A stretch of DNA of 64,000 nt, taken from positions 150,199 to 214,198 of the IMG/VR virus record IMGVR_UViG_3300048924_000100, one strand, 5' to 3'. The translations under genes and the position numbers were made by a program. Under the pieces are notes generated by a model. That model was not told the DNA's origin, made no database searches, and saw nothing but the letters and a program-made list of their open reading frames with translations. Within the stretch, counting starts at the first letter, position 1. Each line of letters starts with the position of its first letter. Shown here one piece after another: positions 1 through 64,000 of this stretch.

Positions 1-77
1 TGGTGTGCTTGGTGTTTTCGCTTGATGTTTAATTAAACACTCAAATTTCCTTCGTTAACGAAAAAGGATACAACGTA

Positions 78-1349
78 ATGAGCCTGAATCTTCTTGATAT
101 GTACGCCGGTGCCGAAGAACTGGAACTGGAAGGTGGCGCTGGTGGCGCCGCAGTGGTTGACGCCGTTGAAGACGTCGTTAAAACCGAAATCGCCGAAGTG
201 ACCGTCGCTATCGAAGAGCAATCCCAGCAGGTTGAACAGCTGGTTGCCAAGGTCGACGAGCTGGAAGAAGCCGTTGAAGAAGCGACTGAAGTCGTGGAAG
301 GCATGGAGTCGCTGATCAACTCCGGCAACTTCAACAGCCTGGCATTCGCCAACCTGTACAACCGCGGCGTGAAGCTCGGTAACAAGCTGGGCGCAAACAT
401 CGGCGGCGAGCGCATGGGCGCTGAGTCCATCACCGACGCTTCGACCGCTCAGATGTATGCTCGTCAGGGCATCGAAAGCATCATGGACTCCATCAAGGAA
501 TACGGCCGTAAGGCTGTAGAGTTCATCAAGCACATCTTCAACACCGTCATCAACTTCTTCGTGTCGATCTTCGACAAGGCCGCGGCCATCGAGAAGCGTG
601 CTGACCAGCTGAAGAAACGTCTGGAAGACGGCGCCAAGATCAAAGAGCAAGTTAAACTGGGCAGCTGGAACGTCTGGGTTGACTACGCCAAGAACGGTCT
701 GGCCGGCGTTAAGCCAAAAGGCTTCGACGCTTCGCAGGGCGCTCTGGCCAAACTGACCGAGCTGGGCAAGAACGTCAACGGTATCGAACTGGAAGACTTC
801 AAGTCGGCTTACAGCGGCGTGATCGCTGCCATCAAGTCTGACGCCAAGTCGGCTGGCAAGTACAACGAGAAGAAAGCTGGTACTCACGACGTGCTGATCG
901 GCGTCTTGAACGGTATCCGCATCCAGGCTTCTTACATCGACAGCGACATCAAAACCATGGCCGACGCAGCTAACGCCGCTCGTTCCCTGAAGTTCGTTGT
1001 GATGAAAGACCCGGAAGCCAAGAAACTGACCAGCGGTTCCGACGTCAAAGCCAAGGCCGACAAGTCTGCCCTGCTGAAAGAAATCGGCGAAATCCGTGCT
1101 ATCAGCAAGACCCTGCGCGAAGGCAAAGTGGCCAAAGCTTTCAGCGCTGCTGAACGCGACCGCGTGATCGGTTCCCTGAACGCGATCAAAGCTGGCGACA
1201 ACGACAAAGCGTCGGAAGTCAACGGCAAAGTGACCCTGGTTAAGGCAGTGTACAGCTCGACTTCGAGCGTCGGCACCAACCTGACCAAAGTCATCGTCAA
1301 CGCTGCTGGCGCTGCGCTGGACTGCGTTGCGGCTCACATCTCCTTCTAA
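78..1349 (+). CDS. Internal head protein, phiKZ internal-protein family (gp93/gp162/gp163-like)
   Basis: 423 aa. Acidic N-terminal propeptide with [SAG]-x-E protease-type sites (GMES, GAES, GIES), then an amphipathic helix (IMDSIKEYGRKAVEFIKHIFNTVINFF). Strongly biased, highly expressed codon usage. AAGGA RBS. Confidence 0.75.
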   Translation: MSLNLLDMYAGAEELELEGGAGGAAVVDAVEDVVKTEIAEVTVAIEEQSQQVEQLVAKVDELEEAVEEATEVVEGMESLINSGNFNSLAFANLYNRGVKLGNKLGANIGGERMGAESITDASTAQMYARQGIESIMDSIKEYGRKAVEFIKHIFNTVINFFVSIFDKAAAIEKRADQLKKRLEDGAKIKEQVKLGSWNVWVDYAKNGLAGVKPKGFDASQGALAKLTELGKNVNGIELEDFKSAYSGVIAAIKSDAKSAGKYNEKKAGTHDVLIGVLNGIRIQASYIDSDIKTMADAANAARSLKFVVMKDPEAKKLTSGSDVKAKADKSALLKEIGEIRAISKTLREGKVAKAFSAAERDRVIGSLNAIKAGDNDKASEVNGKVTLVKAVYSSTSSVGTNLTKVIVNAAGAALDCVAAHISF

Positions 1350-1384
1350 GGCGATGTTGCTGCGGCTGTAACACCGTAAGGTAG

Positions 1385-1414
1385 CTACTAAGGGCGAGCA
1401 ATCGCCCTTAGTAG
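1385..1414 (+). terminator. Hairpin terminator after the internal head gene
   Basis: 13-bp stem ctactaagggcga/tcgcccttagtag; U-tract weak. Confidence 0.65.
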
Positions 1415-1417
1415 TCT

Positions 1418-1421
1418 TATG
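1418..1421 (+). promoter_or_regulatory. Candidate TATG late promoter
   Basis: TATG directly after a terminator and upstream of a virion gene, matching the phiKZ late-promoter core. The 4-mer alone is weak evidence. Confidence 0.3.
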
Positions 1422-1490
1422 GCTGCATTTTGTTTTTTCAAGGGATGCTATAGGTTTTGCTACATATCCTTTTTAACAGGTACTTTTACC

Positions 1491-2543
1491 ATGACGCAAC
1501 CAGTGCTTGCTCGTCGTTTTATCAATACACCTACTGTTGAAGCACTCTACAACGCCGAGAATCCTGAAAGCGTTGTGGAAGCCTCGGATGACAAGATCGA
1601 TGATCTGTCGGATGAATACAACAAGGTGTCTGGAACTGAATCACTCTACTACCAGTACGTCTTCTCACACATCCCTCGCCAGCATGATCTTAACCGTGCG
1701 GGCAACGAAGGTTTCGTGAGCTGGATCGGTGATATGGTGAATGCTCTAATCACTGCTGTGAAGAACTTCTTCAAGTGGGTGTTCAGTTTCTTCACCGGTA
1801 AGAAAGAAGTAGCCGCTCGTCAGAATAAGGACCTCTTGGCACAACTGGATAAGAGTGGTGTGCGGAAACACTTCACCCACTACCCCAACGGTTACATGAC
1901 CCTGTGGGCCAGTAAGGCCAAGGTGCCTAACAACCTGGACTGGGTACTCAAGTCGGTTGACGACCTCGAGAAAGCCGCAGCTAAGGTTAAGGCTTACGTT
2001 AAGGAAGTCGGCGACGTCGTAGAGAAGGCCGAAGCAGCCTTTGTGGGCAAACAACTGAGCACGGCCAAGGAGAAGTTCGATAAACTCTTCAAGGATCACC
2101 ACGCTAATCTGGTGAAGATCTTTGGTGGCGATCCAGCTGCCTTTGTAGGCGGGACAACTGTCTCTGTCAACGCACACGGTAAGGTGGTAATGAAGGTAGA
2201 CCCTGATCTACTGGAAGCTGAGAAGAACGCCGGCTACCTGCCTAACGAAACCAAGACCCGTGAGATCGCCAAGGCATTGGACGGTACCAACAAGGTCTTC
2301 GCTGACGTTATCAATGATGCAGTCAAGTTGGAGAACGTGTTCGTCAAGAACCTGCAAGGGAGCCTGGCATTCGCCAAGAGCACAGAACTCGAGAATGAGG
2401 CTGTTGCTAAATCCATGGCAAGCGATCTGAACGAACTCATCCGAAACGGCATGGCCGGTATCAAGATTCTGGAGACCCTGATCTTTAAGGTCTATCAGTC
2501 TGTGTACCTGATTGCCAAGTCCAGCATCGAGACCAAAGGGTAA
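1491..2543 (+). CDS. Putative internal head protein paralog
   Basis: 350 aa from ATG 1491. Acidic N-terminus with GTES and GNEG sites, then the same amphipathic helix type (FVSWIGDMVNALITAVKNFFKWVFSFF). Confidence 0.6.
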   Translation: MTQPVLARRFINTPTVEALYNAENPESVVEASDDKIDDLSDEYNKVSGTESLYYQYVFSHIPRQHDLNRAGNEGFVSWIGDMVNALITAVKNFFKWVFSFFTGKKEVAARQNKDLLAQLDKSGVRKHFTHYPNGYMTLWASKAKVPNNLDWVLKSVDDLEKAAAKVKAYVKEVGDVVEKAEAAFVGKQLSTAKEKFDKLFKDHHANLVKIFGGDPAAFVGGTTVSVNAHGKVVMKVDPDLLEAEKNAGYLPNETKTREIAKALDGTNKVFADVINDAVKLENVFVKNLQGSLAFAKSTELENEAVAKSMASDLNELIRNGMAGIKILETLIFKVYQSVYLIAKSSIETKG

Positions 2544-2549
2544 GCCACT

Positions 2550-3032
2550 ATGCGCTTGAATTGCTTTAATAAAACGCTGTTGGTCGCTAAGGTCATGGAG
2601 CAACAAGGCATCCAAGGAATGAACCCTCGTTTCGGGGCTGGTCGTTCTGTTAGCGATACCGTGTTCAGCTATCTTGAACTGGGTAGCAGCGGCACCGGGT
2701 TGCTTATTGACAAGGTTGACCTGGGCGAACTGTTTAAAGGTATCCCTCAGGACATCTCTGGTCTGACCTTCGATACTCCAGAACAAGTGAGCCTGGATGC
2801 GTTGCAGGTATTGGTAGACGACAAGGTAGAAGAATGCATTGTTGTCGGCGAAAGCCCCCTTACCGGTCAGGCAGATGACTTGTCGGTCCATTTCTACAAC
2901 TGGTTACGTCTCGTTGGTTTAAGCGACCTGTCCATCTTCGAAGTAGAGCTGGGTACGAGTGAGGGCAACCTCTACGTAACGGCTCGTCGGGCTGCGTACT
3001 ACTGCGGTACCGTGATCATCAAGTATCAATGA
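2550..3032 (+). CDS. Hypothetical protein in head-protein operon
   Basis: 160 aa, tightly packed between head genes; no motif recognised. Confidence 0.6.
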   Translation: MRLNCFNKTLLVAKVMEQQGIQGMNPRFGAGRSVSDTVFSYLELGSSGTGLLIDKVDLGELFKGIPQDISGLTFDTPEQVSLDALQVLVDDKVEECIVVGESPLTGQADDLSVHFYNWLRLVGLSDLSIFEVELGTSEGNLYVTARRAAYYCGTVIIKYQ

Positions 3033-3041
3033 GGTGTGAGC

Positions 3042-4469
3042 ATGAATTTGTACTTTGAGCTGGGGCTGGTCAGTCTGCTGCTGTCCGGCAAAGCTGGAAA
3101 GCTGGACGCTGAAAAGAATCCAGTGATGGTTGAGTTACTCCGTTCCATGGGTCTCGACTACGTTGTTGACGCTGATAGCACTGACGAGAGTTCTGCTAAA
3201 GAACGTCTCTTCCGTATCGTGGCTGCGCTGGAAGACCGTCTGGCGTATTACGACGGCAGCGAGCTGCTGGTTAACTGGCCGGTGAATCAGTACCTCAATG
3301 AGTTGCTGCAGAACGTTCACACCGGTGACTTCACTCCAGAACGCAATGTGGCCATGCAGGTCTGTGCGTTGGGTAACAAGTCGTCTGACAATATGTCGGG
3401 CAGTGCGGTTACCGAGTGGATCGAGTTCTCTCACAAGAACCTGCGCTACTTCATTGATCTCTACGAGGGCCATGAACAGCCTAACATCGTAGCGATCCAG
3501 TCGCAGATCCGTTCGATCGAATACGCCGAGAAGGTGTTGAACATCGTTGACGTATTTGTGACCAGCCGCTTGGGTATGTTCATGGGTGTGGAGGAGTTTC
3601 ATCCTTCGCAACTGGAAGACTTGCCTGAGCCATCTGAGCCGGACTTCGAGCCACCGGAAGACTGCCAGAAGAATGCTGACTGCGACTGCGGTTGTATTGC
3701 GGATCACACGCTTCAGCTGATTCAAGGTATGGAAGACTACCTGAACGGTGTAAACAGTTATGCGGCTAACTACCTCATCGGTGCCGCCAGTGGCCACAAT
3801 GCCCGTATGAGCGCTGTAGAAGGCACAGAAGGCGCAATCCTTGATGGTATCAAGGAAATGGCAATGAAGGCCTGGGACATGATCACAGAGTCCTTTAAAG
3901 CCATCCAGGGGTGGTTCTCCTCTAACGAGAGCACCTCTGATACCAAAGCGGTAGCCGAAGCAGCGGAATCCAACAAGAAGGACCTAGTAGCGGCCAAGGA
4001 AGGCAGCGGGGATCAAATCAACCCTCAGGCCAAAGCTAGCCTGGTAAAGCTGGCAGCTGAAGCAGATCCATCGGGTGCGTTCAGCGCCATTGTGGGTAGC
4101 CTCAACACCAAGGCTGACGCAGCATCCTGCCTGGACAAGCTCCTGGGTCTGTTGAAAAAGCAAGAGGGCCCAGCAGGTGGTTTGGACGCTCTCCTGGATC
4201 TGGCAAAGGATAAGCTTGCCGAACTGAAGACTGCCGCCAGCAATGTGACTGGTAAAGATGAAAAGAACAAGGAAGTTGTGGGTACTGCTAAGAAGGGTAC
4301 ACAGGAAAGTATTGCGGCGGCCAAAGAAGCGGTTGCACGAGTGAAAGAGAAAGTTACCGCGCACAAGAAACTGGTGTCTGGTATCCGCAAAGCAGTTAGC
4401 GGGATCAACACCAAGATCTTCCCAGCTGTAGAGCCTAAAGAAGCGCCTAAAGGCGATAAGAAGGAGTAA
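3042..4469 (+). CDS. Putative virion head protein with long propeptide
   Basis: 475 aa from ATG 3042 (GAGGTG RBS). Acidic N-half with Cys cluster CQKNADCDCGC; AVEG-TEG site then an amphipathic helix (ILDGIKEMAMKAWDMITESF); Ala/Lys-rich helical C-half. Confidence 0.6.
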   Translation: MNLYFELGLVSLLLSGKAGKLDAEKNPVMVELLRSMGLDYVVDADSTDESSAKERLFRIVAALEDRLAYYDGSELLVNWPVNQYLNELLQNVHTGDFTPERNVAMQVCALGNKSSDNMSGSAVTEWIEFSHKNLRYFIDLYEGHEQPNIVAIQSQIRSIEYAEKVLNIVDVFVTSRLGMFMGVEEFHPSQLEDLPEPSEPDFEPPEDCQKNADCDCGCIADHTLQLIQGMEDYLNGVNSYAANYLIGAASGHNARMSAVEGTEGAILDGIKEMAMKAWDMITESFKAIQGWFSSNESTSDTKAVAEAAESNKKDLVAAKEGSGDQINPQAKASLVKLAAEADPSGAFSAIVGSLNTKADAASCLDKLLGLLKKQEGPAGGLDALLDLAKDKLAELKTAASNVTGKDEKNKEVVGTAKKGTQESIAAAKEAVARVKEKVTAHKKLVSGIRKAVSGINTKIFPAVEPKEAPKGDKKE

Positions 4470-4474
4470 CGGTA

Positions 4475-5179
4475 ATGGCCTTGGAAAACGTTCACCCGGT
4501 GGTTCTCGAGCGTATCAAGAACCAGCTACCCGACGGCTTCACGGTTCTGAGCGCTGTTGCTGAATCCGAAAGCAAAACTGCGTTCTTGGTTGAACAGAAC
4601 GGTATTACTCAAAAGGCCTACATGCTCAAGGGTAATCTCTTGCAGGTGATGGCTCACAAGGCGCCTGAGGTCTCAGCCAAAGAAGGGGATCTCCTGGGCG
4701 CTGTCGTGCAAGAACTGTCTGATGCGTACCAGCTCCACCTGTTGGATAAGGTGGACTACAACGTCGACGACCTGTTGGTCGAGTTCGTGGGTAAAGATCA
4801 GGTCCAGGTTTCTGTTTCGATCCTGCCCACCAGTACCAGTCTCAGCGGTGTGCTGATCTTCACCGTCAGGAACAAGGATGCGGCTGCTCGTCCTCTGAAG
4901 CAGAGCACCCTCGATCTGGAAGAGCATCGTGTCCGGTTAGCCCTGGCAGGTAAAGTGTTTGAAGTTACTGACCCTGAACCGGTTAACCCCGACAAGACTC
5001 TTACGCAAGAGTTCGCTGAACAGCTGGAAGAGTTTGTAGGCTCGCTGGGTTTCACAACACCGCCTACGGCTGATGACTTCCAGTTGGCTGACGTGCTCAG
5101 CCAGTTGCATGACGGTATCTCGGCTCTGGTGATTATCAAGTTGCCAAGTGACCTGGTTGTTCCTGTGCGCTGGAAGTAA
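4475..5179 (+). CDS. Hypothetical (probable virion) protein
   Basis: 234 aa, GGAG RBS, last gene before a terminator. Confidence 0.6.
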   Translation: MALENVHPVVLERIKNQLPDGFTVLSAVAESESKTAFLVEQNGITQKAYMLKGNLLQVMAHKAPEVSAKEGDLLGAVVQELSDAYQLHLLDKVDYNVDDLLVEFVGKDQVQVSVSILPTSTSLSGVLIFTVRNKDAAARPLKQSTLDLEEHRVRLALAGKVFEVTDPEPVNPDKTLTQEFAEQLEEFVGSLGFTTPPTADDFQLADVLSQLHDGISALVIIKLPSDLVVPVRWK

Positions 5180-5192
5180 CCCTTACTGATCG

Positions 5193-5219
5193 GTAATGGA
5201 AGGTAACCCCTTCCATTAC
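5193..5219 (+). terminator. Intrinsic terminator
   Basis: 11-bp stem gtaatggaagg/ccttccattac followed by ttatcttttt. Confidence 0.75.
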
Positions 5220-5253
5220 TTATCTTTTTATTTTCATTATTGAGCATACACCC

Positions 5254-6774
5254 ATGATGCTGAAATCAATGGTAATGTCTGAAGATGACTATGCATCGTT
5301 CTTTCGCCCTGCGGTGTTGGATTCTCTCAGACAAGTTCTAAAGTTCTACAGCTTGGACAATGCCTCGCAAATCATTTATAACGGCGAGAATGATGTTGCC
5401 AAGTTGATTGGCAGTAACTCTGATGACGGTCTGCGTGGTGACATGTACACCGATGGCGTCTTCCGTAACAAACTGTTCATCGTGGTAGAGAAAGAAGACA
5501 CCCCATTTAACACCGGTTATTCCAACCAGCGTCGTGAACCGACCGAACGCCCGGTATGGTTAACCGATGACGAAGAGCCTATGGGGCTGTACCCAGCCTT
5601 CTCTGGCGTAAAGGTTAACGTCTCTGTAGTGGCCTCGTTTAACAGCAGCAAGCTGGCAGACCACTACGTGCGCCGTATCAACCGTGTTCGTGATAACCAG
5701 ATGGCTGACATGGCGTTCAGTGCTACGGTCCACCTGGGCGTTAACAACGGTATCCTGGCGTGCATGCAGGATATCCATACACTACTGCTCAAGAACGATC
5801 CGACTACTCCTGAGTTTGGTGAGTGGTTCAACAAGTATTGCCAAGTACCGTTCACTACCATCTCCAACGTGGCAGGTAAGAACAAACGTCTGGTAGTTCC
5901 ACAGCGTTTGGACTTCATCGGTATTCAGTTCTCTGATCCAGAGATCCAGCGTTCTCGTAAAGGTTCCACTATCGGTAAGTATGAAGTCGAGTTCAAATAC
6001 TTCTTCTACTTCAACGAGTTCACCAACTGGGAGTTCTTCTACCCATTGGACGTTTATCAGGATGAGATTCCTGAGAAGTGGATCCCTATCCCTAACGAGC
6101 AGTTTGTTCGACCGTTCAACGTACGGGTGGCCCCTGAAGTAGCCTGGGGTCTGTCTAACCAGACCACCCGTCAGCAGGAAGCCCCTTACTTCATGAAGTT
6201 GCCTAAGCATGATCCTTGGGTAATGAAGCGAGTACCTTTCGTACAGCCTATCATTCAGGCACGGTTGTCGGTGGATAACATCGAGAACCAGGAGCTGGTC
6301 AACATCTTCGAGATTCCAGGCTTTAAATGGAATGAGCAAGTCAAGGCTTACATGCTTCGTCGTCGCGATGTGGCGTTCACTCAATACGCTACGCCGTTCC
6401 TGGTCTGGGTGTACAGCAACAACCTGCGTATTCTGCCTACTCAGTTGAGTATGGACGAGACAGGCTCTGTAAGGCTCTCCAGGCTGCCTACGATGAAAAA
6501 TGTGCACCACATCGTGGTAACCCTCGATTATGCGATCCGGGACTACACAGACGCTTTCTGGGAGGATCTGTATCAGAACCCTCAGGACCTCAATCTGTTG
6601 CCGGCCATTTTCCCGTGGTATCGCTGGGACAAGTTGCCTGAACCTTGGCTGGATCATATCCACCAGATCCGCAAAGACATCGATAAGGGCTTAGGGCTGC
6701 CGGGGGATAATCCAACCCGGTACATGATGAACCTCGGTCTTAACAGTTACGTATTGGTAGAGGACAAACGCTAA
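5254..6774 (+). CDS. Virion structural protein, probable baseplate component
   Basis: 506 aa. First of a coupled four-gene block resembling the conserved phiKZ/SPN3US baseplate block (recalled, not searched). Confidence 0.55.
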   Translation: MMLKSMVMSEDDYASFFRPAVLDSLRQVLKFYSLDNASQIIYNGENDVAKLIGSNSDDGLRGDMYTDGVFRNKLFIVVEKEDTPFNTGYSNQRREPTERPVWLTDDEEPMGLYPAFSGVKVNVSVVASFNSSKLADHYVRRINRVRDNQMADMAFSATVHLGVNNGILACMQDIHTLLLKNDPTTPEFGEWFNKYCQVPFTTISNVAGKNKRLVVPQRLDFIGIQFSDPEIQRSRKGSTIGKYEVEFKYFFYFNEFTNWEFFYPLDVYQDEIPEKWIPIPNEQFVRPFNVRVAPEVAWGLSNQTTRQQEAPYFMKLPKHDPWVMKRVPFVQPIIQARLSVDNIENQELVNIFEIPGFKWNEQVKAYMLRRRDVAFTQYATPFLVWVYSNNLRILPTQLSMDETGSVRLSRLPTMKNVHHIVVTLDYAIRDYTDAFWEDLYQNPQDLNLLPAIFPWYRWDKLPEPWLDHIHQIRKDIDKGLGLPGDNPTRYMMNLGLNSYVLVEDKR

Positions 6775-8063
6775 TGGGCCTAAAGACCACTCCCTTGGGG
6801 CAGGAACTTCCTCCAGAACCGGAACGTCCCAAGATTTATAGCAACACGTACAAGCACACCATTGTAGACTCGGCCTATACGCCTGAGACGTCGTTACTGA
6901 CAATGGTAGACGGTACTCCGCGGTTGATGGAGTACTATCGTCGGGAACTGGGACCTGACGAAGAGTTGAGTACCTTCCAACCGGATAACTCGGCTGTCTA
7001 TCAGAGCTACGCCCGCATCAAGAACCTGGTCGGTAAACAGGACGGTGCCGGCGCTTACGCCTTCGACCCGACTACCGGTCAATCCAGCGGTACGTTCGAG
7101 ATGTGGTTGGCGTTCGATCTGAACCCGTTGCAGTATGACGTGGCGATCATGGACATCGGTGAGGGCCGCGCAGGTCTGTTCCACATCACCCAGCAACCAG
7201 AGATCCGTAACGACACCTCCAACAAGGTCTACCTCTGTACCTTTGAGAAACTCGGTATCCTTACCGAAGATCTCTTTGCGCAGTTGGATATCCGTGTTGT
7301 TAAGGAATGGGTCTACTCGAAGGACTCGGCGCTGCACGGTGGTATCGCTATCATTACTGATAACGAGTTCACTACGGCCAAGGAGTTGTTCGACTGGCGT
7401 CTGACGATTGCTAACTGGTTGATGAACACCTTCTACTGGAACCCTGAGCGGACAATTGCCTGGGAAGACGGTAACGGGCGGAAGATCTACGACCAATACC
7501 TGGTGAAGTTCCTGGCGGCTCAAATGCCGGCTGACCTCAGAACCTCCTATCCTCCAATTAACCTGTTCTCTACGCAGTACGGTGGACGGGAATACGGTGG
7601 CTTTGGTGATATCACCATCTGGGAGATTCTGATGCGCGGAGACTTCAATCTCCTGCCCATGGTCAAGAACTCCGAGATAACGATCGTCTCCACCAACCGT
7701 CTGATCAATACCCGTCAATACGGTAACTTGCGTTCCAGCAAGTTCGATTGGGTGGTTGTAGCGGATCCCGAACGTTACCAGATCCAACGGGCGTATTTCA
7801 ACATGGATGGCTTCCCACTGTTAGCCTCCAGCCCGGAATACAAAACGACCTACTTGTTCACCCCTCAGTTCTACGAAGGCCTACCCCAGAATGAGTTTGA
7901 ACACCTGGTGGTAGATGCCCTGAAGAACCAGATGGTAGACCGGGAGAAACTCCTCGCTTATTGCAAGGGGTACTTCGCTCTGGACAAGTGGCAACAACTC
8001 TACCACGGCGCGATCCTGTTGCTGTTGATTCAGGTGAGCCGTAAGTTCGGACCTCCGATATGA
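6774..8063 (+). CDS. Virion structural protein, probable baseplate component
   Basis: 429 aa, TAATG overlap with the upstream gene; assignment from synteny. Confidence 0.55.
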   Translation: MGLKTTPLGQELPPEPERPKIYSNTYKHTIVDSAYTPETSLLTMVDGTPRLMEYYRRELGPDEELSTFQPDNSAVYQSYARIKNLVGKQDGAGAYAFDPTTGQSSGTFEMWLAFDLNPLQYDVAIMDIGEGRAGLFHITQQPEIRNDTSNKVYLCTFEKLGILTEDLFAQLDIRVVKEWVYSKDSALHGGIAIITDNEFTTAKELFDWRLTIANWLMNTFYWNPERTIAWEDGNGRKIYDQYLVKFLAAQMPADLRTSYPPINLFSTQYGGREYGGFGDITIWEILMRGDFNLLPMVKNSEITIVSTNRLINTRQYGNLRSSKFDWVVVADPERYQIQRAYFNMDGFPLLASSPEYKTTYLFTPQFYEGLPQNEFEHLVVDALKNQMVDREKLLAYCKGYFALDKWQQLYHGAILLLLIQVSRKFGPPI

Positions 8064-8800
8064 AAATGCTTTATCCTCGTTACGGCGCTGTGCGGAATCG
8101 GTTGATTGAACTGCACGGCGTGTTGAACCATCGGGTCTATGGAGTCTGGGTGGCTCCTAAGTCCCTGATGTCGATGGATGACCTCCGCGAACGTTACCAC
8201 AATAACCAGCAGGGGTTTGCCAACGATACCAACTACTACGACGAACCCCAGCTGCGGCAAATGAAGGTTCCACAGATCCTGAGCTTCATGGGTAATCTGT
8301 TGGGACCCGAGGACATCGGCTTCCAGAAGGCTAACGATGCAATCCCAGGTATTTACGAATCCATTCAAGAGTACCTGGCGTTGTGGTGTGAGATGATCCG
8401 GACGGTACCAGAGTTCAAGGCCCCTCCTCGTGAGGAGCTACGACAGCTGGAGAGTCTGGCGTACATGCTGTTTCCTACGTATGCGAAGATCAAGCCCTTT
8501 GTGGTTAACCAGGCTATCCGTGATGCTGGTAAGGATAACAAGGCTCAGGAAGGCATGGGTCTGGCATCGCTTGGTATGCTGTTTACCATGACCCCTATGC
8601 TGAACAAGGGTGTTGGTCAGGATATCAGCTTTGTGAGCCACCTGGACGAGCTGGACAACCACGAGCAGCATCAGTACCAGGTCGACCACCAACAACCGGC
8701 TCCAGGTAACTTCTTCCCAACGCTGAAGATCTCCACTGACAGCTTACGGGACCTGGATACTTCAACCGACACTAACGACTGGATCTTCAAAGGAGACTAA
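8060..8800 (+). CDS. Conserved hypothetical / virion protein
   Basis: 246 aa, ATGA overlap with the upstream gene. Confidence 0.55.
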   Translation: MKMLYPRYGAVRNRLIELHGVLNHRVYGVWVAPKSLMSMDDLRERYHNNQQGFANDTNYYDEPQLRQMKVPQILSFMGNLLGPEDIGFQKANDAIPGIYESIQEYLALWCEMIRTVPEFKAPPREELRQLESLAYMLFPTYAKIKPFVVNQAIRDAGKDNKAQEGMGLASLGMLFTMTPMLNKGVGQDISFVSHLDELDNHEQHQYQVDHQQPAPGNFFPTLKISTDSLRDLDTSTDTNDWIFKGD

Positions 8801-8802
8801 TC

Positions 8803-10161
8803 ATGGAGATGCCAAAGCCAATAGCCAACATCATCGCTCACGCTAATGCCCTTGATCAAGTGGGTAATGAGCGGATCTTTACTGTTGACGCCATGGTGGT
8901 CACTCCTACTGAGCAGATCCCCTTGTTGATCCCTAACGGGTTTGCCTGCTTGTCGTTGTTCGGACCTGCCCATGGGGGTGGTATCTCCCACAGCGACAAC
9001 GCGCGTATCAAGGCACAGATCCAACCGGGTGTCTACATGCGTAAGGTATTGCCCAATAAGGATAACCTCTTCATTGAGGTGACCGAGCGGGTAGGCTTCC
9101 AGCAGGTGATGCGCCGCTGGCGTGCAGTGCCCCTGGGTGACTCTGATCCAGAGATGCAGGGTGGTAACTCGGCAATGGCTGACTTGTCAACCAAAGACGA
9201 CACCAACATGATTACCGTATCCTTCCAGTTGTTTGAGACAGGTTATGCCTTGCTCAAGAACGAGTTGGTTTCGGATACCCTGTTGATGGCCACGCTTAAG
9301 GATGTGCTGCATGGCATTCTGACGGATTACGGTAGTCGACTTACCCTGACAGGTGGTGATGCGTTTAAGGGCGTGAACATCGAAGAGCCTGTGGACAATG
9401 CTCGGGTCTTCAGTCATGTGGCTATTCCTGCTGCCGTACCTCTGGTTAAACTGGGGATGTGGATGCAGGAGCATGACGAGTTCGGGTTCTACAACACGGG
9501 CTTGGGGATGTACTACAGGAAGGGTATGTGGTGGGTTTACCCACAGTACCGCACAGGACGGTATGAGACGGCTCCTAAGGTACTTAACGTGTACCGGGTG
9601 CCTGAAGACGTGATACCCACTCTGAAGCGCTCCTACTTCCAGGAAGGGAAGGCTCTGACGGTTCTGTCTACTGGTGGTGGGGTTACCAAAGACGGATCCG
9701 ACATCAAGAAGCAGAACGTGGGTACGGGTAAGCGGATTGTTACCGCAGATGCGGCTATGGCTGAGACTGGGGTGTACTACAACAAAGGTCAGGCCATGAC
9801 CACCCGTGCTGACTCCCTGTCCGAGTACCAGACCTCTAAGCGTGCCAGTGGCGAAGAGATGGTGAGCTATCATGCAGAGCCTACCAACAACCTCTGTAAG
9901 CACCTGACAGAGAACGCAAAGAACGACGGTAACCTGGTGCAGGTATCTTGGCACAACTCTGACGCTTCGCTGATTGATCCGGCTATGCCTGTTCGTTACT
10001 TCTACATGAGCGGTAGTAACAACCTCGTGTACAAGGAAGGCACTGTGCATGTAATCAAGTCAGAGTGGCAGATGGATACCCAAAGCACTGGGCAACCTAC
10101 CTTCAGGGAGATTTCTCTTTTGGGGCTGTTCATCTCCGATGACGAGATACTGGTGGAATAA
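8803..10161 (+). CDS. Putative baseplate hub protein (phiKZ gp101-like)
   Basis: 452 aa, beta-rich. Hub-like features (LGMWMQEHDEFGFYNTGLGMYY) and position in the baseplate block. Confidence 0.5.
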   Translation: MEMPKPIANIIAHANALDQVGNERIFTVDAMVVTPTEQIPLLIPNGFACLSLFGPAHGGGISHSDNARIKAQIQPGVYMRKVLPNKDNLFIEVTERVGFQQVMRRWRAVPLGDSDPEMQGGNSAMADLSTKDDTNMITVSFQLFETGYALLKNELVSDTLLMATLKDVLHGILTDYGSRLTLTGGDAFKGVNIEEPVDNARVFSHVAIPAAVPLVKLGMWMQEHDEFGFYNTGLGMYYRKGMWWVYPQYRTGRYETAPKVLNVYRVPEDVIPTLKRSYFQEGKALTVLSTGGGVTKDGSDIKKQNVGTGKRIVTADAAMAETGVYYNKGQAMTTRADSLSEYQTSKRASGEEMVSYHAEPTNNLCKHLTENAKNDGNLVQVSWHNSDASLIDPAMPVRYFYMSGSNNLVYKEGTVHVIKSEWQMDTQSTGQPTFREISLLGLFISDDEILVE

Positions 10162-10173
10162 ATCTTCAGCCAG

Positions 10174-10238
10174 TTCCCTATGCCTATGCTCGAAAGAGTA
10201 GAACTCTTGGGAAACCAGGGGGGAGGGAAGGTGGGAAA
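10174..10238 (+). other. Predicted structured RNA element in 3' UTR (multi-stem junction, two GAAA tetraloops)
   Basis: Folded by eye: closing stem ttccc..gcc/ggt-gggaa enclosing ctatgctc-GAAA-gagtag and ctcttgg-GAAA-ccagggg hairpins. Confidence 0.4.
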
Positions 10239-10254
10239 TTCACGATATAGACTA

Positions 10255-10279
10255 AGCCCCTTACCGTAGGTAAGGGTTT
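10255..10279 (+). terminator. Intrinsic terminator
   Basis: Stem cccttacc/ggtaaggg followed by tttcattctt. Confidence 0.65.
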
Positions 10280-10309
10280 CATTCTTCTGCTGTGGGGAGT
10301 AGGCGTCAA

Positions 10310-10507
10310 ATGAAAAGAACATTAAGTATCATTCCACCATCATTGTTGCGAAGCCATGTTAAACAAAATGGTCTGGTGCCGGTACCTGAACCTTTTAACC
10401 GTGAACTGTTGCCTTCGACAGCAACCCTGCTCGGTTTCATGCGTACTTGGGTTCAAAATGCTGAGGCCACGACCAAAGGACTGGAGGAACTGGGAAATGC
10501 TAAATAA
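10310..10507 (+). CDS. Small hypothetical protein (65 aa)
   Basis: ATG 10310 with upstream GGGGAG/AGG; overlaps the next small ORF. Confidence 0.45.
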   Translation: MKRTLSIIPPSLLRSHVKQNGLVPVPEPFNRELLPSTATLLGFMRTWVQNAEATTKGLEELGNAK

Positions 10508-10640
10508 CCTTACCAAGAAAAAACTGACCATACTTGGCCTGATCTTCCCAAAGCCCTCCAAAAAGCAGCAAGAGGCGCGAGCGGAACTTGCCAAGGCAGA
10601 TCACGACAAATTGATTGAAAGCGCTCTACGCGTGTTGTAG
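10497..10640 (+). CDS. Small basic hypothetical protein (47 aa)
   Basis: GGAGG RBS; MLNNLTKKKLTILGLIFPKPSKK...; ends before a bidirectional terminator. Confidence 0.5.
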   Translation: MLNNLTKKKLTILGLIFPKPSKKQQEARAELAKADHDKLIESALRVL

Positions 10641-10658
10641 CTCGTTGTAGCGGCTATA

Positions 10659-10698
10659 TTAATACCCTAACCGCTCGTAGGAGCGGTTAGGGTATTAA
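10659..10698. terminator. Bidirectional hairpin terminator between convergent genes
   Basis: Perfect 18-bp stem ttaataccctaaccgctc/gagcggttagggtattaa with GTAG loop. Confidence 0.75.
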
Positions 10699-10715
10699 GC
10701 TCCATTATATTTTCT

Positions 10716-12260
10716 TTATGCGGCTACACCGAAGTGATCGAAGTCATTCTCTAATTCGCCATTCTCATTTAGTCGTTGTGTCAAGCTACGACGGAAAGCA
10801 GGTTTCTTGTTAATGTCGTGAATCAAGCCTTGGTCAGGATGGAGATCATAGATCCCGAACCGTTCCTCTGGCAGACAACCCTCGCCCCGTTGTTTACCTA
10901 CGCAATAGGTGAAGTAAACTTTGAAGGTTGTTTTGGCCACATGGATGGTGATGACCACATCCACTTCGTTGGTAATCTTGGTCGATGTTTCAGTAAGCGA
11001 CTTACCAGAAACCTCTCGAGCAAAATATACCTCAGACTCTTCGTCAGATTCCTGTAGCTTCATCTTGGCTGCTGGAGACAATTGATGAGGAGTAAGGAAG
11101 CTGATACCGCGAGCAATAATGAAACCCCTGATCTTCCGGAAGTGCATTTGCAGCTTGTCGGACTTTGTTTCGCCAGGGATCTTGTCGATGTTTTGCAGAC
11201 CGCAGTAGTCGTAGGCCCAGAAGATAATCTCGTGACCTTTGAGTTCCAGTTGACGGCAACGGGCGAACATGGTGTTAGCCGAGTCTTTACTGGAATCAAT
11301 TTGGTTGATGATGAGATACCAACCATTTTCTTTAAAGCAACCCACAATAGCGCTAACGATATCGTCGTTGGCAGCCAGTTGGAAGTCAGACGTCTCGCCA
11401 TGACGTGCAGAGAGCGCCAACTTGTACATGCGCATGATGATCAGGTCCATGGTGTCTTCAGCAGACTCCAGGAGGATCGTAGGGATCTTGGCTTTGTCCC
11501 TGAGCATTGGTTTGTTGTACAGTCCAATACTCGCTACCATGTGACTTGTTGCCAAAGACTTACCTCGGTTAGTAAGTGCTTCGATCATGTACATCTTGCC
11601 ACGGCGGAAACCACCGTCAGGATTCAGGGCAATGTTCAAACCCTGGATACCGGTCTTCATGATACCTTCCAGACTGTTCTCACGCTTAGCCATGTCAATG
11701 ACTGCGTTAAACGAATCAGGAGTTTCAGAAGTAACTTGAGCAACTACTTCAGACTGTCGCTCTTCAAAGCCTTGGTTAACACCAGACTGTACCAGATCGA
11801 TCAGGTTAGCCCAATCGTCTTTGCCCATGTCATTCAGATCTTTGAAGTAGAAGTCCTTAATAGCCTTCTTGAACTTCTTGGAGAACTCTTCACCTTCTGA
11901 GTTCAAACGGATCTCAGAGATGTGCTGATAGATCAGTTTGCGGGTCTGTTCATCCGTCGCTTGATCTTCCAACCCGTGAGTGATGGCCTCTTTCAGACCG
12001 TCATCGTTCTTGATGAACATGTTCACACGTTGCAACAATGCTGATTTTATGACCGGTTCATCTTCAGGCTGTTTTAACAGCCAGTGGATAGTTGCGCGAA
12101 TGCTGTCTCGAATACCTTTGTCTTGTGTGAAAACATCAGCATTGGGTACAGGCAACTCGTTTAACGTATCTACCAGTTCCGTGATTAGGTTAGTGTCCTT
12201 CAGCTTCTTAGCCTGATACAACGCGGACAACAACTTAACCAGTACCAATAAATCGTTCAT
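10716..12260 (-). CDS. dnaB: Replicative DnaB-like helicase (phiKZ gp118-like)
   Basis: 514 aa. Walker A ALTNRGKS, SF4 motifs (LLESAED, WAYDY, LTPHQLS, EVDVVITIH, GKQRG); divergent from the capsid block as in phiKZ-like phages. Confidence 0.85.
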   Translation of the reverse strand: MNDLLVLVKLLSALYQAKKLKDTNLITELVDTLNELPVPNADVFTQDKGIRDSIRATIHWLLKQPEDEPVIKSALLQRVNMFIKNDDGLKEAITHGLEDQATDEQTRKLIYQHISEIRLNSEGEEFSKKFKKAIKDFYFKDLNDMGKDDWANLIDLVQSGVNQGFEERQSEVVAQVTSETPDSFNAVIDMAKRENSLEGIMKTGIQGLNIALNPDGGFRRGKMYMIEALTNRGKSLATSHMVASIGLYNKPMLRDKAKIPTILLESAEDTMDLIIMRMYKLALSARHGETSDFQLAANDDIVSAIVGCFKENGWYLIINQIDSSKDSANTMFARCRQLELKGHEIIFWAYDYCGLQNIDKIPGETKSDKLQMHFRKIRGFIIARGISFLTPHQLSPAAKMKLQESDEESEVYFAREVSGKSLTETSTKITNEVDVVITIHVAKTTFKVYFTYCVGKQRGEGCLPEERFGIYDLHPDQGLIHDINKKPAFRRSLTQRLNENGELENDFDHFGVAA

Positions 12261-12283
12261 TAGGAAACCCCTAGGAGCTGAAA

Positions 12284-12832
12284 ATGATTCTTAAGACCCC
12301 CCAAGGGAAGTCAGTCCGTATTTTTTACCTGACCAGCGATATGCAACAGTTGCTGGCCCGTCAAGCAATTCCTGGCAGCGAGATCGCAAAGCTGTCAACA
12401 TATCATCAGAAGTTGACCTTCGGTGAAATCGCTAGCATCCTGAAGTTCCAATATATTGTGGCTCAACAGCTCGGCGTGTTGATGATCGATCCTAAACATC
12501 TGTTCGGTGAAGGTTACAACGCCGGCATGGTCGAGGCTGCATTTAATAGCCTGGACGGTGAAAGCTTATCCGCGATTGCTAAGGATACAAAGTCCTTCAG
12601 TTGCATCGATGCGGGCATGAATACCATTATCTTTCTATTTAATGGGGAGAACGCTCCTAAGGCTCCTGGCTTCGACACGCTGGAGTGTGTCACTTTCTCT
12701 AGCGCTTTGCTGGAAACAATTTTTGCTAAGGTGGGGTACATGGAATCCCACAATGGCAAAATCCCAAAACCTAACCAGGGTGAATTTACCTTGGCAGAGG
12801 TTTACAAACTGGTTAGTATCCAAAACCCGTAA
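12284..12832 (+). CDS. Conserved protein between helicase and major capsid gene (phiKZ gp119-like)
   Basis: 182 aa, AGGAG RBS; assignment from synteny. Confidence 0.6.
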   Translation: MILKTPQGKSVRIFYLTSDMQQLLARQAIPGSEIAKLSTYHQKLTFGEIASILKFQYIVAQQLGVLMIDPKHLFGEGYNAGMVEAAFNSLDGESLSAIAKDTKSFSCIDAGMNTIIFLFNGENAPKAPGFDTLECVTFSSALLETIFAKVGYMESHNGKIPKPNQGEFTLAEVYKLVSIQNP

Positions 12833-12845
12833 CTTCACTGTATTT

Positions 12846-12849
12846 TATG
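12846..12849 (+). promoter_or_regulatory. Candidate TATG late promoter of the major capsid gene
   Basis: AT-rich tatttTATGtg about 60 nt upstream of the capsid start; matches the phiKZ nvRNAP late-promoter core. Confidence 0.45.
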
Positions 12850-12908
12850 TGTAGCGCTAATACACAGACAAATATATTTGTTCACATCCTCAGTAAAGGA
12901 TTCGAGTC

Positions 12909-15089
12909 ATGGCCTTTAAACAAGTCACCGCGTCTCTGAAGAATACCGGAAACCTCTTCAGCGCCGTTCGTCAAGCCCTGGGCAACCAACAACTCAACAC
13001 CGTCATTGGTGCTGAGAGCTTCGAAGTGTTCCAAGACGGCGTCAATCAGATCACTGGCGTCGAAAGCCACCAACTGACCACGCTGTTCAAGTCGGTCACT
13101 CCGAAGTCCTACGACGCGTTCTCTGGTTCCCTGAACCGTGCCTCTGTTCCTGGCACCGAAATGGCAATCATGAACGAAGCCGCTAAGGCTCTGGCCGAAG
13201 TAACTGGTATCGAGGGTTTCTCGCTCCAGAACTTCAAAGGCAGCGAGATGGACATCAAGGCAGCTAACCTGACCTTGAACGCCCAGTCGCACCTGCAGAC
13301 TCCAGCCGCCGAAGCACTGTTCTCCACCATCACCGTTCGTTACGAAGACGAAGGCGCTAACCTGGTAGTCCGCGCTGCGGGTATCGGTTCGTACGCCTAC
13401 GGTAACAGCGCATGGCAGTCGGCTTCCGAGCTGCGTCCGATCTTCGGTCTGCTGCGCTCCGGCGAAATGTTCAAGGACGAAGTTCTGGCCGTGCATCCGG
13501 TATATCCGGACGACGCTGGTGACGACAACCGCGACTTCTTCGTTGATACCGCGATCATCGCCGCTTCCACCGCTACCTACCCAGAAGCCGACGCTTATGG
13601 CCGTAGCAGCCACGCCACCCAGTACCTGAAAGTTCCGAACACCATTCCGAACCTTCTGGCTCTGACTCAGGTTCCTGGCCAGCGTCCATGGACCAGCACC
13701 GATGAACTCGAGTCCAACTCGCTGGTCATCAAAGAAGTTCTGGCTTCGGCTAAGTTGGGTAACACCAACATCAACTTCTTCATCAACACCATTTCGATCT
13801 CGAACAACACCTTCGGCCCTACCAGCCAAGGCCAGTCGTCCGACGACCGTGAAGTGAACCTGCACCTGCGCGCTCTGCCAGGCTTCAGCGTGCTGGACAA
13901 AACCGGCGCTACCGTCGGCGAAACCCTGTTCGCTTCGTTCAAGACCGCTGGTTACGAGCCTCTGCTCAACATCAGCATGAACGGCAACTACCAGCGTCAG
14001 ACCAACGAAATGCGTCTGAACTCTGGCCAGGTGACCGTCCACGGTCTGCGTGACCTGACCAACGGCAACGTTGTCACCATGCACAAAGCTGACGCAACTC
14101 AGAAAGCGCTGATCAAGTCCCTGACTCTGGGTGCTGTGACCGGTATCGATCTGGGCGGCAACGTCTCCAACACCTCCCGCGGTAACTTCGGCTACCGTAT
14201 CGAAGTGTTCGATGCTGACAAGCGTCTGTCCGTTCGTCGCAACAGCCCAGTGTCGGTGAAATACCCGGTATCGGCTGACGACGTTAACCAGGGTTCCCTG
14301 GACTTCGCGATTCAGCAAATGTCGATCGCGATCAACAACCAGTGCTCGAAGAAAGCTTTCGATGTGGCTCAGGAACACCTGAAGTACATCACTTCGATCG
14401 ACGGCTCCCCAGTTGTCGGCAACCAACAGGGCTCCAACGTCCTGCCAGGTCAGCACTACGTTTCGGCTGCAGCTGTTAACCGTTCGTTCAAGATCAAGGA
14501 CCGTGTATCGTCCCTGGACTCGATCGACGTGTTCGACAACGTTGCTGCTGTGTTCCTGAACGAAATCAGCGACATCACTGCTGCCCTGAACACCAAGTCG
14601 GGTCTGGCTGCGATCGCTGAATACGGCGGCACTGACAAGATCGAATGGACCGTCGTGGTTCACCAGAACTTGGCGCGCTTCCTGATGCGTTCGGGCGATG
14701 CTCGTTCCCTGGGTCCGGTCACTCCAATGACCATCGTTGAGACCAACTTCGACAGCCAAATCGGCCAACTGCTGATCGTTCCGAAGAACACGTCCACCAA
14801 CGACTTCATCAACCCACTGGGCGGCATCGGCGTGAACATCTCGAAAGAGAACATCGTCGTGCAAGGCAACGTGACTCGTGACCAACAGGACTTCGGTGTG
14901 GTTATGACCATGCCTACCTACCGTCACTGGCCACTGAACGTTATCATCGGCTCGCTGACCATCGAAGATGCTCACGAGTTCCTGGGTGATGACGGTCTGC
15001 TGACCAAGCTGGCTAAACAGGTTGTTGAAGTCCAAGGTATGAGCGATCTGATCGCTGCTACCGAAGGCAACGCGCCAGTAACCCCGTAA
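12909..15089 (+). CDS. Major capsid protein (phiKZ gp120-like)
   Basis: 726 aa, extreme codon bias, propeptide with GAES/GIEG sites, strong RBS and terminator, and position between helicase and nvRNAP genes. Confidence 0.85.
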   Translation: MAFKQVTASLKNTGNLFSAVRQALGNQQLNTVIGAESFEVFQDGVNQITGVESHQLTTLFKSVTPKSYDAFSGSLNRASVPGTEMAIMNEAAKALAEVTGIEGFSLQNFKGSEMDIKAANLTLNAQSHLQTPAAEALFSTITVRYEDEGANLVVRAAGIGSYAYGNSAWQSASELRPIFGLLRSGEMFKDEVLAVHPVYPDDAGDDNRDFFVDTAIIAASTATYPEADAYGRSSHATQYLKVPNTIPNLLALTQVPGQRPWTSTDELESNSLVIKEVLASAKLGNTNINFFINTISISNNTFGPTSQGQSSDDREVNLHLRALPGFSVLDKTGATVGETLFASFKTAGYEPLLNISMNGNYQRQTNEMRLNSGQVTVHGLRDLTNGNVVTMHKADATQKALIKSLTLGAVTGIDLGGNVSNTSRGNFGYRIEVFDADKRLSVRRNSPVSVKYPVSADDVNQGSLDFAIQQMSIAINNQCSKKAFDVAQEHLKYITSIDGSPVVGNQQGSNVLPGQHYVSAAAVNRSFKIKDRVSSLDSIDVFDNVAAVFLNEISDITAALNTKSGLAAIAEYGGTDKIEWTVVVHQNLARFLMRSGDARSLGPVTPMTIVETNFDSQIGQLLIVPKNTSTNDFINPLGGIGVNISKENIVVQGNVTRDQQDFGVVMTMPTYRHWPLNVIIGSLTIEDAHEFLGDDGLLTKLAKQVVEVQGMSDLIAATEGNAPVTP

Positions 15090-15090
15090 T

Positions 15091-15166
15091 AAGGGTTGCC
15101 GCAGCTTACTACGGAGTCTTGACTCCCGAGTAGACTCCGTTGTTGCGTCTGCTGTTGTAACCCCTT
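15091..15166 (+). other. Long stem-loop in capsid 3' UTR
   Basis: Perfect inner stem acggagtct (15111-15119)/agactccgt (15132-15140) nested in outer stem gggttgccgcagc/gctgttgtaaccc (G-U pairs, one mismatch). Confidence 0.5.
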
Positions 15167-15184
15167 TCACAAGGGACTAAATGT

Positions 15185-15220
15185 AAACCCCTCTCCTGCC
15201 TTCGGGTGGGGGAGGGGTTT
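15185..15220 (+). terminator. Intrinsic terminator of capsid transcript
   Basis: aaacccctc...TTCG...gaggggttt followed by atgttgcttt. Confidence 0.75.
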
Positions 15221-15258
15221 ATGTTGCTTTTAGATAATTTGCTAAGATATTTCAAACC

Positions 15259-15266
15259 TACATTAT
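15259..15266 (+). promoter_or_regulatory. Early-type promoter variant (aaaccTACATTAT)
   Basis: Same AAACC prefix as the TATATTAC sites at 48192 and 58708; upstream of the operon with the nvRNAP subunit. Confidence 0.5.
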
Positions 15267-15322
15267 CAAAAGGATAAGTAACTACGAATTGGCTTTTAAG
15301 GAAGCCGGAAGAGGTTCTCAAC

Positions 15323-16459
15323 ATGACTACTGAACTCAATTGCTTCCAACTCAACTACCGTATCACCAATATCTCCAGCAAAGAGATCATTGTCAAGATC
15401 AAAGGCGGGTTGAGTTACATTGTGCAGCGTGGGAGTGAAGCCACCTACATCAATGAACAACAGATCCACGTGGTCATCGAGAACGTCTATCTGGACAACC
15501 TCAGGATCGATCACAACGCTGCTCTGACTAAGCTGGACAAATTCATCTTGGTGGAGTTGTCTAAGGAACATGAGCGGCTGAAGAAAAGCAACACTGAATA
15601 CCACATCCGTATGCCGGTGACCATGCGTGTCCAATTGGACCTGGTTAAAAGCATGGTGGAGCGTAATAACGCAATCCACAGCGAACTGCTCGGCATTACC
15701 ATGTACCTGGGTAGCGAGAACTTGGATCAACCTTGTCTCAATACTCCAGCCTTCACTATGAAGGAACTCTTCGAGAATCCTGGCGATGAGTCTGTACAAG
15801 GTAAAGCAGCACTGCACTACTTTGTTTACGTAAATGACCCACAACGGGTTAACAAACCACTCTACACGAACATCATGGGTAAATCGACTGAGGTACCGGT
15901 TGACTGTGATGTAAACAAACAACCCGGATTGTATGTTGGCATTTCCCGCGGTATTGAACCACGGGGGACCCAATATTACGCCTTCGGCGAATTGGATGAC
16001 CAGAAACTAACACATCTGGGTCTATTCAAGACTAAAGCCGAGTGTGATGCAGGAGGTAATACAGAACGGTTCTTGACGGCAGAGAGCAAGAACCGAGACC
16101 TTAATAAAGACGCCAACAGCATGCGTACCCAGATTGAAAACCTTACTGAGGCATTGGGTAAGTCTGAAACCAATGTCTTCCGCCTTAGCAATGATTTGAC
16201 TAAATTGAAAGACGAGCACAAGCTCGAGATGAATGCTGTCAAGATGGAGCACCGTATGGAAGCTAACACCTTGAAGCATTCTGGCAAGATGGCATCGGAC
16301 TTGTTTAAGTTCGAGACCCGTATTAAGGATACAGTGAACAAGGCGAACACTGATCTGGTAAAACAAAAGGGCGCCCAAAATTCCTGGGGGGATTTCGCTA
16401 AGGCTGTAGGTACCTTGGCGGGCGTAGCAATCACGGGGTATAAATTGCTAACTGCATAA
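15323..16459 (+). CDS. Conserved hypothetical protein with C-terminal coiled coil and hydrophobic tail
   Basis: 378 aa; heptad-rich C-terminal third ending WGDFAKAVGTLAGVAITGYKLLTA. Confidence 0.7.
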   Translation: MTTELNCFQLNYRITNISSKEIIVKIKGGLSYIVQRGSEATYINEQQIHVVIENVYLDNLRIDHNAALTKLDKFILVELSKEHERLKKSNTEYHIRMPVTMRVQLDLVKSMVERNNAIHSELLGITMYLGSENLDQPCLNTPAFTMKELFENPGDESVQGKAALHYFVYVNDPQRVNKPLYTNIMGKSTEVPVDCDVNKQPGLYVGISRGIEPRGTQYYAFGELDDQKLTHLGLFKTKAECDAGGNTERFLTAESKNRDLNKDANSMRTQIENLTEALGKSETNVFRLSNDLTKLKDEHKLEMNAVKMEHRMEANTLKHSGKMASDLFKFETRIKDTVNKANTDLVKQKGAQNSWGDFAKAVGTLAGVAITGYKLLTA

Positions 16460-16469
16460 CGGAGCATCC

Positions 16470-18131
16470 ATGTCACTGAAATTAGCCAAGGCCATCGATA
16501 ACTCAATGGCGCGGTTTAACACCACCATCACGGAAGGGTTCCACCAGAACGAATTTGAAGGTGCTGTTCACTATTACGAGAATGCTCTGCGGATGATTTT
16601 TAAGAGCATCGAAAAACGTGGCGTGTTCTTCAAATGTGTGAAAGAGGTATCTCCGGATGAGTACATCAGTCACCTGATCCAAAGTAGCACCAAGCTGTTC
16701 GATATCCACAAGGAAACCTTGTACCCGGTCAAGTTGATGTTTGAATACGTCAACCGAGCTGGTGAGATCATCGAGATGCAGCAGTACACCATGCTACCGT
16801 ATACCGATGTCTATGGTGACTTGTGGTTGCGCGGTACCCAGTACAGCTTGCAGTTTGTATTGGCGGAACGTGGATTGCCGGTAACAAAAGAGAATGCCTT
16901 GTTTGTCAAGGTGTTGGGCTTCAAGTTCAAGATCGGTACTGAGCACTTCAAGTTCTCCCAGGTCCTCACCGACACGGGTAACCTGACGTACAAGACCACT
17001 GAGTTGAACCTGGCTGCTAACCGGTTCTACAGTCCTACCGAGTCACGCAAGATCAGCGACACCAAAACCCCTATGCCGTTGCTGGCATGGTACACCTTTG
17101 CTGATATGGGCTTCAGCAAGGCGATTGATCTCTTTGGGGAATGTGACTATGAGATCGCGCCTATCGAGGTGTTGGTAGCTGAATGCAGTCCTGAGGATCG
17201 TTGGGAGATCTTTACCCGCGCTTCTCGCTCCGGCAACGCTAAGTACTTGGGAGAGTTTGTCCCCCACGACTACGGCATCGCCATCCGTAACAAAAGCAGT
17301 AAGCGTAAAGAACTCAGCGCAATGGGCTTGCAGTATGCCAGTGCCCTGCTGTTCGTAGTAGATTGCCTTTCGTCGTACTTCGATATTGACAACATCGATA
17401 ACCCGGATTACTGGAAACTCATTATCGGTCGTTGCTCGGTTAAATCCGGTGACAGTAATGAGTACATCATGCGCTTGATGAATGAGCACTTTGATTCCAT
17501 TAACGAGTACCTCGACGAAGATTCGATCAAGAAGTTTGCCAGTCAGTCAATTGTAGTCAGCAACATGTTCGAGTTGTTTAACTACATCATTGCTAACCGC
17601 AGTGAGATTGTGCAAACCACGGATCGCGCAGACATGTTCCACAAGGAACTGGCGAGTCTGGAGTTTACGTTGGACAAGCTGATTACAGCCGCCAACAAGT
17701 TCAAGCACGAGATCAAAAACAACTCCGAGCTCAACCAGAAAAAGGTTGCTCGTTTCCTGACTAACAACTTTCACATTAAGGAGATTGACAATTCGCGCAC
17801 AACCAATCTCATTCAGGAAGCGACGCCAACCGATAACCCGTATGTGGACTATGTGTTGGGTTGTATGCCTCAGCATCGTGTTTATACGAATTCGACTAAA
17901 GCGAAGAAGCGTGGGGAGTTTGATCCCACGGACAGTGCAGGCAGCGCGCATGCGTCTATTGCATTCGTCAACAGCTTCCTTCGGGTAACTGGACCCTACC
18001 CGGATGGTCGAGGTTATCTCAACCCATGTGTATATTTGATTCAGGGCAAAACAACAGCGTTGGATCCTTCGCTGAAGTGGTTGTATCTGAAAACGGATAA
18101 GCGCCTACGCCACCGTGAACCCTTTGCTTAA
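16470..18131 (+). CDS. Non-virion RNA polymerase beta-type subunit (phiKZ gp123-like)
   Basis: 553 aa. Beta N-terminal-like segments (MLPYTDVYGDLWLRGTQY; NLIQEATPTDNP; AHASIAFVNSFLRVTGPYPDGRGYLNP); size and synteny match. Confidence 0.75.
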   Translation: MSLKLAKAIDNSMARFNTTITEGFHQNEFEGAVHYYENALRMIFKSIEKRGVFFKCVKEVSPDEYISHLIQSSTKLFDIHKETLYPVKLMFEYVNRAGEIIEMQQYTMLPYTDVYGDLWLRGTQYSLQFVLAERGLPVTKENALFVKVLGFKFKIGTEHFKFSQVLTDTGNLTYKTTELNLAANRFYSPTESRKISDTKTPMPLLAWYTFADMGFSKAIDLFGECDYEIAPIEVLVAECSPEDRWEIFTRASRSGNAKYLGEFVPHDYGIAIRNKSSKRKELSAMGLQYASALLFVVDCLSSYFDIDNIDNPDYWKLIIGRCSVKSGDSNEYIMRLMNEHFDSINEYLDEDSIKKFASQSIVVSNMFELFNYIIANRSEIVQTTDRADMFHKELASLEFTLDKLITAANKFKHEIKNNSELNQKKVARFLTNNFHIKEIDNSRTTNLIQEATPTDNPYVDYVLGCMPQHRVYTNSTKAKKRGEFDPTDSAGSAHASIAFVNSFLRVTGPYPDGRGYLNPCVYLIQGKTTALDPSLKWLYLKTDKRLRHREPFA

Positions 18132-18155
18132 GCCAGGGGGTGTTAGGAGTGTGTA

Positions 18156-20474
18156 ATGATTAAACCAACAAACCCAGCTGCTGTGCAGATCCCGGACGGG
18201 CCTAACAACTCGATGAATCCGATGGGTCGGCCAGGTTACAACATGAACCAACAGCAAATGAACACCGCCCAGCAGTCTCCGGGTGATGTCATTCGCAACA
18301 TTCTGTCGCAAAACCTGAACAACACCAATGCTGCAACTGGTGGTGGTTTTAACTGGGGCGCTGCGGGCGGTAGTCTTTACGAAGACGATGCACTCCGCTC
18401 GTTGCGTACCAGTCAGGAAAACGATCCAACCAGCAACGCCTACTTGATTGACCGGGTAGCCGGTGCAATGCAAATGTTCCTGCAACAGATCTATCACCGT
18501 GCTGGACCTTTCTTTGAAGAGTACCGTAAAGCGCGCGAAGACTTCCGCATGAACGAGATGCAGCAAGTCGATGAGATTCGCAATGCATTTATTGATGACG
18601 TTAACAAGCAGCACGAGTTCACCCGCATCATCGCGATTAACTCCATGCCGTTCTTCGGTAAGGGTCTGATCGAGCTGTTGCGTACTGGCAACCGTGATCA
18701 GCTGCAACAGGCTGAATATCTGAACACGGCGTTTATTGCCTGTCGTAACGTGCTGTTCTTTGAAATGATTAACTGGTTGATGAAGTCGCCTAACGGCCGC
18801 CGTTATACCAACCGGTTGACTAAAGCTATCCAGTCGCGTATCAGCAACCTGGAGAACTTTAAGGAAGCTGCCGCAGCGGTATACGAAGTCTTTAACCAGA
18901 CCTCGCCGTACAACAACCTGGAGTTCAAGCGACCTGAATCGACCCGTACCGATTACAACATGCTTTACGGTCCGGCGTCAGATTACATTCAGCGTTCGTT
19001 CGAGCCCCAAGCTGTGCCGTCAGCAGCGTATCAGGATGAAGCCATGCGTGATATTTACAACATGGTAAACCAGAACGCAAACAACCGGGGCCAGTTCCAG
19101 CGTCCCCCTCAGGATAGATCACTTGTGATTGGAGGTGAGGTTATGCAAAGTTGGGATGAGGTGCGTAAAGACTTCAACAATCTGAAACCCGATAACCGTG
19201 GTGAGTTCCGGCTTAACCGGTTCTTCTACAGCATCGGGAAACCAAATCACTACTTCATCCCGGAGAGTGACTGGAAGAAGATTCAACACGCTTACCACCG
19301 TCACGAGGAACAGAAGGCAGAAGAAACAGTTCTCAAGGACTGCTTCCGTATTGTCATCATCGACCTCGAGAACGACGACGGCTGGTTCAGTACAATCGTC
19401 CGTAAAGAGGGCCTCGATATGCAAAGTGTCCTCACGGACCCGGCTAAGTTATTGCCGCTGTTGGAAAACCCAGACGAGTTGGATGACTCCTGGGTGGTTA
19501 AGCCTTATCCGTTGGCAGACGTCGTGGTTGAGAAAACCATGGACATCCCAATCGAAACCGTCGAGAAGATGGAACAGGCTGTACCGGTTATCGCAGTTGA
19601 TGATGCTGTTATCGGCAACTCTAGCGAAGGCCTGCTGACCACAATCAACACTGTTAACGATCGACTGACGTCCCGCTTCACCAAAATTAACGCCGTTGGT
19701 TTCAACGCTGTTAACTGGGACACTTACACCTGCAAGTCGAAAGAAGAGAAAGACCTGCTGCACGAAGACCTGGCGTTCCTGTTCAAGGACAACGACGGTC
19801 GCGCAAGCTTTGTCAATGCTGTTGCTGCTGTTGCTCGTTACGAACTCCAGAAAAAGGTTAGCCCTGACCTGATCAAGTTCATTGGTGGTCATCTGACTCA
19901 GGTGGTCAACAACTGGCTGATTAACTGTGCGGGCTACAACCCGAACAAGAACGGTAAGGGTCACCTGTCGGTTAGCAACATCCTGACTGACTATCGCGAG
20001 CTGATTGATTGGCTGAAACAACGCGATCCTGAAACCATGCTGCACCTGGTAGAAATGGAAAAAGCCAACTACCTCAACGAATCGGTCCGTATGTTCGACT
20101 TCGTCAACCCTTACACGTTGACTGAAGGCAAAGAACCGACGGCTATCGATCTGTTGAAAGCAGAACTGGAACTGACCGTAGGTCGCCGCATGTATGTTAA
20201 TGTGGTGAACAAGCGTACTGGTCCAGCGTATACCGAAGCTAATGTTCCAGTGCGTATCAAGCGCAGCAAGTGGCCGGAATACTTCAAGATGATTGAAGAC
20301 GGCTTCGATGAAACCATGGGTGAACTCGGCGACGTAACTGTCACTGACAAACTGCTGCGCTTCTCTGAAAGTGGCGGGCTGTGGTTGTTCAGTTACTCCA
20401 TCATCGATCGTAACGTTGCTACACTGCGCTTCGTGTCTCATGATAAGCCACTGTGCTTGCTGGGACTCTGCTAA
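18156..20474 (+). CDS. Large conserved hypothetical protein with N/Q/M-rich N-terminus
   Basis: 772 aa, AGGAG RBS, downstream of the nvRNAP subunit gene. Confidence 0.75.
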   Translation: MIKPTNPAAVQIPDGPNNSMNPMGRPGYNMNQQQMNTAQQSPGDVIRNILSQNLNNTNAATGGGFNWGAAGGSLYEDDALRSLRTSQENDPTSNAYLIDRVAGAMQMFLQQIYHRAGPFFEEYRKAREDFRMNEMQQVDEIRNAFIDDVNKQHEFTRIIAINSMPFFGKGLIELLRTGNRDQLQQAEYLNTAFIACRNVLFFEMINWLMKSPNGRRYTNRLTKAIQSRISNLENFKEAAAAVYEVFNQTSPYNNLEFKRPESTRTDYNMLYGPASDYIQRSFEPQAVPSAAYQDEAMRDIYNMVNQNANNRGQFQRPPQDRSLVIGGEVMQSWDEVRKDFNNLKPDNRGEFRLNRFFYSIGKPNHYFIPESDWKKIQHAYHRHEEQKAEETVLKDCFRIVIIDLENDDGWFSTIVRKEGLDMQSVLTDPAKLLPLLENPDELDDSWVVKPYPLADVVVEKTMDIPIETVEKMEQAVPVIAVDDAVIGNSSEGLLTTINTVNDRLTSRFTKINAVGFNAVNWDTYTCKSKEEKDLLHEDLAFLFKDNDGRASFVNAVAAVARYELQKKVSPDLIKFIGGHLTQVVNNWLINCAGYNPNKNGKGHLSVSNILTDYRELIDWLKQRDPETMLHLVEMEKANYLNESVRMFDFVNPYTLTEGKEPTAIDLLKAELELTVGRRMYVNVVNKRTGPAYTEANVPVRIKRSKWPEYFKMIEDGFDETMGELGDVTVTDKLLRFSESGGLWLFSYSIIDRNVATLRFVSHDKPLCLLGLC

Positions 20475-20501
20475 ATATCTGCATGGATATTTAAGGTAAG
20501 T

Positions 20502-20531
20502 AACCTAACAGGGGTGACGCCCTGTTAGGTT
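20502..20531 (+). terminator. Hairpin terminator
   Basis: 12-bp stem aacctaacaggg/ccctgttaggtt. Confidence 0.65.
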
Positions 20532-20553
20532 GCACCTATGGTGTGCTTTGTTT

Positions 20554-20598
20554 TTTAAGATACAGTTAATCTCACGTCTATATTACTTGGGTGATTAA
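20554..20598 (+). promoter_or_regulatory. Early promoter element, copy 1 (TATATTAC at 20579-20586)
   Basis: 41/45 nt identical to 56756-56800; contains the phiKZ early consensus TATATTAC. Confidence 0.8.
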
Positions 20599-20641
20599 GA
20601 CAATAAAGTCTTTCATACTTATCCCAGCTGGAGTAATAAAC

Positions 20642-20974
20642 ATGACTTCTTTGAATCAAACAGAACGCGCCGCAATCGAAAAATCTTTCCGTGGCGACCG
20701 CAACGACGGCGTGAGTGTTGGTCAAATCGCCGGCGTAGCTGGTGCTCTGATTGGCGCAGCAGCATGTGTATCTCAGGGCAGTTCCCTGGGTGCTGGTATC
20801 GCAGGCGGTATCGCAGGCGGCGTTGCCGGCTATGCAGTAGGTACCTGCTGGGGTCTGGTAGAAGTAAACACCACTGGCAAGATCATCAGTGGCACCATGT
20901 CCGGTCTGTTCGGCGCTGGTGTCGCCAGTTCCATCTGCTCCATCGTTGATTGTTTCGTAAACGAGCCTAAGTAA
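20642..20974 (+). CDS. Small glycine-zipper membrane protein
   Basis: 110 aa from ATG 20642 (GGAG RBS); GxxxG-rich hydrophobic segments; homologous to the C-terminus of 56858-58006. Confidence 0.7.
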   Translation: MTSLNQTERAAIEKSFRGDRNDGVSVGQIAGVAGALIGAAACVSQGSSLGAGIAGGIAGGVAGYAVGTCWGLVEVNTTGKIISGTMSGLFGAGVASSICSIVDCFVNEPK

Positions 20975-20984
20975 TCTAGGCTGC

Positions 20985-21019
20985 AAATAAAGGAGAGTGT
21001 GAACTCTCCTTTATTTTTT
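20985..21019 (+). terminator. Intrinsic terminator
   Basis: Stem aaataaaggagagt/actctcctttattt plus T-run; makes the glycine-zipper gene monocistronic. Confidence 0.8.
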
Positions 21020-21034
21020 GTCTCCTAAGAGGAA

Positions 21035-21406
21035 ATGGCCATGCTCCTGAAACTCCATCCGCAACACGTAATGGGTTTGTCTATTGTTGACCAAATCCTT
21101 GACCACCTTCAAGAGATGATTGTGGCAGGTGACTGGCCGGAAAACATTCGGCCCACCAAAGATATTATCACTGAGCTAGGTATTGTAGTAAGCGGGGATG
21201 ATTTTTCTAATACTCTCAATAGGTATCACGCGTTCCTTTACGTAGGAGCGCCTGAGGGTCTTCCCCGTACGTTTGCAAGCTTCTACCGTAGTCAGCCCTT
21301 CAAGGATTGGATCATCCTCCTTAAACCGAAGGATAACCACCTAGCTGACCCGGTGTATGTTTTCTCTGCCGCCAGCTCAGTAGCTTATTCCCCAACTCTT
21401 CACTAA
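21035..21406 (+). CDS. Hypothetical protein
   Basis: 123 aa, GAGGA RBS. Confidence 0.6.
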   Translation: MAMLLKLHPQHVMGLSIVDQILDHLQEMIVAGDWPENIRPTKDIITELGIVVSGDDFSNTLNRYHAFLYVGAPEGLPRTFASFYRSQPFKDWIILLKPKDNHLADPVYVFSAASSVAYSPTLH

Positions 21407-21417
21407 AGGACATTATT

Positions 21418-21972
21418 GTGAAAGACAACGACTTCAAGAATTTGACCGGCGAAGATCTCGGTGCTCTTCTTGGTGTTTACCTGACTACCCGTAGTGACAT
21501 CACCCCGGCAATCTTCAAGGGTGCTGAAACTCCTCGTGGTCAGGAGCTCGTTGAAGAGGTCCAACGCCGTTTGAAACTGTATGAGCCTAACCCACAGGGT
21601 AGTCGTGACACACTGCCGCATCCGCCTTTCACATACCCTCTTGATGCATGCTTTAATCTAGTCGGCATTAATGCTGCAATCAAGGAAGTCCATGACCTAA
21701 TGCAAGCCATGGTGAGTGCTGGTAAGTACCCGACCTGGTGGCCACCTCTTATAACAGCACAGCTCATGTTCGAAGACGTCATCCGGTGGCAACGGAGTGG
21801 CTTATGCGAAAGAGGCGCAATGTTTGCTGAATACATGGTTGTTTTCCCCACCCAAAATAACAAGGTGTTAAAAGCGGTTAACACTGAGAAGCCGAATACC
21901 CGCTACACCTATCCAGCGTTCTTCTTTATAGCAATGAAGAAGGATAAGGCCGATGTATTGGAAACCGAGTAA
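21418..21972 (+). CDS. Hypothetical protein
   Basis: 184 aa, GTG start with AAGGA RBS. Confidence 0.6.
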   Translation: MKDNDFKNLTGEDLGALLGVYLTTRSDITPAIFKGAETPRGQELVEEVQRRLKLYEPNPQGSRDTLPHPPFTYPLDACFNLVGINAAIKEVHDLMQAMVSAGKYPTWWPPLITAQLMFEDVIRWQRSGLCERGAMFAEYMVVFPTQNNKVLKAVNTEKPNTRYTYPAFFFIAMKKDKADVLETE

Positions 21973-21976
21973 TACG

Positions 21977-21996
21977 TACCCCGCCTAGGCGGGGTA
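21977..21996 (+). terminator. Hairpin terminator
   Basis: Stem taccccgc/gcggggta; T-rich stretch further downstream. Confidence 0.5.
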
Positions 21997-22092
21997 GTAA
22001 CACCCATTTATTTTTTTGTGTTAAAGAATCTATGGGAGAGAACGTTATGTTCTTTTATAGTACAACTTCCAGAAACCAAAGAGAGTGTAATA

Positions 22093-22740
22093 ATGAGCAT
22101 CCTTAAAGAATACGAACACCTCAGCAACAGCGACGTGGCTGAACACCTGGCCGGTCACCGTCTGGTTCAGGAAGGTCAACGTCAGAAGCGTTTCGAAGGC
22201 GTTGCACTGCCGTTCGGCGAGAAGCTCATCAAGCTGGTCCGTGAGCGTCTGACCGCTCTGACTGGCGATCAGCCTGCTGAACCAGAACAACCGGTACTGG
22301 CTCCGCTGGAACAAACCCTGGCCACCGTATCCGCCATCGGCACTCTGGACGACCTGGTTAACGCCTACGTGACTCTGTTGGCCGCTACCGCTGATCTGGG
22401 CACCGACGAGCAGGTAGACACCGCTCTGGCCGAGATGAAAGACCGTGTTCATGCTGCCGTGGCAGCTACCATCGAACCAGTCCAGGTTGAAGTCCCAGGC
22501 CCAGCTCCAACCGACGAGCAACTGATCGAGCAATTCAGCGCTATCAACAACCTCGCCGACCTGGAAACTGAACTGGCCGGTAGCAACGGCGAAACCGTAG
22601 TGGCTGCTGTTACTGCCATGACCGGTCGTGTGCGTGATGCGGTTATCCGTGATCTGCCAGCTCCAGTAGTTGCAGAAGCAGCACCAGCACCAGAAGCCAA
22701 AGCTGCTAAAACCAGCAAAGAAAAACCAGCTGCACAGTAA
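22093..22740 (+). CDS. Acidic Ala-rich helical protein with internal duplication
   Basis: 215 aa from ATG 22093; highly expressed codon usage; repeated SAIxxLxDL and AMxxRVxxAV segments. Confidence 0.7.
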   Translation: MSILKEYEHLSNSDVAEHLAGHRLVQEGQRQKRFEGVALPFGEKLIKLVRERLTALTGDQPAEPEQPVLAPLEQTLATVSAIGTLDDLVNAYVTLLAATADLGTDEQVDTALAEMKDRVHAAVAATIEPVQVEVPGPAPTDEQLIEQFSAINNLADLETELAGSNGETVVAAVTAMTGRVRDAVIRDLPAPVVAEAAPAPEAKAAKTSKEKPAAQ

Positions 22741-22752
22741 TCAACCATAAGG

Positions 22753-22788
22753 CTAACCCTCCACTCCCGTAAAGGAGTGGAGGGTTAG
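22753..22788. terminator. Bidirectional terminator
   Basis: 15-bp stem ctaaccctccactcc/ggagtggagggttag between convergent genes. Confidence 0.75.
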
Positions 22789-22815
22789 TTATAGCTGTTT
22801 CTTTTTTGCTACTTA

Positions 22816-25800
22816 CTAGAACGGGTCAAACTTCTTACCACCAGGGGCATCATCCGCCGGAGGAGCATCGTCGTCTTTCGCTGTGTCATCAGCATCAGGC
22901 TCCGCATCATCCGCAACAGTCGGTGCATCATCATCCCCAGGAGGATTGTCACCAGCACCAGAATCATCGATAGGAGCATCAATGTCTTGATCACCGGTAT
23001 CCGCGCCCGTATCCAGAGAAGCATCATCAGTTCCGCCACCAGCGCTAGCATCAGGAATAACCCCATCACCACCTTCCTCGCCTTCGACAGGTTCTTCAGG
23101 TGGCGCAAGTTTCTTCGCCAACTTATCCCCGTACTGTTTCTTAAGCTTCTTGTTGGAGTCCGTGATCCCGTCAATGAGATCAGCCACAAAGCCAGCAGTG
23201 TTGATACGCTGATGCAGCATCTGCTGAACCAGAGACGCAATACCACCACCTTTACCCTCGTTAACAATGTCATCAAATGGCATCGGCAAGTTAAACCGAC
23301 GGAAGGCTTCAGACGTCAACGCAGATTTGACCATGGCCTTAATCTCTACGTCAGTGAAGTCTTCGTTTTCGATGGCCAGTGCCTTCAAGATCTGAGGGAG
23401 TACGCCATTGTTGCCCGCAGCCTCTTCCCAAGCCTGTACAAGCGCAGTTACGGCTTCCAAGCTATCCTTCAGCTTGTTAGTCGACTCGGTGCTTGTAGGC
23501 ACTGGTAGGTAGCAATAAACCGAACTGAAGAAGTCTGCCAAGATAACCTTGACTTTATCCTCGTCGCTGCCTTCCAGAGCTTCTTTACTGTCAGGACCCC
23601 ACAGCTTCTTGTTGTCCAGGATGTACTGAACAAGGTCTTGCATCAGAGGACCGTTAACCCGCGCGTGTTTACGCATGAAGTCAATCAAGAATTCGCAGAT
23701 CATTTCCTGCCAGTTAACAGCCTGGTTAAACACCATCTCGTATTCCGTCACAGCTTCGATCTTGAAGTTGTTCTGGTCATCCGCTACGTCCAGCCATGCA
23801 CGAGGCAGGTTGAAGTAGTTGGAGATAGAGTTCATTACTGCGTCACGGCTATCCTTGTCTACCGGATGGAAGTTATCCTTCTGTTTACCCTGAGTGCTGA
23901 TATCCGGTGTAGGCAAGTGAACGTTGTCACCAGCGTTAACCTTAACCGACAGAGAGGCCTCCCGCAAAGCATCCACTACCTGAGGAACCGACAGTTGAGC
24001 CGTCGACAGGATAGAGTGAAGCTTGGGGTTGCAGTCAAAGAAGGTAGCACGGGCAATCGCAATGGTTTGTTCTGGGTCCGAGTCCTCCTTCTCGATGTTA
24101 ATAACCATCTCGGTATGAGGCTGAGCAGCTTCCAGGTTAGCCAAGGCGTCGGCCAGGTCATAGGCCGCCAGACGAGCGATGTGCATCTTGGCCGCTTGAG
24201 TAAGGGATTGACCAATACCCAGGCGGTTGAACTTGATAGCGCCGTAGGAGACAGCCTCACCCGGTACGTACAAGCAACGCACACCCTGCTTCTTGAAGAT
24301 ACGGGACAGGAAGATCTTGTTGACCTCCTCATCCAGCGTGATACTGATGTTCTTGCCCTTGTCGCTATAAACAGCAGAGATGAATTGACGAACAATACTC
24401 TTCTGAGCCATGTCCGCAAACTCCGACATATCGAAGTCACAAGGATTACCGGACTGTACCGCACGCAAGCTGGAGATCAGCGAGTTATCGCTACCCATCT
24501 TGTTCTTGTTGCCGATGCTTTCCTTGTTCTTCGCCAGCGACTGGTAGAACTCTGGATCATCAGTGTTCTTGAGGAACTCACCGGTCTCTGGGTCGAGCAG
24601 GATGATGTAGTCATCGATCTTGCCGTTACTACCGTTGAAGTGGATCGGGAAGATCGCTTCAGAAGGAATGTGCCAGCTCAGACCACGACCGTAAGGGGCT
24701 ACACTCAACGAGTCATTGGACTTGATGAATTGCAGCGACTGAGAACGAATGTTGCGCGACTTGAACACAGTAGCGTTCAGGTGGTTCAACTGGTCTTCAG
24801 TCAGGTTCTGGGTAGTGGCGTGTGGCTGACCTTTCTTGTCACCCTTAGGCTCTTTATCGTCCTTAGGTGTCTTCTTGTCCTTACCGCCCTTCTTGCTCTC
24901 TTCTTCCTCAGCCTTAGCTGCTTCAGCGTCACGACCCTTCTGGGACTGCATAGCAGAGGAGATGATGTTATCAAAACTCTCTGCACCCATCACCGATGTG
25001 ATATCTCGATTGCGCTTGGCCTCCTGGAACTTCTGGAGGTACAGCACAGACGGGTTATCGGTAATGGTAATGCCGAACAGGTTCTCGGTATCTTCCTTAG
25101 GGTCGAAGATCGGGAACTCTTCCTCAGTGGTTTCAGCACTGGAGGTAAAGAGGGATTCCAGACCGCTGATTGCAGCAGCCTTAGTTGGGTTGTAAGGGTT
25201 GCGAACAAAACGACCTTTGTTACGCACTTTGTTCTTGCCGTCGGCACCAACAACGAACTCAGCATTGAGTGCTGAACAAGCCTTGGTGTACTCTTCGTTA
25301 CCTGTCCGTTTGGAAGGGTCAACTTCAGAGCCGTTGATCAAGTAATCCAGGCCAGGACGGCTCAGGTTAAAGATCGCATAGGACCCGGTATTCCACATGA
25401 TATCGTCGAGCATCTTCTTAAGAAGCGACTCGATCTTATAGTCATTGGTGTAATAATCGTCCCAGATGGACAGCAGACCGGTGTGCATGGCTGCGTTTTT
25501 AATTTTGGTACTCTGGGAATCGTAGGTCAACATCTTGTCCTGTTTCCCGTTAGGGTAGAGGATGATCGTGTTCCAGATCAAGTTGGCCTTATCGATCATC
25601 GGTGTGATGGCCCGTAGGTCATACGCCGAGTTGATGTTATTGCTGATAATGTTGCTCAGCCGTGTAAGCTTGTATTCGTTGATGGTCTTAGTCCCACCAA
25701 CTTCCTCACGATCAGGAGCGACCCCATTCTTAGGCGTCGCGTTGCGCAAGGTAGCCTGGACTGCTGGCGACACATTCTTGATGTTCTCACGAATCTTGGT

Positions 25801-25851
25801 GTAGTCGACCGACTTGTTACCGCTAGTCGCTGCGCGCGTTTCGAACCCCAT
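22816..25851 (-). CDS. Portal protein (phiKZ gp129-like)
   Basis: 1011 aa from ATG 25851 (GAGG RBS). Portal-like segments (VRCLYVPGEAVSY, GIGQSL, YFNLPRAWLD); acidic low-complexity C-tail; divergent from the gp128-like gene. Confidence 0.7.
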   Translation of the reverse strand: MGFETRAATSGNKSVDYTKIRENIKNVSPAVQATLRNATPKNGVAPDREEVGGTKTINEYKLTRLSNIISNNINSAYDLRAITPMIDKANLIWNTIILYPNGKQDKMLTYDSQSTKIKNAAMHTGLLSIWDDYYTNDYKIESLLKKMLDDIMWNTGSYAIFNLSRPGLDYLINGSEVDPSKRTGNEEYTKACSALNAEFVVGADGKNKVRNKGRFVRNPYNPTKAAAISGLESLFTSSAETTEEEFPIFDPKEDTENLFGITITDNPSVLYLQKFQEAKRNRDITSVMGAESFDNIISSAMQSQKGRDAEAAKAEEEESKKGGKDKKTPKDDKEPKGDKKGQPHATTQNLTEDQLNHLNATVFKSRNIRSQSLQFIKSNDSLSVAPYGRGLSWHIPSEAIFPIHFNGSNGKIDDYIILLDPETGEFLKNTDDPEFYQSLAKNKESIGNKNKMGSDNSLISSLRAVQSGNPCDFDMSEFADMAQKSIVRQFISAVYSDKGKNISITLDEEVNKIFLSRIFKKQGVRCLYVPGEAVSYGAIKFNRLGIGQSLTQAAKMHIARLAAYDLADALANLEAAQPHTEMVINIEKEDSDPEQTIAIARATFFDCNPKLHSILSTAQLSVPQVVDALREASLSVKVNAGDNVHLPTPDISTQGKQKDNFHPVDKDSRDAVMNSISNYFNLPRAWLDVADDQNNFKIEAVTEYEMVFNQAVNWQEMICEFLIDFMRKHARVNGPLMQDLVQYILDNKKLWGPDSKEALEGSDEDKVKVILADFFSSVYCYLPVPTSTESTNKLKDSLEAVTALVQAWEEAAGNNGVLPQILKALAIENEDFTDVEIKAMVKSALTSEAFRRFNLPMPFDDIVNEGKGGGIASLVQQMLHQRINTAGFVADLIDGITDSNKKLKKQYGDKLAKKLAPPEEPVEGEEGGDGVIPDASAGGGTDDASLDTGADTGDQDIDAPIDDSGAGDNPPGDDDAPTVADDAEPDADDTAKDDDAPPADDAPGGKKFDPF

Positions 25852-25872
25852 ATAAACCTCACGAGTTAAACT

Positions 25873-28050
25873 ATGAATAGTGTCGATCTGGATAAGTATC
25901 ACACGGACACTTTCAGCCTAGTTCGAACCATGGTTATCAAAATCGAGGCCTTGGCCGAACGAGATAACCTGGTGTTAACTAACGCTGGGCATTCCGTTTC
26001 TTCCGACAAAACGACATGGCGTTATTACATGAACCTCAATGGGGATTACCACCCCACTGATGAAGTAATGTGGATCAACTCCATTGATACTGGCGAACAG
26101 ATTGTTTTCAACAAAGACAATCTGAAGTTGCACCTCGCGACGAATCGAGAGTACAGCAAAGGCGGGTATTGGTTTAACCGTCTTGCCGACGTATACCCAG
26201 GGCAGACTGCCTTGATTAACGGCATACTTGCACCGATCCCGTACTCCGAAACCATCGAGGCCAAAGACTATAAGATTCTGCGCTACAATAAGAATCTAGT
26301 GCTGTGGAACGAAGATCAGCTGATCCCTAAATTGCAACAGTTTGTCAACAGTGATGTGCAGCAATCGATCAAAAACGATTACGTCACAACAGACGACCTG
26401 TTCCTAACCTGGATGATCGAAAAGCTGTACGCCATGCTCATCGGGGCCATCCATGCGATCCGCCTGGAAGACTGCTACACCCGTCATACCCATGAGTTCT
26501 TTATCTGGAGCCACATTGACTCCTTTGGCGAATTCTCGCAGTACAAGGCCAGTCTGAACCGCGCTCAAACAATGTGGTTGTTTCGTAATATTGCATGGGT
26601 GCGTAACAATCCAGGCCAGCAACACACGTTTGACAAGCTGATGAAGAACCTGCTGACCACAGCCAGGATTCCATTGGCGCGGTTTGATGTGGTGAGTTCC
26701 ACTGAGAACCAGCTGGAAGATCTGACGCCCACTCCGCTGTATCGTCGTATGCAAATGAACCTGGTAGAGACCTATGGTCGCACTGCTACGTTTATTGACA
26801 CTTTAGCCATGATCAACAAGCAACAGGTTATGGCCAAGGATAACTACGACCAGACGGCGTTCTATCTGGATGATGCCCTGGTCAAGGGTAAGTACAGTTT
26901 GCACTCTGAGCTGCCCACCAAGGCGCTTGAATCGTCCATGATGGACTACACCAACCGACACATCGATACATTGATGAAGGTGGTGTACAACGAGTGGATC
27001 TATCTGGCGGGTAACAAGGTCTTCAACGGCAAGGTAATCACGGTAGACCCCAAGAGCGGTAAGCAGTACAGACTGCCTGTTGGCGATGCGTTCTACATCT
27101 GGAAATACCTGGTAGAGTTTGCCAAGGGTAAAAACCCCCTGGAGATCGAACCGGCTTATTACCAGAACGTGATGAAGCTCAAGCCACCGACCATTGAGGA
27201 GATCATTGAGATCGGCGGTCCCGATTTCATTCGTCCTTATGTAGCTGCTGATATTCAGAAGCTGTGGATCCCCATCGCACCCTTCCTGGCACCGGATTAC
27301 CTGATCCAGTACGCCACTGAAGTCTACACCGCCATGTGGAAGCACAAGAAGCTTTATAGCAAGTGGTATGACCTCAACCTAAGGGCTCGGGCCAAGAACA
27401 GCTGTAAGCTGATGTACGACTCGGGTATTGTTAGCCTGAGCAACTTCACTGATTACGACTCGCTGCTTAAAAGCTACGAGTTGGACTTCACTGACTACAC
27501 AGCTGAAGAAGCCCGCAACTTCTCCTGGGATATCTTTAAACGGGTAACCGGGTGGGATACCAACGCTAAGCCGTCGACACGGGTTAAACAGAGCGATCTG
27601 ATTGACATCATGTCTGAGTTGTCGTCCTACACGATTCACATCGTGAAGAACATCAATGACGGTACGGATCAAACCGAACTGATCAACGAGACCTTTGTAG
27701 GGGACTCCCGTTGGGTAGGTGTCGGCAACGGTAGTTTTGGCGATTTCAAGAATGTCATGATTACCCAGCATTCCAACATGGATACGATCCATGCCCTGGA
27801 AGCCAACATCCCGATTATCATGAATGACGATCCGGTATTGGTTGCTGACAGCGAGATGAAGATTGATATCATCACGCACGACATCTTTGAATCAGTTAAC
27901 CTGAGCAACAGCCTGGCGACCTATGCGGTTAAACTATATGACAACAGTTACCTGCGCATGCTGCCGGATGGTGCTTTGCCACAACTGGTTATCCCAGCAA
28001 CCTATTACGGGGAGCTCGCGCCTGACGTCGACTCTACGGTCCAGCCATGA
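25873..28050 (+). CDS. Virion structural protein, probable baseplate wedge (phiKZ gp128-like)
   Basis: 725 aa; N-terminal WRYYMNLNGDYH motif recalled for this family; synteny with portal. Confidence 0.6.
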   Translation: MNSVDLDKYHTDTFSLVRTMVIKIEALAERDNLVLTNAGHSVSSDKTTWRYYMNLNGDYHPTDEVMWINSIDTGEQIVFNKDNLKLHLATNREYSKGGYWFNRLADVYPGQTALINGILAPIPYSETIEAKDYKILRYNKNLVLWNEDQLIPKLQQFVNSDVQQSIKNDYVTTDDLFLTWMIEKLYAMLIGAIHAIRLEDCYTRHTHEFFIWSHIDSFGEFSQYKASLNRAQTMWLFRNIAWVRNNPGQQHTFDKLMKNLLTTARIPLARFDVVSSTENQLEDLTPTPLYRRMQMNLVETYGRTATFIDTLAMINKQQVMAKDNYDQTAFYLDDALVKGKYSLHSELPTKALESSMMDYTNRHIDTLMKVVYNEWIYLAGNKVFNGKVITVDPKSGKQYRLPVGDAFYIWKYLVEFAKGKNPLEIEPAYYQNVMKLKPPTIEEIIEIGGPDFIRPYVAADIQKLWIPIAPFLAPDYLIQYATEVYTAMWKHKKLYSKWYDLNLRARAKNSCKLMYDSGIVSLSNFTDYDSLLKSYELDFTDYTAEEARNFSWDIFKRVTGWDTNAKPSTRVKQSDLIDIMSELSSYTIHIVKNINDGTDQTELINETFVGDSRWVGVGNGSFGDFKNVMITQHSNMDTIHALEANIPIIMNDDPVLVADSEMKIDIITHDIFESVNLSNSLATYAVKLYDNSYLRMLPDGALPQLVIPATYYGELAPDVDSTVQP

Positions 28051-28060
28051 GGACAACACC

Positions 28061-28462
28061 TTGAACAGACGAGTCTTGGCGTTGGTCAAACAACGCTACT
28101 GCGAAGACAAAAGGATTAAGGATCGTGATTCAGTTAACTTGTCCTTTACCCAAGTGCAGACTAACGGCGACCCCGTGTTCTATGTTGAAGATGGCAAGGC
28201 TGGCGAGGTGTATGTCTACCCGCGCACGGACCTGAGCGGGTTAACCGCTCACCGTGCGCTGGACATCCCTAAAGAGTACCGGCAACAGTTGGAGAGCAAC
28301 CCCAGTAAAGACTTTATCGCTGACTGGGTGCATCGTTTTACCGGCCACCGGCTCTTGGCCCTTGACATCCGCTATTTAACCCTGGAAAGAAGCGCAGTGG
28401 AGGTTACCTTAGCCCCAGATTCTATGCGCTTTAAAAACAGTTTCCGTATTACCCGACTATAG
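28061..28462 (+). CDS. Hypothetical virion-associated protein
   Basis: 133 aa from TTG 28061 with GAGGA RBS (ORF track extends it into the upstream gene). Confidence 0.55.
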   Translation: MNRRVLALVKQRYCEDKRIKDRDSVNLSFTQVQTNGDPVFYVEDGKAGEVYVYPRTDLSGLTAHRALDIPKEYRQQLESNPSKDFIADWVHRFTGHRLLALDIRYLTLERSAVEVTLAPDSMRFKNSFRITRL

Positions 28463-28474
28463 GGATTTTTGATT

Positions 28475-29404
28475 ATGGCTCTTTCTGCAACCGAACTTCA
28501 AGACCAGAACCGTTCTGAGGTTCCTACTCAGTCGGTGACCAACACAGCCTGGGGCGGGCTGATTGCAAAGTGCTCCAATACCAAACAGAACTTCGTCCTG
28601 CCACAGTACACCACCCTCAACGAGTTCCACGACATCCTGGCTACGGAATCCATCGGCCTGAAGAACGGTAACGACTTCAGCCTGAAGTACTTCGGTGTGG
28701 GTATTCGTGGTGCTGACGCTATCGGCAAGACCCCGCTGGGCACCACCCTGTTGAAGGTCAACCAGCACCAGCCGAAAGACGGCAACCTGTTCGTGCCGAT
28801 CCCTTTCGCCTGCCGTCCAGTAGACAGCGACTTCGACAACATCAACCGTGCGAAGTATCGCATGCGTACTGTTGAAGACGTCAATGGCGTGGCTTACGCG
28901 TTCTACTGGTTGAAGCTGATCAGCTTTGCCAATTACAACCCACAGGTTGTGGTCATTACCCGTGACGACAACAACAACGAAGACCCAGTGCCGTATATCC
29001 CGGTTAAGGATGACTTGTTCAATCCTCAGCCTGTGGACTTCACCAGCACCGGCTCTGTGCCGATCAGCAACCAGTACATGAACAACTCGGCTATCCTGGA
29101 CTGCTCGTTGGATCAAACCGACCTGCGTGAAATGGAAAATGCCTGCCGCATCAAGTTTGGCGACGCCAGCCTGGCTGCTCCAAACGAAGTGGGTATTGCC
29201 TACGGCGTGGATACCAAGACTGATGGTTCTATCGGTCAAGGCGCCACCATCCGTTACGACGAAGTGCTGAGCGCTGTGTATGCTCACTACGTCACCGAGC
29301 GCGATGCCCGTGCTGCACTGAACAACGTGCGCATCCAATACGCCTTCGACCACGGTGCCAGCGAACCAATGCTGCTCCACACCCAGTCGACCACCACGGC
29401 TTAA
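28475..29404 (+). CDS. Virion structural protein
   Basis: 309 aa from ATG 28475; biased codon usage; structural operon. Confidence 0.6.
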   Translation: MALSATELQDQNRSEVPTQSVTNTAWGGLIAKCSNTKQNFVLPQYTTLNEFHDILATESIGLKNGNDFSLKYFGVGIRGADAIGKTPLGTTLLKVNQHQPKDGNLFVPIPFACRPVDSDFDNINRAKYRMRTVEDVNGVAYAFYWLKLISFANYNPQVVVITRDDNNNEDPVPYIPVKDDLFNPQPVDFTSTGSVPISNQYMNNSAILDCSLDQTDLREMENACRIKFGDASLAAPNEVGIAYGVDTKTDGSIGQGATIRYDEVLSAVYAHYVTERDARAALNNVRIQYAFDHGASEPMLLHTQSTTTA

Positions 29405-29413
29405 GGAGGCTCC

Positions 29414-30037
29414 ATGGAGTTTCCCGAAATCCTTAAAGGTGCTCACGTTCCACTGACATCCAGCATGACCAGTGACGACGCAATTAAACTGGCGAACGGA
29501 TTCTATCAGACCGACGTAGACCCTGATCAGTTCAAGAAGTCGCAAGCCTTCTGGAATCCTGACAGTGAACTGCAAATTGATTTGATCGATCCTTACACCG
29601 GTGAAGTGTTTACTAGCTTCGTCAACAAGGCCTCCAAGGTTAATACCGCAGCTGTAGCTGCGCCAGAGTTAATGCTGGCCAACCCTCTGTTGTTAAGCAC
29701 TGCTGAATCCGTCGCTCTGATGGGTCCTGTTATTGTGCTGGGGTCTGCGGTAGAGATCGAGTTCCTGGATGCGGTAGGTTCGGGTGCTACCTACCCTACT
29801 ACCGGTACCGACAACAATGCAGCCTTCGACCTGAAGAACCTGCTCAACGCGTATCAGTTCCTCGGTGGCTGGGTTTCCGGCACACTTGGTGACTATGCGG
29901 TGGGTGGCTTCCGACTGGTCTATAAAGGACCGAGTGACTCTTTGCCTGAAGGGTTCCCAATGGATCCGTCGCCTATGGTGGCTGTCATTGAGATCCTCCA
30001 CGGTCAACAGAAAGGATACATATGCCTGAGGACGTAA
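29414..30037 (+). CDS. Hypothetical (probable virion) protein
   Basis: 207 aa, AAGGAGG RBS. Confidence 0.65.
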   Translation: MEFPEILKGAHVPLTSSMTSDDAIKLANGFYQTDVDPDQFKKSQAFWNPDSELQIDLIDPYTGEVFTSFVNKASKVNTAAVAAPELMLANPLLLSTAESVALMGPVIVLGSAVEIEFLDAVGSGATYPTTGTDNNAAFDLKNLLNAYQFLGGWVSGTLGDYAVGGFRLVYKGPSDSLPEGFPMDPSPMVAVIEILHGQQKGYICLRT

Positions 30038-30609
30038 AGTCCCCCAATGCGGTACGGGTCCAAGGAAACGACCCGTCCACAACGAATATGGGGGCGTTTA
30101 TCGTAGATGTCAATATCGCCGAGCCTGCCCCTTTTAAACTGGTGTATGCGAACACGATCTATGGTGACAAAGTCATCTACGATATTCCCACGCAATACGA
30201 CGACACGTCTGGTACGAGTGTCTTGGCCCGCAGCTATGGATTGGCACGTGCTAACAATACCCTGATCGACATCTTCCAACCAGACACGGGTATCTGTGAA
30301 GATAACTTCCTGGGGATGTCGGCATTGACCTTCAAGCAGTTGATTCAGTTTGTAGGTCTGTTAACCGGCGGCTATATTGAACGCGGTATCCATGTCAGCA
30401 TGGTACTTCCCAATCTGGCCAAAGGTGCTGTGGGTGCTAACTTCAAGGGCACTCAAAAGGAAGACGTGCGCAAAGGGTTGTTGGAATTCCCTTTGCTGGA
30501 CTGGAATGGCATTGACCTCACGTTAGCGGATGAGCACACCATCGATGCTGGTGCTGTTACCATCTACCGTGCGATCCAGATTGCCAAGAACTTTGGGGTA
30601 TGGAAATGA
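30022..30609 (+). CDS. ruvC: RuvC-like Holliday junction resolvase
   Basis: 195 aa. RuvC motifs: VRVQGNDPSTTNMG, ICEDNF, PNLAKGAVG..GTQKEDV, DEHTIDAGAV. Confidence 0.75.
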   Translation: MPEDVKSPNAVRVQGNDPSTTNMGAFIVDVNIAEPAPFKLVYANTIYGDKVIYDIPTQYDDTSGTSVLARSYGLARANNTLIDIFQPDTGICEDNFLGMSALTFKQLIQFVGLLTGGYIERGIHVSMVLPNLAKGAVGANFKGTQKEDVRKGLLEFPLLDWNGIDLTLADEHTIDAGAVTIYRAIQIAKNFGVWK

Positions 30610-31334
30610 CCACCAGCGATACTGCTGTACCAGAGGAAGGTGCACAGGTGGAGCCCGCACCTTCCTTTGAGGAAAGAATAGAGCAGCGACTCACCAACAT
30701 GGACCAGCGAGTTACCCAGCTGGTTTGTGAACTTATCAGCCGTGTTGACGCTACCAGTGGTCGTAATCGTGCTTCTGTGACCAAGACGGTAACTGAAGAG
30801 ACGCAGCCAGGGCCTCTGGAAGAGTACACAGGGTCTCAGGATGAGTCAGGTGCAATGACATCAGTCCTGGACAACCAAGACCCCTCTGCGATCCTTGCAG
30901 ACGCTCAGTCGTCCACTGTGGTAAAGAAGGTTACTCGTACAGTCACTCCTGTAGGGATTGAACGTGAAGTCTTTGGTATGTGGTCGGTTATGCTGCGCAA
31001 CGCTGGCGGTATTCTCGCTGCAACCACCACCTGCATCATTGCTATTGTAAACGCCTACACCACTTACATGTCGGTAACCAGCGGACACGGATGGCCTTCC
31101 GAGACCACTATGTTCATTGCCAACATCGGCCCTATTGTGGTGGCGTGGACGTTTATGAACTCCAGTAAGACTATCTCTACCATCATGCAAGTGCGTGGTG
31201 TACAAGACCGTCTGAAGAACGCCATGTCAGGGTTCCTCTCGAACCAGGATAACAACCGCCGGTCTACTGATGTTGACAGACCGGATACACCGCCTCCTGC
31301 TCCACCGCCTGGACCTGTACCACCGCAATACTGA
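30606..31334 (+). CDS. Candidate holin / two-TM membrane protein
   Basis: About 242 aa, ATGA overlap with ruvC; two hydrophobic segments; Pro-rich C-tail; adjacent to spanin-like genes. Confidence 0.45.
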   Translation: MTTSDTAVPEEGAQVEPAPSFEERIEQRLTNMDQRVTQLVCELISRVDATSGRNRASVTKTVTEETQPGPLEEYTGSQDESGAMTSVLDNQDPSAILADAQSSTVVKKVTRTVTPVGIEREVFGMWSVMLRNAGGILAATTTCIIAIVNAYTTYMSVTSGHGWPSETTMFIANIGPIVVAWTFMNSSKTISTIMQVRGVQDRLKNAMSGFLSNQDNNRRSTDVDRPDTPPPAPPPGPVPPQY

Positions 31335-31349
31335 TAAAGCAACCATATA

Positions 31350-31383
31350 CCTAACCAGGAGCCCGCAAAGGCTCCTGGTTAGG
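31350..31383. terminator. Bidirectional terminator
   Basis: 14-bp stem cctaaccaggagcc/ggctcctggttagg between convergent genes. Confidence 0.75.
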
Positions 31384-31384
31384 C

Positions 31385-31440
31385 TATTACGCATTACATC
31401 CCATTACTACCCATTACTTCCGTTGTTACTGCGTTACTGC
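31385..31440. repeat. Degenerate short tandem repeat of (C/G/T)ATTAC / GTTAC units
   Basis: tattac, cattac x3, gttac x2 at roughly 7-13 nt spacing. Confidence 0.4.
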
Positions 31441-32024
31441 GGTGGTCTATCCGGGGGAGGCCCCTGAACAGGAGGTGGCGGGGACGGCATAATCGCTTTC
31501 TGAATAGCAACCTTTACCCCATCGGGTTTTAGGGAGTCACTCTTTTTCTCCAGTCCGGAGATAATAAAGTTGATATTAGAAACCAACTGTGCGATCGTTT
31601 GTTTGGCAGCCCAGTCATCCAGGTTTTGTTGATCCAACTTCTGTGTAGTAAGAATGAGTTGGGTCACTGTCATCTGGTAACAATACTTCTTGTCAGTTGC
31701 CTTCAGACAGTTATTGTCGTCCAGAAACGCTGCCAGGGGTACCGTCAGGCTAGTGGGTGGGTTCGGGGACACCTGTTGGAACCGGGGTAACACTGCCGTT
31801 AAGTCCGTCCTGGTTCTTTCCAGCTGCATTCGGTAACTGTCGATCTCTACTTGTATTGCCTGAGCCTGTAGATACGTCGACGCTTCGTTTACCGTTGTCT
31901 GGTGGGAGCACCCCAACATTAATAATAGTGGAACCAGGAGCAGCACTCTGATAACCAGCTCCAGGGGCGTCCATTTGCGTAGGGTCCAACCCATACCGTT
32001 GAAGCATTTTAACGTAAACATCAT
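31434..32024 (-). CDS. Candidate o-spanin lipoprotein (Rz1-like)
   Basis: Hydrophobic signal with lipobox LMLG-C; Pro-rich C-terminus; start at 32024 (AAGGTG RBS) or 31994; begins inside the upstream gene in another frame. Confidence 0.6.
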   Translation of the reverse strand: MMFTLKCFNGMGWTLRKWTPLELVIRVLLLVPLLLMLGCSHQTTVNEASTYLQAQAIQVEIDSYRMQLERTRTDLTAVLPRFQQVSPNPPTSLTVPLAAFLDDNNCLKATDKKYCYQMTVTQLILTTQKLDQQNLDDWAAKQTIAQLVSNINFIISGLEKKSDSLKPDGVKVAIQKAIMPSPPPPVQGPPPDRPPQ

Positions 32025-32298
32025 CACGTTCACCTTTTTGCAATTCAAGCGTTCGGCTTAGGGTATCCCTGAGCTGAGCCGACTCGTTAGCCTGCCGTTC
32101 AAAATTGTCAGCGGCACTCTTAAGCTGCTTACTGACTTCCTGGAGAGTGGAAAGCGACTTCTCGTCGAGGTTGCTGGAAGTCTGGCGAGGGAAAGCCCAG
32201 CTACCCGCAATAAGGACGACAATGATCAGCATGAATAATGCACTGACGATACTTCGTAGCTTATCCGTGAAGAACATATCTTTGATCTCCGCACCCAT
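31750..32298 (-). CDS. Candidate i-spanin (Rz-like)
   Basis: 182 aa, GAGGA RBS, single N-terminal TM then a coiled coil; 3' half overlaps the lipoprotein ORF. Confidence 0.6.
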   Translation of the reverse strand: MGAEIKDMFFTDKLRSIVSALFMLIIVVLIAGSWAFPRQTSSNLDEKSLSTLQEVSKQLKSAADNFERQANESAQLRDTLSRTLELQKGERDDVYVKMLQRYGLDPTQMDAPGAGYQSAAPGSTIINVGVLPPDNGKRSVDVSTGSGNTSRDRQLPNAAGKNQDGLNGSVTPVPTGVPEPTH

Positions 32299-32303
32299 GT
32301 GGT

Positions 32304-33542
32304 TTAGTCCTCTTGAATCAGACCACGTATATAAAGAAGATACCCTGTGTGTAGAGCACTTGGCTTAAACCGGTTGGTATACCCGTGGAAGACACTACCT
32401 TCATTGTAGGGACCGGTCGTTTCGTTGAGGTACTTCCGTTGTGTTCCGATGTCTATGTCGAGCAACCTCCTGTTGATGATCTTGCGAGTCCAGTACTTAG
32501 GGAAGAGCCCACCGCCGGTAAGGAAAGGAAGCGGACGGGTTTCTTCTGTGTGGTACGTGAATGGATACTGGTAGACTACCAGCGGTTTAATCTCTGTATA
32601 GAGATGTGGGTTGTCCAACACAATCAAGAAGCTTGAAGGGTCGGTCAGAAGTTTCGTGAAGAAGTCATCAGTGCTGAAGAAGTCGTCTGGAACCACTTGA
32701 CGTTCTTGGGCGATAATAGACGACAGGTCGATGTAGTCCTTGGAATCGAAGATCCGAGAGAACCAGTCCACCATCTCCGTATTAACAACCAAGGAGTCCT
32801 CACCACGAGCTTGCAGGATGTCGTTTAAGTACAGACGACCCCCAATGGAAGCCCACACCGTCTTACCTACCAGAGACACCGGAGAGGTGATGTGCAGGAA
32901 ACGGAAACGGTCGTGTGTTTCCAGTTGCAGCATGTCAGCGGTAATCGGGTAGCACTTCAACTTGGAGACGGTGTTGAAGTTCAGGTTGTTGACGTGGATG
33001 TTGTCATTGACCCGGAAGTGTTTACCGGCACCTAACAAGTACACACACTCAGTGCCTTCAACAGCACGCACCAGATGGTTGTTCACCACCCACAGCGAGC
33101 TATCCACCAGCTTGTCGTATTCAACCGCCGAACCATCGGTCTTGGTAACCCGAATGTCGTTGGCGTTATGAACAGTCAATAGATCCTGGTGGTCATCACC
33201 GCGGGTAACATCACCGGGCTTCAGGGAGAACCATTGGTACTGGATGTCATGCGACGTCACATAACGGTATTCACCGCCAGGCAGTGTGTTCGAGGTGATC
33301 AGTGGGACACTAGCGTTAGCGGTCAACCAATCCTGAATCACCCCAGTAAAAGAAGTGAGCTGATTCTGATAGTAAGAAGCATCCAGTGCCACGTCCTGAA
33401 AGGCCAACTCATCAGTAATCACAATGATCAGATTATCAAACTTAGTGAAGAGGTCCTTAGTTTGAATAGTGCTGATGTCTAAAAGTTCTTCTCCTCTGGG
33501 ATTCAGTCGGCTGATCCCGACCGCCCTTTTATACGTATACAT
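32304..33542 (-). CDS. Virion structural protein
   Basis: 412 aa; structural-region context next to the tail-fibre block. Confidence 0.6.
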   Translation of the reverse strand: MYTYKRAVGISRLNPRGEELLDISTIQTKDLFTKFDNLIIVITDELAFQDVALDASYYQNQLTSFTGVIQDWLTANASVPLITSNTLPGGEYRYVTSHDIQYQWFSLKPGDVTRGDDHQDLLTVHNANDIRVTKTDGSAVEYDKLVDSSLWVVNNHLVRAVEGTECVYLLGAGKHFRVNDNIHVNNLNFNTVSKLKCYPITADMLQLETHDRFRFLHITSPVSLVGKTVWASIGGRLYLNDILQARGEDSLVVNTEMVDWFSRIFDSKDYIDLSSIIAQERQVVPDDFFSTDDFFTKLLTDPSSFLIVLDNPHLYTEIKPLVVYQYPFTYHTEETRPLPFLTGGGLFPKYWTRKIINRRLLDIDIGTQRKYLNETTGPYNEGSVFHGYTNRFKPSALHTGYLLYIRGLIQED

Positions 33543-33661
33543 TGGGCTAGACTCCTTGCGATTCTATGAAAAAACTAGCCTCTACAGGCTACTGTAGAGG
33601 CCGGTATCACTATGTGGGGCAGGTCATAAGATGCCCTTTTATTGCACCTTGGAGCTCTGAA

Positions 33662-34444
33662 ATGGCCAACATTGTTTACCAATGGAACCCCTTCCAACAA
33701 AACATCAACAACCGCATTACGGATGAGACCATCAAGACCGCCGACTTCGCGACCGGTCGGGTGGAGTTCGTTCCCCGTGCAGCTCCTTTCTTCAGCCGTA
33801 ACTTCGAACTCTACCGTCAGGGCAGTGTTGATCCTCTGATCCTGGGCTACGACTACTGCTTCGCCCACGCCTTCGACAGGTTCATTGGCGGCTACCTTAC
33901 AGTGGACGGCGCTGCGGTACCGGGCTACAACCGTAACGCCTTCGGTTCTATCATCATGCTGCGTCCTATGGCCGGTGATGTGCTGCTTCCGAAGTATGAC
34001 ACCATTGGCGGTCCTTTCACGCTGGATGAAGTGGCGTTCGCTGAGCTGGTAGCCAACATCGTTAACTCCCCTCGTGTGTCTGACTGGGCGGATCTCGATC
34101 CAGCTACTATCCCTGTGGACTTCCCGGCTGATCCTCATGATCACCCTGCTGGCCAGACCTACGACTACTACGAGATGATGACTCAGTTGAAGAGTCTTAT
34201 CCTGTCGGTTACTGACAACAGCCAAAGCGTTACGCTGAAGTCGCTGTTGGAAGAACACATCTCGTTGCCACTGATCGAAGCTCACTTGGCACAGAAGTCT
34301 GACATCGGTCTTCCGTTGACCCCGAACATGGCCCCTGCTGAGAAAGATGACCTTTCCGGCAACAGTGCCAACCTCATCGTTACTGTGGATGTCTTGAAAG
34401 AAGCGTTCCGTCAGCTGGCTCAAGGCACCCTGAACCTCAACTAA
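33662..34444 (+). CDS. Short tail-fibre/baseplate-attachment paralog
   Basis: 260 aa from ATG 33662 (GGAG RBS); shares the N-terminal VPRAAPFF..L.LG.DY module with the next two fibres. Confidence 0.6.
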   Translation: MANIVYQWNPFQQNINNRITDETIKTADFATGRVEFVPRAAPFFSRNFELYRQGSVDPLILGYDYCFAHAFDRFIGGYLTVDGAAVPGYNRNAFGSIIMLRPMAGDVLLPKYDTIGGPFTLDEVAFAELVANIVNSPRVSDWADLDPATIPVDFPADPHDHPAGQTYDYYEMMTQLKSLILSVTDNSQSVTLKSLLEEHISLPLIEAHLAQKSDIGLPLTPNMAPAEKDDLSGNSANLIVTVDVLKEAFRQLAQGTLNLN

Positions 34445-34454
34445 GGAACTGGAT

Positions 34455-37400
34455 ATGCATTTCCCTATTGTCCGTGAATATCAAGAGGACCTTGAAGGGC
34501 TTAATCCGGAAAACAAAATTACGGACGAGCCTAAATCCACGCCCGCCGGTATCTGGACGCGGATCATTGTTCCTGAACATGCACCCTTCTTCACCAAGTC
34601 GCTGACGGTTAAAGCATCCAACGGTCAACCCCTTGACCTGGGTGTGCATTACCAGATCTTTAGCATCATGCCACGCCTCACTGATCTGGCCGGTCAACCG
34701 GTAGCCTGCTTCATCGAGCTGTTGGACCCGGACCTCACCGACGTGCTGCTTGATTATCATGTCGTGGGGGAATACTCGTTAATTGACAACCGCATGCTGC
34801 AAATGATCTTCTCGGCTGTCAATGACGATCGTCCAGTGTTCTGGGAGAACCTGAAAGACAAGCCTGTGGTCTTCCCGCCACACCTGCACAGTCACAGCCT
34901 GATCCGTACGGTTATCTGCTGGCAGGACACGCTGGACGTCATGGACCTCTACCTGGCCATGAAGGCGGCTAACGGTCGGGAACCCACCCAGATCCGTATC
35001 GACCACTTCTACGACCTGCTGACGAACTACATCCACGTCTACAGCGACATGTTGACCGAGTTCTTGACCCGCCATATGCGGACCAACAATGAACACGGTT
35101 TGACTGCTGCTCAGGTGAACCTGGAAAAGGTCGACAACTTCGAAACCGCTAACAGCGGTAACGTGTTGCAGGCACGGTCTGACCAACATCTGACCCCACA
35201 AGGGTTGGAAACCATTATCGAGACCTTTGGTTTCGACAGCTCGCAATACCTGAAGACTGGTCTGTTGCCTATCTCGCGATTCGGTAACACCAACTTCATT
35301 CCTGCCAACATCGACGGTTCGTTCGAAGGTTTCGGTGGGTTCAGTGAAGCAGCCGCAATCACGTTGGAGTCTGATGGTTCGCTGGCCTATCTGTGGAACC
35401 GTTTCGACGGACGCACGACTGGCCTGTACTACTCAGTGCTGACTGACTCCGATGACCAGGCTAACGGTAAGTTGCTGTACACTGGCTACAAGTACGTTCA
35501 CCCTCGTATCGCAATTGACGGTGCTAACGTTAACTTGATTGCACAGGGTAGCGGTGAGGAAGTTATCCTGGTTGGCGACAAGGCACGTGAACTCTATTAC
35601 ATCGGTGTAACCAACGGTTCGCTGGATCCAGCGAAACACGTGTACTCGCCGATTGATTTGAGACCGCTGGTTAACGCTATCTTCACCAACCCTGGTGCTC
35701 ACGGTGTTAGTGATGTATTCGATTGGGTTAGTGTCGCTCTGATCGGGCAGTGGATCTACATTTTCCATAGCGCGTCAACAGGCGTACCGGCAGCGACCCC
35801 GTTCCTTGAGCAGGACATGCGCTTCAAGTTCTTCTACCGGGTTCCGCTGGCCAGTGTTAAGGCACAGGTTGCTGTAACGGCGACTCGACAGAACATTACG
35901 TTTCAGGATGCCGAGGGTGTTCAGTGGAATAACTCCCCTTACCACCGCTGGTGTGACAAGCTTGTAGACGGCAATGGTTTTGTGACCAAGTGCCTTTTCC
36001 CGTTTGTCCAACCCTGCAACAACATGATCGGGTTCTACCGTTCTGCGTTGACTCTGGTGGCGGAGAACCCAGCTGTACCTGGGCAGTTCGCGATGAAGTT
36101 CCTGACCGCGTTCTATGGAGCTTTAACAGGACCAACCCTCAACACGCAGTTCAGTTACGTGCCGGAGTTGAATTATAACTTCGATCCAAACACTGGGGTC
36201 TTGTCGCTGACCAGTAAGACTGCGGTCTTCCCTGTTGATTTCTCGCTGCCGGATCCTGCTGTCGCACACAAGCAGAATTACGCGATATACCTCATGGCGT
36301 TCTACTACTCCGGGCAGGGCGCTAACGTTTTGGCCGATGGACGGGTAGCGGGGTCTGGTTCTCCTGGGTTCGCTGGCTTCCCACGTGCAGCAATCGTGGC
36401 TACAATCCCGGGTTCCCATACTCGGTATACAACCATCTCGAGACTGTTCGGGTTGGGCGACAACTTCACACAGAAGTCATGGAACGAGGTGCTCACAAGT
36501 CCGTTGGCATCGTCGATTAGTCCACGTGGTCATGTCTATACGCCAACAGGTGAGTTCTTTATTGCCGGTGGTAAGACTCAGCAGATCAACTCTAAGCTGT
36601 TCTTCAAGACCATTGCTGGGCGATTTGCGGTAAGGCCTGAAGTAACCAACCTCAACGTTGGTACGGTGGTGTCGCGTCCACTAACTGGGGATATTCGGCC
36701 AGTGAACGCATTGCCGGGTATGGGCATGGCGACTGTGGTGTTTGACACAGCGTCCTTGTCAGCCTACGGCGTGGATGTGGGGGACGGTGCGTTCTGCATG
36801 AGTTCTCAGACCAAGCACTTCGACAGATCACTGGTTGGGACGGCTTGGCCAGCTAACACTGCTAACCCAAATGACGTACTGTTGGTGGCTAACCACAACA
36901 ACCGCATTGAACCAGACGGGTCGATAACCATCGTACCTACTCTCGAGATCCTCTACCCAGAGGCTATCGTCAATGTACTGCTTGCACAGATCCAGTTCCC
37001 GGGGATGGCAACGCGGTTCAAGTTCATTACGATCTGTGACCCGACCTACTCTGCAATGTCTGCTCGAGCTGGTTGGTTACCAGTCTGTGTGTCGATTCAG
37101 TACGGCCCTCCAGGCGGTGCGGACGTCAACACGCTGTACACAACGTTCATGACCATCCAGCCAACCTACGCGGCTGTTAATGGACGGTATCAGGTTACCG
37201 GATTCACGGTGCTTGACATTGTTCACAACATCGGTCAAGGGCAGGCTGTTTACACCACCCAGCGTATCTACGGGGCCGTTGATGACTATGAGTCCGTATC
37301 GTCGATGCACTGCCCAATGCGCTGCCGCTATTACCTGAGCGGTAACAACTTGCAAGTGTACATGGGTGCGGGGATCTTCTCGTATACGGCTGGCGATGCG

Positions 37401-38003
37401 TACATGCAGGACTGGATCTTCTCCTACAACGATCGTAACACTCGGCGTTGGAGTTCGAACCTCAGGCAGGACACCAGTACTGGCTACCCAACGGTCTGCA
37501 TTACACCAGATAACGGGATCAGTCGTTCCTTTGGCTGGGCGGAGTCTACAGGTGCCGCGGCTACCATCCAGGCGGGTCCAGTTAACAACGCGGTAGTGGG
37601 TTCGGTTTATCCACAAACGGGTTGGGTGGTGTTCTTCAAAACTGATATCAACGTGATCTTCAATGGTCGGCCATTTGTACTGGCTGCAGGTTCCATTGAC
37701 TTGCGTGATATCGACCCTGCTCCGCAAAACAAGACGTTCTACATTTATGCGTTCTTGAGAGACGGTGCTGCACAGTACGAGATCACCACGCTCAAGCGGT
37801 TGGAAAGTCAGTACCAACTGTGGGTTGGCAAGATCACCACGAACGCCAGTCAGATTCTTACCATTGACCGGTACAACGTGATCGCCATGAACGGCCACCG
37901 CATCAGTGAGCTTAAACGCGGTAACTCCATTCCAGCTTCGTCTGGTCTGGTCAATGAGGAAGGACAAATCCCTTGGTTCTACCAGAGTGAAATCCTTCCT
38001 TAA
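34455..38003 (+). CDS. Tail fibre protein 1 (phiKZ gp131-like family)
   Basis: 1182 aa; N-terminal PEHAPFF module, HGLTAAQVNLEKVDNFETA motif, beta-rich body, conserved C-terminal domain. Confidence 0.7.
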   Translation: MHFPIVREYQEDLEGLNPENKITDEPKSTPAGIWTRIIVPEHAPFFTKSLTVKASNGQPLDLGVHYQIFSIMPRLTDLAGQPVACFIELLDPDLTDVLLDYHVVGEYSLIDNRMLQMIFSAVNDDRPVFWENLKDKPVVFPPHLHSHSLIRTVICWQDTLDVMDLYLAMKAANGREPTQIRIDHFYDLLTNYIHVYSDMLTEFLTRHMRTNNEHGLTAAQVNLEKVDNFETANSGNVLQARSDQHLTPQGLETIIETFGFDSSQYLKTGLLPISRFGNTNFIPANIDGSFEGFGGFSEAAAITLESDGSLAYLWNRFDGRTTGLYYSVLTDSDDQANGKLLYTGYKYVHPRIAIDGANVNLIAQGSGEEVILVGDKARELYYIGVTNGSLDPAKHVYSPIDLRPLVNAIFTNPGAHGVSDVFDWVSVALIGQWIYIFHSASTGVPAATPFLEQDMRFKFFYRVPLASVKAQVAVTATRQNITFQDAEGVQWNNSPYHRWCDKLVDGNGFVTKCLFPFVQPCNNMIGFYRSALTLVAENPAVPGQFAMKFLTAFYGALTGPTLNTQFSYVPELNYNFDPNTGVLSLTSKTAVFPVDFSLPDPAVAHKQNYAIYLMAFYYSGQGANVLADGRVAGSGSPGFAGFPRAAIVATIPGSHTRYTTISRLFGLGDNFTQKSWNEVLTSPLASSISPRGHVYTPTGEFFIAGGKTQQINSKLFFKTIAGRFAVRPEVTNLNVGTVVSRPLTGDIRPVNALPGMGMATVVFDTASLSAYGVDVGDGAFCMSSQTKHFDRSLVGTAWPANTANPNDVLLVANHNNRIEPDGSITIVPTLEILYPEAIVNVLLAQIQFPGMATRFKFITICDPTYSAMSARAGWLPVCVSIQYGPPGGADVNTLYTTFMTIQPTYAAVNGRYQVTGFTVLDIVHNIGQGQAVYTTQRIYGAVDDYESVSSMHCPMRCRYYLSGNNLQVYMGAGIFSYTAGDAYMQDWIFSYNDRNTRRWSSNLRQDTSTGYPTVCITPDNGISRSFGWAESTGAAATIQAGPVNNAVVGSVYPQTGWVVFFKTDINVIFNGRPFVLAAGSIDLRDIDPAPQNKTFYIYAFLRDGAAQYEITTLKRLESQYQLWVGKITTNASQILTIDRYNVIAMNGHRISELKRGNSIPASSGLVNEEGQIPWFYQSEILP

Positions 38004-38019
38004 CACTTAGGTCCGGATA

Positions 38020-38055
38020 GCCGGGGAGTATCCCTCCCCGGCGTCCTTTCTTTTT
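38020..38055 (+). terminator. Intrinsic terminator
   Basis: Stem gccggggag/ctccccggc followed by gtcctttctttt. Confidence 0.7.
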
Positions 38056-38071
38056 GAATAAGGTTAAAGTG

Positions 38072-41000
38072 ATGGATTCCATTCCGCTCTTAGTGTTTGA
38101 CATCCGTGGCACCAATCCTGTCAACACCATCCCTGGTGAAAAGATCCCACTCACGGATAAAACCCTGAACTGGACGATTCCTAACGGGGCTCCTTTCTTT
38201 AACGAACCTGGTCTGCTCGTGGTTCGTAACCAAGCGGGTGGCATTCTCACTCGTGACCGTGACTACTTTGTAGAAGGTGAGTTTGTTCCCTTCTGTGAGA
38301 TCACTGGTCGTTCCATTTGTTCCTTCATCCGCGTCTCTGACGAAATCCTGGCAGCTAACGATTTCATTACTGTTGACTACCAGAGCATCGGGGCGTGGTT
38401 TGTACCCCGTAACGACCTGCAAGAGTGGCTGGACAAGATGCACGAGGGTAGCACTCCGATCCCTTGGAGCAAGGTGTTCTTTGTACCACCTACCCTGCCA
38501 CCGCAGTACCACACGCACAACATCAAAACCGAAATCATGGACTGGTATGATTTCACCTACTTCTTCGCTCAGCTGGAAGGTATCCGTAGTACTCGGGATC
38601 CTGACTTCGATGACAAGCTGACCGCGGCAGTGGATGATGCTTACCAGAAGTTGTATGCAGCACGGGATGAGCAATTGACCCGACTGCAAGCACACGACAA
38701 GAACTACAACAACCCGCATGAAGCTGATGCGTTCGACATTGTCATGGGTAACCACGACAACTACCGTACTGCCACCCTTGCAGAGGACCTGGCAGGCGTT
38801 AAGAGCGACGTTCTCAGTACACCCCATGGCGTGGTAGCCCTGGCGAAGAGTTACGTCCCAGACACCGATAAGGCGATGCTGTCGGGTATCTTCCCAATCA
38901 GCTCGTACAGTGGTGAATCCTTCTTGCCACCAAACATCAGTGGCTCGTTTGAAGGGATGGGGCAGCAGACTGAATGTTCCGGCATCTGCCTGGAGCCAAG
39001 TGGTCTGATGATGTTGTTGTCTAACCACAACGACGGCCGTACTCAGGGTCTGTACTTCTCCGTGGTTGAGAACTACAACAAGGACAATATCCGGGTTACC
39101 TACAGCAACTACAAGTATCGTCCACCAGCGCTGACGGCCCTTGGCATCGACGTTAACCGGATCATTGCGGGTAGTGGCAACAAGGTGATCATGACGGGTG
39201 TAGCAGGAACCGACGATTGGTTCATCTGCTTGACCAACGGTTCGTTCGATCCAGGTGCTCACGCTTACGTTCGTTGCAACATGAGCGCTATCACCGCGGT
39301 CTTCGGTTCTCCGTACGGCAACGCGCCAGTGTTTGGTCATAATGACCAGGCCACTATTCACCACATGGGTGCTTACCTCGTGCTGGTGCAGGCTTACGTG
39401 TCAAACGGTATTGGTAAGAGCCGTTTCTACCGCGTGAGAACCGCGGATGTGGTTAACGGGCTCGGGGTGACTTGGGAAGCCATTCCTCTTACCTACACGG
39501 ACTGGGACGGTAACCAGTTTAGCGGCGTACTGGACTATCAGGCCCAGCAACCGATCCTAGACGGTAACGGGAAGATTGTTCGTTTCGGGCGTTTCAACTT
39601 GCAGCAGCCTGCTACGAACGCGTATATCTTGCGCCGTGACTTGAACCTGTCTTGGCCACAAACAGGGGGAGGTGGTAACTACTACTTCCATACGGTACAG
39701 TTCTACCACATGACCTACTACGACCGTCCTGTGGATCCGTTGTTTGTGCAGATCATGGGTGGGATTACAGAAATGTACCACCTGTTTAATCCGGCTAACG
39801 GCGTTATGTCAACGCAGAGTAAGTCACCTCCGATTAGCATTAACTTCTTGTCGTTGGCGCCTGACGCTGGTGCGCAAGGACTTGCTAATTACCAGCACCT
39901 CTACAACACGTTAGTTACATACCAGCAACCGTCGACGGTAGTCCTATCGACTGGTGAACTGGTGACGACGATGGTATTTGAGGGTGCAGCTGAATTTCCT
40001 TGCCGATTGAACGTACTCAAAATGCAAGGTGTTAACAGTGCAGAACAGTTGCTGTCCAGAATGTTGGACGACACCACCAGACCAGTAGAACGCCAGTCCG
40101 TGCATACCCCAAGGGTACAGCCGGCTACGAGAAACGGGGTGTACAGCACCACGATGACGTTTGAAGCTGACGGAGAAGTGTTCGGTGCTGCTGACATGTC
40201 AACACCTGATCTGGCGCGCAAGGTTTTCTTCCGCAAGGTCAGCGGTGGGTATGCAATCCGGGATGGTGTAAACAACCTGACACTGGGCGCAAACATCTAC
40301 TCTCGCCCGCTGACTACAGAGATCTATACAACCAACCTACTTCGTACTGACGGTATGTTGGGGATCACTGGTTCGGGAGCTGAGTTGGCTGCGGCAGGAG
40401 TCGACCAGGGGAGCGGGTCGGCAAGTTTCTGTGCCTACTCGAGCCTTTACCCAGCAAGCCAGCATCTACCGCTTTGCCCACAGCTGCGGGCGCCAGCGAG
40501 TGGCAACGTTTTGGTATCGTTCCCACGGACGTACACCAAGGCACTGGACGCAATCAACAAGGTGGCAACCTACTCGGCAACCAGCTTCTACGGTTTCCGT
40601 CAGAACGTCATCGACCAGGTCCATGCGTTAACGGGTAATGCGGCCCAGTGGTCATTCACGGTCAACCACTTGGGGGCTGAGAACGGAGGGATGTTCCGAG
40701 GTTTAAATCACTCGGTGGTCATGGTCAACTGGATTGTTGATGGCACTGGACGGTTCCGTTCTCGTGTATTGATCGGTGTCCCTGTGGTTGAAGCTCCGAA
40801 TGCAGACCATCCTGGTATCTACCTCATCACGGGCTTTAACTGGGTGTCCGCACCTGCTGATGTCTCTACGTGTCCTTGGGCGGTACTGCAAGGGAATACG
40901 CAATGGCACTATCTGGACACCTACTACATCTGCAAGCCAATGCTGACTGCGTATCGTGATGGTAACTACATCAAGATATCTCTGGTGGCTGGGCATGCGC

Positions 41001-41674
41001 ATGTGGTGGCTACGTCTAACAACGTCCCTATCTGCATCTTTGACCTTAACCTGGGCAATAGTCAGATCGAGAACTTGGCAGTGGGTTCGCTTGGGCGAAA
41101 CCTAGGTGATGTGGCGGTGATGTGGCCTGGTGTTGGTATGACCGACGTCAGTATCACGGACCAGTCCGGCTTCGACGGTAAGCTCATCTCGCAAACCCTG
41201 TTCCCGTATACCTACACGGGTGGTGGTGCGGCCATCTACTTGAAGACAGGTGTGGGGTACATTGTTTCTACGACGGTCTATCCAGAAGTCGGCTGGCTGC
41301 TGTTTATCCAGGACAACATCCGGATGATGGTCAACGGGACTTCTTACTCTATTCAGGGTGGGACGATCGATCTACGGGATGTGGATGCTGCTCCGCAGAA
41401 CAAAACGTTTTACATGTACGCGACCATCGAGGACGAAACGCCTAAGTATCTGTTGTCGGTAACACCACTCCGTAAGAGTGGGTCCATGTTGCGGGTGGCG
41501 ACTATCGTTACCAACGATAAACAGATCCTGACGATTACTCGCGAACAGCCGTTTATGGTGGGCGATCTGCTGCTGAGCTATACCCGTGAAGGTGGGACGA
41601 TTCCTATGTCCGCGGGCTACCCTCAAGATGAAGGCTTGTTTGTATTCCTTCATCAGGCTGAGCTGTTGCCTTAA
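38072..41674 (+). CDS. Tail fibre protein 2 (paralog of fibre 1)
   Basis: 1200 aa from ATG 38072; shares GSFEG, NGS.DP..H.Y and IDLRD.D.APQNKTFY motifs with fibre 1. Confidence 0.7.
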   Translation: MDSIPLLVFDIRGTNPVNTIPGEKIPLTDKTLNWTIPNGAPFFNEPGLLVVRNQAGGILTRDRDYFVEGEFVPFCEITGRSICSFIRVSDEILAANDFITVDYQSIGAWFVPRNDLQEWLDKMHEGSTPIPWSKVFFVPPTLPPQYHTHNIKTEIMDWYDFTYFFAQLEGIRSTRDPDFDDKLTAAVDDAYQKLYAARDEQLTRLQAHDKNYNNPHEADAFDIVMGNHDNYRTATLAEDLAGVKSDVLSTPHGVVALAKSYVPDTDKAMLSGIFPISSYSGESFLPPNISGSFEGMGQQTECSGICLEPSGLMMLLSNHNDGRTQGLYFSVVENYNKDNIRVTYSNYKYRPPALTALGIDVNRIIAGSGNKVIMTGVAGTDDWFICLTNGSFDPGAHAYVRCNMSAITAVFGSPYGNAPVFGHNDQATIHHMGAYLVLVQAYVSNGIGKSRFYRVRTADVVNGLGVTWEAIPLTYTDWDGNQFSGVLDYQAQQPILDGNGKIVRFGRFNLQQPATNAYILRRDLNLSWPQTGGGGNYYFHTVQFYHMTYYDRPVDPLFVQIMGGITEMYHLFNPANGVMSTQSKSPPISINFLSLAPDAGAQGLANYQHLYNTLVTYQQPSTVVLSTGELVTTMVFEGAAEFPCRLNVLKMQGVNSAEQLLSRMLDDTTRPVERQSVHTPRVQPATRNGVYSTTMTFEADGEVFGAADMSTPDLARKVFFRKVSGGYAIRDGVNNLTLGANIYSRPLTTEIYTTNLLRTDGMLGITGSGAELAAAGVDQGSGSASFCAYSSLYPASQHLPLCPQLRAPASGNVLVSFPRTYTKALDAINKVATYSATSFYGFRQNVIDQVHALTGNAAQWSFTVNHLGAENGGMFRGLNHSVVMVNWIVDGTGRFRSRVLIGVPVVEAPNADHPGIYLITGFNWVSAPADVSTCPWAVLQGNTQWHYLDTYYICKPMLTAYRDGNYIKISLVAGHAHVVATSNNVPICIFDLNLGNSQIENLAVGSLGRNLGDVAVMWPGVGMTDVSITDQSGFDGKLISQTLFPYTYTGGGAAIYLKTGVGYIVSTTVYPEVGWLLFIQDNIRMMVNGTSYSIQGGTIDLRDVDAAPQNKTFYMYATIEDETPKYLLSVTPLRKSGSMLRVATIVTNDKQILTITREQPFMVGDLLLSYTREGGTIPMSAGYPQDEGLFVFLHQAELLP

Positions 41675-41681
41675 CACATCC

Positions 41682-41708
41682 GGGGGGTACTTCGGTGCCC
41701 CCTACTTT
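41682..41708 (+). terminator. Hairpin terminator
   Basis: gggggtac-TTCG-gtgccccc followed by tacttt. Confidence 0.6.
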
Positions 41709-41722
41709 AACGGAGAGTGGCT

Positions 41723-44617
41723 ATGATTATTTTGGGTGGGGAACCGCCATTCATCGAAAACCCGGCACCTCGGTTTGGTGAGGTGATCAAGAAGTTCAAC
41801 AAACTCACCTACGCCATTCAGCTGGCCACGGAAGAATTCAACCGCAACAACGCAGAAAAGCTGGAAACCATCGGCGAGAACGTAGACATCTTCGTTGACA
41901 CGGTGGCTGCTCCAATTGATGTGCACTTGGACTCTCGGGGTGCTCAACACGGTGAAACCCGCGCGTCGATTGGCCTGAGCAAGAAGGATAACTTCCGGAC
42001 GGCTACCAAGGCTGAACAGATTGCATTGGCACCGGTACAGGCCTTTGTAACGCCTGAGGGCGCCAAGGCTTCCCTGGTGGCTAACAACGCGTCGTTTGTG
42101 TTGGCTGACTACCAGTTGAACGACTTGTACCAGTTTGCGTCGTTCTTCTATCCAGACCAGTACCCTATTCCTACGCCTACTCGGGTAGAGCCAGTGCGCT
42201 ACTTTGGCGCCAGCAAGAAAACGGGTCTGTTGCTGAATGCTGACCGCCTGATCTTCTCGCCTTACTCCGATACTGCTCAGTACCTGAACCAGTCAATCTT
42301 TACCAGTATGCCGCTGGGGGGCTCCAAAGGTGCTAAGCTGGGAGAAACTGTTGGGTTAAGCTCTAACTTCCTGACTGCTTCCTGGAACACGGTAGGTTGT
42401 GACGCAGCTGACGGATCTACCGCCTTCTTTAAACCGTTGGCGGACAAGCAGATCTATCAGTACAAGAACAACCTCGCCATGCCCGGCAGTAACAAGAACT
42501 ACCTGTTGTACAGCTTGACGGGTAGCGCTACTTACAAAGGGTTGGCGGTTAGTGTGGCTCCGTCTGGTCCTGGTGGTAATACGGTACTGGCGTTGTACCA
42601 CAAGTTCTTCTACACGGCTAACCCTGGTACTGATCCAACTTTGGTTGAGCTGGTGTCGGGTTCTTACTCGGCATTGTTCAATCGGATGGACACAGCGACC
42701 TACTCTGGTCCAGCTAACGGCAGTCAAGCCATTCCTTTGGCTAACTACGTTAACTTGCCAGCGGGGGCAACTGTCGAAATCTCCGGTGGTAGCCACGGTA
42801 TTGTTACCACGTTAATGTGGAACGTGGTTAACGCGGAAATGTACCTCCATGTGGCAGTTCCTGTAACGGCTCGTTTGGGTGGGGTTTCTCGACCTCTGGT
42901 CTTCAGCTTCATGATGTCGATCATTCCTGGGTCGTTGTTGGCAGGTGGTGGTGCGTCGTTCACCATGCTCGGTACTCGTACCCCAGATACCTTGGGCCCG
43001 GATTTGTTGCCGGTTGGCACGGCTAACTACTTCCAGGACGGTAACCAGTTTGACCTGCTGAACCTCGTGCAGTACCCAGGGGCCATGTTGACATCGGGTG
43101 AGTTGGTTAAAGCTTGTTCTACCAAGAACGGCATGCGGGTTAAACGCTTCGCTACAGCCTATAAAGGCCTCAAGGACTTCCTGCTGGCTAAACGCCCTAC
43201 GGTTGACCCTAAGCTGGCTGTGTCCGAGGTGTACGCGCCTAGTCGTCATGCCTGCTTCGGGTTGTTGCCTGAACGCATCCTGCCTTATACCAACGGTGGT
43301 GGGCAATCCTCCTTCCTGGTGTACGGGGCTAACTCCAAAACGGGTCGCTTCGGTTGGCAGGAGTTTGGTTGGACATCCGACAGTATCGTCAGTACGCAGA
43401 GTGGCGATGGAACCTTCGGGATCCGCTTGCCTGATTCGATTGACGACAACGAAAACATGGCAGACATGCCGGCCAGTATGTCGGTCTATGTGAACCAGGT
43501 AGGTGTTGGGGCAGCTCCTTCGGCGTTGGTGTTCAATGAGAACAACCACTTCGTCGGGAAGAGTACGTTCCAGTTCACTAACCACACGTTGACAGTTGGT
43601 CCTTCTGTTGCACTGGCGGTTGGCAGTGTCATGGCGATCAAGGCTGCCAGTGGTAGCGTGATGGCTCGTGCAGCAGCAGCTAACCCTGCTCAGCTGGCGT
43701 CGTATCGAGTGCCACAGATCCAGGTATTCGGTTTGACCAACGGGCGTGCTGTGTTGGTGATCAGTGACGGTCTCTGCTATGCAGAAGCGGCTGTGGTAGG
43801 GTTGGTGGTAAACGGCTCTACAGCTACTCTGGACTTCACCCTGACCAACGGCTTGAAGTTGAAGCCAGTGACTGCAGGTGGGCAGCCGGCAATGACGGGT
43901 AACCGTACGTCTGCGTCGGGTGATGATGTCTGGTTGACCTACTCGGACCTGTTGGCGGTATACGTTGCACAGGACACGTTCCAGGTCGTAGTGACTCGGG
44001 CCTTCGGCAATGTGTACGGTGATCTCAGCTTCACGATCAATGGCTTCGCTACGGCAACACCTTCGTTTGTGAACGGTACGGTCAACAAGGCTCGGTTGTA
44101 CCAACGGAATGATGCCTTCGATACTGTCGAGGAACTCTATCCACCGCTGCTCTTGGCGGGTAAGGGTGTGTACCAGCATGTGCCCGCTAACACTCGTTTC
44201 ACTACACTGATGAATGAGGTTGGTGGTGGTGCTGCGAAGATCGATCCTTTCAATGTCAACGAAGCTGGATGGGTGAGACTGCCTGCTGGTTCTCGTGTGG
44301 TGTTGAACGGCCGTACCACGATCCTGGATCGCGACTATGCAGTTAAGGTGGGAACCTCCGGTACCTACTACTGCTACCTGCAACGTCTGGGTACCACGCT
44401 GATTGCGGTAGCTTCCCCTGTACCACGTCAACCCGTTAACAACGAGGTGTTGTTCGGTATCGCAACCAACGGTGTCCTGGTGTTGCAAAAGAACTACATC
44501 GTGATGGACAGTAAATCCATTAGCCCAACACGACATGGTTCTGCGGTTCCTTACTTCGCTGATAATGGCGGACAAGGCGTCAACCAGTTCTTCACAGCTC
44601 GAGATGTAAAGGCGTAA
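41723..44617 (+). CDS. Tail fibre protein 3 (divergent paralog)
   Basis: 964 aa from ATG 41723 (GGAG RBS); HGETRASIGLSKKDNFRTAT motif and a related C-terminal domain (LNGR...ISPTRHGSAVP). Confidence 0.65.
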   Translation: MIILGGEPPFIENPAPRFGEVIKKFNKLTYAIQLATEEFNRNNAEKLETIGENVDIFVDTVAAPIDVHLDSRGAQHGETRASIGLSKKDNFRTATKAEQIALAPVQAFVTPEGAKASLVANNASFVLADYQLNDLYQFASFFYPDQYPIPTPTRVEPVRYFGASKKTGLLLNADRLIFSPYSDTAQYLNQSIFTSMPLGGSKGAKLGETVGLSSNFLTASWNTVGCDAADGSTAFFKPLADKQIYQYKNNLAMPGSNKNYLLYSLTGSATYKGLAVSVAPSGPGGNTVLALYHKFFYTANPGTDPTLVELVSGSYSALFNRMDTATYSGPANGSQAIPLANYVNLPAGATVEISGGSHGIVTTLMWNVVNAEMYLHVAVPVTARLGGVSRPLVFSFMMSIIPGSLLAGGGASFTMLGTRTPDTLGPDLLPVGTANYFQDGNQFDLLNLVQYPGAMLTSGELVKACSTKNGMRVKRFATAYKGLKDFLLAKRPTVDPKLAVSEVYAPSRHACFGLLPERILPYTNGGGQSSFLVYGANSKTGRFGWQEFGWTSDSIVSTQSGDGTFGIRLPDSIDDNENMADMPASMSVYVNQVGVGAAPSALVFNENNHFVGKSTFQFTNHTLTVGPSVALAVGSVMAIKAASGSVMARAAAANPAQLASYRVPQIQVFGLTNGRAVLVISDGLCYAEAAVVGLVVNGSTATLDFTLTNGLKLKPVTAGGQPAMTGNRTSASGDDVWLTYSDLLAVYVAQDTFQVVVTRAFGNVYGDLSFTINGFATATPSFVNGTVNKARLYQRNDAFDTVEELYPPLLLAGKGVYQHVPANTRFTTLMNEVGGGAAKIDPFNVNEAGWVRLPAGSRVVLNGRTTILDRDYAVKVGTSGTYYCYLQRLGTTLIAVASPVPRQPVNNEVLFGIATNGVLVLQKNYIVMDSKSISPTRHGSAVPYFADNGGQGVNQFFTARDVKA

Positions 44618-44626
44618 AAATAACCC

Positions 44627-44663
44627 CTAACCCCACTAGCCCTACAAAGGCTAGTGGGGTTAG
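44627..44663. terminator. Bidirectional terminator
   Basis: 15-bp stem ctaaccccactagcc/ggctagtggggttag between convergent genes. Confidence 0.75.
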
Positions 44664-44671
44664 TAAGGTTG

Positions 44672-45670
44672 TTAAGCAGGAATAGGTGGGGTTGTAATAC
44701 CCTCGCCATTCTGAACACCGGCGTGTTCATGGAGGTTAAGACTAACGGTTGCGGTTTGTACGTCAGTGAGGCCTCTAACAACACCAGTGCTGGTTGAGTT
44801 ACCAGTACGGTTGGTGTCACCCGTTTGTTCGTAATCACCTTCCTGGGTGAAGTTACCGGTTTGAGTGTAGTCACCGATTTGCGCTACGTCACCCGTGTGC
44901 TCCCACCTGCCTTTCCACTGAGTCAATTCCACATCAGCCTGGATCAGCTTAGCCTGCAGCTTCAGCGTCTCAGTCTTGATGTTGATGTTCTTCTCAATGA
45001 AGAGGTTCAGCGTGTCAGGCATCACTACCGTCATGGACTTCTTGTCCACTTTAAAGACAGCACCATCCGCGTTGGTGTAGGTGAACGAGTGATTCAACTC
45101 ATCCCAGACGATGAAGCCGTTCTCACTACCACCGAGATGCAACACCCCATCCATCGCATTGATCTGGATGTCAAACGCTACCTTCTCCCCGTTAGCCTGC
45201 GACGTCCGTAACGCCATCAAGCCTTCGTGAGTGGATACTTTCATTTGATAGGTGTTGTTAATGTCACCCGGGGTGTTCTCGCTGACCTCTGGAGAAGCAC
45301 TCCAATTGTAGAACACCGTTTCCAGACGCATGGTGTCAACGTTAACACCGTCTAGGGTCCAGTACAGCTTGTTCTGCCCGGGTACCTGGTATATAGCAAC
45401 CTTGGAACCTTCCCGTACGTCAGGCGAGCTGGTACGGTTGCCATCAGTCATGTTCTTCCAGACGGCAGGCAGTACGTTACTGTGCAGCAGGTTACTCTTT
45501 ACCTCTTCCCCCTGGGCGTTCAGACTGGTGCGTTCGACCTGTTTAGGGTTCGCACTAATACGACCATCGGCGTTGGGAAACATGCTAGGAATGTAAACAA
45601 AGATCTGATCAGTATTGGTATCTTTGGTGGCCGCCACCACACCGATACCAATGCAGTGCATTATGTTCAT
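44672..45670 (-). CDS. Baseplate central spike (gp5/gpV/VgrG-like)
   Basis: 332 aa. OB-fold-type N-terminus (PDVREGSKV), hexapeptide GDxxxx beta-helix repeats, and C-terminal HxH apex (LNLHEHAGV) as in P2 gpV. Confidence 0.8.
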   Translation of the reverse strand: MNIMHCIGIGVVAATKDTNTDQIFVYIPSMFPNADGRISANPKQVERTSLNAQGEEVKSNLLHSNVLPAVWKNMTDGNRTSSPDVREGSKVAIYQVPGQNKLYWTLDGVNVDTMRLETVFYNWSASPEVSENTPGDINNTYQMKVSTHEGLMALRTSQANGEKVAFDIQINAMDGVLHLGGSENGFIVWDELNHSFTYTNADGAVFKVDKKSMTVVMPDTLNLFIEKNINIKTETLKLQAKLIQADVELTQWKGRWEHTGDVAQIGDYTQTGNFTQEGDYEQTGDTNRTGNSTSTGVVRGLTDVQTATVSLNLHEHAGVQNGEGITTPPIPA

Positions 45671-45722
45671 ACTTGACGTCCTATTCTGTAGACCCTTTAA
45701 TTTTCTTAAATAAGAATTCTTT

Positions 45723-48188
45723 ATGCTACTTAAACTAATTCTAGAGAACTATGTTCCACTCTTGAGTAGCAATATTCATAAAGTGGAACTCGATACCGAA
45801 CATATGATCAACCTCTTCATCTCGCTTAACGGCGTAGGCAAGAGCTCGATCCTCAAGGAGATGAACCCCCTACCGCCTGAGAATGGCAACTACGAGAATG
45901 GACGTAAGTTCGTTCAGTGGAAGGTTGGGAGTAAAGTCTACACCATGGACTCCTACACCGGCATTGGTAACGGTCACAGCTTCAAGATCGACGACGGTGA
46001 GGAACTCAACAAGAACGGTACCTTCAGCGTACAGAAAGAGTTGTGCGAAACACACTTTAAACTGGACAGCGGTATGGTTAAGGTGATCAGCGGTATTCGT
46101 ATTGCGGATCGCTTGTCGGCTATGTCTCCAGCCAGACGTAAAGACGTCCTCATGCAGATCTATCCGAATGACACCGACTATGCACTGGGTGTTTACAACC
46201 GCTTGAAGTCTGCTCGTAATGAATTGAAAGCAGCGATCAAGAACCAGGTGGCTCGTTATACCGAAGAGAACCGCAAGCTCTCTTACATTAACGAGTGTGG
46301 GGTAGAGGAATTGGAACGTCGTGTTCGCAGTGTAGAAGAAGAGCTGAAACAATCCCTTCTACTGCGCGGTAGTCTGGAATCGGTTAGACTGGATCCGGCT
46401 ACTCATGCCAAGAAGGTCGAACTCGATCTGTTGACAGACCAGTTACTCACCAACAAGCTCAGCCTGGTGTGGTTCAGCAAGCGTGAATACATCGACGCTA
46501 TCGAACAAGCCCGCCGTATGCTGGATGGTTACAGAGACCAGGCCAACGTGCTGCACGGTGTGATCAGTGAACACGCTGGCATGCTGGACGGCTTGGAAGA
46601 GTTCCTGAAGGATCCCGATACCTTTAAGGCTCAGACCAAACACGTTAAGAGCGACATTGCCGAGACTTTAATCAAGTTGGAACTGATCGACACGGCCCTC
46701 AAGCAATACCCGGTCTTCTGTGACCCTGAGAGCCCCCTGGACGGTCTTCCGCAGATAGTGTCGGCATTGGTACCGTTTCTTAATCGCGTGACTCCTGCGA
46801 GCACTACGGAGCTTACAGGTAACCAGTACAAGGCTTACCAAAGTCGTCTGGAAGTGGTGGCTACCACGCTACGCGATCTGAACAGCAATCTGTCTAACTG
46901 GCAGCACAAGTACAAGCACTACGAACAAGCCGAAACCGTTTCGTGTCCTGACTGTACCCATGAGTTCAAACTCGGGATGACACCTAAACAAGTCGGCGAA
47001 TTGAAAACGACCATTGACTACTCCTTGGGTCAGATCGCTAAATTAGAAGCCGAGAAGAAGGATCTCGAAAGTAAGCTGGAAAACGATTCGGAATGGTTTG
47101 TCAGCATGAACCAGTTGTTCGGGTTTATTCGCGAGAACAGCCACGTCCGTATCCTGCCTGAACTGGTTAAACAGTTTGAGGTAGGTCGTCACGCCAGTCC
47201 CCGTCTACAGAACGCCCTGGAACTCGTTAGCCGCAAAGCTGAGCTGTTAGGCTACCGTGACACCCTGAGCGAAGAAGAAAAGCTCCTGGACGCTCGTATC
47301 GCCCTCCTAGACCGTAATAAGGTATTGGATGTGGCGATCTACGTTAGCACCACTGAAAAAGAGCTGGTAGCGGTTAACAACAAGATCCTTTTCTACAAGG
47401 CCAAGATCGACGCGCTGAGCGGTACCCTACGGGGTATTCAAACCTATGGGGAAGATTTAAAGCGACTGGAACAATTGCGGTTCGAGATTCTGCAAGGTTT
47501 GGAGTATGAGGGTAAAGTAAATTTGCGTGTTGCGGTGGATCATCGCATCAGTGAATTGACCTCAGACAAAGAACACTACATGACCTCGATCATCAAGAGT
47601 CGTTCCCTGACAGCGGTGGTGCAATCCATCTCCGCCGACATCGCTCGCTTGAAACGACGCTTAACCATCGTTGAAGTGCATATGGACGGTCTGTGCCCTA
47701 ACAAGGGTTTGATCGGTAAGTTGATGAGTGACTTCATTAGCTCCATTTGCGGCAACATGAATGCGGTGGTTAACAAAATCTGGAACACCCCACTGTTCAT
47801 CAAACCGTGCAGCAAAGAGAACGGTGATCTGACCTACAAGTTCCCTGTGGTTAAAGGTGAGAAATCCCCTACCCCTGATGTAGCAGATTGCAGTGGCGGC
47901 GAAACTGATATTTTAGATTGGGCATTTCGCTTCGTGTTATTGGGGTACCTCGGATTCCCGCTTCCTCTGATCATGGATGAGGTGGGGCCATTCCTGGATG
48001 AAATCAAACGCGGCAGGTTCTTTAACTTTGTGGAGGAATACACACAGAGTAACGACGCCCGCCAACTGTTCCTGGTGTCCCATTACTTTAATCAGCTCGG
48101 GGTCTTCAGAGATCCTAACATCATTGCCTTGCGTTACGAAGGCCTTACTCTACCGGGTGAGGTGAACCAGCACTCAATAGTAATTTAA
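45723..48188 (+). CDS. sbcC: SbcC/Rad50-like SMC ATPase
   Basis: 821 aa. Walker A NGVGKSS, coiled coils, zinc hook CPDC, signature CSGGE, Walker B IMDE, H-loop LVSH. Confidence 0.9.
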   Translation: MLLKLILENYVPLLSSNIHKVELDTEHMINLFISLNGVGKSSILKEMNPLPPENGNYENGRKFVQWKVGSKVYTMDSYTGIGNGHSFKIDDGEELNKNGTFSVQKELCETHFKLDSGMVKVISGIRIADRLSAMSPARRKDVLMQIYPNDTDYALGVYNRLKSARNELKAAIKNQVARYTEENRKLSYINECGVEELERRVRSVEEELKQSLLLRGSLESVRLDPATHAKKVELDLLTDQLLTNKLSLVWFSKREYIDAIEQARRMLDGYRDQANVLHGVISEHAGMLDGLEEFLKDPDTFKAQTKHVKSDIAETLIKLELIDTALKQYPVFCDPESPLDGLPQIVSALVPFLNRVTPASTTELTGNQYKAYQSRLEVVATTLRDLNSNLSNWQHKYKHYEQAETVSCPDCTHEFKLGMTPKQVGELKTTIDYSLGQIAKLEAEKKDLESKLENDSEWFVSMNQLFGFIRENSHVRILPELVKQFEVGRHASPRLQNALELVSRKAELLGYRDTLSEEEKLLDARIALLDRNKVLDVAIYVSTTEKELVAVNNKILFYKAKIDALSGTLRGIQTYGEDLKRLEQLRFEILQGLEYEGKVNLRVAVDHRISELTSDKEHYMTSIIKSRSLTAVVQSISADIARLKRRLTIVEVHMDGLCPNKGLIGKLMSDFISSICGNMNAVVNKIWNTPLFIKPCSKENGDLTYKFPVVKGEKSPTPDVADCSGGETDILDWAFRFVLLGYLGFPLPLIMDEVGPFLDEIKRGRFFNFVEEYTQSNDARQLFLVSHYFNQLGVFRDPNIIALRYEGLTLPGEVNQHSIVI

Positions 48189-48191
48189 ACC

Positions 48192-48199
48192 TATATTAC
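48192..48199 (+). promoter_or_regulatory. Early promoter (aaaccTATATTAC)
   Basis: Exact phiKZ early consensus just after the sbcC stop; opens the accessory region. Confidence 0.75.
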
Positions 48200-48298
48200 T
48201 AGCAGGTAGAGACATAAGTGTCGTTGTCTCTTTTAGTTGTATTCGTACTGCAAGGTCCTGTTTATGACAGCCTACTACTTCTGGAAGAGATAACGATC

Positions 48299-48580
48299 AT
48301 GCAAACTGCACAGATCTCGATTGCGCAAAACACTGATGGCTCCTATTCCCCCCACGATCAAGGTATGGGGATGGCGTTCGTGAGCTACAACTACGACATC
48401 AGCGGCAAAACCGCTATCATCAACTTCGCCGGCATCAATCAGGCCAGCGTTACCTTCGATGAGACAGGCAGCACCGTGGTGTCTTACCACATGCTGAACC
48501 TGAACGCTACAGCGTCGGATATGACCACGGTCGAGAACATCGCCCGTTACCTCACTTCGGCGGTTGCTACCCTTCATTGA
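48299..48580 (+). CDS. Hypothetical early protein (93 aa)
   Basis: ATG 48299; first gene after the early promoter; beta-rich, low charge. Confidence 0.6.
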   Translation: MQTAQISIAQNTDGSYSPHDQGMGMAFVSYNYDISGKTAIINFAGINQASVTFDETGSTVVSYHMLNLNATASDMTTVENIARYLTSAVATLH

Positions 48581-48587
48581 GTGCGTT

Positions 48588-49055
48588 ATGAATGTATTAA
48601 GGTTCTTTATCAAAGACCCGGATCGGTTTACCGAACCTTTTGAACCAGTAGTGGTGCAGTTCGCACTGGCTGGGGAAAAGGTTCTGGTAGAGGTAGGACT
48701 CGTTAAGGATAACGGAAGGTTGCATTTCTCTATCGGGAAGCGGTTAACTGGCGATGGATCGCTACTTATTCTAGACCAGAAGCCCGTGTCTTCTGTGTCG
48801 CAACTAACGTTCCAGGCACGTCCTAAACGTTGGAGTGAAAGTCCTCTGTATACCCGTGAGTTCCTCCGGCATGCTTTCGAGGATTTTGTTTTGAATTCGC
48901 CTTTCGAAGGCTTTATAAGAAAGAATGTGAATCCACTGGATATCACTCAAATGTTTGCCAAACTAAGGGACACGAGTTCCCACTTAATCAACTTTCAATT
49001 GGGTATAGGTCATGAGAAAGGACGACGTGATTGTACAGTACATGGCATTGGTTAG
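48588..49055 (+). CDS. Hypothetical protein
   Basis: 155 aa from ATG 48588. Confidence 0.55.
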   Translation: MNVLRFFIKDPDRFTEPFEPVVVQFALAGEKVLVEVGLVKDNGRLHFSIGKRLTGDGSLLILDQKPVSSVSQLTFQARPKRWSESPLYTREFLRHAFEDFVLNSPFEGFIRKNVNPLDITQMFAKLRDTSSHLINFQLGIGHEKGRRDCTVHGIG

Positions 49056-49449
49056 TGAGCTGGGCGAGAGCGCACACAACGTAGTACTGAGCGCTGGGTC
49101 GGCTGCTGTTATGATGGACATCCGCAATGAAACGGATGATTTGGACGTCGATGTATTGCCCGGTGTATTCAAGTGGGCAGCGAGTAGCAAGACGATCCTT
49201 AAAGAAGAAGGGGTCAACGATCGGATAAAGTATTCCGATAAGGTTGATCTGCACGTACTGGATGAAGACCGGGGAAGGGTTTGCATCGACGGCGTGTGGG
49301 TTTACAGTCCCCGTGAACTGCTTATGCAAAAACGTGCAATGCTCCGTATCCCTGGACGCGGCATGGGTAAGCTGGTGCGAGACCAGATCGAAATCACCCA
49401 GCTGGAACAAATGGGTCAATCAACTAAATTTACTGCTAAAGCTGTTTAG
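49012..49449 (+). CDS. Minimal nucleotidyltransferase (Pol-beta superfamily), catalytic motif intact
   Basis: 145 aa; VVLSAGSAAVMMDIRNETDDLDVDV (GS plus DxD) and a third acid in KVDLH. Confidence 0.7.
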   Translation: MRKDDVIVQYMALVSELGESAHNVVLSAGSAAVMMDIRNETDDLDVDVLPGVFKWAASSKTILKEEGVNDRIKYSDKVDLHVLDEDRGRVCIDGVWVYSPRELLMQKRAMLRIPGRGMGKLVRDQIEITQLEQMGQSTKFTAKAV

Positions 49450-49458
49450 GGAAGTACC

Positions 49459-49926
49459 ATGTTTAAACTTGAAGTTGATGTGTGGCTGGCCGCTAAAGAA
49501 CGTATCCTTAAGCAGCTCGCTGTCCTGACCGACCAAGAACGTATCCCGGTCGAGAGTATCTGTTTGGGCGGCAGTGCGGCAATGGTGCTGATGAGCATCC
49601 GTAACGAAGCACGCGATGTCAACGTGTGGGTGGATTCGCCTTACTTCGAACGTCTGGCTGAAGACCACAAAGTCCTGGTACACCCGCTGCGTGATTCGGT
49701 TGTGCACATTCCGGACACCGAGGTTTATGTCCGCCGTCGTAACCGTTACTTCCAAAGCCACACCCTGGATAACGGCATTGATGTATTCGACGAGCTGACC
49801 CTGCTGATACTCAAGCGCACCAGCTACATCGATCCACACCGGTCTCTGGAACAACGGGAGAAAGACTTCCGGGATATCCAGATTCTGAACGACCTTCTGG
49901 CTGTCCGTAATAAAGTTGCTCCTTGA
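49459..49926 (+). CDS. Nucleotidyltransferase-fold paralog with degenerate active site
   Basis: 155 aa; ICLGGSAAMVLMSIRNEARDVNVWV (DxN in place of DxD); C-terminal REKDFRDI motif. Confidence 0.65.
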   Translation: MFKLEVDVWLAAKERILKQLAVLTDQERIPVESICLGGSAAMVLMSIRNEARDVNVWVDSPYFERLAEDHKVLVHPLRDSVVHIPDTEVYVRRRNRYFQSHTLDNGIDVFDELTLLILKRTSYIDPHRSLEQREKDFRDIQILNDLLAVRNKVAP

Positions 49927-49927
49927 C

Positions 49928-49970
49928 GATTAGGCATTGGCGGGTAACTCCCCCAGTGCCTAATCTTTTT
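49928..49970 (+). terminator. Intrinsic terminator
   Basis: Stem gattaggcattgg/ccagtgcctaatc plus T-run. Confidence 0.75.
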
Positions 49971-49997
49971 ATAGCGCATTTTGGTTTTTAGGTAACA

Positions 49998-50291
49998 GTG
50001 ATGACTGCCATTATTGCATCGCTAATAAGCGTTGGTTGTCTTTTCTTTTTCCTCGAAATGACCACTGGGCCATGGAAGTGGCTAGACCGTCTTACGGGTT
50101 GGGATGATCATCCTTCGCCTAAAGAGATCAACCAGATCCAACTGGACATATTGCTGAACCAGGAAGACCTCAGCGTTAGAGGCAACCGGGTAATCTGCAA
50201 CGAATGTTTACGAGAGAGCTGCGGCTTCTGTTTAAACGGCCCTGTGATACGTCAGGCACAAGAATTGTTAGATACGCGGGGTGAGCTATGA
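49998..50291 (+). CDS. Small membrane protein with Cys4 motif
   Basis: 97 aa; N-terminal TM; CNEC...C..C; ATGA overlap with the ligase gene. Confidence 0.55.
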   Translation: MMTAIIASLISVGCLFFFLEMTTGPWKWLDRLTGWDDHPSPKEINQIQLDILLNQEDLSVRGNRVICNECLRESCGFCLNGPVIRQAQELLDTRGEL

Positions 50292-52258
50292 ATGTACCAA
50301 ACATCTACGAGATGATGAAAGCTCTCCAGGAAGAGATCACTCGCCTCAACACCGAGTTCCACCAGAATGACAAGGAATTGATTCCCAACGCTGAGTTCGA
50401 TCAGAAGCAGCTACGGTTTGATGAGCTGTGTGAACTCTATCCGGACGTTGCCAAAAGTCTGGTTACCGACAATGCCCCTGTTCCCATGGCGGCTCCTGTT
50501 GGTGGGCTAGAGCTTGTGGAATTCAAGGAACCCATGCTCAGCCTCAAAAAGGCCACGAGTATTGAAGCCTTGGATAAATGGCTGGGTAAGCTTCCACCGG
50601 ATGTTGTCGTTATCTGGGAGTTGAAGCTGGACGGGTTGGCGTTGGACCTGTTGTATGAGTTCCGTCAATTGGTACGTATGTGTACACGTCGGGATGGTTT
50701 GTTTGGTGAGGATGTTACTCACTCGATTAACCTGTTCAACAACATACCCCTGACGCTCCCTCCTGGCTACCCTGACGAGTTTTCTATTCGTGGTGAGGGG
50801 ATATTGCCGTTTGTTGCATTCGAGGCCTACAACGAGGCTGTAGAGAAGCCTATGGTTACTCCTCGTAATGCGGCAAGTGGTTGGGTACGTACCAGTCGTG
50901 GTAATCAGAATCCCGAAGCTGTGGGCAAACTACGTTTTATTGCGTACGGCTCCAGTAATCGATTCAGCGCCAAGACCTACATGGACCAGCGGAAGATGTT
51001 CCGGGAAGCCGGGTTTGAAGTGTCACCTGTTCTCTCCCTGGAAGATCTCAAGGGTGGTGAGCGTGATGATGTCTTGCCTACTGATGGTGTAGTGGGTAAG
51101 GTCAACAACTTCGAAACCCAGGAAGAACTGGGCGTAACCAACAAGTTCCCTAACTGGGGGATTGCTTACAAGTACCCGGATGAAGAGGTGGAGGCAGTTT
51201 ACGACCGTACTATCTGGAAAACAGGTAAGACCGGTCGAGTTAACCCAACCATCCTCTATCACCCTGTAAAGGTGGGCGGTGTAACCTGTAGTCGTGCAAG
51301 CATTGACAACTACCACCAGTTCATGGAGCTAGGACTGCGTGAGGACTCCACCCTGGCGGTTCGTCGTAACAACGATGTTATCCCACGGGTTCACCGTGTC
51401 ATTGATCCTGGAGCCGGTGAGCGGGTTAAAGCACCAGAAGAGTGTCCAAGCTGTGGTAGCAAGCTCCGGCTTAAAACCAGTGATGCAAGCGCCTTTCTAT
51501 ATTGCGACAACATTACCGGTTGCAAGAGTCAGTTGCTGAATCGTTGTTTGGCTTTTGTTAGCCGTGGATGTTTGGACATTGATGGTTTTGGTCCAGTGCT
51601 GCTGGCTGAGCTTATTGACCAAGGTGATGTCGAGTATCCGGCAGATATCCTGTTTCTGGATGCGGCTACGGTTAACGGTAACGTTTGGGAAAGCCTGAGT
51701 AATGTCTGGTTCACCCCGTTCCACAAAGCAATCCTGGCACTGGGGTTACCTGGTATCGATGTTATCCGAGCCAAGAAACTAGCAGTGGCCATGAATAAGG
51801 TTGGAACCGACCAAGGCTACCGCAATCCTGTTAGCTGGATTAACAGCGAAGTAGTTATCGAATGGCTGTCCAATAAAGACAACCTGAAGAAAATCCATGG
51901 CTTCGGTGCTAAGTTGGCAGACCCAATTGTGGCTGCCGTGAAGACTGATGCTTTCGTTAATAACTGTCGTCGGCTGTTCAAACGGATTGAAGTGACTTAC
52001 AAGGAGAATGTCACCGAACGGAAGATCTGTATCACTGGGGACGTGGGTCTTCCACGCGAAAGCTTAAAGGATCTCCTGGAACTGGCGGGTATTGAATTGG
52101 CGGATAGCTTCACCAAGGACTGCCAGTTACTTCTCGTGGGGGAGAAGCCAGGTGAAAAGAAACTGTTAAAAGCAACCGAGCTGGATATACCTATGGTAAC
52201 TATCGCCAGGGTTTCCAGTATTGAAGACTTGATCACACAGATCAATAACCATAGCTAA
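50288..52258 (+). CDS. ligA: NAD+-dependent DNA ligase
   Basis: 656 aa. KLDG motif I, RGEG, TDGVVGK, IAYK, DVIPRV, zinc finger CPSC..C..C, HhH motifs, C-terminal BRCT. Confidence 0.92.
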   Translation: MNVPNIYEMMKALQEEITRLNTEFHQNDKELIPNAEFDQKQLRFDELCELYPDVAKSLVTDNAPVPMAAPVGGLELVEFKEPMLSLKKATSIEALDKWLGKLPPDVVVIWELKLDGLALDLLYEFRQLVRMCTRRDGLFGEDVTHSINLFNNIPLTLPPGYPDEFSIRGEGILPFVAFEAYNEAVEKPMVTPRNAASGWVRTSRGNQNPEAVGKLRFIAYGSSNRFSAKTYMDQRKMFREAGFEVSPVLSLEDLKGGERDDVLPTDGVVGKVNNFETQEELGVTNKFPNWGIAYKYPDEEVEAVYDRTIWKTGKTGRVNPTILYHPVKVGGVTCSRASIDNYHQFMELGLREDSTLAVRRNNDVIPRVHRVIDPGAGERVKAPEECPSCGSKLRLKTSDASAFLYCDNITGCKSQLLNRCLAFVSRGCLDIDGFGPVLLAELIDQGDVEYPADILFLDAATVNGNVWESLSNVWFTPFHKAILALGLPGIDVIRAKKLAVAMNKVGTDQGYRNPVSWINSEVVIEWLSNKDNLKKIHGFGAKLADPIVAAVKTDAFVNNCRRLFKRIEVTYKENVTERKICITGDVGLPRESLKDLLELAGIELADSFTKDCQLLLVGEKPGEKKLLKATELDIPMVTIARVSSIEDLITQINNHS

Positions 52259-52271
52259 GGGAAGCAAACTC

Positions 52272-53771
52272 ATGACCACCGCAACTGAAAAGAAAGCCAA
52301 TGCAACCGAACAACAAAGTGCTCTGTCCAAACTCGCTATTCCGCACGTCAATCCCAAGCAAGTGGACAAAGCGGTTAAAGCGCTTGAAAAAGTTGCCGAC
52401 AAAGGTAAAGCGGTTTCTGCTGATAAGCCTCAACCGGTAAAGATCGTTAACAGCAGTTTTTCCGGCACTAACGGCGCTAAAGTGAAACCTAAAGGCATGG
52501 GCCTGTCGCCATCGCACGGCAAAGTCCTTTCCGAAACCGTGGAAGAAGCTGTCGGCCGCATCAAGATGGATCCACCGCGGTTTGGACTGGCTAACGGACC
52601 ATGGGGTGGCTTGGAACTCAAGTACTACTCCAAGGAAGAGCTGGCCGCTATGAAGACTCCTTGGGTCATGGTCAAGGGTGTGTTGATCGAACCGAAGCAG
52701 ACAGGTATCAAGGAAGCCGGTCGCATCTCCACCGACTCCGGCCATACCTTCTGGCTGAACATGCCACGCGCTCTTTATCGCGAGAAAGAAGAACCACGCG
52801 TCTTCTCGCACTACGTGATCGAGTCGGACGGTATTACTGTGCAGCTGCTCCTCGACGAGAAGTCGTCTGTGCAGATCAACAGCTTCGACATCTATCGCGG
52901 TGGCTACCAGGCGATGGACATCAACCGTCATATGGTCAACCAAGCCGTTCTGACGAATACCGACAGCACCCACGATACCTTCCTGGGTGAAGTGATTCTG
53001 GAGAACCAGTCGACCAACAGTTGCGTGTTCAACAGTTCCACCGTCAGTTCGCAACCACGCTTTGATCAGCAGCAAGCACCTTGGGTGGTGCAGCGTAACC
53101 GCGAATCCCCTCGTCAGGTTTTGAAGTACTCGTCGCTCAGCCGTTCGTCGGTGTTCAACAGTGTGATCAGTGATTCGATCCAGCTGTTGGATACCACGAT
53201 TGACGACAGTAATATCAAAACCAACGAGGGCTTCTCTGCGGCTAACTCGCGTTTGAAGGAAGCTACCATCAAGGGTCACCGTGCACGCCTGAAGTTTGCG
53301 CAACTGGAAAAGACTTACATTCCTTCGACCGGTTCTATCCTCATCGTGAACACCATCATGAAGGACGAATCCCTGGGCGACAAACCGCTGTACGTCCCGA
53401 ACAAGTTCTGCACGCTGAAAGTTGACCTGCCGCATGATCATCTGTCCATGCGCCGTGAAACGCTGACGAAGGTTGGCATTACCGTTGGCTATCGTCAGCC
53501 GGTTGATATCGAGATCGACGCCACGATGGATGTGATCGACGCCAAGGTCCGCGAAGTACTGCGCGACTCCAGCTACCACAATCCGCTTGATCCTGACATG
53601 AAGGACCCGGTGGTTTCCAATCTGATCCATTACGTAGTGCAAGCGATTCGTTCGCGTCTGCGTGTGATCAAGATGCTGGACAGCGCTGTCCGTACGGCTC
53701 GTGTGGTAACCGGTGAAGCTTTCCGGGACGAGAGTGAGTACGGCGACTTCTCGTACCAGCGTCCGTTTTAA
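52272..53771 (+). CDS. Hypothetical protein with Lys/Ala-rich N-terminus and beta-helix-like repeats
   Basis: 499 aa; biased codon usage; periodic Ser/Asn/Ile/Leu pattern in the central-C-terminal part. Confidence 0.7.
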   Translation: MTTATEKKANATEQQSALSKLAIPHVNPKQVDKAVKALEKVADKGKAVSADKPQPVKIVNSSFSGTNGAKVKPKGMGLSPSHGKVLSETVEEAVGRIKMDPPRFGLANGPWGGLELKYYSKEELAAMKTPWVMVKGVLIEPKQTGIKEAGRISTDSGHTFWLNMPRALYREKEEPRVFSHYVIESDGITVQLLLDEKSSVQINSFDIYRGGYQAMDINRHMVNQAVLTNTDSTHDTFLGEVILENQSTNSCVFNSSTVSSQPRFDQQQAPWVVQRNRESPRQVLKYSSLSRSSVFNSVISDSIQLLDTTIDDSNIKTNEGFSAANSRLKEATIKGHRARLKFAQLEKTYIPSTGSILIVNTIMKDESLGDKPLYVPNKFCTLKVDLPHDHLSMRRETLTKVGITVGYRQPVDIEIDATMDVIDAKVREVLRDSSYHNPLDPDMKDPVVSNLIHYVVQAIRSRLRVIKMLDSAVRTARVVTGEAFRDESEYGDFSYQRPF

Positions 53772-53782
53772 TCCCTAACCAT

Positions 53783-53811
53783 AACCCACCCTACTAACCA
53801 TGGGGTGGGTT
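53783..53811 (+). terminator. Hairpin, possible terminator
   Basis: Stem aacccaccc/gggtgggtt; U-tract short. Confidence 0.45.
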
Positions 53812-53824
53812 TAAGAGAATCGTT

Positions 53825-54307
53825 ATGAGCAAGAAAGAACCCCCTATTACCTACAAGGTGCATACGGACGGCAGTGCGCTGGGTAACCCAGGTCCTGGAG
53901 GTTATGGGATTGTAGCGAGATGCGGAGACGAGGTTGTCACACTCTCGAAAGGTTACAAGCGTACGACTAATAACCGTATGGAACTCTTGGGCGTAATTGT
54001 AGCCCTTGAGACAAACGCTAAGCCCGGTGTACTGTTTGAGATCACCACAGATTCCATGTACGTGATCAATGGCGCTACCAAGTGGATCAGCAGCTGGCAG
54101 CGTAGCAACTGGATCACCTGGAAGACCCAGGAGCCTGTGAAGAACAAAGACCTGTGGCAGCGGATCGCTCCTTTGCTTAAAGCCAACAAGGTTAAGTTCT
54201 TCTGGGTTAAAGGCCATACGGGCGTACCGGATAACGAGCTGGCAGACAAGCTGGCGGTAGAAGCGGCTAACAATCCAACTGAAGTCGACGAAGGCTTCCT
54301 GGGGTAA
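53825..54307 (+). CDS. rnhA: Ribonuclease HI
   Basis: 160 aa; TDGSALGNPGPGGYG, TTNNRMEL, TDSMYV, VKNKDLW, WVKGH..N..ADKLA. Confidence 0.95.
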   Translation: MSKKEPPITYKVHTDGSALGNPGPGGYGIVARCGDEVVTLSKGYKRTTNNRMELLGVIVALETNAKPGVLFEITTDSMYVINGATKWISSWQRSNWITWKTQEPVKNKDLWQRIAPLLKANKVKFFWVKGHTGVPDNELADKLAVEAANNPTEVDEGFLG

Positions 54308-54311
54308 TCAA

Positions 54312-54593
54312 GTGTCTAACGCTAAATGCGCATTTAAATACGTCGTGTTCCTTAACGGCATCGTCACCCACTTCCGCAACATGACCCTCGGTCGCGGTAA
54401 CAGCAAGAGCATGACGCAAGTGGCTGAACATCGCTTCTCCCGTTGTATCCAGCGCATCGTGATTACAAAAATCGTGCCTGCTCCTTCCGAGCTGACGCCA
54501 GAAGTACTTTACGCCGGACGACTGGACATGGCGGTAGATGAGGCCATTGCTGATGGCAGCGCTCACAAGCTGTTCAGTAAGTACGCGCGCTAA
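54312..54593 (+). CDS. Small basic hypothetical protein
   Basis: 93 aa, GTG start, biased codon usage. Confidence 0.55.
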   Translation: MSNAKCAFKYVVFLNGIVTHFRNMTLGRGNSKSMTQVAEHRFSRCIQRIVITKIVPAPSELTPEVLYAGRLDMAVDEAIADGSAHKLFSKYAR

Positions 54594-54623
54594 CAACAAC
54601 ATTCATTAGGGGGACGTGGGGCA

Positions 54624-55547
54624 ATGGCTTTGAAGACTGATACTGAGTTTAAACCTGTTCTGTGCATCTATCACAAAGACTGTCTGGACGGCATCGGTGC
54701 CGCATGGGTGGTGTGGCGCCATTTCAAGAACATGGGTATTGACATCGAGTTGGTGGCTGCTGCTTACAAAGACAAGCTGCCGGTCGTCGATGGCAAGGTG
54801 GTTTACGTAGTTGACTTCAGTTATCCGCGCGATGTCATGGTAGAACTGTTAGGGCGTGCGCATGACGTGGTGGTTCTGGATCACCATACCAGTGCCAAAA
54901 GAAACCTGGAAGGGCTCTTCGTTGTCGACGAGAGTCATTCTGGCGCCATGCTGGCCTGGAAGTATTTCAATAGCACTCCTCCACCAGAAGGTTTGCTGTA
55001 CGTTGAAGACCGAGACCTGTGGAAGTTCAAATACCCGAATACCAACAATTGGGTAACCGCAGCGTTCTCCTATCCGTTCAACGTTGAGCAGTTCGATGCA
55101 CTGATGAACAGCGACCCACTGGACCTCATCCACGAGGGCAAGATCCTGTTGCGTAAGCACCAGCAAGACACCGGTCGTGTAGCATTGAACGCCCGCATGA
55201 TGAAGTGCATGGGGTATACGGTACCCGTGGTAAACGCCAACATTTTCTTTGCGTCTGACCTGGGCGACATGCTCTCCAAGGATTACCCGTTCGCACTGAT
55301 CTACATGGATCTACCACACGGACGTAAGTACTCCATTCGCTGCCAGAAGAAGTGTATGGACGTTTCCAAGATCGCCGAATACTTTGGTGGTGGCGGTCAT
55401 GCTGACGCCTCGGGTTTCTCGATCCGTTATGACGACAAGCGTTTTGCCCGTAGTCATGAAGTGCTCGACTATTCGTTGCGCGACAAGATCATGGCTTATC
55501 TGAAGAACCCAATCGTCACGCTGAAGTTTCTACTAGGGAAGAAGTAA
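54624..55547 (+). CDS. DHH/DHHA1 phosphoesterase (NrnB/nanoRNase-like)
   Basis: 307 aa; HKDCLDG, VVDFS, LDHH, EDRDLW, GGGGHADASGF. Confidence 0.88.
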   Translation: MALKTDTEFKPVLCIYHKDCLDGIGAAWVVWRHFKNMGIDIELVAAAYKDKLPVVDGKVVYVVDFSYPRDVMVELLGRAHDVVVLDHHTSAKRNLEGLFVVDESHSGAMLAWKYFNSTPPPEGLLYVEDRDLWKFKYPNTNNWVTAAFSYPFNVEQFDALMNSDPLDLIHEGKILLRKHQQDTGRVALNARMMKCMGYTVPVVNANIFFASDLGDMLSKDYPFALIYMDLPHGRKYSIRCQKKCMDVSKIAEYFGGGGHADASGFSIRYDDKRFARSHEVLDYSLRDKIMAYLKNPIVTLKFLLGKK

Positions 55548-55835
55548 ATGCGGGCAGTCAAATTCTTTCGTTACGCTGGGATCTGGCGTTATAAAGAGAT
55601 CGGCAAGGATGTGGCGGACAAGGTAGATACGCGTGCCCTGGAAAGCATCCTGGGGGTCATGGGTGGTCCGTTGGTGTATGTTTGCCGTGACACTGGTAAG
55701 CCAGAGATGGAGAAGCTGCGCATCGAAGTGCGTAACGGGTTTGTCGTCCGCGCTTCTATGGCGGAACACGACAACGTACCTTTTGCTGAAGGTACCGAAG
55801 TCGAAGAGTTCTACATTCGACCATTGAGCAATTAA
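55548..55835 (+). CDS. Hypothetical protein
   Basis: 95 aa, abuts the DHH gene stop. Confidence 0.6.
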   Translation: MRAVKFFRYAGIWRYKEIGKDVADKVDTRALESILGVMGGPLVYVCRDTGKPEMEKLRIEVRNGFVVRASMAEHDNVPFAEGTEVEEFYIRPLSN

Positions 55836-55848
55836 AGAGATGCGACTC

Positions 55849-56016
55849 ATGGAAAGCGATAACCTGTTCTTTGTAGAAAGTGATCGTTACGGGTTCGGGT
55901 ACCTGATGGCCCCAGAGCGTTATGACGATATCCTCATCGCCACCGAGCGGCTGAAGACCCGTATCCAATCAGGCGCCACCCTGGTGCGTGTGGAAGTCAA
56001 ACGTACCAAGGGTTAA
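55849..56016 (+). CDS. Small hypothetical protein (55 aa, absent from ORF track)
   Basis: Hand-translated MESDNLFFVESDRYGFGYLMAPERYDDILIATERLKTRIQSGATLVRVEVKRTKG; fills the gap between neighbours. Confidence 0.55.
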   Translation: MESDNLFFVESDRYGFGYLMAPERYDDILIATERLKTRIQSGATLVRVEVKRTKG

Positions 56017-56020
56017 GCAC

Positions 56021-56470
56021 ATGAAACCGGATTACAGTTACATCAGTGTGCAGCTTAAGTCAGAGATGCAGGCCGAGATCATTTCTACTCTGATCCTGGC
56101 GGGTATCTCTCCAGAAGCCAAACATGAACTACACGCCACCATGGTGTATGACGATCGCAGCATCGCAGCGCCGTTGTGCGACCTGGCGCCATCTTCCAAG
56201 GAATTCTCGGCGAACGTCATTGCCCTGGAAACTTTGGGGGACGGTCTGGTGTTCAAACTCACCAGCGTTGATATGCTGGAAGAGTTTCGCCGTTTAAAGG
56301 AAGCCGGGTATCAACACTCTTACGGCACGCCTTTGTTCCACATGTCGCTGAAGTATGACTTCGATAAGTATGACATCCTCGCGCTTAATCAGGCGTTTGC
56401 TAATTGGGGTGGTCGTACGCTGATCTTCAACAACGAGCAGTACGGTATCACGAAACCAAAGAAAACGTAA
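56021..56470 (+). CDS. acb1: Acb1-like 2H phosphodiesterase (anti-CBASS nuclease family)
   Basis: 149 aa from ATG 56021. HAT (H38) and HMS (H107) motifs 69 residues apart, as recalled for T4 Acb1 H44/H113; N-terminal YISV strand; LVFKLTS segment. Confidence 0.72.
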   Translation: MKPDYSYISVQLKSEMQAEIISTLILAGISPEAKHELHATMVYDDRSIAAPLCDLAPSSKEFSANVIALETLGDGLVFKLTSVDMLEEFRRLKEAGYQHSYGTPLFHMSLKYDFDKYDILALNQAFANWGGRTLIFNNEQYGITKPKKT

Positions 56471-56477
56471 CTCGGTA

Positions 56478-56528
56478 CTACTCCTACTCCCTTTATCGGG
56501 GAGTAGGAGTAGGATACCTTTATTTTTT
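56478..56528 (+). terminator. Intrinsic terminator closing the rnhA-DHH-acb1 operon
   Basis: Stem ctactcctactccc/gggagtaggagtag followed by a T-rich tract. Confidence 0.8.
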
Positions 56529-56557
56529 GCTTTTTGAGTTACAGCTTATTTCAGAAC

Positions 56558-56565
56558 TACATCAT
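56558..56565 (+). promoter_or_regulatory. Possible early promoter variant (aacTACATCAT)
   Basis: Degenerate match upstream of the 46-aa ORF. Confidence 0.35.
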
Positions 56566-56606
56566 CCGTGTGTATAAACAACATACTTCTTTTAGGAGTT
56601 ATCGAA

Positions 56607-56747
56607 ATGAGAACCGCGCTGTTCCTTATCGGGATGTTAAGCATTGTAACTTCCTGCGTAATGGTCGCGGGTCAGCTTGATACTTCCGACAACCTCAATA
56701 GCACTGAGTACATCACTCGGGGCATTATGCAAGCCATACAACGGTAA
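56607..56747 (+). CDS. Small secreted or lipoprotein candidate (46 aa, absent from ORF track)
   Basis: TAGGAG RBS; MRTALFLIGMLSIVTSC.. signal peptide with lipobox-like VTS-C. Confidence 0.6.
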   Translation: MRTALFLIGMLSIVTSCVMVAGQLDTSDNLNSTEYITRGIMQAIQR

Positions 56748-56755
56748 TGTAGAAA

Positions 56756-56800
56756 TTTAAGATACAGTTGGTTTCACGTCTATATTACTTGTGTGATTAA
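56756..56800 (+). promoter_or_regulatory. Early promoter element, copy 2 (TATATTAC at 56781-56788)
   Basis: 41/45 nt identical to 20554-20598. Confidence 0.8.
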
Positions 56801-56857
56801 TAATAAAGATTATTCGTATCTAAGAATAGTCTAACCCAATTTAACAGGAGCACCGCT

Positions 56858-58006
56858 ATGAATACCAAGAACCAAGAAGTTGCCAACATCGCTTCCATGA
56901 TGGTAGCGGTCATCACCCAACTTCGTACTGATGGCGCACCGGAGCCGATTCAATTGGCTTATGCTAAAACGGTGATGATGGATCAGGAACAGGTCAATAC
57001 TCGTGACCGCCAGCCTGTGCTTCAACTGGTGAACAACCAGCTCGGTACCAAATGGTCTTTCAACCAGATCAAGAAAGCCGAGAACTTCGTCCAGAACAAT
57101 GAACCAATCAAGGTTCAAGAACTGAACGGTACTGCACAGGTCAATGTCTCCGGCCAACCTGCTGAAGCCACTTTCGTTGAGAAGGCTCCTCAGGTTGATG
57201 GCCACGTGCACCTGCAACAAACCAACAACGCAGAAACCACTGCGCCTGACCAAGCCGGTCAAACTTCTTCTATCAACTCCACTGCAAACGAACAGGAAAA
57301 CGACACCATGAACGCACAAGTAAACGCTACCTCCAACATCGCTGAAAACGTTAAAGCCTTCGCACTGGCCATGTCCCTGGTCGGCCGCAACACCGCTGAA
57401 CAACGCGCCGAAGCCTGGACCGCGTTCATTGCTACCTCGCCTGAACAAGCTGCTCTGTGGGCTCTGTTCTCGGCAACTGCTGACGCCACCAAGTCGTTCG
57501 ACGAGAACTTCGTCACGTTCAGCGAAGGCCTGGGCGAAGAAGAAGGCAAGACTCTGGTCACCAACTTCATGCGCTGGTCTGCAGCTAACCAGCCAAAAGG
57601 TGATGCTCACTACTCCGACAAGTCGCGTTACAGCCTGATGGGCGATCGTGACGAAGGCATTCGTACCAGCTGGATCGCAGTAGGCTCCGCAGTGATCGGC
57701 GGTGGTATGGAAGCATTCGCCCGTGGTGGTCTGAACGTCGGTTCGGCGGTCGGTACCGTAGTGGGTGGTGTTGCTGCATTCTTCGCTGGTGAGCAGGTTG
57801 ACCAGCACGTAGAGAGCCAGTTCGGTCGCTACGTAGTCGGCGGCATGATCGGTCTGGGCCTGGGTGGTGCTGGTGCGGCCCTGGGTCGTAGCGTCCTGCC
57901 TGGTAACCCACTGCTCGAAATGAACAACAACGTCGCTGCTGCACCGGCTCGTATCGAAGCTCAGCCTACCGCGCCACAAGGCTCGCTCGGCTTCTTCGGC
58001 ATGTAA
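56858..58006 (+). CDS. Early protein with C-terminal glycine-zipper membrane domain
   Basis: 382 aa, CAGGAG RBS, extreme codon bias; C-terminus aligns with 20642-20974 (GDR[ND][DE]G[VI] plus GxxxG helices). Confidence 0.75.
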   Translation: MNTKNQEVANIASMMVAVITQLRTDGAPEPIQLAYAKTVMMDQEQVNTRDRQPVLQLVNNQLGTKWSFNQIKKAENFVQNNEPIKVQELNGTAQVNVSGQPAEATFVEKAPQVDGHVHLQQTNNAETTAPDQAGQTSSINSTANEQENDTMNAQVNATSNIAENVKAFALAMSLVGRNTAEQRAEAWTAFIATSPEQAALWALFSATADATKSFDENFVTFSEGLGEEEGKTLVTNFMRWSAANQPKGDAHYSDKSRYSLMGDRDEGIRTSWIAVGSAVIGGGMEAFARGGLNVGSAVGTVVGGVAAFFAGEQVDQHVESQFGRYVVGGMIGLGLGGAGAALGRSVLPGNPLLEMNNNVAAAPARIEAQPTAPQGSLGFFGM

Positions 58007-58021
58007 CTCGCCGTAGCTGTA

Positions 58022-58052
58022 AAGGGGATCGAAAGGTCCCCTTATTTTTTAT
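58022..58052 (+). terminator. Intrinsic terminator
   Basis: aaggggatc-GAAA-ggtcccctt plus T-run. Confidence 0.8.
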
Positions 58053-58108
58053 TAACACCCAACCCTTTTGTAACACACCCCATTAACTCATTTTGAAGGA
58101 ACAAAATC

Positions 58109-58426
58109 ATGACTGAAGAATTCAAAGTCCGCGACAAAGTAATCGTGGCAAACGAAGAAAATGCTAACGCCAACCGTGTGGTTGAGTTGGTTGCTTACGT
58201 ACACCCTGGCAACACCGTGCACCACTTCGACGGTTACTTTACCGCTGATGTGGAAGGTGGCTGGATTGTTACTGCGCAAGACCTGGTTCGCAAGACCAAC
58301 TTCCGCGGGGAGATCATCAGCGACTTCGCTTTGGTGAAGCCATCTGAAATCCGTGAACTTGGTGCCGAGGAGGTTGCTTTCCTCCCAAAGCCCAAGGTGA
58401 ATAACCGTTACATGGTAGCAGCCTAA
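58109..58426 (+). CDS. Small beta-rich protein, paralog of 58743-59066
   Basis: 105 aa, AAGGA RBS; F.V.D..IV...N..R.V.L...V....GWIV...DL pattern. Confidence 0.65.
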   Translation: MTEEFKVRDKVIVANEENANANRVVELVAYVHPGNTVHHFDGYFTADVEGGWIVTAQDLVRKTNFRGEIISDFALVKPSEIRELGAEEVAFLPKPKVNNRYMVAA

Positions 58427-58446
58427 CATTGTTTTACTGCTGAACC

Positions 58447-58454
58447 TATCTTAT
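58447..58454 (+). promoter_or_regulatory. Possible early promoter variant (aaccTATCTTAT)
   Basis: Degenerate match upstream of the 50-aa ORF. Confidence 0.3.
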
Positions 58455-58483
58455 CCCTTACCCGCAATAAAAGGATTTATACA

Positions 58484-58636
58484 GTGGTCCATACACGTCG
58501 TGTTATTACTTCCCTGCCTGCCAGCATGTATTCCTCTAATGGGAGTGCAGACTATCAGCGCTACATCAAAGGGGTTGGACGCCCGGCAGCAAAACGCAAC
58601 CTACTGAAAAAGATCTGTGACTGGATCTGGGGATAG
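58484..58636 (+). CDS. Small basic peptide (50 aa, absent from ORF track)
   Basis: AAGGA RBS, GTG start; ends LLKKICDWIWG; followed by a hairpin. Confidence 0.5.
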   Translation: MVHTRRVITSLPASMYSSNGSADYQRYIKGVGRPAAKRNLLKKICDWIWG

Positions 58637-58643
58637 TGCGGTA

Positions 58644-58675
58644 TACTACTTCCTGGGCTTGCCTGGGAAGTAGTA
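58644..58675 (+). terminator. Hairpin terminator
   Basis: Stem tactacttcc/ggaagtagta. Confidence 0.6.
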
Positions 58676-58707
58676 CTATTCACACAACTTTTAATTTTTC
58701 ATAAACC

Positions 58708-58715
58708 TATATTAC
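58708..58715 (+). promoter_or_regulatory. Early promoter (aaaccTATATTAC)
   Basis: Exact consensus 28 nt upstream of the 58743 start. Confidence 0.75.
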
Positions 58716-58742
58716 CTGTCTGATAAAGGATCGGTCGTCAAG

Positions 58743-59066
58743 ATGAACTACCAGAATCTGCAAGTAGGGGATATCTGCATCGTTGTAACAAGTGACCCCA
58801 AAATTGAAATCAATAATCTCGGTCGTTGTGTAACGCTCGAGAAGTTTGTTCCTGCTGGCGCGGGGCATCTGGAGTTTAACGGTGTTAAATACCAGTGTAT
58901 CTCCGAAGACGGCTGGATTGTAAGCGGTGACGATCTCTGGTGCTGGTCAATGCGCGACGGATACCACAAGTCTGCACACACCGGTGTTTACGCTCGTCGC
59001 CTAAGAAAGATTGGCGATAAAGATTGTTCCAACATTAAATCAACTGGAAGGGAAGTAACAGCATGA
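58743..59066 (+). CDS. Small beta-rich protein, paralog of 58109-58426
   Basis: 107 aa, AAGGA RBS; LQVGDICIVV...NNLGRCVTL...DGWIVSGDDL. Confidence 0.65.
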   Translation: MNYQNLQVGDICIVVTSDPKIEINNLGRCVTLEKFVPAGAGHLEFNGVKYQCISEDGWIVSGDDLWCWSMRDGYHKSAHTGVYARRLRKIGDKDCSNIKSTGREVTA

Positions 59067-60583
59067 AGAAAATTAACCTGCTCCCGTTTTTCGATCTGTA
59101 TGCGGGTACCTGGAGCCAGCAGGACCTGTTTAAGGAAGTCCTTACCGTCTATGACGAAGAGTTAGCTATAAAGGTGATCAACAGCATCGGCAAGCACATG
59201 CTGTCGGTTGGTACACCGTCTGGCCAGAACCTGAACACTGACTGCGTGCTGGAGCGTTTCCGCAGCAACACCTACGACATCGACCTGGTCGTTGATTGGC
59301 TTCGTTCTGAAGACGGTGACCTTGCAGATCGTGAACATGGCTACGGGGCTCTCTGGGTGGGCGAAGGTTTCCAGATCGCGTTCAAGAATCGTCCGGAAGG
59401 TGCTGAAAAGTACTACGATCCTAAACCAGCTTTGGATCGGGTCAGGGTAATCGACCTGAAGGCCTACTTCACCAAGTCGGCGTTGCATATTTCGGAGAGC
59501 CGTAAGTTCTGGAATGAAAATCAGTCGGCTATTGCTGACTTCGTTGGGACTATCGAAACGCATAACGCCTGGGATATTCAGCGCTTCATGGTCAAGGTGG
59601 ATAACGCGATTGCGGATCCGCGTGTATCTGACGCTGAAGAGGCTTACCTGATACTGGGTAAGTTGTACGACATCTCCAGCGCCAACTATATCAACGAGCG
59701 GTTGCAGAAGATCGTCACCGACCTTGTGCTCTCACATCCTGAGCGCGATGCTCGATTCATTGTGGCGACTGTTCCGAAAGAGGTAAAGGCAGGGGAAGGG
59801 CGTTTCTACCACGAACGCCAGGCTGGTCGTCATCGTTCTGGTCAGTGGGGTCATATCAGTGATGAAATGATTGCTGAACTGCTCAACCACTTCGCTGTAA
59901 CACAGATCCTGCCGTTCCCACCCTTTGCAACCAACATGCCGATTCCTAATGGCCTGGATCTGGTGAACCTGATACAAGAACGGCTGGGTCGTAACTCGCA
60001 AACGCAGTACGCCGGCTACGGTCATGGTGAACGGCCTGGCTTTATGCACCAGCAGGCCTCGATGTACCGTACCAACTTCAACGGACCTGGTTACAGCTAC
60101 TTCAACCAACAAATGAATGAATTTTCGGCGCCGCCGGTGAGTAACGGGGAGTACCGCCGTCAGAGTCATACCGGTGGTTGGGTGTGGTATCCAAACACTC
60201 CGTTGTTCATGTCGATCAACGTGGGCCCGATAGATGCCTCTCTTCCAGGTACTCTGGACAAACTCCTCCTTGAGATCGCCAAGAACATGGAGGGTTACGC
60301 CCAAGCGGGAGAACGCCACATCAACGACATGCTGAAAGAGATCAAAGTTACACTCGAGAACCATCCAGACACACCCAAACTGTTACTGGAGAACGATCAA
60401 GTTACTTTGTTTGTTGGCAGGCGGGAGCATATCTATCCGTTTGTAAGTGCAGTCACTGACACCTACTTCACTAACTGGGCGTTGGCCAGTGGTGCCTGGA
60501 ATCCCCAGGAAGAATACAAGCCAGCCCAGGTGATCAACACCTGCCAGGGTATTGGTACACGTATTCCTGGTTGGTATTTCTAA
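59063..60583 (+). CDS. Hypothetical protein
   Basis: 506 aa, ATGA overlap; no motif recognised. Confidence 0.75.
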   Translation: MKKINLLPFFDLYAGTWSQQDLFKEVLTVYDEELAIKVINSIGKHMLSVGTPSGQNLNTDCVLERFRSNTYDIDLVVDWLRSEDGDLADREHGYGALWVGEGFQIAFKNRPEGAEKYYDPKPALDRVRVIDLKAYFTKSALHISESRKFWNENQSAIADFVGTIETHNAWDIQRFMVKVDNAIADPRVSDAEEAYLILGKLYDISSANYINERLQKIVTDLVLSHPERDARFIVATVPKEVKAGEGRFYHERQAGRHRSGQWGHISDEMIAELLNHFAVTQILPFPPFATNMPIPNGLDLVNLIQERLGRNSQTQYAGYGHGERPGFMHQQASMYRTNFNGPGYSYFNQQMNEFSAPPVSNGEYRRQSHTGGWVWYPNTPLFMSINVGPIDASLPGTLDKLLLEIAKNMEGYAQAGERHINDMLKEIKVTLENHPDTPKLLLENDQVTLFVGRREHIYPFVSAVTDTYFTNWALASGAWNPQEEYKPAQVINTCQGIGTRIPGWYF

Positions 60584-60598
60584 CCCGTAACTGAATAG

Positions 60599-60626
60599 CC
60601 GTGGGGAAACAACTCCCCACGGTTTA
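60599..60626 (+). terminator. Hairpin terminator
   Basis: Stem ccgtgggga/tccccacgg plus ttt. Confidence 0.6.
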
Positions 60627-60628
60627 AC

Positions 60629-61144
60629 TTGACTATTAAGGAACGTATCGTGGATCCACAAGAAATCGTAGCAGACCTGTCCCCTATCGAACAGGAAAAC
60701 CAAGTGCTGGAGTATTTCAAAAATAACTTCACAACTAATCCTAAGAAGCTGTGCAAAATGGCTCGTCGGATTTGGAATGATCAGCCTGAGTTCATCCAGC
60801 GTGGTCTGTTGCAGAACATTCTCGATGATGTGAACCCTGCCAAGATGTTGAAGATGTTTTTCAAGATGATGGCTGAGTGGAAACAGATCGTACCTGACCT
60901 GATTGCTGATGGCGCTCACGGTATGATCGTCGACAACAAGAACGTCATCTACGGCATCGAGGTCAAGGCCAACCCGAAATGGTTGCGTGAAAACGATCGC
61001 TGGGATCTTGGGCAGGAAGCTGACATCCAGGACGAAGTTATTAAGCAGTGGATGGCTGATCAAGGCCTTAAACACTTCCACGGAAAGATTGCTTTGTTTG
61101 ACGAGTTCGGCTTCTCAGGGATGGCACGGGAGATCTTTCTGTGA
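60629..61144 (+). CDS. Hypothetical protein
   Basis: 171 aa, TTG start uncertain. Confidence 0.55.
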   Translation: MTIKERIVDPQEIVADLSPIEQENQVLEYFKNNFTTNPKKLCKMARRIWNDQPEFIQRGLLQNILDDVNPAKMLKMFFKMMAEWKQIVPDLIADGAHGMIVDNKNVIYGIEVKANPKWLRENDRWDLGQEADIQDEVIKQWMADQGLKHFHGKIALFDEFGFSGMAREIFL

Positions 61145-61500
61145 CGGATAAACCGCATTACAACTATGATGTGGCTAAGATCGTAGGCGATGCTATCGGC
61201 GCACAGCTTAAAGACCTTAATAAAGAACACGTCATGGCGGCCATCGAGGAAATCCTGGATGACTACACTTATGGTGTGTTCGGTGTGAGTGTGATCGATG
61301 CGTTGCGCCGTGTAAAGCTTCCTGGTAAGGGGGCGACTCAATGCATTCAAACACTGGCTGAAGGTCGAGCTGTTTTGGTCTCGTCCTACGGCTTTAACGT
61401 AAAGACTGATACCAAATGTAAGTGCGGTCGCGCTTTCTTGGTGTTGGACGAAATGAACCGTCAAGACTTTGACGACGAGATGGAAAACATGGGGGGCTAG
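61141..61500 (+). CDS. Hypothetical protein
   Basis: 119 aa, GTGA overlap with the upstream gene. Confidence 0.55.
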   Translation: MTDKPHYNYDVAKIVGDAIGAQLKDLNKEHVMAAIEEILDDYTYGVFGVSVIDALRRVKLPGKGATQCIQTLAEGRAVLVSSYGFNVKTDTKCKCGRAFLVLDEMNRQDFDDEMENMGG

Positions 61501-62175
61501 ATGGCTATTGATAGAGCGCTCGAACGAGCTAAACTTCTTTGTATTAAAGCAGGCTTAAATCCGGAAGGGCTCCAGCGGTTTGAAGGTGAGGAAGGTCCCT
61601 GCTTCCTGACTGCTGATTGCCGGCACGGGCTCACGCCAGGTCTCGATGAGTTCCTGAAGATGAGTGAAGAATTTGTGTCTATGAAAATGCTGATCAATCA
61701 GGAGCTTCCTCAATCCGGTTACACTGTTCGGACGAATGATGCTTTCGAGTTCGATCGCAGGGCTCCTACGTTGTCTCATGCTGTTGACGGGACGGTGGAC
61801 GTCAGTCAGGTCAAGAACCTCGCTAGAATGTTTGAGGGGCTAAGCTTTGGCCGTAGTGCCCCGACTGCTATTGGCCATGAGCACGGCTCCAGAGATCGCT
61901 ATGGCAACGTTCTCCTTAATCCAGCACCGTGCCCAACCTGTGGACGTGAAGATCCAGAGCCTGAGTTCACAGAACCCGGTAACCGCCGTATGGTGCGCTC
62001 TGAGTGGCTGGTCTGGTATGCACTCAAGCATGACCTGGGTTTAACGCATGCCTGGGAAGCAGCTGCTAAAAAGGTTATCGAAAACGAGTTTGGTGAAAAG
62101 ACCCGTTGGCGTGTAACTGCTTACCGTGATCCGCATGATCCTCGCTTAGTAAGGATTAAATACAACGACGAATGA
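61501..62175 (+). CDS. Hypothetical protein with a CxxC motif
   Basis: 224 aa, abuts the upstream stop; CPTC. Confidence 0.6.
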   Translation: MAIDRALERAKLLCIKAGLNPEGLQRFEGEEGPCFLTADCRHGLTPGLDEFLKMSEEFVSMKMLINQELPQSGYTVRTNDAFEFDRRAPTLSHAVDGTVDVSQVKNLARMFEGLSFGRSAPTAIGHEHGSRDRYGNVLLNPAPCPTCGREDPEPEFTEPGNRRMVRSEWLVWYALKHDLGLTHAWEAAAKKVIENEFGEKTRWRVTAYRDPHDPRLVRIKYNDE

Positions 62176-62183
62176 GGTGTCCA

Positions 62184-62534
62184 ATGAACGAATCGTTATT
62201 AGATCGACTGGCTGTAGATGTTTCCCTCACGCTGAACTCGGGCAAAGAGTTTATTATCAAGCCCGTACCAATTGTGTCGGCTGAGGGATTTGCTACAGTG
62301 GGTATTATTGACCCCGCTGATCCTAAACACGGTGTACTGGCGTTGATCGAAGTTAATCTCCTCACGCCTACCATCGAAATGATCATGACCAACTTCGAAC
62401 CGTCTGACGTGCAATATCAGATCCAGCGTAACCGGTTCGTTCATTGGAAAAACCCATTAGCTGACCGTCCATTGCGTGAAGAACTCTGGGGCAAGTTGGC
62501 GGACTACCTTGATAAGGGAATGAAAGATGTCTGA
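62184..62534 (+). CDS. Hypothetical protein
   Basis: 116 aa from ATG 62184 (GAGGTG RBS). Confidence 0.6.
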   Translation: MNESLLDRLAVDVSLTLNSGKEFIIKPVPIVSAEGFATVGIIDPADPKHGVLALIEVNLLTPTIEMIMTNFEPSDVQYQIQRNRFVHWKNPLADRPLREELWGKLADYLDKGMKDV

Positions 62535-63285
62535 AGCAATCGAGTACTACATTCCGGCTGAAGATGAACCAAGTGTCTTCTGCTCTGCTGTCAACGTTAA
62601 TGAGTACGGTAGTGCACGCTATGATACCAGTTATTGGAGCTGGGCTAACTGGTTTAATGCGAAACAAAAAGCCGAGTACTTCGCAAGCTGGAAAGAGAAA
62701 AACCCTGGGCAGCCGGTTTTTCTCTGTCCGCCTTCGTGGTTTGCTACTCACGATCCGATAGCAATGGGTCTCGGGCTGATTGTGCGGTTACGGGAAGAAC
62801 TGAAGGCTAACCGGATGCCAGGTCCTCCTGTCTTCGACCCAGCACCCACCATGTTTATCGGGGATACCCGCCAGATCAGTTTGCGTTGGGTCTTGCAGCA
62901 TGCCCGGGACAACAACGTAACTCCGGAGGAGGCTGCATTGGTTGCTGAGCAGGAACGCGACATGGGCGGCTTAACGCTAGATAACCAGGAATACTGGCGA
63001 GACCGCTGGTGGAAGGATATTCTGACATTGCCTGGCTACGGTTACCCTATCTGGCGTTACACGTCGGACAAGGATGTGGTCGCTGTTCCTTACCTGTTAA
63101 TGCCCGGTCCGCGCAGTGAATCGATTGTCATTGTCCAGGTACACGAGAAGAACCCAAACATCTCCTACAAACTGGTTACTATCAGGGAAAAGGGTGGTGA
63201 AGTGGTTGGTGAGTTTACCGGCTACGAAGGGTTTGGTCAGCAGCAACTGACCGCGCTTCTCAATACGTTCTGGGCTGGTTTCTAA
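62527..63285 (+). CDS. Hypothetical Trp-rich protein
   Basis: 252 aa; overlaps the upstream stop. Confidence 0.65.
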   Translation: MSEAIEYYIPAEDEPSVFCSAVNVNEYGSARYDTSYWSWANWFNAKQKAEYFASWKEKNPGQPVFLCPPSWFATHDPIAMGLGLIVRLREELKANRMPGPPVFDPAPTMFIGDTRQISLRWVLQHARDNNVTPEEAALVAEQERDMGGLTLDNQEYWRDRWWKDILTLPGYGYPIWRYTSDKDVVAVPYLLMPGPRSESIVIVQVHEKNPNISYKLVTIREKGGEVVGEFTGYEGFGQQQLTALLNTFWAGF

Positions 63286-63298
63286 TTAGGAGGCTATC

Positions 63299-64000
63299 AT
63301 GTCTAAAAAGAAAAGAACGTTCGGGGTAAGTCCTAAGGGCGCACTCATTCTGCGGGAACGGGAAGAGCAACGTCGTCGCAATCTCCCACGGGTTGAAGTA
63401 ATCCGTGATGGTGCGGTGAAGCGGGTTGAAGAGAACCCAATGCTCAAGTTGATGGCAGAGTTTCCGATGTTGCCGCCGATTGATATTGATGTCGTGATCA
63501 ACCCAGACTTGCAGGGCGCGCTTGATCTGGCTTTGTTGACGGTACGTGGTGGCGCGGTTGCTCGTAATAAGCTGCCGTGGAACCAGCCTTTCACCGGTAG
63601 GCACTACATCACCCATCCCGAAAACACAGACCTCCTGAAGCAAGTGACCGATCATCTGATCAAACCTTTAAGGGTCTTCGATCCTACCTGGGAAGGTAAG
63701 GTGATCAATATGCCAGGTGATCAGCCAGATGAGAAGTTTCTTCTCGAGCCAGGTATTACGCTTAACAACAAGTTCAGCTGTGAGCTTATTGAAAGCGATA
63801 ACCAGCCGATCAGTAACTGGTTGAAGACCTGGTACCCTGATGGCGGCGGGATGCCGTTTGTGATCAAGCCCGAGGATGATGCACCTGATCGTCTTCGTTA
63901 CAAAATGCGCAGAGCCAATGCGAGTGCCGAGGTAGGCTTTGCTGATAACAACTACCGGGATTTCGTTGACGTAATCCATTCGTGGTATACCAGGGATGGA
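63299..64000 (+). CDS. Hypothetical protein, truncated by window end (absent from ORF track)
   Basis: AGGAGG RBS, ATG 63299; hand-translated open frame of 234 codons (MSKKKRTFGVSPKG...) with no stop. Confidence 0.7.
   Translation, partial: MSKKKRTFGVSPKGALILREREEQRRRNLPRVEVIRDGAVKRVEENPMLKLMAEFPMLPPIDIDVVINPDLQGALDLALLTVRGGAVARNKLPWNQPFTGRHYITHPENTDLLKQVTDHLIKPLRVFDPTWEGKVINMPGDQPDEKFLLEPGITLNNKFSCELIESDNQPISNWLKTWYPDGGGMPFVIKPEDDAPDRLRYKMRRANASAEVGFADNNYRDFVDVIHSWYTRDG

What the first reader, a model, noticed from the sequence alone, without database searches (positions are those of the whole stretch)
20554..21019. Two homologous glycine-zipper membrane genes 36 kb apart share a near-identical 45-bp early promoter
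Seen: 20554-20598 and 56756-56800 match at 41/45 nt, far beyond the 8-nt TATATTAC core seen at other promoters, and include TCAC-N15-GTGA around the core. Each drives a monocistronic unit with its own terminator. The proteins align: SFRGDRNDGVSVGQIAGVAGALIG vs SLMGDRDEGIRTSWIAVGSAVIG, then GxxxG helices. Their DNA has diverged far more than the promoter, so the upstream element looks selected. Inference: a co-regulated family of very early, oligomerising membrane proteins. Possible roles are the early phage infection vesicle, superinfection exclusion or membrane remodelling.
Basis: partly seen in the sequence, partly recalled or inferred. Interest (0 to 1): 0.75.

Follow-up and report, generated by a model that had tools for sequence, protein, structure and literature searches.

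The report
Jumbo-phage early promoters, paralogous membrane genes
The 45-bp repeat is a full-length early promoter of a phage-EL-like jumbo phage, one of at least five of its class in the genome.

Summary
The 41/45 match (20554-20598 vs 56756-56800) is real. It is not private to these two genes. The genome is a 214-kb relative of Pseudomonas phage EL. It has 9 exact TATATTAC cores and 18 promoter-model hits, all on one strand. Five share the same three-part layout: TTTAAGATACA, a T-rich box, C-TATATTAC, then GTGATTAA. That layout matches published predicted early promoters of phiKZ-like phages. The A and B promoters form a slightly closer sub-type (41/45 against 29-38 for other class I pairs).

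Both promoters persist at the orthologous genes in five related metagenomic phages and, recognisably, in phage EL (gp082, gp127).

The proteins are homologous beyond composition. Profile-profile comparison gives probability 94.7%, E 5.6e-8, score 46, against at most 31 in 180 column shuffles. Gene B is 382 aa, and only its C-terminal ~100 aa match the 110-aa gene A.

The shared domain models confidently as three long, almost charge-free helices (pLDDT 88.6). It has no Pfam, PDB or fold match. Membrane location, oligomerisation and early timing remain inferences, and no RNA data were found.

Extras: conserved leader stem-loops, and a conserved DHH-Acb1-gene B neighbourhood.

The parts
20502..20531 (+). 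Inverted repeat (12-bp arms, 6-nt loop) after the stop of the 772-aa gene (EL gp081 homologue). A T-run follows at about 20546-20556, directly before promoter A.
   Evidence: Read directly. The equivalent hairpin precedes the promoter in all relatives.
20554..20598 (+). Promoter A, a class I early (virion-RNA-polymerase-type) promoter. It has a -30 box TTTAAGATACA (20554-20564), a T-rich box (20570-20578), an extended -10 core TATATTAC (20579-20586) and the start region GTGATTAA (20591-20598).
   Evidence: It scores 34.1 bits with a model trained on relatives only. The layout matches published predicted early promoters (PMC7058600 Table 2; PMC8244752).
20591..20616 (+). Predicted 5'-proximal stem-loop of the A leader: GUGA / UCAU and AAGAC / GUCUU.
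   Evidence: -6.0 kcal/mol, z -2.3. On 28 class I leaders 86% of cells pair, against 38-56% when the partner is slid. Only 5 cells show a compensatory change.
20642..20974 (+). Gene A: a 110-aa protein, preceded by GGAG at 20630-20633. Its three Gly/Ala-rich hydrophobic helices make up a stand-alone copy of the shared domain (about 20681-20956). It is the orthologue of phage EL gp082.
   Evidence: BLASTP to EL gp082, E 4e-12.
20985..21019 (+). Intrinsic-terminator-like hairpin (14 pairs) plus T-run, closing the single-gene unit A.
56756..56800 (+). Promoter B, a class I early promoter of the same sub-type as A. Its -30 box is at 56756-56766, the core TATATTAC at 56781-56788 and GTGATTAA at 56793-56800. 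It is the highest-scoring promoter in the genome.
   Evidence: It scores 40.2 bits.
56807..56832 (+). Predicted stem-loop in the B leader (9-bp stem). In the orthologues the 3' arm varies A to G in ways that keep G-U pairing.
   Evidence: -9.5 kcal/mol, z -3.7.
56858..58006 (+). Gene B: a 382-aa protein, preceded by AGGAG at 56846-56850. It has an N-terminal part of about 250 aa of unknown function with an Asn/Gln/Thr-rich linker. It is the orthologue of phage EL gp127.
   Evidence: BLASTP to EL gp127, E 4e-18. 25 of 43 family members match phrog_29858.
57620..57907 (+). C-terminal domain of gene B (residues about 255-350), homologous to gene A. It has the juxta-membrane motif S-x-x-G-x-R-D-E-G-I-R followed by three long helices.
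   Evidence: hhalign. Shuffle controls. AlphaFold2 pLDDT 88.6, with helices at 21-40, 45-68 and 72-97 of the modelled piece.
58022..58053 (+). Intrinsic-terminator-like hairpin (9 pairs) plus T-run, closing the single-gene unit B.

Best explanation
The window comes from a 214-kb jumbo phage of the phage-EL branch of the phiKZ-like (nucleus-forming) phages. The 45-bp element is a complete early promoter of the kind read by the injected virion RNA polymerase in this group. It has a -30 box (TTTAAGATACA), a T-rich box, the extended -10 core (C)TATATTAC and the initiation region GTGATTAA. The initiation region is also the 5' arm of a leader stem-loop. At least five such 'class I' promoters exist in this genome, and A and B form a slightly closer sub-type.

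They drive two single-gene units that encode ancient paralogues. Gene A is a stand-alone copy (110 aa) of a roughly 95-aa Gly/Ala-rich three-helix domain. Gene B carries the same domain at the C-terminus of a 382-aa protein. The duplication predates the split from phage EL (gp082 and gp127).

Shown: the promoter class and its conservation, the paralogy, and the helical, almost charge-free nature of the domain.

Inferred:
- Both genes are transcribed immediately after DNA injection.
- The domain inserts in a membrane as a small-residue-packed three-helix bundle, with the basic N-terminal side in the cytoplasm.
- The proteins act early at the cell membrane or entry site. My best guess is protection or exclusion at the envelope, or counter-defence, rather than forming the first export channel of the infection vesicle. 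A channel needed for the first mRNA export must already exist before any early protein is made.
For: Genome and lineage:
- The 772-aa neighbour is 38% identical to phage EL gp081.
- Split RNA polymerase beta and beta' ORFs are present.

Promoter:
- There are 9 of 9 exact cores on one strand here, and 43 of 43 in five relatives.
- A model trained on the relatives gives 18 hits on the + strand and 0 on the - strand.
- Published consensus for 201phi2-1, OBP, N1M2 and EL has the same layout, including GTG after the core (PMC7058600).
- The phiKZ early motif is described as an extended -10 box plus a T-rich element, with mapped start sites (PMC8244752).

Conservation at the orthologous genes.

Synteny with phage EL.

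Paralogy:
- BLASTP gives E 0.001.
- hhalign gives E 5.5e-5 between the two family alignments.
- Against a 63-member profile it gives probability 94.7%, E 5.6e-8.
- The observed score of 46 compares with a maximum of 31 in 180 column shuffles and 23 when the alignment is reversed.
- The two families align collinearly over all three helices.

Structure:
- AlphaFold2 gives pLDDT 88.6 and pTM 0.78 for three helices.
- Uncharged stretches of 15-29 residues are present.
Against: - No transcript data exist for this phage. No RNA run was listed.
- Membrane insertion rests on hydropathy and a model. No dedicated predictor or experiment was used, and several segments have only moderate hydropathy of 1.2-1.4.
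- Helix 1 of gene B carries a conserved Glu and Arg.
- A plain HMM of the B domain does not find gene A in the genome or among its 63 library hits. The paralogy therefore rests on profile-profile comparison.
- The gene A model alone is poor, with pLDDT 50.7.
- The oligomer prediction gave no answer.
- The proposed function is a guess.
Confidence: 0.6

Rival explanations
1. The near-identity reflects recent copying (gene conversion or cassette duplication) of one promoter onto the other in this lineage. It would not reflect selection for a special, shared regulation of the two genes.
For: A/B identity is 41/45 here but 36-39/45 in four relatives. The window's B promoter has TCACGTC where most B orthologues have TTGTGTC or TTGCGTC.
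Against: Both promoters sit at orthologous positions in all relatives and in phage EL, so they are old. A distant B orthologue (L020) also has the TCACGTC form, so that form may be ancestral. About 31 of the 45 positions are class consensus, which leaves only about 3-5 extra shared positions to explain.
Confidence: 0.15
2. The element is a host sigma-70 promoter (TTAAGA, 18-nt spacer, TATATT) read by the bacterial RNA polymerase.
For: The simple sigma-70 scan flags both copies at 9 of 12 matches.
Against: The spacer of 18 nt is suboptimal. Conserved positions lie outside the sigma-70 hexamers: the C before the core, TAC after it, and GTGA at +4. Class II promoters have the same core without any -35-like box. 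The core equals the phiKZ early motif, which the literature assigns to the virion polymerase. The phage encodes its own multisubunit polymerase pieces.
Confidence: 0.07
3. TCAC-N15-GTGA is an operator for a dimeric regulator that co-regulates just these two genes.
For: The inverted repeat is present around the core in both copies and in all A orthologues.
Against: The TCAC arm is absent from most B orthologues and from the other class I promoters. GTGA is conserved everywhere and pairs downstream with UCAY in the leader.
Confidence: 0.05
4. The two proteins are soluble Gly/Ala-rich helical bundles, and their similarity is convergent or compositional.
For: There is no Pfam or TM-family hit. Hydropathy of several segments is moderate. 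Language-model look-alikes score only about 0.8, which is at the noise level. Fold searches give nothing significant.
Against: The profile-profile score is far above the column-shuffled and reversed controls. The two share a non-compositional motif, G-x-R-[DN]-[DE]-G-[VI], and a collinear three-helix layout. The helices of 20-26 residues lack the charged faces expected of soluble bundles.
Confidence: 0.15

Closest known systems
Early (virion RNA polymerase) promoters of phiKZ-like jumbo phages: the phiKZ TATATTAC motif and the predicted consensus for 201phi2-1, OBP, N1M2 and EL
   Same: The core is identical to phiKZ and 201phi2-1. The layout is the same: a T-rich box upstream, a further AT-rich box near -30, and GTG 4 nt after the core (PMC7058600 Table 2; PMC8244752; PMC11512511). 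The sites are strand-coherent and sit after terminators, in front of genes of unknown function.
   Different: The -30 box here has its own sequence (TTTAAGATACA) and marks only a subset, class I. About 25 nt of leader that can form a stem-loop are co-conserved. I did not find that described in the papers I read. No start site has been mapped for this phage.
Pseudomonas phage EL gp082 and gp127 (hypothetical proteins); PHROG phrog_29858 (unknown function)
   Same: They are orthologues by sequence (E 4e-12 and 4e-18). They are also orthologues by synteny: gp081 is followed by gp082, and gp125 DHH and gp126 are followed by gp127. A similar promoter lies upstream of each. 25 of 43 gene B family members match phrog_29858.
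   Different: Identity is only 25-33%. Gene B itself scores E 0.83 against the PHROG. None of these proteins has a described function.
Glycine-zipper small membrane proteins and Gly-rich pore-forming peptides (Pfam Gly-zipper families, class II bacteriocins, colicin V)
   Same: Runs of G/A-xxx-G/A in long hydrophobic helices, and small size. The language-model nearest clusters are of this type.
   Different: There is no Pfam match at E up to 1. The Atlas scores of about 0.8 are at noise level. There is no secretion leader. The domain is a three-helix unit with its own conserved charged motif.
Immediate-early small inner-membrane proteins of other phages, such as T4 Imm (from general knowledge, not tested here)
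   Same: A small, very early, membrane-embedded product made from its own promoter.
   Different: No sequence relationship was detected: there is no Pfam hit of any kind. The function of the present proteins is unknown.

Membership tests
phiKZ-type early (virion RNAP) promoter | Extended -10 core TATATTAC | tested here: met
   Exact core at 20579-20586 and 56781-56788. There are 9 in the genome, all on the + strand.
phiKZ-type early (virion RNAP) promoter | T-rich element upstream of about -19 and further AT-rich conservation near -30 | tested here: met
   The class I consensus has TTTyrrgyC directly before the core and TTTAAGATACA further upstream. Compare PMC8244752 and PMC7058600.
phiKZ-type early (virion RNAP) promoter | Strand-coherent and intergenic, at the head of transcription units | tested here: met
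   52 of 52 cores lie on the coding strand in six genomes. Model hits are 18 against 0. The sites lie between a terminator and a ribosome-binding site.
phiKZ-type early (virion RNAP) promoter | The phage encodes multisubunit RNA polymerases of its own | tested here: inconclusive
   One beta-like ORF (PF00562, 30.3 bits) and one beta'-like ORF (PF00623, 25.5 bits with neighbours) were found. The two full sets, virion and non-virion, were not enumerated.
phiKZ-type early (virion RNAP) promoter | A transcript starts a few nt downstream, early in infection, independently of host RNA polymerase | not testable with these tools
   No RNA run was listed. The DNA comes from a root metagenome.
Pfam glycine-zipper families (Gly-zipper_Omp, Gly-zipper_YMGG and relatives) | Match to the family HMM | tested here: not met
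   There were no Pfam hits at E up to 1 for either protein, and none among 43 family members.
PHROG phrog_29858 (unknown function) | Match to the family HMM | tested here: inconclusive
   Gene B itself scores E 0.83, but 25 of 43 of its relatives match, with a best E of 6.3e-11. Gene A has no hit.
Integral membrane protein | Hydrophobic helices of about 20 residues, and membrane fractionation | tested here: inconclusive
   Three helices of 20-26 residues are nearly free of charge. Hydropathy over a 19-residue window is 1.2-1.7. No experimental test or dedicated predictor was available.
Homo-oligomeric pore or channel | Self-association | tested here: inconclusive
   Complex prediction with 4 copies gave 'no answer'.
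Holin | Match to holin families, late expression, and a lysis-gene neighbourhood | tested here: not met
   Only 1 of 43 family members touches a holin PHROG, at E 2.5e-4. The genes have early-type promoters. Their neighbours are a DNA-polymerase-linked gene, and DHH and Acb1.

The most novel reading that the evidence does not exclude
Gene A and gene B (EL gp082 and gp127) are the first phage-encoded, newly synthesised membrane components of the early infection compartment or entry site of nucleus-forming jumbo phages. They could be subunits that modify vesicle or inner-membrane permeability after the first round of early translation. Alternatively they could be membrane-level counter-defence factors linked to the conserved DHH-Acb1 neighbourhood. 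The 2025 review states that the vesicle's channels are still unidentified (PMC12908238).
Probability: 0.1. Interest if true: 0.8.

Novelty: new member of a known kind. Interest (0 to 1): 0.35.

Why it matters
For annotation, it gives a usable early-promoter model for an uncultured EL-like phage clade. The model has two classes, and a profile trained on relatives gives 18 hits against 0 on the wrong strand.

For biology, it picks out a conserved pair of early, probably membrane-embedded paralogues. They are present from this root-metagenome phage to the cultivable phage EL, where they could be tested directly. Early membrane proteins of nucleus-forming phages are essentially uncharacterised, and the membrane stage of their infection is an open topic. 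The promoter itself is ordinary for the group.

Tried and rejected
- tblastn of both proteins against GenBank phages found no match. The EL orthologues were reached only through a family member and through synteny.
- Pfam and PHROG scans of both proteins gave nothing significant.
- PDB sequence search with both profiles gave nothing below E 0.1.
- Foldseek of the confident domain model against PDB and AlphaFold clusters gave no hit with E below 0.6. The nearest shapes are small membrane hairpins such as ATP synthase c subunit, holins and a glycine-zipper entry, all non-significant.
- AlphaFold2 of gene A with its shallow alignment gave pLDDT 50.7, so it was not used for fold search.
- The Atlas look-alikes (class II bacteriocins, about 0.8) were treated as noise-level leads.
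- The four-copy complex prediction gave no answer.
- Searches for sequencing runs found only DNA metagenomes, and no RNA run was listed.
- I rejected the GTG at 20591 as a start codon. The apparent N-terminal extension (MIKTIKSFIL...) recurs in three leaders only because the leader DNA is conserved. Orthologues with a 1-nt shorter leader break that frame.
- I rejected TCAC-N15-GTGA as a conserved palindrome.
- A plain HMM of the B domain does not detect gene A in the genome.
- Rfam found nothing in the window.
- A literature search for EL gp82 or gp127 returned nothing relevant.

Full report
**What the sequence shows**

The two 45-mers, 20554-20598 and 56756-56800, differ at four positions. 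A search for the first 45-mer with up to three mismatches finds only itself, and none is expected by chance.

Each element lies about 45-60 nt upstream of a start codon with a Shine-Dalgarno sequence:
- GGAG at 20630, then ATG at 20642.
- AGGAG at 56846, then ATG at 56858.

Each gene is followed by a hairpin plus T-run, at 20985-21016 and 58022-58043. The 'single gene with its own terminator' description therefore holds.

Gene A encodes 110 aa. The mechanical ORF from the GTG at 20591 is an artefact of the conserved leader. Gene B encodes 382 aa, so it is not a small protein.

**Where the window comes from**

The window is the last 64 kb of a 214,198-bp IMG/VR virus record, 93% complete and 51% G+C. 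It was assembled from a root metagenome.

The 772-aa protein just upstream of gene A is 38% identical to phage EL gp081. It is more distantly related to proteins of Erwinia RisingSun-like and other jumbo phages. The genome carries beta-like and beta'-like RNA polymerase ORFs. This is therefore a distant member of the EL branch of the phiKZ-like jumbo phages.

**The element is a promoter class, not a private repeat**

- TATATTAC occurs 9 times in the genome, always on the + strand.
- In five related complete genomes it occurs 7-12 times each, always on the coding strand. The reversed-pattern controls give 0-1.
- A weight matrix trained only on the relatives gives 18 hits of at least 12 bits on the + strand of this genome and none on the - strand. 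Promoter B is the best hit at 40.2 bits, and promoter A scores 34.1.

Aligning all 52 sites separates two classes:
- Class I (about 26 sites, 4-6 per genome) reads TTTAAGATACA, five variable bases, TTTyrrgyC, TATATTAC, four variable bases, then GTGATTAAGACAATTAAGTCTTTCA.
- Class II has the same core and a T-rich/AAACC box, but no TTTAAGATA.

Five class I promoters exist in this genome, at genome positions 13976, 31124, 76810, 170752 (A) and 206954 (B). Those at 31149, 76835 and A also share the leader and ribosome-binding site almost to the start codon. Their products are unrelated proteins of unknown function.

Other class I pairs in this genome share 29-38 of 45. A and B share 41 here and 36-39 in four relatives. 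A and B do form a sub-type, marked by ACAG after the -30 box, GTC before the core and TTGK after it. The excess over the class background is only a few bases.

**Relation to published promoters**

The phiKZ early motif is described as an extended -10 box with a T-rich element upstream of -19. It was found at 32 mapped start sites (PMC8244752). The 201phi2-1 study places the AT-rich early motif about 10 bp upstream of the start site and reports conservation at the -10, -20 and -30 regions (PMC11512511).

Predicted early promoters of 201phi2-1, OBP, N1M2 and EL are tabulated in PMC7058600. They show the same order of elements, including GTG four bases after the core. The 45-mer is therefore a full-length early promoter of a known kind. 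The literature assigns that kind to the injected virion RNA polymerase.

A sigma-70 reading (TTAAGA, 18 nt, TATATT; 9 of 12 matches) is possible on paper. It does not explain the conserved C before the core, the TAC, the GTGA, or the class II sites.

**Selection on the promoters**

Both promoters are present at the orthologous genes in every relative examined. The proteins in those relatives have diverged to 69-80% identity for A and 64-68% for B, and to about 38% for the more distant B orthologues.

In phage EL, the A orthologue is gp082 (E 4e-12) and the B orthologue is gp127 (E 4e-18). Each sits in the same gene order and is preceded by a terminator and a recognisably similar promoter. Distant B homologues on other metagenome contigs have it as well.

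The TCAC half of the proposed palindrome is not conserved. The conserved GTGA instead pairs downstream.

**Leader structure**

Taken from GTGA, class I leaders fold into a stem-loop: GUGA with UCAY, and AAGAC with GUCUU. The energy is -6 to -8 kcal/mol, with z about -2.1 to -2.6 for those folded against shuffles.

On 28 aligned leaders, 86% of cells pair, against 38-56% when the 3' partner is slid by 1-3 columns. Examples of double changes are AAGAT/ATCTT and AAAGGCA/TGCCTTT. Only 5 cells are compensatory, so covariation support is thin.

The B leader has a different and stronger hairpin at 56807-56832 (-9.5 kcal/mol, z -3.7). In the orthologues its 3' arm changes mostly A to G, which keeps G-U pairs. 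That favours an RNA-level structure. A role in mRNA stability or translation is an inference.

**The proteins**

- Pairwise BLASTP gives 36% identity over 55 aa, E 0.001.
- Family alignments were built from metagenomic homologues: A2 with 10 sequences and A3 with 18. hhalign between them gives probability 66%, E 5.5e-5. The score of 36 compares with 14.8 +/- 2.8 for global column shuffles and 17.1 +/- 3.9 for 12-column block shuffles, with maxima of 25.9 and 30.6.
- A profile search with the B domain in 1.8 billion representatives found 63 proteins. Most are 350-520 aa with the domain at the C-terminus. A few are stand-alone proteins of 113-130 aa.
- Against this broader profile, the gene A family scores probability 94.7%, E 5.6e-8, score 46. 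The controls give 12.6 +/- 2.1 for global shuffles, 15.9 +/- 4.0 for 12-column blocks and 20.1 +/- 4.6 for 6-column blocks, with a maximum of 31, and 23 for the reversed alignment.
- The two families align collinearly through a charged motif, S/F-x-x-G-x-R-[DN]-[DE]-G-[VI]-[RS], and three hydrophobic segments.

The stated refutation, that the similarity is 'only compositional', is therefore not met.

Some caveats apply. A plain HMM of the B domain does not detect gene A. No Pfam family matches either protein or their relatives. 25 of 43 gene B relatives match phrog_29858, a family of unknown function.

**Fold and location**

With the 61-sequence alignment, the B domain models at pLDDT 88.6 and pTM 0.78. 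It forms three helices of 20, 24 and 26 residues. Gene A alone models poorly (pLDDT 50.7) but is also all-helical.

The helices coincide with uncharged stretches of 15-29 residues. No PDB or AlphaFold-cluster fold matches significantly, and no solved structure is related by sequence.

Membrane insertion is the most economical reading but is not demonstrated. The oligomer prediction returned no answer.

**Function**

Nothing here measures function. The facts that constrain it are:
- Both genes sit behind the strongest class of early promoter.
- The pair is conserved from this phage to EL.
- Gene B lies directly after a DHH/DHHA1 phosphoesterase and an Acb1 (anti-CBASS) homologue. This block recurs in EL and in two unrelated contigs.
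- Proteins made from early mRNAs cannot be the channel through which those first mRNAs leave the infection vesicle. The review in PMC12908238 notes that such channels are still unidentified.

I therefore favour an early role at the cell membrane or entry site, such as protection, exclusion or counter-defence. I hold this with low confidence. A role in the vesicle remains a minority possibility.

**Verdict**

The promoter is an ordinary, well-conserved member of a known class that is shared with other genes. The specific functional ideas remain untested. Interest is moderate to low for the promoter and moderate for the conserved early membrane-protein pair.

Noticed in passing
window 54624-55547 and 55988-56470: The first is a DHH/DHHA1 phosphoesterase. 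The second is an Acb1 (anti-CBASS, PF23474, 32.4 bits) homologue. Both lie just upstream of gene B. The order DHH, Acb1, then a gene B family member recurs in phage EL (gp125-gp127, where gp126 is annotated 'RNA ligase') and on two unrelated metagenome contigs (L079, L080).
   Followed up: partly
window 56607-56747 (promoter-like site with core at 56558): A 46-aa ORF with a signal-peptide-like start and a lipobox-like IVTSC lies between Acb1 and promoter B. It is preceded by a weak early-type promoter hit (core TACATCAT, 12.9 bits). It has no family match.
   Followed up: partly
window 48192-48300: A class II early promoter is followed at about +8 to +35 by a hairpin (GTAGAGAC...GTCTCT) and a T-run. 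The stem changes in the five relatives in ways that keep pairing. The next start codon is only at 48300. It could be a leader attenuator or a small RNA. There is no Rfam match.
   Followed up: partly
genome position 71504 (outside the window; locus L003): An early promoter is embedded in an inverted repeat (TCTGTTGCTC ... GAGCAACAGA). More than 50 nt of almost invariant non-coding sequence follow it in all relatives.
   Followed up: no
window 18156-20474: A 772-aa protein (phrog_13213, unknown function) is the homologue of phage EL gp081, which follows a gene annotated 'polymerase' in EL. It is conserved directly upstream of gene A in all relatives.
   Followed up: partly
window 15259 and 58708; genome-wide: Further early-type promoter hits include EL-like cores (TACATTAT or TACATTAC). 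All 18 hits in the genome lie on the + strand.
   Followed up: partly
locus L081, first ~30 bases: This public metagenome contig, which carries a gene B homologue, begins with what looks like a Nextera sequencing-adapter sequence. Its 5' end is therefore not biological.
   Followed up: no

What the first reader, a model, noticed from the sequence alone, without database searches (positions are those of the whole stretch)
53825..56528. One operon joins RNase HI, a DHH/DHHA1 nanoRNase-like enzyme and the Acb1-like enzyme: candidate two-step signal-destruction module
Seen: six tightly packed same-strand genes (rnhA, 93 aa, DHH, 95 aa, 55 aa, 2H-PDE) with no internal hairpin noticed and one strong terminator. 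Known: DHH-DHHA1 enzymes hydrolyse short linear oligonucleotides, pAp or cyclic dinucleotides, and Acb1 linearises cyclic signals. Inference: the 2H enzyme opens the ring and DHH finishes it to mononucleotides. The three small ORFs could be sponges or accessory inhibitors. Alternative: primer removal and nucleotide recycling.
Basis: inference. Interest (0 to 1): 0.65.

Follow-up and report, generated by a model that had tools for sequence, protein, structure and literature searches.

The report
Jumbo-phage operon: RNase HI, DHH, Acb1
The six-gene cluster is real and sits in an uncultured nucleus-forming jumbo phage. Comparative genomics suggests the DHH enzyme is a dispensable add-on that entered a conserved replication-gene block once. 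It does not look like a dedicated partner of the Acb1-like signal-degrading enzyme.

Summary
Six same-strand genes are spaced 0-30 nt apart: RNase HI, a 93-aa ORF, DHH/DHHA1, a 95-aa ORF, a 55/58-aa ORF and an Acb1-like 2H enzyme. They end at a strong terminator. The predicted transcription unit is longer, about 48.2-56.5 kb, and also carries NAD-ligase.

The genome is a 214-kb root-metagenome phage related to Pseudomonas phage EL. It encodes a chimallin homologue.

The family assignments hold:
- RNase HI passes the NCBIfam equivalog cut-off.
- The 2H protein passes Pfam Acb1, keeps an invariant HxT/HxS tetrad and is closest in fold to solved Acb1 structures.
- The DHH protein resembles stand-alone NrnA/NrnB-type dinucleotide and nanoRNA phosphodiesterases.

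The two-step interpretation gets little support. The arrangement conserved across chimalliviruses is ligase...RNase HI...2H. DHH lies in a variable slot, appears to have been gained once in the EL-like clade, and is absent from two near-complete genomes inside that clade that keep the 2H gene. Elsewhere this DHH family occurs without a linked Acb1: 76 of 77 non-jumbo loci, and several other large phages. In PaBG, Magneto and ME3 it sits beside replication, repair or nucleotide-metabolism genes. Acb1's published product has a 5'-OH and a 3'-phosphate, which is not the canonical substrate of NrnA-type enzymes.

Coupling is neither shown nor excluded.

The parts
48180..48203 (+). Promoter-like motif (AAACCTATATTAC type). 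It matches the promoters annotated in phage EL and is the predicted start of the transcription unit.
   Evidence: PWM score 19.4. EL's annotated promoters carry the same core. A site lies at the same place, about 2.1-2.4 kb upstream of ligase, in L003-L006. Reading it as an early promoter is an inference from PMC7598289.
48218..50291 (+). Five small genes of unknown function at the head of the unit. Two are paralogues of phrog_12854.
50288..52258 (+). NAD-dependent DNA ligase (656 aa).
   Evidence: PF01653 at 7.9e-39, PF03120, BRCT; phrog_3869 at 4.8e-144.
52272..53771 (+). Conserved 499-aa protein of unknown function. It always lies between ligase and RNase HI in relatives.
   Evidence: No family hit. 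Homologues sit at the same position in EL, L003-L009 and L095-L104.
53783..53811 (+). Conserved 11-bp hairpin just upstream of the rnhA ribosome-binding site. It has no long U-tract. It could be an attenuator, a processing site or a stabilising element.
   Evidence: -17.8 kcal/mol, z = -2.2. Five of 11 pairs show compensatory double changes among 5 relatives and none is broken.
53825..54307 (+). RNase HI (160 aa).
   Evidence: NF001236 equivalog, 165.4 bits against a cut-off of 160; PF00075 at 1.6e-42. The DEDD and His motif residues can be read in the sequence.
54312..54593 (+). 93-aa ORF (GTG start) of unknown function, found only in the closest relatives.
   Evidence: Homologues in L003/L095 and L006/L096 only, 68-77% identity. 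No family hit.
54624..55547 (+). Stand-alone DHH/DHHA1 phosphoesterase (307 aa), NrnA/NrnB-like.
   Evidence: phrog_4771 at 5.3e-83. Invariant H17/C20/D22, D64, D86-H87-H88, D129/D131 and GGGGH 255-259. AlphaFold2 pLDDT 93. Best folds are NrnA, TmPDE, PggH, Rv2837c and GdpP, plus DHH proteins of giant viruses and jumbo phages.
55548..55835 (+). 95-aa protein of a conserved small family of unknown function. Its position within the slot varies.
   Evidence: Alignment A3, 14 members, including genomes that lack DHH. No Pfam, PDB or Atlas hit.
55840..56016 (+). 58-aa (or 55-aa) protein of a small conserved family. Members usually lie directly upstream of the 2H gene and are sometimes duplicated.
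   Evidence: Alignment A4, 13 members; positions; no PDB hit.
56021..56470 (+). Acb1-like 2H phosphodiesterase (149 aa), last gene of the unit.
   Evidence: PF23474, 32.4 bits against a cut-off of 27. Invariant H38xT40 and H107xS109. A PDB profile search gives its best and only significant hit to an Acb1 chain, 9q2g at 0.0096; all other hits, Acb1 or unrelated, are above 0.2. AlphaFold2 pLDDT 89. Best folds are 9q2y, 9q2g, 7t26 and 7t27.
56474..56535 (+). Intrinsic terminator: a 19-bp-class hairpin followed by a T-run.
   Evidence: -31.5 kcal/mol, z = -6.2. Nearly invariant in four relatives.
56546..56569 (+). Promoter-like motif that starts the next unit.
   Evidence: PWM score 20.1. Conserved in L003-L006. 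A comparable site lies downstream of the 2H gene, before the next large gene, in L007, L008, L097, L100, L102 and L103.

Best explanation
The six genes are the distal part of an operon of about 8.3 kb (window 48.2-56.5 kb). The phage is an EL-related jumbo phage that encodes chimallin, so it is probably nucleus-forming. By analogy with other jumbo phages the operon is probably an early one.

The operon is a mosaic rather than a pathway. Its conserved backbone is NAD-ligase, a 499-aa unknown, RNase HI, a variable slot, then the Acb1-like 2H phosphodiesterase. The backbone lies just downstream of an SbcC-like nuclease gene.

The slot between RNase HI and the 2H gene gains and loses accessory genes. 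The DHH/DHHA1 enzyme apparently entered it once, in the ancestor of the EL-like clade, and was later lost in one sublineage.

Most likely roles (inferred):
- RNase HI and ligase serve lagging-strand maturation.
- DHH is an NrnA/NrnB-type enzyme that degrades very short oligonucleotides and dinucleotides. That is clean-up and nucleotide recycling allied to replication and repair.
- The 2H enzyme acts alone as a metal-independent phosphodiesterase on adenosine-containing cyclic di- and trinucleotide immune signals.

DHH could incidentally consume linearised signal, but it is neither required for nor dedicated to the Acb1-like enzyme.

Shown: gene order, family membership, conservation pattern and regulatory motifs. 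Inferred: substrates, timing and co-transcription.
For: - Cluster and families.
- Unit boundaries. Promoter-like sites lie only at 48180 and 56546 in this stretch. In 17 related loci such sites lie upstream of the ligase block and downstream of the 2H gene, never between ligase and 2H. The terminator-promoter spacer is nearly invariant.
- Ligase...RNase HI...2H without DHH: RisingSun, pTD1 and PDCC-1 and L108 and L109.
- DHH present between RNase HI and 2H in 10 of 20 loci found with the 2H profile.
- G002 (100% complete) and G003 (96%) keep the 2H gene and have no DHH genome-wide. Positive controls matched.
- In the RnhA+2H tree the DHH-positive loci form one clade, with the DHH-less pair nested inside.
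- Of the 80 best DHH loci from IMG/VR, kept out of 436 relatives, only the 3 jumbo loci and 1 other carry an Acb1-like gene within the flanks.
- Independent contexts of this DHH family: between SbcC and SbcD beside a clamp loader in PaBG; 1 kb from RNase H and near a dNMP phosphatase in Magneto; beside a metallophosphoesterase and a helicase in ME3. In the window an SbcC-like gene immediately precedes the unit.
- PaBG has both genes, 45 kb apart.
- The DHH fold is shared with giant eukaryotic viruses.
- The 2H protein is closest to Acb1 by Pfam, by profile and by fold. A canonical Acb1 recruits it in jackhmmer. In Serratia phage BF the homologue sits among NAMPT, Sir2 and Nudix genes.
Against: - No biochemical or RNA data exist for any of these proteins.
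- Within the EL-like clade DHH always lies 0-2 kb upstream of the 2H gene on the same strand. That placement is also what a functional pair would show.
- A 2026 preprint reports that a mimivirus DHH degrades 3'3'-cGAMP and other messengers, and that one phage DHH blocks 3'3'-cGAMP signalling to STING in cells. An anti-signalling role for this DHH is therefore plausible.
- L080 shows a second, independent DHH...Acb1 neighbourhood, 3 kb apart.
- The replication and repair contexts of DHH elsewhere are also only guilt by association.
- The gain-and-loss scenario rests on an unsupported FastTree topology with midpoint rooting.
Confidence: 0.5

Rival explanations
1. The Acb1-like enzyme opens cyclic di- or trinucleotide signals, and DHH then hydrolyses the linear products to mononucleotides. 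The two would form a dedicated two-step signal-destruction module, with the small ORFs as accessory binders.
For: - DHH and 2H lie on the same strand in one predicted unit, 0-2 kb apart, in every DHH-positive member of the clade.
- The nearest DHH folds are enzymes that finish pApA or pGpG to mononucleotides: TmPDE, PggH, Rv2837c and Pde2.
- One independent neighbourhood, L080.
Against: - The clade-wide linkage goes back to a single gain event.
- DHH was lost while the 2H gene was kept in G002 and G003.
- 76 of 77 non-jumbo DHH loci lack an Acb1-like gene.
- PaBG has both genes 45 kb apart.
- Many phages with the 2H gene have no DHH at all.
- Ring opening already inactivates the signal. Acb1's product carries a 5'-OH and a 3'-phosphate, unlike the 5'-phosphorylated substrates of NrnA-type enzymes.
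- cA3 would be cut at every adenosine by Acb1 alone (inferred).
- The small ORFs match no sponge family.
Confidence: 0.15
2. A parallel dual-phosphodiesterase cassette. DHH is itself an anti-signalling enzyme that covers messengers Acb1 cannot cut, such as c-di-GMP, c-di-AMP or larger rings. The two enzymes would broaden the spectrum side by side rather than in series.
For: - T4 Acb1 does not cleave cGG or cA4 (PMC9117128).
- A mimivirus DHH degrades 3'3'-cGAMP and several other messengers, and one phage DHH blocks 3'3'-cGAMP-STING signalling in cells (bioRxiv 10.64898/2026.07.21.739742).
- The model has the ordered inter-domain helix (residues 165-187) that the preprint describes for its mixed viral and cellular groups.
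- Placement in a variable accessory slot.
Against: - There is no substrate evidence for this subfamily.
- In other large phages the family sits among replication, repair and nucleotide-metabolism genes.
- The family is also present in giant viruses of amoebae. The preprint found its mimivirus DHH dispensable in an amoeba host that has no known cGAMP synthases.
- No PADLOC or anti-defence family hit.
Confidence: 0.2
3. The 2H protein is not an immune-evasion enzyme. It would be an RNA or nucleotide end-processing enzyme (LigT/CPDase-like, acting on 2',3'-cyclic phosphates) working with RNase HI, ligase and DHH in a nucleic-acid maintenance block.
For: - Its stable linkage to RNase HI and NAD-ligase across three chimallivirus lineages.
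- PHROG and RefSeq label the family 'RNA ligase'.
- Plant CPDase and LigT are the next-best folds.
Against: - Pfam Acb1 is passed above its gathering score.
- The only significant PDB hit by profile is an Acb1 chain, and the five best fold matches are all Acb1-family entries.
- A canonical Acb1 recruits the family in jackhmmer.
- In Serratia phage BF the homologue lies among NAD-salvage genes.
- RNase HI products carry no cyclic phosphate (established enzymology).
Confidence: 0.1

Closest known systems
Acb1 (T4 gene 57B; phage FBB1 Acb1, PDB 7T26/7T27; Burkholderia phage BCSR5 phosphodiesterase, PDB 9Q2G/9Q2Y)
   Same: 2H fold; two catalytic His-x-Thr/Ser motifs; about 150 aa; Pfam PF23474 passed; best structural and profile matches.
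   Different: Only 12-19% identity to the solved proteins. The second motif is HxS rather than HxT. The gene is fixed at the end of a ligase/RNase HI operon in chimalliviruses. Activity and substrate range are untested.
Stand-alone DHH-DHHA1 phosphodiesterases: NrnA, NrnB, Rv2837c/CnpB, T. maritima PDE, PggH, Pde2
   Same: Two-domain architecture of about 300 aa; DHH and GGGH motifs; these are the top Foldseek hits. IMG names relatives 'oligoribonuclease NrnB/cAMP/cGMP phosphodiesterase'.
   Different: The protein fails the NrnA and RecJ equivalog models by a wide margin. Motif I reads H-x-N/D-C-x-D-G with an invariant Cys. The subfamily is largely viral, found in jumbo phages and giant viruses.
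Bacterial two-step cyclic-dinucleotide turnover (GdpP or EAL/HD-GYP opens the ring, then NrnA, Pde2, Orn or PggH finishes)
   Different: The bacterial intermediates are 5'-phosphorylated with a 3'-OH. Acb1 leaves a 5'-OH and a 3'-phosphate. No viral example is described in the papers searched.
Pseudomonas phage EL gp122-gp127
   Same: Same order: ligase, unknown, RNase H, DHH, 2H, unknown. Same promoter motif flanking the block.
   Different: 39-54% protein identity. EL's DHH is annotated with an N-terminal extension of about 100 aa. The 93-, 95- and 58-aa ORFs are not detected in EL.
Viral DHH phosphodiesterases reported to degrade cGAMP (mimivirus R106 and a phage DHH, 2026 preprint)
   Same: DHH-DHHA1 fold with an ordered inter-domain helix; virus-encoded.
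   Different: No identity with the tested proteins was established here, and the substrates of this subfamily are unknown.

Membership tests
Acb1 (PF23474) | Score above Pfam's gathering cut-off | tested here: met
   32.4 bits against a cut-off of 27, E = 8.8e-8. All 17 database homologues carry PF23474.
Acb1 (PF23474) | HxT/HxT catalytic tetrad of the 2H fold | tested here: met
   H38-x-T40 and H107-x-S109 are invariant in 20 sequences, with Ser replacing the second Thr. The tetrad is defined in PMC9117128.
Acb1 (PF23474) | Fold closest to solved Acb1 rather than other 2H enzymes | tested here: met
   Ranks 1-5 are 9q2y, 9q2g, 7t26 and 7t27 (E 1.8e-6 to 6e-5, TM 0.56-0.70). CPDase and LigT score lower.
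Acb1 (PF23474) | [quoted passage not shown] | not testable with these tools
   Needs enzyme assays and infection assays.
DHH/DHHA1 superfamily | DHH motifs I-IV and the DHHA1 GGGH motif | tested here: met
   D22, D64, D86-H87-H88, D129/D131 and GGGGH 255-259 are invariant in 45 sequences. PF01368 scores 28.3 against 28.1. PF02272 scores 23.4, below its cut-off of 25.9. phrog_4771 at 5e-83.
NrnA (NF053633 equivalog) | Equivalog score cut-off | tested here: not met
   16.2 bits against a cut-off of 350. The resemblance is at fold level only.
RecJ (TIGR00644, NF053576) | Equivalog score, plus the extra OB or C-terminal domains | tested here: not met
   11-23 bits against cut-offs of 360-397. The protein is 307 aa with only two domains.
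RNase HI (NF001236) | Equivalog score and the DEDD catalytic residues | tested here: met
   165.4 bits against a cut-off of 160. The TDGS, NNRMEL, TDS and GH...NE.AD motifs can be read in the translation.
Known nucleotide sponges (Acb2, Tad1, Tad2, Acb4), tested for the three small ORFs | Sequence match to a described sponge family | tested here: not met
   No Pfam, PHROG, NCBIfam or PADLOC hit. No PDB profile hit. No Atlas lead.
Single operon | One promoter, one terminator and co-transcription | tested here: inconclusive
   Motif and terminator positions and their conservation support one unit spanning 48.2-56.5 kb. No RNA data are available. A conserved hairpin before rnhA could modulate read-through.
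Chimalliviridae (nucleus-forming phages) | Encodes the major nuclear shell protein chimallin and phiKZ-type multisubunit RNA polymerases | tested here: met
   G000 105724-107805 matches phrog_4795 'nuclear shell protein' at 2.9e-115. Homologues of phiKZ gp055, gp071 and gp074 are present. The full set of 21 signature genes was not checked.

The most novel reading that the evidence does not exclude
EL-like nucleus-forming phages carry a two-enzyme cassette against nucleotide signalling, at the end of an early operon. An Acb1-like 2H phosphodiesterase and a viral-type DHH/DHHA1 phosphodiesterase together, in series or in parallel, would clear a wider range of cyclic and linear immune messengers than either enzyme alone. 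The conserved 55-aa protein directly upstream of the 2H gene would act as a partner or regulator.
Probability: 0.15. Interest if true: 0.6.

Novelty: new member of a known kind. Interest (0 to 1): 0.38.

Why it matters
Nucleus-forming phages shield their DNA, but they remain exposed to defences that kill the cell through diffusible nucleotide signals. That makes their signal-degrading enzymes of real interest.

This work shows that an Acb1-like gene is a stable feature of a ligase/RNase HI operon in several chimallivirus lineages. It also shows that a largely viral DHH subfamily, shared with giant eukaryotic viruses, was inserted next to it in the EL-like clade.

If the two enzymes cooperate, it would be the first viral multi-enzyme pathway for destroying immune messengers. 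If they do not, the locus is an example of a conserved gene neighbourhood arising from one insertion followed by vertical descent.

Phage EL is cultivable, so the question can be tested directly.

Tried and rejected
- Megablast of the region against GenBank phages found nothing.
- A single-sequence PDB search with the 2H protein returned only spurious repeat-protein hits. The profile search was needed.
- PADLOC gave no relevant hit.
- The Atlas search on the 95-aa ORF gave no lead. PDB profile searches and Pfam scans on the 95-aa and 58-aa families gave nothing.
- A search for RNA runs found only DNA metagenomes. Read laying was therefore not used, and co-transcription could not be examined.
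- The phiKZ chimallin sequence found no match in the genome directly. The syntenic ORF did match the PHROG shell-protein family.
- A general DHH-RNase H association was considered. It holds in Magneto but not in 77 non-jumbo loci, by a single-sequence phmmer search that may miss divergent RNase H.
- RecJ-like ssDNA exonuclease identity was considered and rejected on domain content and scores.
- Complex prediction was not run, because the report does not claim that the proteins bind.
- The large representative search was not used, because family scans settled the identities.


Full report
**1. Observation**

| Gene | Window coordinates | Length |
|---|---|---|
| rnhA | 53825-54307 | 160 aa |
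| 93-aa ORF (GTG start) | 54312-54593 | 93 aa |
| DHH/DHHA1 | 54624-55547 | 307 aa |
| 95-aa ORF | 55548-55835 | 95 aa |
| small ORF | 55840-56016 | 58 aa, or 55 aa from the ATG at 55849 |
| 2H gene | 56021-56470 | 149 aa |

- The 55-aa start of the small ORF is the one that lines up with its relatives.
- The ATG at 56021 follows an AAGGG ribosome-binding site.
- The gaps between genes are 4, 30, 0, 4 and 4 nt.
- Directly after the last stop codon lies a hairpin at 56474-56518. It folds at -31.5 kcal/mol with z = -6.2, no shuffle of 200 is as stable, and a T-run follows.
- The consensus scan reports no terminator-like site on the + strand inside the cluster.

**2. The genome**

- The window is the last 64 kb of a single 214,198-bp contig.
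- Only a root-metagenome DNA run holds the region in full, and no RNA run holds it.
- The nearest cultured relatives are Pseudomonas phage EL and its kin, at roughly 40-54% protein identity.
- The genome encodes a chimallin homologue (phrog_4795, E = 2.9e-115).
- It also encodes homologues of the phiKZ multisubunit RNA polymerase subunits, DNA polymerase and helicase.

It is therefore a chimallin-encoding jumbo phage and presumably forms a phage nucleus.

**3. The proteins**

*RNase HI*
- It passes NCBIfam's RNase HI equivalog model, 165.4 bits against a cut-off of 160.

*The 2H protein*
- It passes Pfam's Acb1 model, 32.4 bits against 27.
- In an alignment of 20 relatives, H38-x-T40 and H107-x-S109 are invariant.
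- A profile of that alignment finds one significant match in the whole PDB, the Acb1 chain 9q2g (E = 0.0096). Two further Acb1 chains and two unrelated chains score above E = 0.2.
- The AlphaFold2 model (pLDDT 89) is closest to the Burkholderia phage BCSR5 phosphodiesterase and phage FBB1 Acb1, ahead of plant CPDase and LigT.
- A canonical Acb1 from an unrelated contig recruits the jumbo-phage proteins in jackhmmer.

*The DHH protein*
- It is a two-domain protein with all DHH motifs and the GGGGH motif invariant across 45 relatives.
- Its model (pLDDT 93) is closest to stand-alone nanoRNase and dinucleotide phosphodiesterases: mycobacterial NrnA, T. maritima PDE, PggH, Rv2837c, Pde2 and the GdpP catalytic domain.
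- It fails the NrnA and RecJ equivalog models by a wide margin.
- Among viral models it is closest to DHH proteins of marseilleviruses, pithoviruses and klosneuviruses, and of jumbo phages such as PaBG.

*The three small ORFs*
- They match no family, solved structure or Atlas cluster.
- The 95-aa and 55/58-aa proteins nevertheless belong to small families conserved across the clade.
- The 93-aa ORF occurs only in the closest relatives.

**4. The transcription unit**

- Phage EL's record annotates putative promoters with the core AAACCTACATTATT.
- A weight matrix built from such sites finds 17 sites in this genome, 16 of them on the + strand.
- In this stretch the sites lie at window 48180, at the end of an SbcC-like gene, and at 56546, just after the terminator. 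None lies between them.
- In 17 related loci such sites lie upstream of the ligase block and downstream of the 2H gene, and never between ligase and 2H.
- The terminator-promoter spacer is almost invariant among four relatives whose flanking proteins differ by 15-25%.
- According to a review of jumbo-phage RNA polymerases, motifs found this way have proved to be early promoters wherever they were tested (PMC7598289).

The six genes are therefore best read as the distal part of a presumptive early operon of about 8.3 kb. That operon also holds five small unknown genes, NAD-ligase and a 499-aa unknown.

A conserved 11-bp hairpin lies just before rnhA. Five of its pairs show compensatory changes and none is broken. 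It may modulate read-through or transcript stability.

All of this section is inference from sequence. No RNA data were available.

**5. Is the DHH-2H linkage conserved, and what does that mean?**

*Within the clade the linkage is conserved.*
- The order ligase, ~500-aa unknown, RNase HI, variable small genes, DHH, 0-4 small genes, 2H, ~400-aa unknown is found in four close IMG/VR relatives and in phage EL.
- It is also found in three more distant contigs with DHH identities of 56%, 50% and 37%.
- Further IMG/VR loci show the same order.

*The wider pattern is different.*
- Erwinia phage RisingSun and Vibrio/Photobacterium phages pTD1 and PDCC-1 keep ligase...RNase HI...2H but have no DHH anywhere in their genomes.
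- Of 20 loci recovered with the 2H profile, 10 carry DHH.
- Two genomes that fall inside the DHH-positive clade, G002 (100% complete) and G003 (96%), keep the 2H gene and the small families but have no DHH genome-wide. Three positive controls matched in the same search.
- A tree of RnhA+2H places all DHH-positive loci in one clade, with that DHH-less pair nested inside and the DHH-less lineages outside. This is a FastTree topology with midpoint rooting and no support values examined.

The simplest history is one gain and one loss of DHH in a slot that also exchanges other genes. RisingSun, for example, carries SspB-like and DHFR genes there. Clade-wide linkage therefore counts as one evolutionary event.

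**6. DHH and Acb1 outside the clade**

- Of the 80 best DHH loci from IMG/VR, kept out of 436 relatives, only the three on jumbo contigs have the 2H gene nearby.
- One further locus, L080, has a canonical Acb1 (Pfam E = 2e-38) 3 kb downstream. One in 77 is no more than occasional co-occurrence.
- Vibrio phage H20, Caulobacter phage Magneto, Klebsiella phage KpLz-2_45 and Acinetobacter phage ME3 have this DHH and no Acb1.
- Pseudomonas phage PaBG has both genes, 45 kb apart.
- Serratia phage BF has the 2H gene and no DHH.

The contexts of DHH in other large phages point to nucleic-acid metabolism:

| Phage | Genes beside DHH |
|---|---|
| PaBG | between SbcC and SbcD, next to a clamp loader |
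| Magneto | 1 kb from RNase H, near a dNMP phosphatase |
| ME3 | metallophosphoesterase and helicase |
| smaller phages (most common neighbours) | DUF2303, C5 methylase, dNMP kinase |

In the window itself the unit follows an SbcC-like gene. By contrast, the 2H homologue of Serratia phage BF lies among NAMPT, Sir2, Nudix and cytidylyltransferase genes. From my own knowledge, not tested here, that is a neighbourhood typical of NAD-salvage counter-defence.

**7. Chemistry**

- Acb1 cleaves 3' of adenosine through a cyclic-phosphate intermediate.
- It leaves G[3'-5']pAp[3'], which has a 5'-OH and a 3'-phosphate.
- Ring opening is already enough to inactivate the signal.
- The stand-alone DHH-DHHA1 enzymes closest in fold were solved with 5'-phosphorylated dinucleotides such as pApA (entry titles).

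A direct hand-off is therefore not the obvious chemistry. It is not excluded either, because from my own knowledge, not tested here, these enzymes also remove the 3'-phosphate of pAp.

A 2026 preprint reports that a mimivirus DHH degrades 3'3'-cGAMP and other messengers. It also reports that one phage DHH blocks 3'3'-cGAMP signalling to STING in cells. This keeps a parallel anti-signalling role open. No paper in the searched library links a phage DHH with Acb1.

**8. Compartments**

In nucleus-forming phages, ligase and other DNA-processing proteins are imported into the phage nucleus, while metabolic enzymes stay in the cytoplasm (PMC12908238). Immune messengers act in the cytoplasm. Genes of one operon may therefore work in different compartments, which weakens operon membership as evidence of a shared pathway.

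**9. Verdict**

- The cluster, the families and the conserved linkage are real.
- The best-supported reading is a mosaic early operon. It has replication enzymes, an accessory NrnA/NrnB-like DHH enzyme acquired once, and an independently acting Acb1-like phosphodiesterase as its last gene.
- The two-step model (about 0.15) and a parallel dual-phosphodiesterase model (about 0.2) remain possible and are easy to test in phage EL.
- Novelty is modest. These are new members of known enzyme families in a gene arrangement not described in the papers searched.

**10. Limits**

- There is no biochemical or transcript evidence.
- Neighbourhood surveys used the best 80 and 20 loci, not whole collections.
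- Absence calls rest on profile searches with stated controls.
- The gain-and-loss scenario rests on an unsupported tree.
- Read laying, complex prediction and the large representative search were not used.

Noticed in passing
window 53783-53811: An 11-bp hairpin lies between the 499-aa gene and rnhA. Five pairs show compensatory changes among five relatives and none is broken. It is followed by UUUAA and the rnhA ribosome-binding site. It could be an attenuator, a processing site or a stabilising element.
   Followed up: partly
window 56474-56600: The spacer after the 2H gene (terminator hairpin, T-run and promoter-like motif) is almost invariant among relatives whose flanking proteins differ by 15-25%. 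That suggests strong selection on the regulatory elements.
   Followed up: partly
genome G000, 17 sites; window 15247, 48180, 56546, 58696: A promoter-like motif (AAACCTA[C/T]ATTA) is shared with the promoters annotated in phage EL. Sixteen of the 17 sites are on the + strand. By analogy it is probably the early (virion RNA polymerase) promoter.
   Followed up: partly
G000:C1:105724-107805 (outside the window): A chimallin (nuclear shell protein) homologue, phrog_4795 at 2.9e-115. It follows a promoter-like site and precedes a homologue of the phiKZ gp055 RNA polymerase subunit.
   Followed up: yes
window 55840-56016; L016, L098, L101: The family of the 55/58-aa protein usually lies directly upstream of the 2H gene. 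It is present in two or three copies in some relatives. It is also present in genomes that lack DHH.
   Followed up: partly
window 49012-49449 and 49459-49926: Two adjacent paralogues of phrog_12854 (unknown function) lie at the head of the same predicted unit.
   Followed up: no
window 45723-48188: An 821-aa SbcC-like protein (phrog_77, 2.3e-66) lies immediately upstream of the unit. In phage PaBG the DHH gene lies between SbcC and SbcD.
   Followed up: partly
L013 (Serratia phage BF) 3520-9379: The 2H homologue sits among cytidylyltransferase, nicotinamide phosphoribosyltransferase, Sir2 and Nudix genes. This looks like an NAD-salvage or counter-defence island.
   Followed up: no
L080 3149-4018 and 7059-7535: A small non-jumbo viral contig carries this DHH family and a canonical Acb1 (Pfam 2e-38) 3 kb apart on the same strand. 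It is the only such case among 77 non-jumbo DHH loci.
   Followed up: partly
L002 (Erwinia phage RisingSun) 5992-6426: The 2H homologue is labelled 'putative structural protein' in the GenBank records of RisingSun and Joad and 'RNA ligase' in RefSeq. Whether it is a virion protein was not checked.
   Followed up: no
window 54624-55547 (model m4d479705366d): This DHH subfamily is structurally closest to DHH proteins of giant eukaryotic viruses (marseilleviruses, pithoviruses, klosneuviruses), at 23-30% identity and TM-scores up to about 0.76.
   Followed up: partly
window 56858-58006: The 382-aa protein downstream has a glycine-rich, hydrophobic C-terminal part and no family match. Homologues follow the 2H gene throughout the clade.
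   Followed up: no

Follow-up and report, generated by a model that had tools for sequence, protein, structure and literature searches.

A gene for a 149-aa member of the Acb1 family of 2H phosphoesterases was identified at positions 56021–56470 (+ strand) of the window, i.e. the 64,000-nt stretch of DNA analysed here, which comprises the final 64 kb of a 214,198-bp IMG/VR virus record. The assignment is supported by the ORF list, the Pfam family PF23474, PHROG 755, an AlphaFold2 (AF2) model and matches to Acb1-type structures in the PDB. The gene belongs to a phage that encodes the characteristic components of nucleus-forming jumbo phages, and its product retains an intact and conserved catalytic tetrad. 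Judging from the analysis as a whole, it appears more likely than not that this enzyme degrades cyclic oligonucleotides and has an anti-defence function.

The gene, its transcript and its phage

The reading frame starts at an ATG (position 56021) and ends with a TAA (56468–56470), as read on the + strand of the window. A Shine-Dalgarno-like AAGGG lies 8 nt upstream of this ATG, which is located 4 nt past the stop codon of the preceding small ORF. The same start methionine was found in all 17 homologues compared, which show 48–100% identity to the window protein. An alternative 160-aa reading starting at a GTG (position 55988) was discarded; it runs into the upstream ORF and was supported by none of the homologues. 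RNA folding revealed a stem-loop with a T-rich stretch downstream of the stop codon (56474–56518, + strand); it contains 19 pairs and has a predicted stability of −31.5 kcal/mol (z −6.8 relative to shuffled sequences). This stem-loop is the probable end of the transcription unit. It was not called in a consensus terminator scan, since the T-run begins ~10 nt past the stem.

The record corresponds to a metagenome-assembled virus with no isolate. It is 93% complete, has a 51% GC content, and its DNA occurs in root-metagenome runs. An earlier note, made from the window's letters alone, had described the source as a nucleus-forming jumbo phage, a description that proved well founded by gene content (the phage is known here from its genes alone). 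A 694-aa chimallin homologue is encoded at G000:C1:105724–107808, with 47% identity to that of RisingSun (over 95% of the length) and 46% to the EL ‘nuclear shell protein’ (tblastn E values of 0 to 1e-177). This ORF, which is matched by no Pfam model, was located by two means: its synteny with an RNA polymerase gene, and tblastn of the candidate ORF. Searches using phiKZ gp54 as the query (genome search, tblastn and phmmer) did not detect it because gp54 is too divergent. The chimallin gene lies directly upstream of an RNA polymerase beta′-like gene, the same arrangement as that of gp54 and gp55 in phiKZ. The genome also encodes a PhuZ homologue (G000:C1:97650–98540, E 3.6e-16), a protein matching PhiKZ_MCP (E 3e-138), a phiKZ internal head protein, split RNA polymerase beta and beta′ fragments, and a divergent family B DNA polymerase. 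The presence of chimallin, PhuZ, a phiKZ-type capsid and split RNA polymerases justifies the label ‘nucleus-forming’. A GroEL/Cpn60-like chaperonin is encoded outside the window (G000:C1:10456–12153), as occurs in EL; in Aphrodite1, a chaperonin gene (L023:6337–7896) follows the Acb1-like gene at a distance of ~2 kb.

Family assignment, catalytic motifs and predicted fold

PF23474 (Acb1) was the sole Pfam match of the window protein (score 32.7 bits, gathering threshold 27 bits; E 7.2e-8; residues 7–122), and precomputed annotations assign it to all 17 close homologues. No match to LigT_PEase or 2_5_RNA_ligase2 was found in Pfam at E ≤ 10. The protein also matched PHROG 755 (E 8e-18), a family labelled ‘RNA ligase’ in both PHROG and RefSeq. 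This label carries no independent information, since RefSeq gives the same one to T4 57B, the Acb1 prototype. Identity to characterised Acb1 proteins is only ~15–24%; BLASTP against T4 Acb1 gave 24% over 89 residues (E 0.029). When the window clade was compared with the T4/FBB1 clade using hhalign, the two aligned with 85.5% probability (E 5.6e-6) and with both HxT/S motifs in register. A single-sequence phmmer search against the PDB yielded spurious PPR-repeat matches only. It was the family profile that retrieved 9q2g, the only PDB sequence found in this way with both motifs aligned (E 0.0066). A Pfam E value of 7e-8 with a score above the gathering threshold, a PHROG E value of 8e-18 and fold Z scores of 12–14 place the match to Acb1 beyond chance. 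The window protein is thus a genuine member of the Acb1 family.

The catalytic motifs H38-A-T40 (56132–56140, + strand) and H107-M-S109 (56339–56347, + strand) align with H44-x-T46 and H113-x-T115 of T4 Acb1, which form the catalytic tetrad of that enzyme (Hobbs et al., PMC9117128). Their codons were confirmed within the 149-aa reading frame, in which the two histidines lie 69 residues apart as the earlier note had reported; T4 Acb1 (152 aa; L015:5956–6411, − strand) has the same spacing between H44 and H113. The segments YISV (residues 7–10) and LVFKLTS (76–82), also pointed out there, are present and form beta-strands in the AF2 model. H38, T40, H107, M108 and S109 were unchanged in the 17 homologues. 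In an alignment of 133 family members, the histidines equivalent to H44 and H113 were invariant, the position of T46 was occupied by Thr in 132 of 133 sequences, and that of T115 by Ser in 97 and by Thr in 36. The HxS form of motif 2 in the window protein, a Thr-to-Ser change with respect to T4, is therefore the form that prevails across the wider family. The protein is probably catalytically active.

The AF2 model was built on the alignment of the window clade (pLDDT 85.3, pTM 0.81). In a Foldseek search against the PDB, the best match was the BCSR5 phosphodiesterase (9q2y/9q2g; E 7e-7, TM 0.71), followed by FBB1 Acb1 (7t26/7t27; E 2e-5), Arabidopsis CPDase and then E. coli LigT (E 3e-3). VIA-align gave Z scores of 14.4 for 9q2g (142 residues), 12.6 for 7t26, 11.4 for Arabidopsis CPDase, 10.2 for Deinococcus CPDase and 9.3 for LigT. 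Among Swiss-Prot models, the top two fold matches were the Acb1 domains of a Sphingomonas and a Caulobacter protein (in both entries, the C-terminal domain of a ~625-aa protein), while the best match in BFVD was the RisingSun ‘Anti-CBASS protein Acb1’ (TM 0.85). Since 9q2g and 7t26 score above CPDase and LigT, the outcome that the earlier note had named as speaking against its proposal, a best structural match to a LigT/ThpR-type enzyme, was not observed. Its proposal of an Acb1-like 2H phosphodiesterase is borne out at the family level by the PF23474 score, the hhalign comparison and the Acb1-type best folds, although the structural margin of the model over generic cyclic phosphodiesterases is modest.

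Gene neighbourhood and spread of the family

All genes assigned upstream of the Acb1-like gene lie on the + strand. They include an NAD-dependent DNA ligase (50288–52258; Pfam DNA_ligase_aden, OB and BRCT; syntenic with EL gp122), an RNase H (53825–54307; PHROG 531, E 5.6e-51), separated from the ligase by a 499-aa ORF of no assigned function, and a 307-aa DHH/DHHA1 phosphoesterase (54624–55547; Pfam DHH and DHHA1; PHROG 4771, E 5e-83). Two small ORFs from the ORF list follow, of 95 aa (55548–55835) and 58 aa (55840–56016), neither of which matched any Pfam or PHROG family. The DHH gene is the first of a tightly packed run formed by DHH, orf95, orf58 and the Acb1-like gene, after which comes the hairpin. 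The spacers around the small ORFs are of 0–4 nt; the metagenomic relatives L020 and L022 carry one to four small ORFs at this place, and the EL annotation none. The order of the main genes is the same in EL (gp122 to gp126), in which the DHH–Acb1 pair corresponds to gp125–gp126. A DHHA1 gene is also found upstream of the Acb1-like gene in L020 and L022 (54% and 48% identity), and an RNase H gene precedes the homologue in EL, RisingSun, Aphrodite1 and L020. In RisingSun, Aphrodite1, Miami and ZPAH34, however, no DHH gene adjoins the Acb1-like gene, so that the DHH–Acb1 adjacency may be a matter of lineage synteny and not of functional coupling. The nearest solved relatives of the DHH protein are stand-alone dinucleotide phosphodiesterases of the NrnA/TM1595 type, although the matches are weak (E 2e-4 to 1e-2). 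This protein could break down the linear molecules that ring opening produces, or may simply be a replication/repair enzyme. The neighbourhood as a whole is one of nucleic-acid metabolism, with no anti-defence island. Downstream, a 382-aa ORF (window positions 56858–58006, + strand) shows no family match and has a Gly/Ala-rich, hydrophobic C-terminal third; a protein of similar size and no assigned function is encoded downstream of the Acb1-like gene in EL (gp127), L020 and L022.

A profile search of 1.84 billion representatives retrieved 222 proteins at E ≤ 1e-3, 35 of them at E ≤ 1e-10. A FastTree phylogeny of 133 members placed the window clade (97% support) apart from the T4/FBB1 clade, in a tree that was star-like and poorly resolved overall. 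The window protein identified 79 phage records by tblastn, all with less than 60% identity. They included EL-like Pseudomonas phages (48%), RisingSun and Joad (45%), and pTD1/Aphrodite-like Vibrio, Miami-like Klebsiella and Aeromonas phages; many of the records were shared with the chimallin search. The Rak2-like giants GAP32, CBB, BF and Munch were also identified, and were absent among the chimallin matches listed; the family is therefore also present in jumbo phages with no nucleus-shell match in the chimallin searches. No copy of the gene was detectable in phiKZ, and a megablast search of the phage collection with this region gave no match. A tblastn search with T4 Acb1 retrieved 1,492 records, which, judging from the rows sampled, appear to be T4-like phages.

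Some relatives found with the profile of the window clade are multi-domain proteins, and the ten scanned all pass the Acb1 threshold. Among these are fusions of the Acb1 domain with DarA_N (P0193, 912 aa), with the Thoeris inhibitor Tad5 (P0205, 391 aa) and with a GNAT acetyltransferase (P0135, 319 aa). DarA_N is the N-terminal domain of DarA, the ‘defence against restriction’ protein of phage P1. The DarA_N and Tad5 fusions therefore support the view that the family, taken as a whole, has a role in anti-defence. A Rak2-like homologue with 26% identity to the window protein, CBB_118 of Pectobacterium phage CBB (L018:2989–3435), is encoded between a NAMPT gene and a Sir2-like gene. This protein was detected by ESI-MS/MS in CsCl-purified virions, on the basis of seven unique peptides that gave a coverage of 60% (PMC5259590, Table 4). 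RisingSun gp120 is annotated in GenBank as a ‘putative structural protein’, a phrase that also appears in the RefSeq note on ZPAH34 gp036. The detection of CBB_118 in virions, together with these labels, suggests that some Acb1-like enzymes may be packaged and injected.

The gene's surroundings bear on the possibility that the protein is a housekeeping enzyme, either a 2′,3′-cyclic phosphodiesterase or an RNA-end-processing enzyme similar to ThpR/LigT or CPDase, that works with RNase H and the DHH protein in nucleic-acid turnover or repair. Such a role would suit a gene that shares a conserved run with DNA ligase, RNase H and DHH genes, and the 2H fold also fits the Arabidopsis and Deinococcus CPDases and LigT with the Z scores given above. 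The family's ‘RNA ligase’ label points in the same direction, but T4 57B bears it as well. Further, the alignment shows no counterpart of three residues specific to Acb1 (E141, W74 and W147). The proteins that match best in sequence and in fold are nevertheless all of the Acb1 type, the compact size of ~150 aa suits Acb1 and not LigT (~176–190 aa), and family members are found fused to anti-defence domains. Searches of the genome revealed neither an Rnl2-type RNA ligase nor RtcB, a result that weakens the case for a function in RNA repair (the search for Rnl1, PF09511, was run without a positive control). A housekeeping function is therefore considered unlikely.

Substrate pocket, proposed role and known relatives

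Structural work on Acb1 identified Y12, W74, F107 and W147 as the aromatic residues that stack on the bases of the ligand. E141 reads the adenine N6, which explains the adenosine requirement, and residues 145–152 form a flexible lid at the C-terminus, which covers the bound ligand on closing. Rings of more than three bases are shut out of the T4 Acb1 pocket by clashes, and cA4 is not cleaved (PMC9117128). The residues of the window protein were mapped onto T4 Acb1 by alignment only, using MAFFT with the 133 family members and a focused MAFFT alignment of 11 sequences. Tyr7 (56039–56041, + strand) corresponds to Y12, a position occupied by Tyr in 116 of 133 members. Tyr101 (56321–56323, + strand) corresponds to F107 according to both hhalign and MAFFT, in a column where 124 of the 133 members carry Tyr or Phe. 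Two of the four stacking aromatics are thus kept in the alignment. E139 aligns with T4 E138, a Glu in 99 of the 133 sequences. The position of W74 is occupied by Leu69, in a hairpin four residues shorter, and is not conserved in the family. That of E141 is taken by Gly142, which is invariant in the close clade of the window protein (of the 133 members, 70 have Glu here and 12 have Gly), so the Glu that would contact the adenine N6 is absent at the aligned position. The C-terminal segment E139-Q-Y-G142-ITKPKKT (56435–56467, + strand) shows no equivalent of W147 in the alignment: a short, flexible, Lys-rich tail replaces the Trp-bearing lid, being ~4 residues shorter than in T4 and modelled with low confidence (pLDDT 62 for residues 141–149). 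As judged from these alignments, conservation appears to extend to the catalytic residues and to one half of the binding groove, but not to three of the five substrate-recognition elements of Acb1 (W74, E141 and the W147 lid). Since the elements responsible for the adenosine requirement and the size limit are not conserved, the substrate range of T4 Acb1 cannot be confidently transferred to the window protein.

These differences could indicate an immune-signal phosphodiesterase with a specificity unlike that of T4 Acb1, directed at cA4 or cA6, at adenine-free signals or at 2′–5′-linked ones. The Gly142 in place of E141, the lack of W147, the Lys-rich tail and the four-residue deletion at the W74 hairpin would be compatible with it, considering that steric clashes in the T4 pocket are what bars rings of more than three bases (PMC9117128) and that type III CRISPR is among the few defences known to act on nucleus-forming phages (10.1101/2022.06.20.496707). 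This idea, however, is a structural deduction from the alignment and from a C-terminus modelled with low confidence. Moreover, position 141 is Y, F or W in many family members, and this aromatic (Y141 in the window protein) may take over the stacking role of the lid. A change in specificity of this kind thus seems improbable. Similarly doubtful is a broader proposal that joins several of these observations, according to which the EL-like clade would hold an ‘open-pocket’ variant of Acb1. The absence of the adenine-reading Glu and of the Trp lid, the basic tail and the shortened W74 hairpin could, on sequence grounds, open the pocket to larger cyclic oligoadenylates of type III CRISPR systems or to adenine-free signals; the co-transcribed nanoRNase-like DHH/DHHA1 protein might act in series, digesting the linearised products, and the enzyme might be carried in the virion. 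Were this true, an enzyme carried in the virion, as CBB_118 is, could start to destroy the signal from the moment of injection, before the phage nucleus exists.

The reading that accounts best for the data is that of a compact, metal-independent 2H phosphodiesterase that, by analogy with the T4 and FBB1 enzymes, would bind 3′–5′-linked cyclic di- or trinucleotides in a U-shaped groove, with Y7 and Y101 stacking on the bases. Catalysis would rely on the H38/T40 and H107/S109 tetrad, with a ribose 2′-OH attacking the adjacent phosphodiester and the ring opening through a 2′,3′-cyclic phosphate to give a linear product with a 3′-phosphate. Presumably produced in the cytoplasm of the infected cell, the enzyme would lower the levels of CBASS signals and possibly those of the cA3 made by type III CRISPR systems, that is, of the signals that trigger abortive-infection effectors, a threat beyond the reach of the phage nucleus. 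The background that the earlier note gave for this role is correct as regards both the specificity of Acb1 (PMC9117128) and the action of cA3 and NucC in type III immunity against a nucleus-forming phage (10.1101/2022.06.20.496707). The nucleus-forming phage PCH45 is stopped by a type III CRISPR system with a cA3-activated NucC, through abortive infection (10.1101/2022.06.20.496707). Acb1 cleaves cAAA, and its authors proposed that it could counter type III systems that use cA3 (PMC9117128). Since the nucleus shields DNA but cannot stop abortive infection triggered by a diffusible signal, enzymes or sponges that remove such signals are a logical complement to it.

The anti-CBASS idea for a jumbo-phage gene is reasonable but is not new as a prediction. 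Novelty, implied in the earlier note, was overstated: UniProt already names chimallivirus homologues Acb1 (‘Anti-CBASS protein Acb1’ for the RisingSun, Miami and pEt-SU proteins, names carried over by BFVD), and the family is found in many jumbo phages. An Acb1 prediction is unsurprising given that current Pfam and UniProt annotations make it. A 2026 survey predicted acb1 in two freshwater jumbophages (PMC13573597). A review of the same year considers Tad1 the sole anti-defence protein described in jumbo phages and notes that jumbo-phage phosphodiesterases could ‘potentially disrupt’ such signalling (PMC13282480). The literature searched yielded no biochemical work on members of the jumbo-phage clade. 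If the widespread Acb1-like genes of chimalliviruses of the EL, RisingSun, pTD1 and Miami type are active, they would represent a second anti-defence mechanism of jumbo phages after Tad1, and would be relevant to selecting jumbo phages for therapeutic or biocontrol use where the hosts, e.g. Pseudomonas, Erwinia or Klebsiella, are rich in CBASS. The interest of the present gene is moderate to low unless its divergent lid and Glu region change the specificity.

Among its known relatives, the chimallivirus homologues EL gp126, RisingSun gp120, Miami gp080 and Aphrodite1 gp165 show 27–48% identity and bear the RefSeq label ‘RNA ligase’; the position of E141 is Gly in EL, as in the window protein, Gln in RisingSun and Glu in Aphrodite1. 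The best structural match, the 165-aa protein of the Burkholderia phage BCSR5 (9Q2G/9Q2Y), is deposited under the molecule name ‘Anti-CBASS protein Acb1’ and is 17–20% identical to the window protein. A literature search found no paper on the substrates of this protein, so that the match transfers the fold and not the function. The ThpR/LigT proteins and plant CPDase share the 2H fold and the HxT/S tetrad (Z 9–11), but they are larger (~176–190 aa), score lower in the fold comparisons, lack any significant match in sequence and have 2′,3′-cyclic phosphate ends as substrates instead of 3′–5′ rings. The characterised enzymes, T4 Acb1 (gp57B) and Erwinia phage FBB1 Acb1 (7T26/7T27), have in common with the window protein their membership of PF23474, the ~150-aa size, the compact 2H fold, the phage origin, the histidine spacing of 69 residues, the aromatics at positions Y12 and F107 (Y7 and Y101) and the Glu at E138 (E139). 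They are only ~15–24% identical to it, and the window protein falls in a separate, well-supported subclade, differing from them in the HxS form of motif 2, in the replacement of W74 by Leu within a shorter hairpin and in that of E141 by Gly. Their C-terminal lid is acidic and bears a Trp, whereas the tail of the window protein is short and rich in Lys. The gene context differs as well, with RNase H and DHH genes in the window and ipI and 57A in T4.
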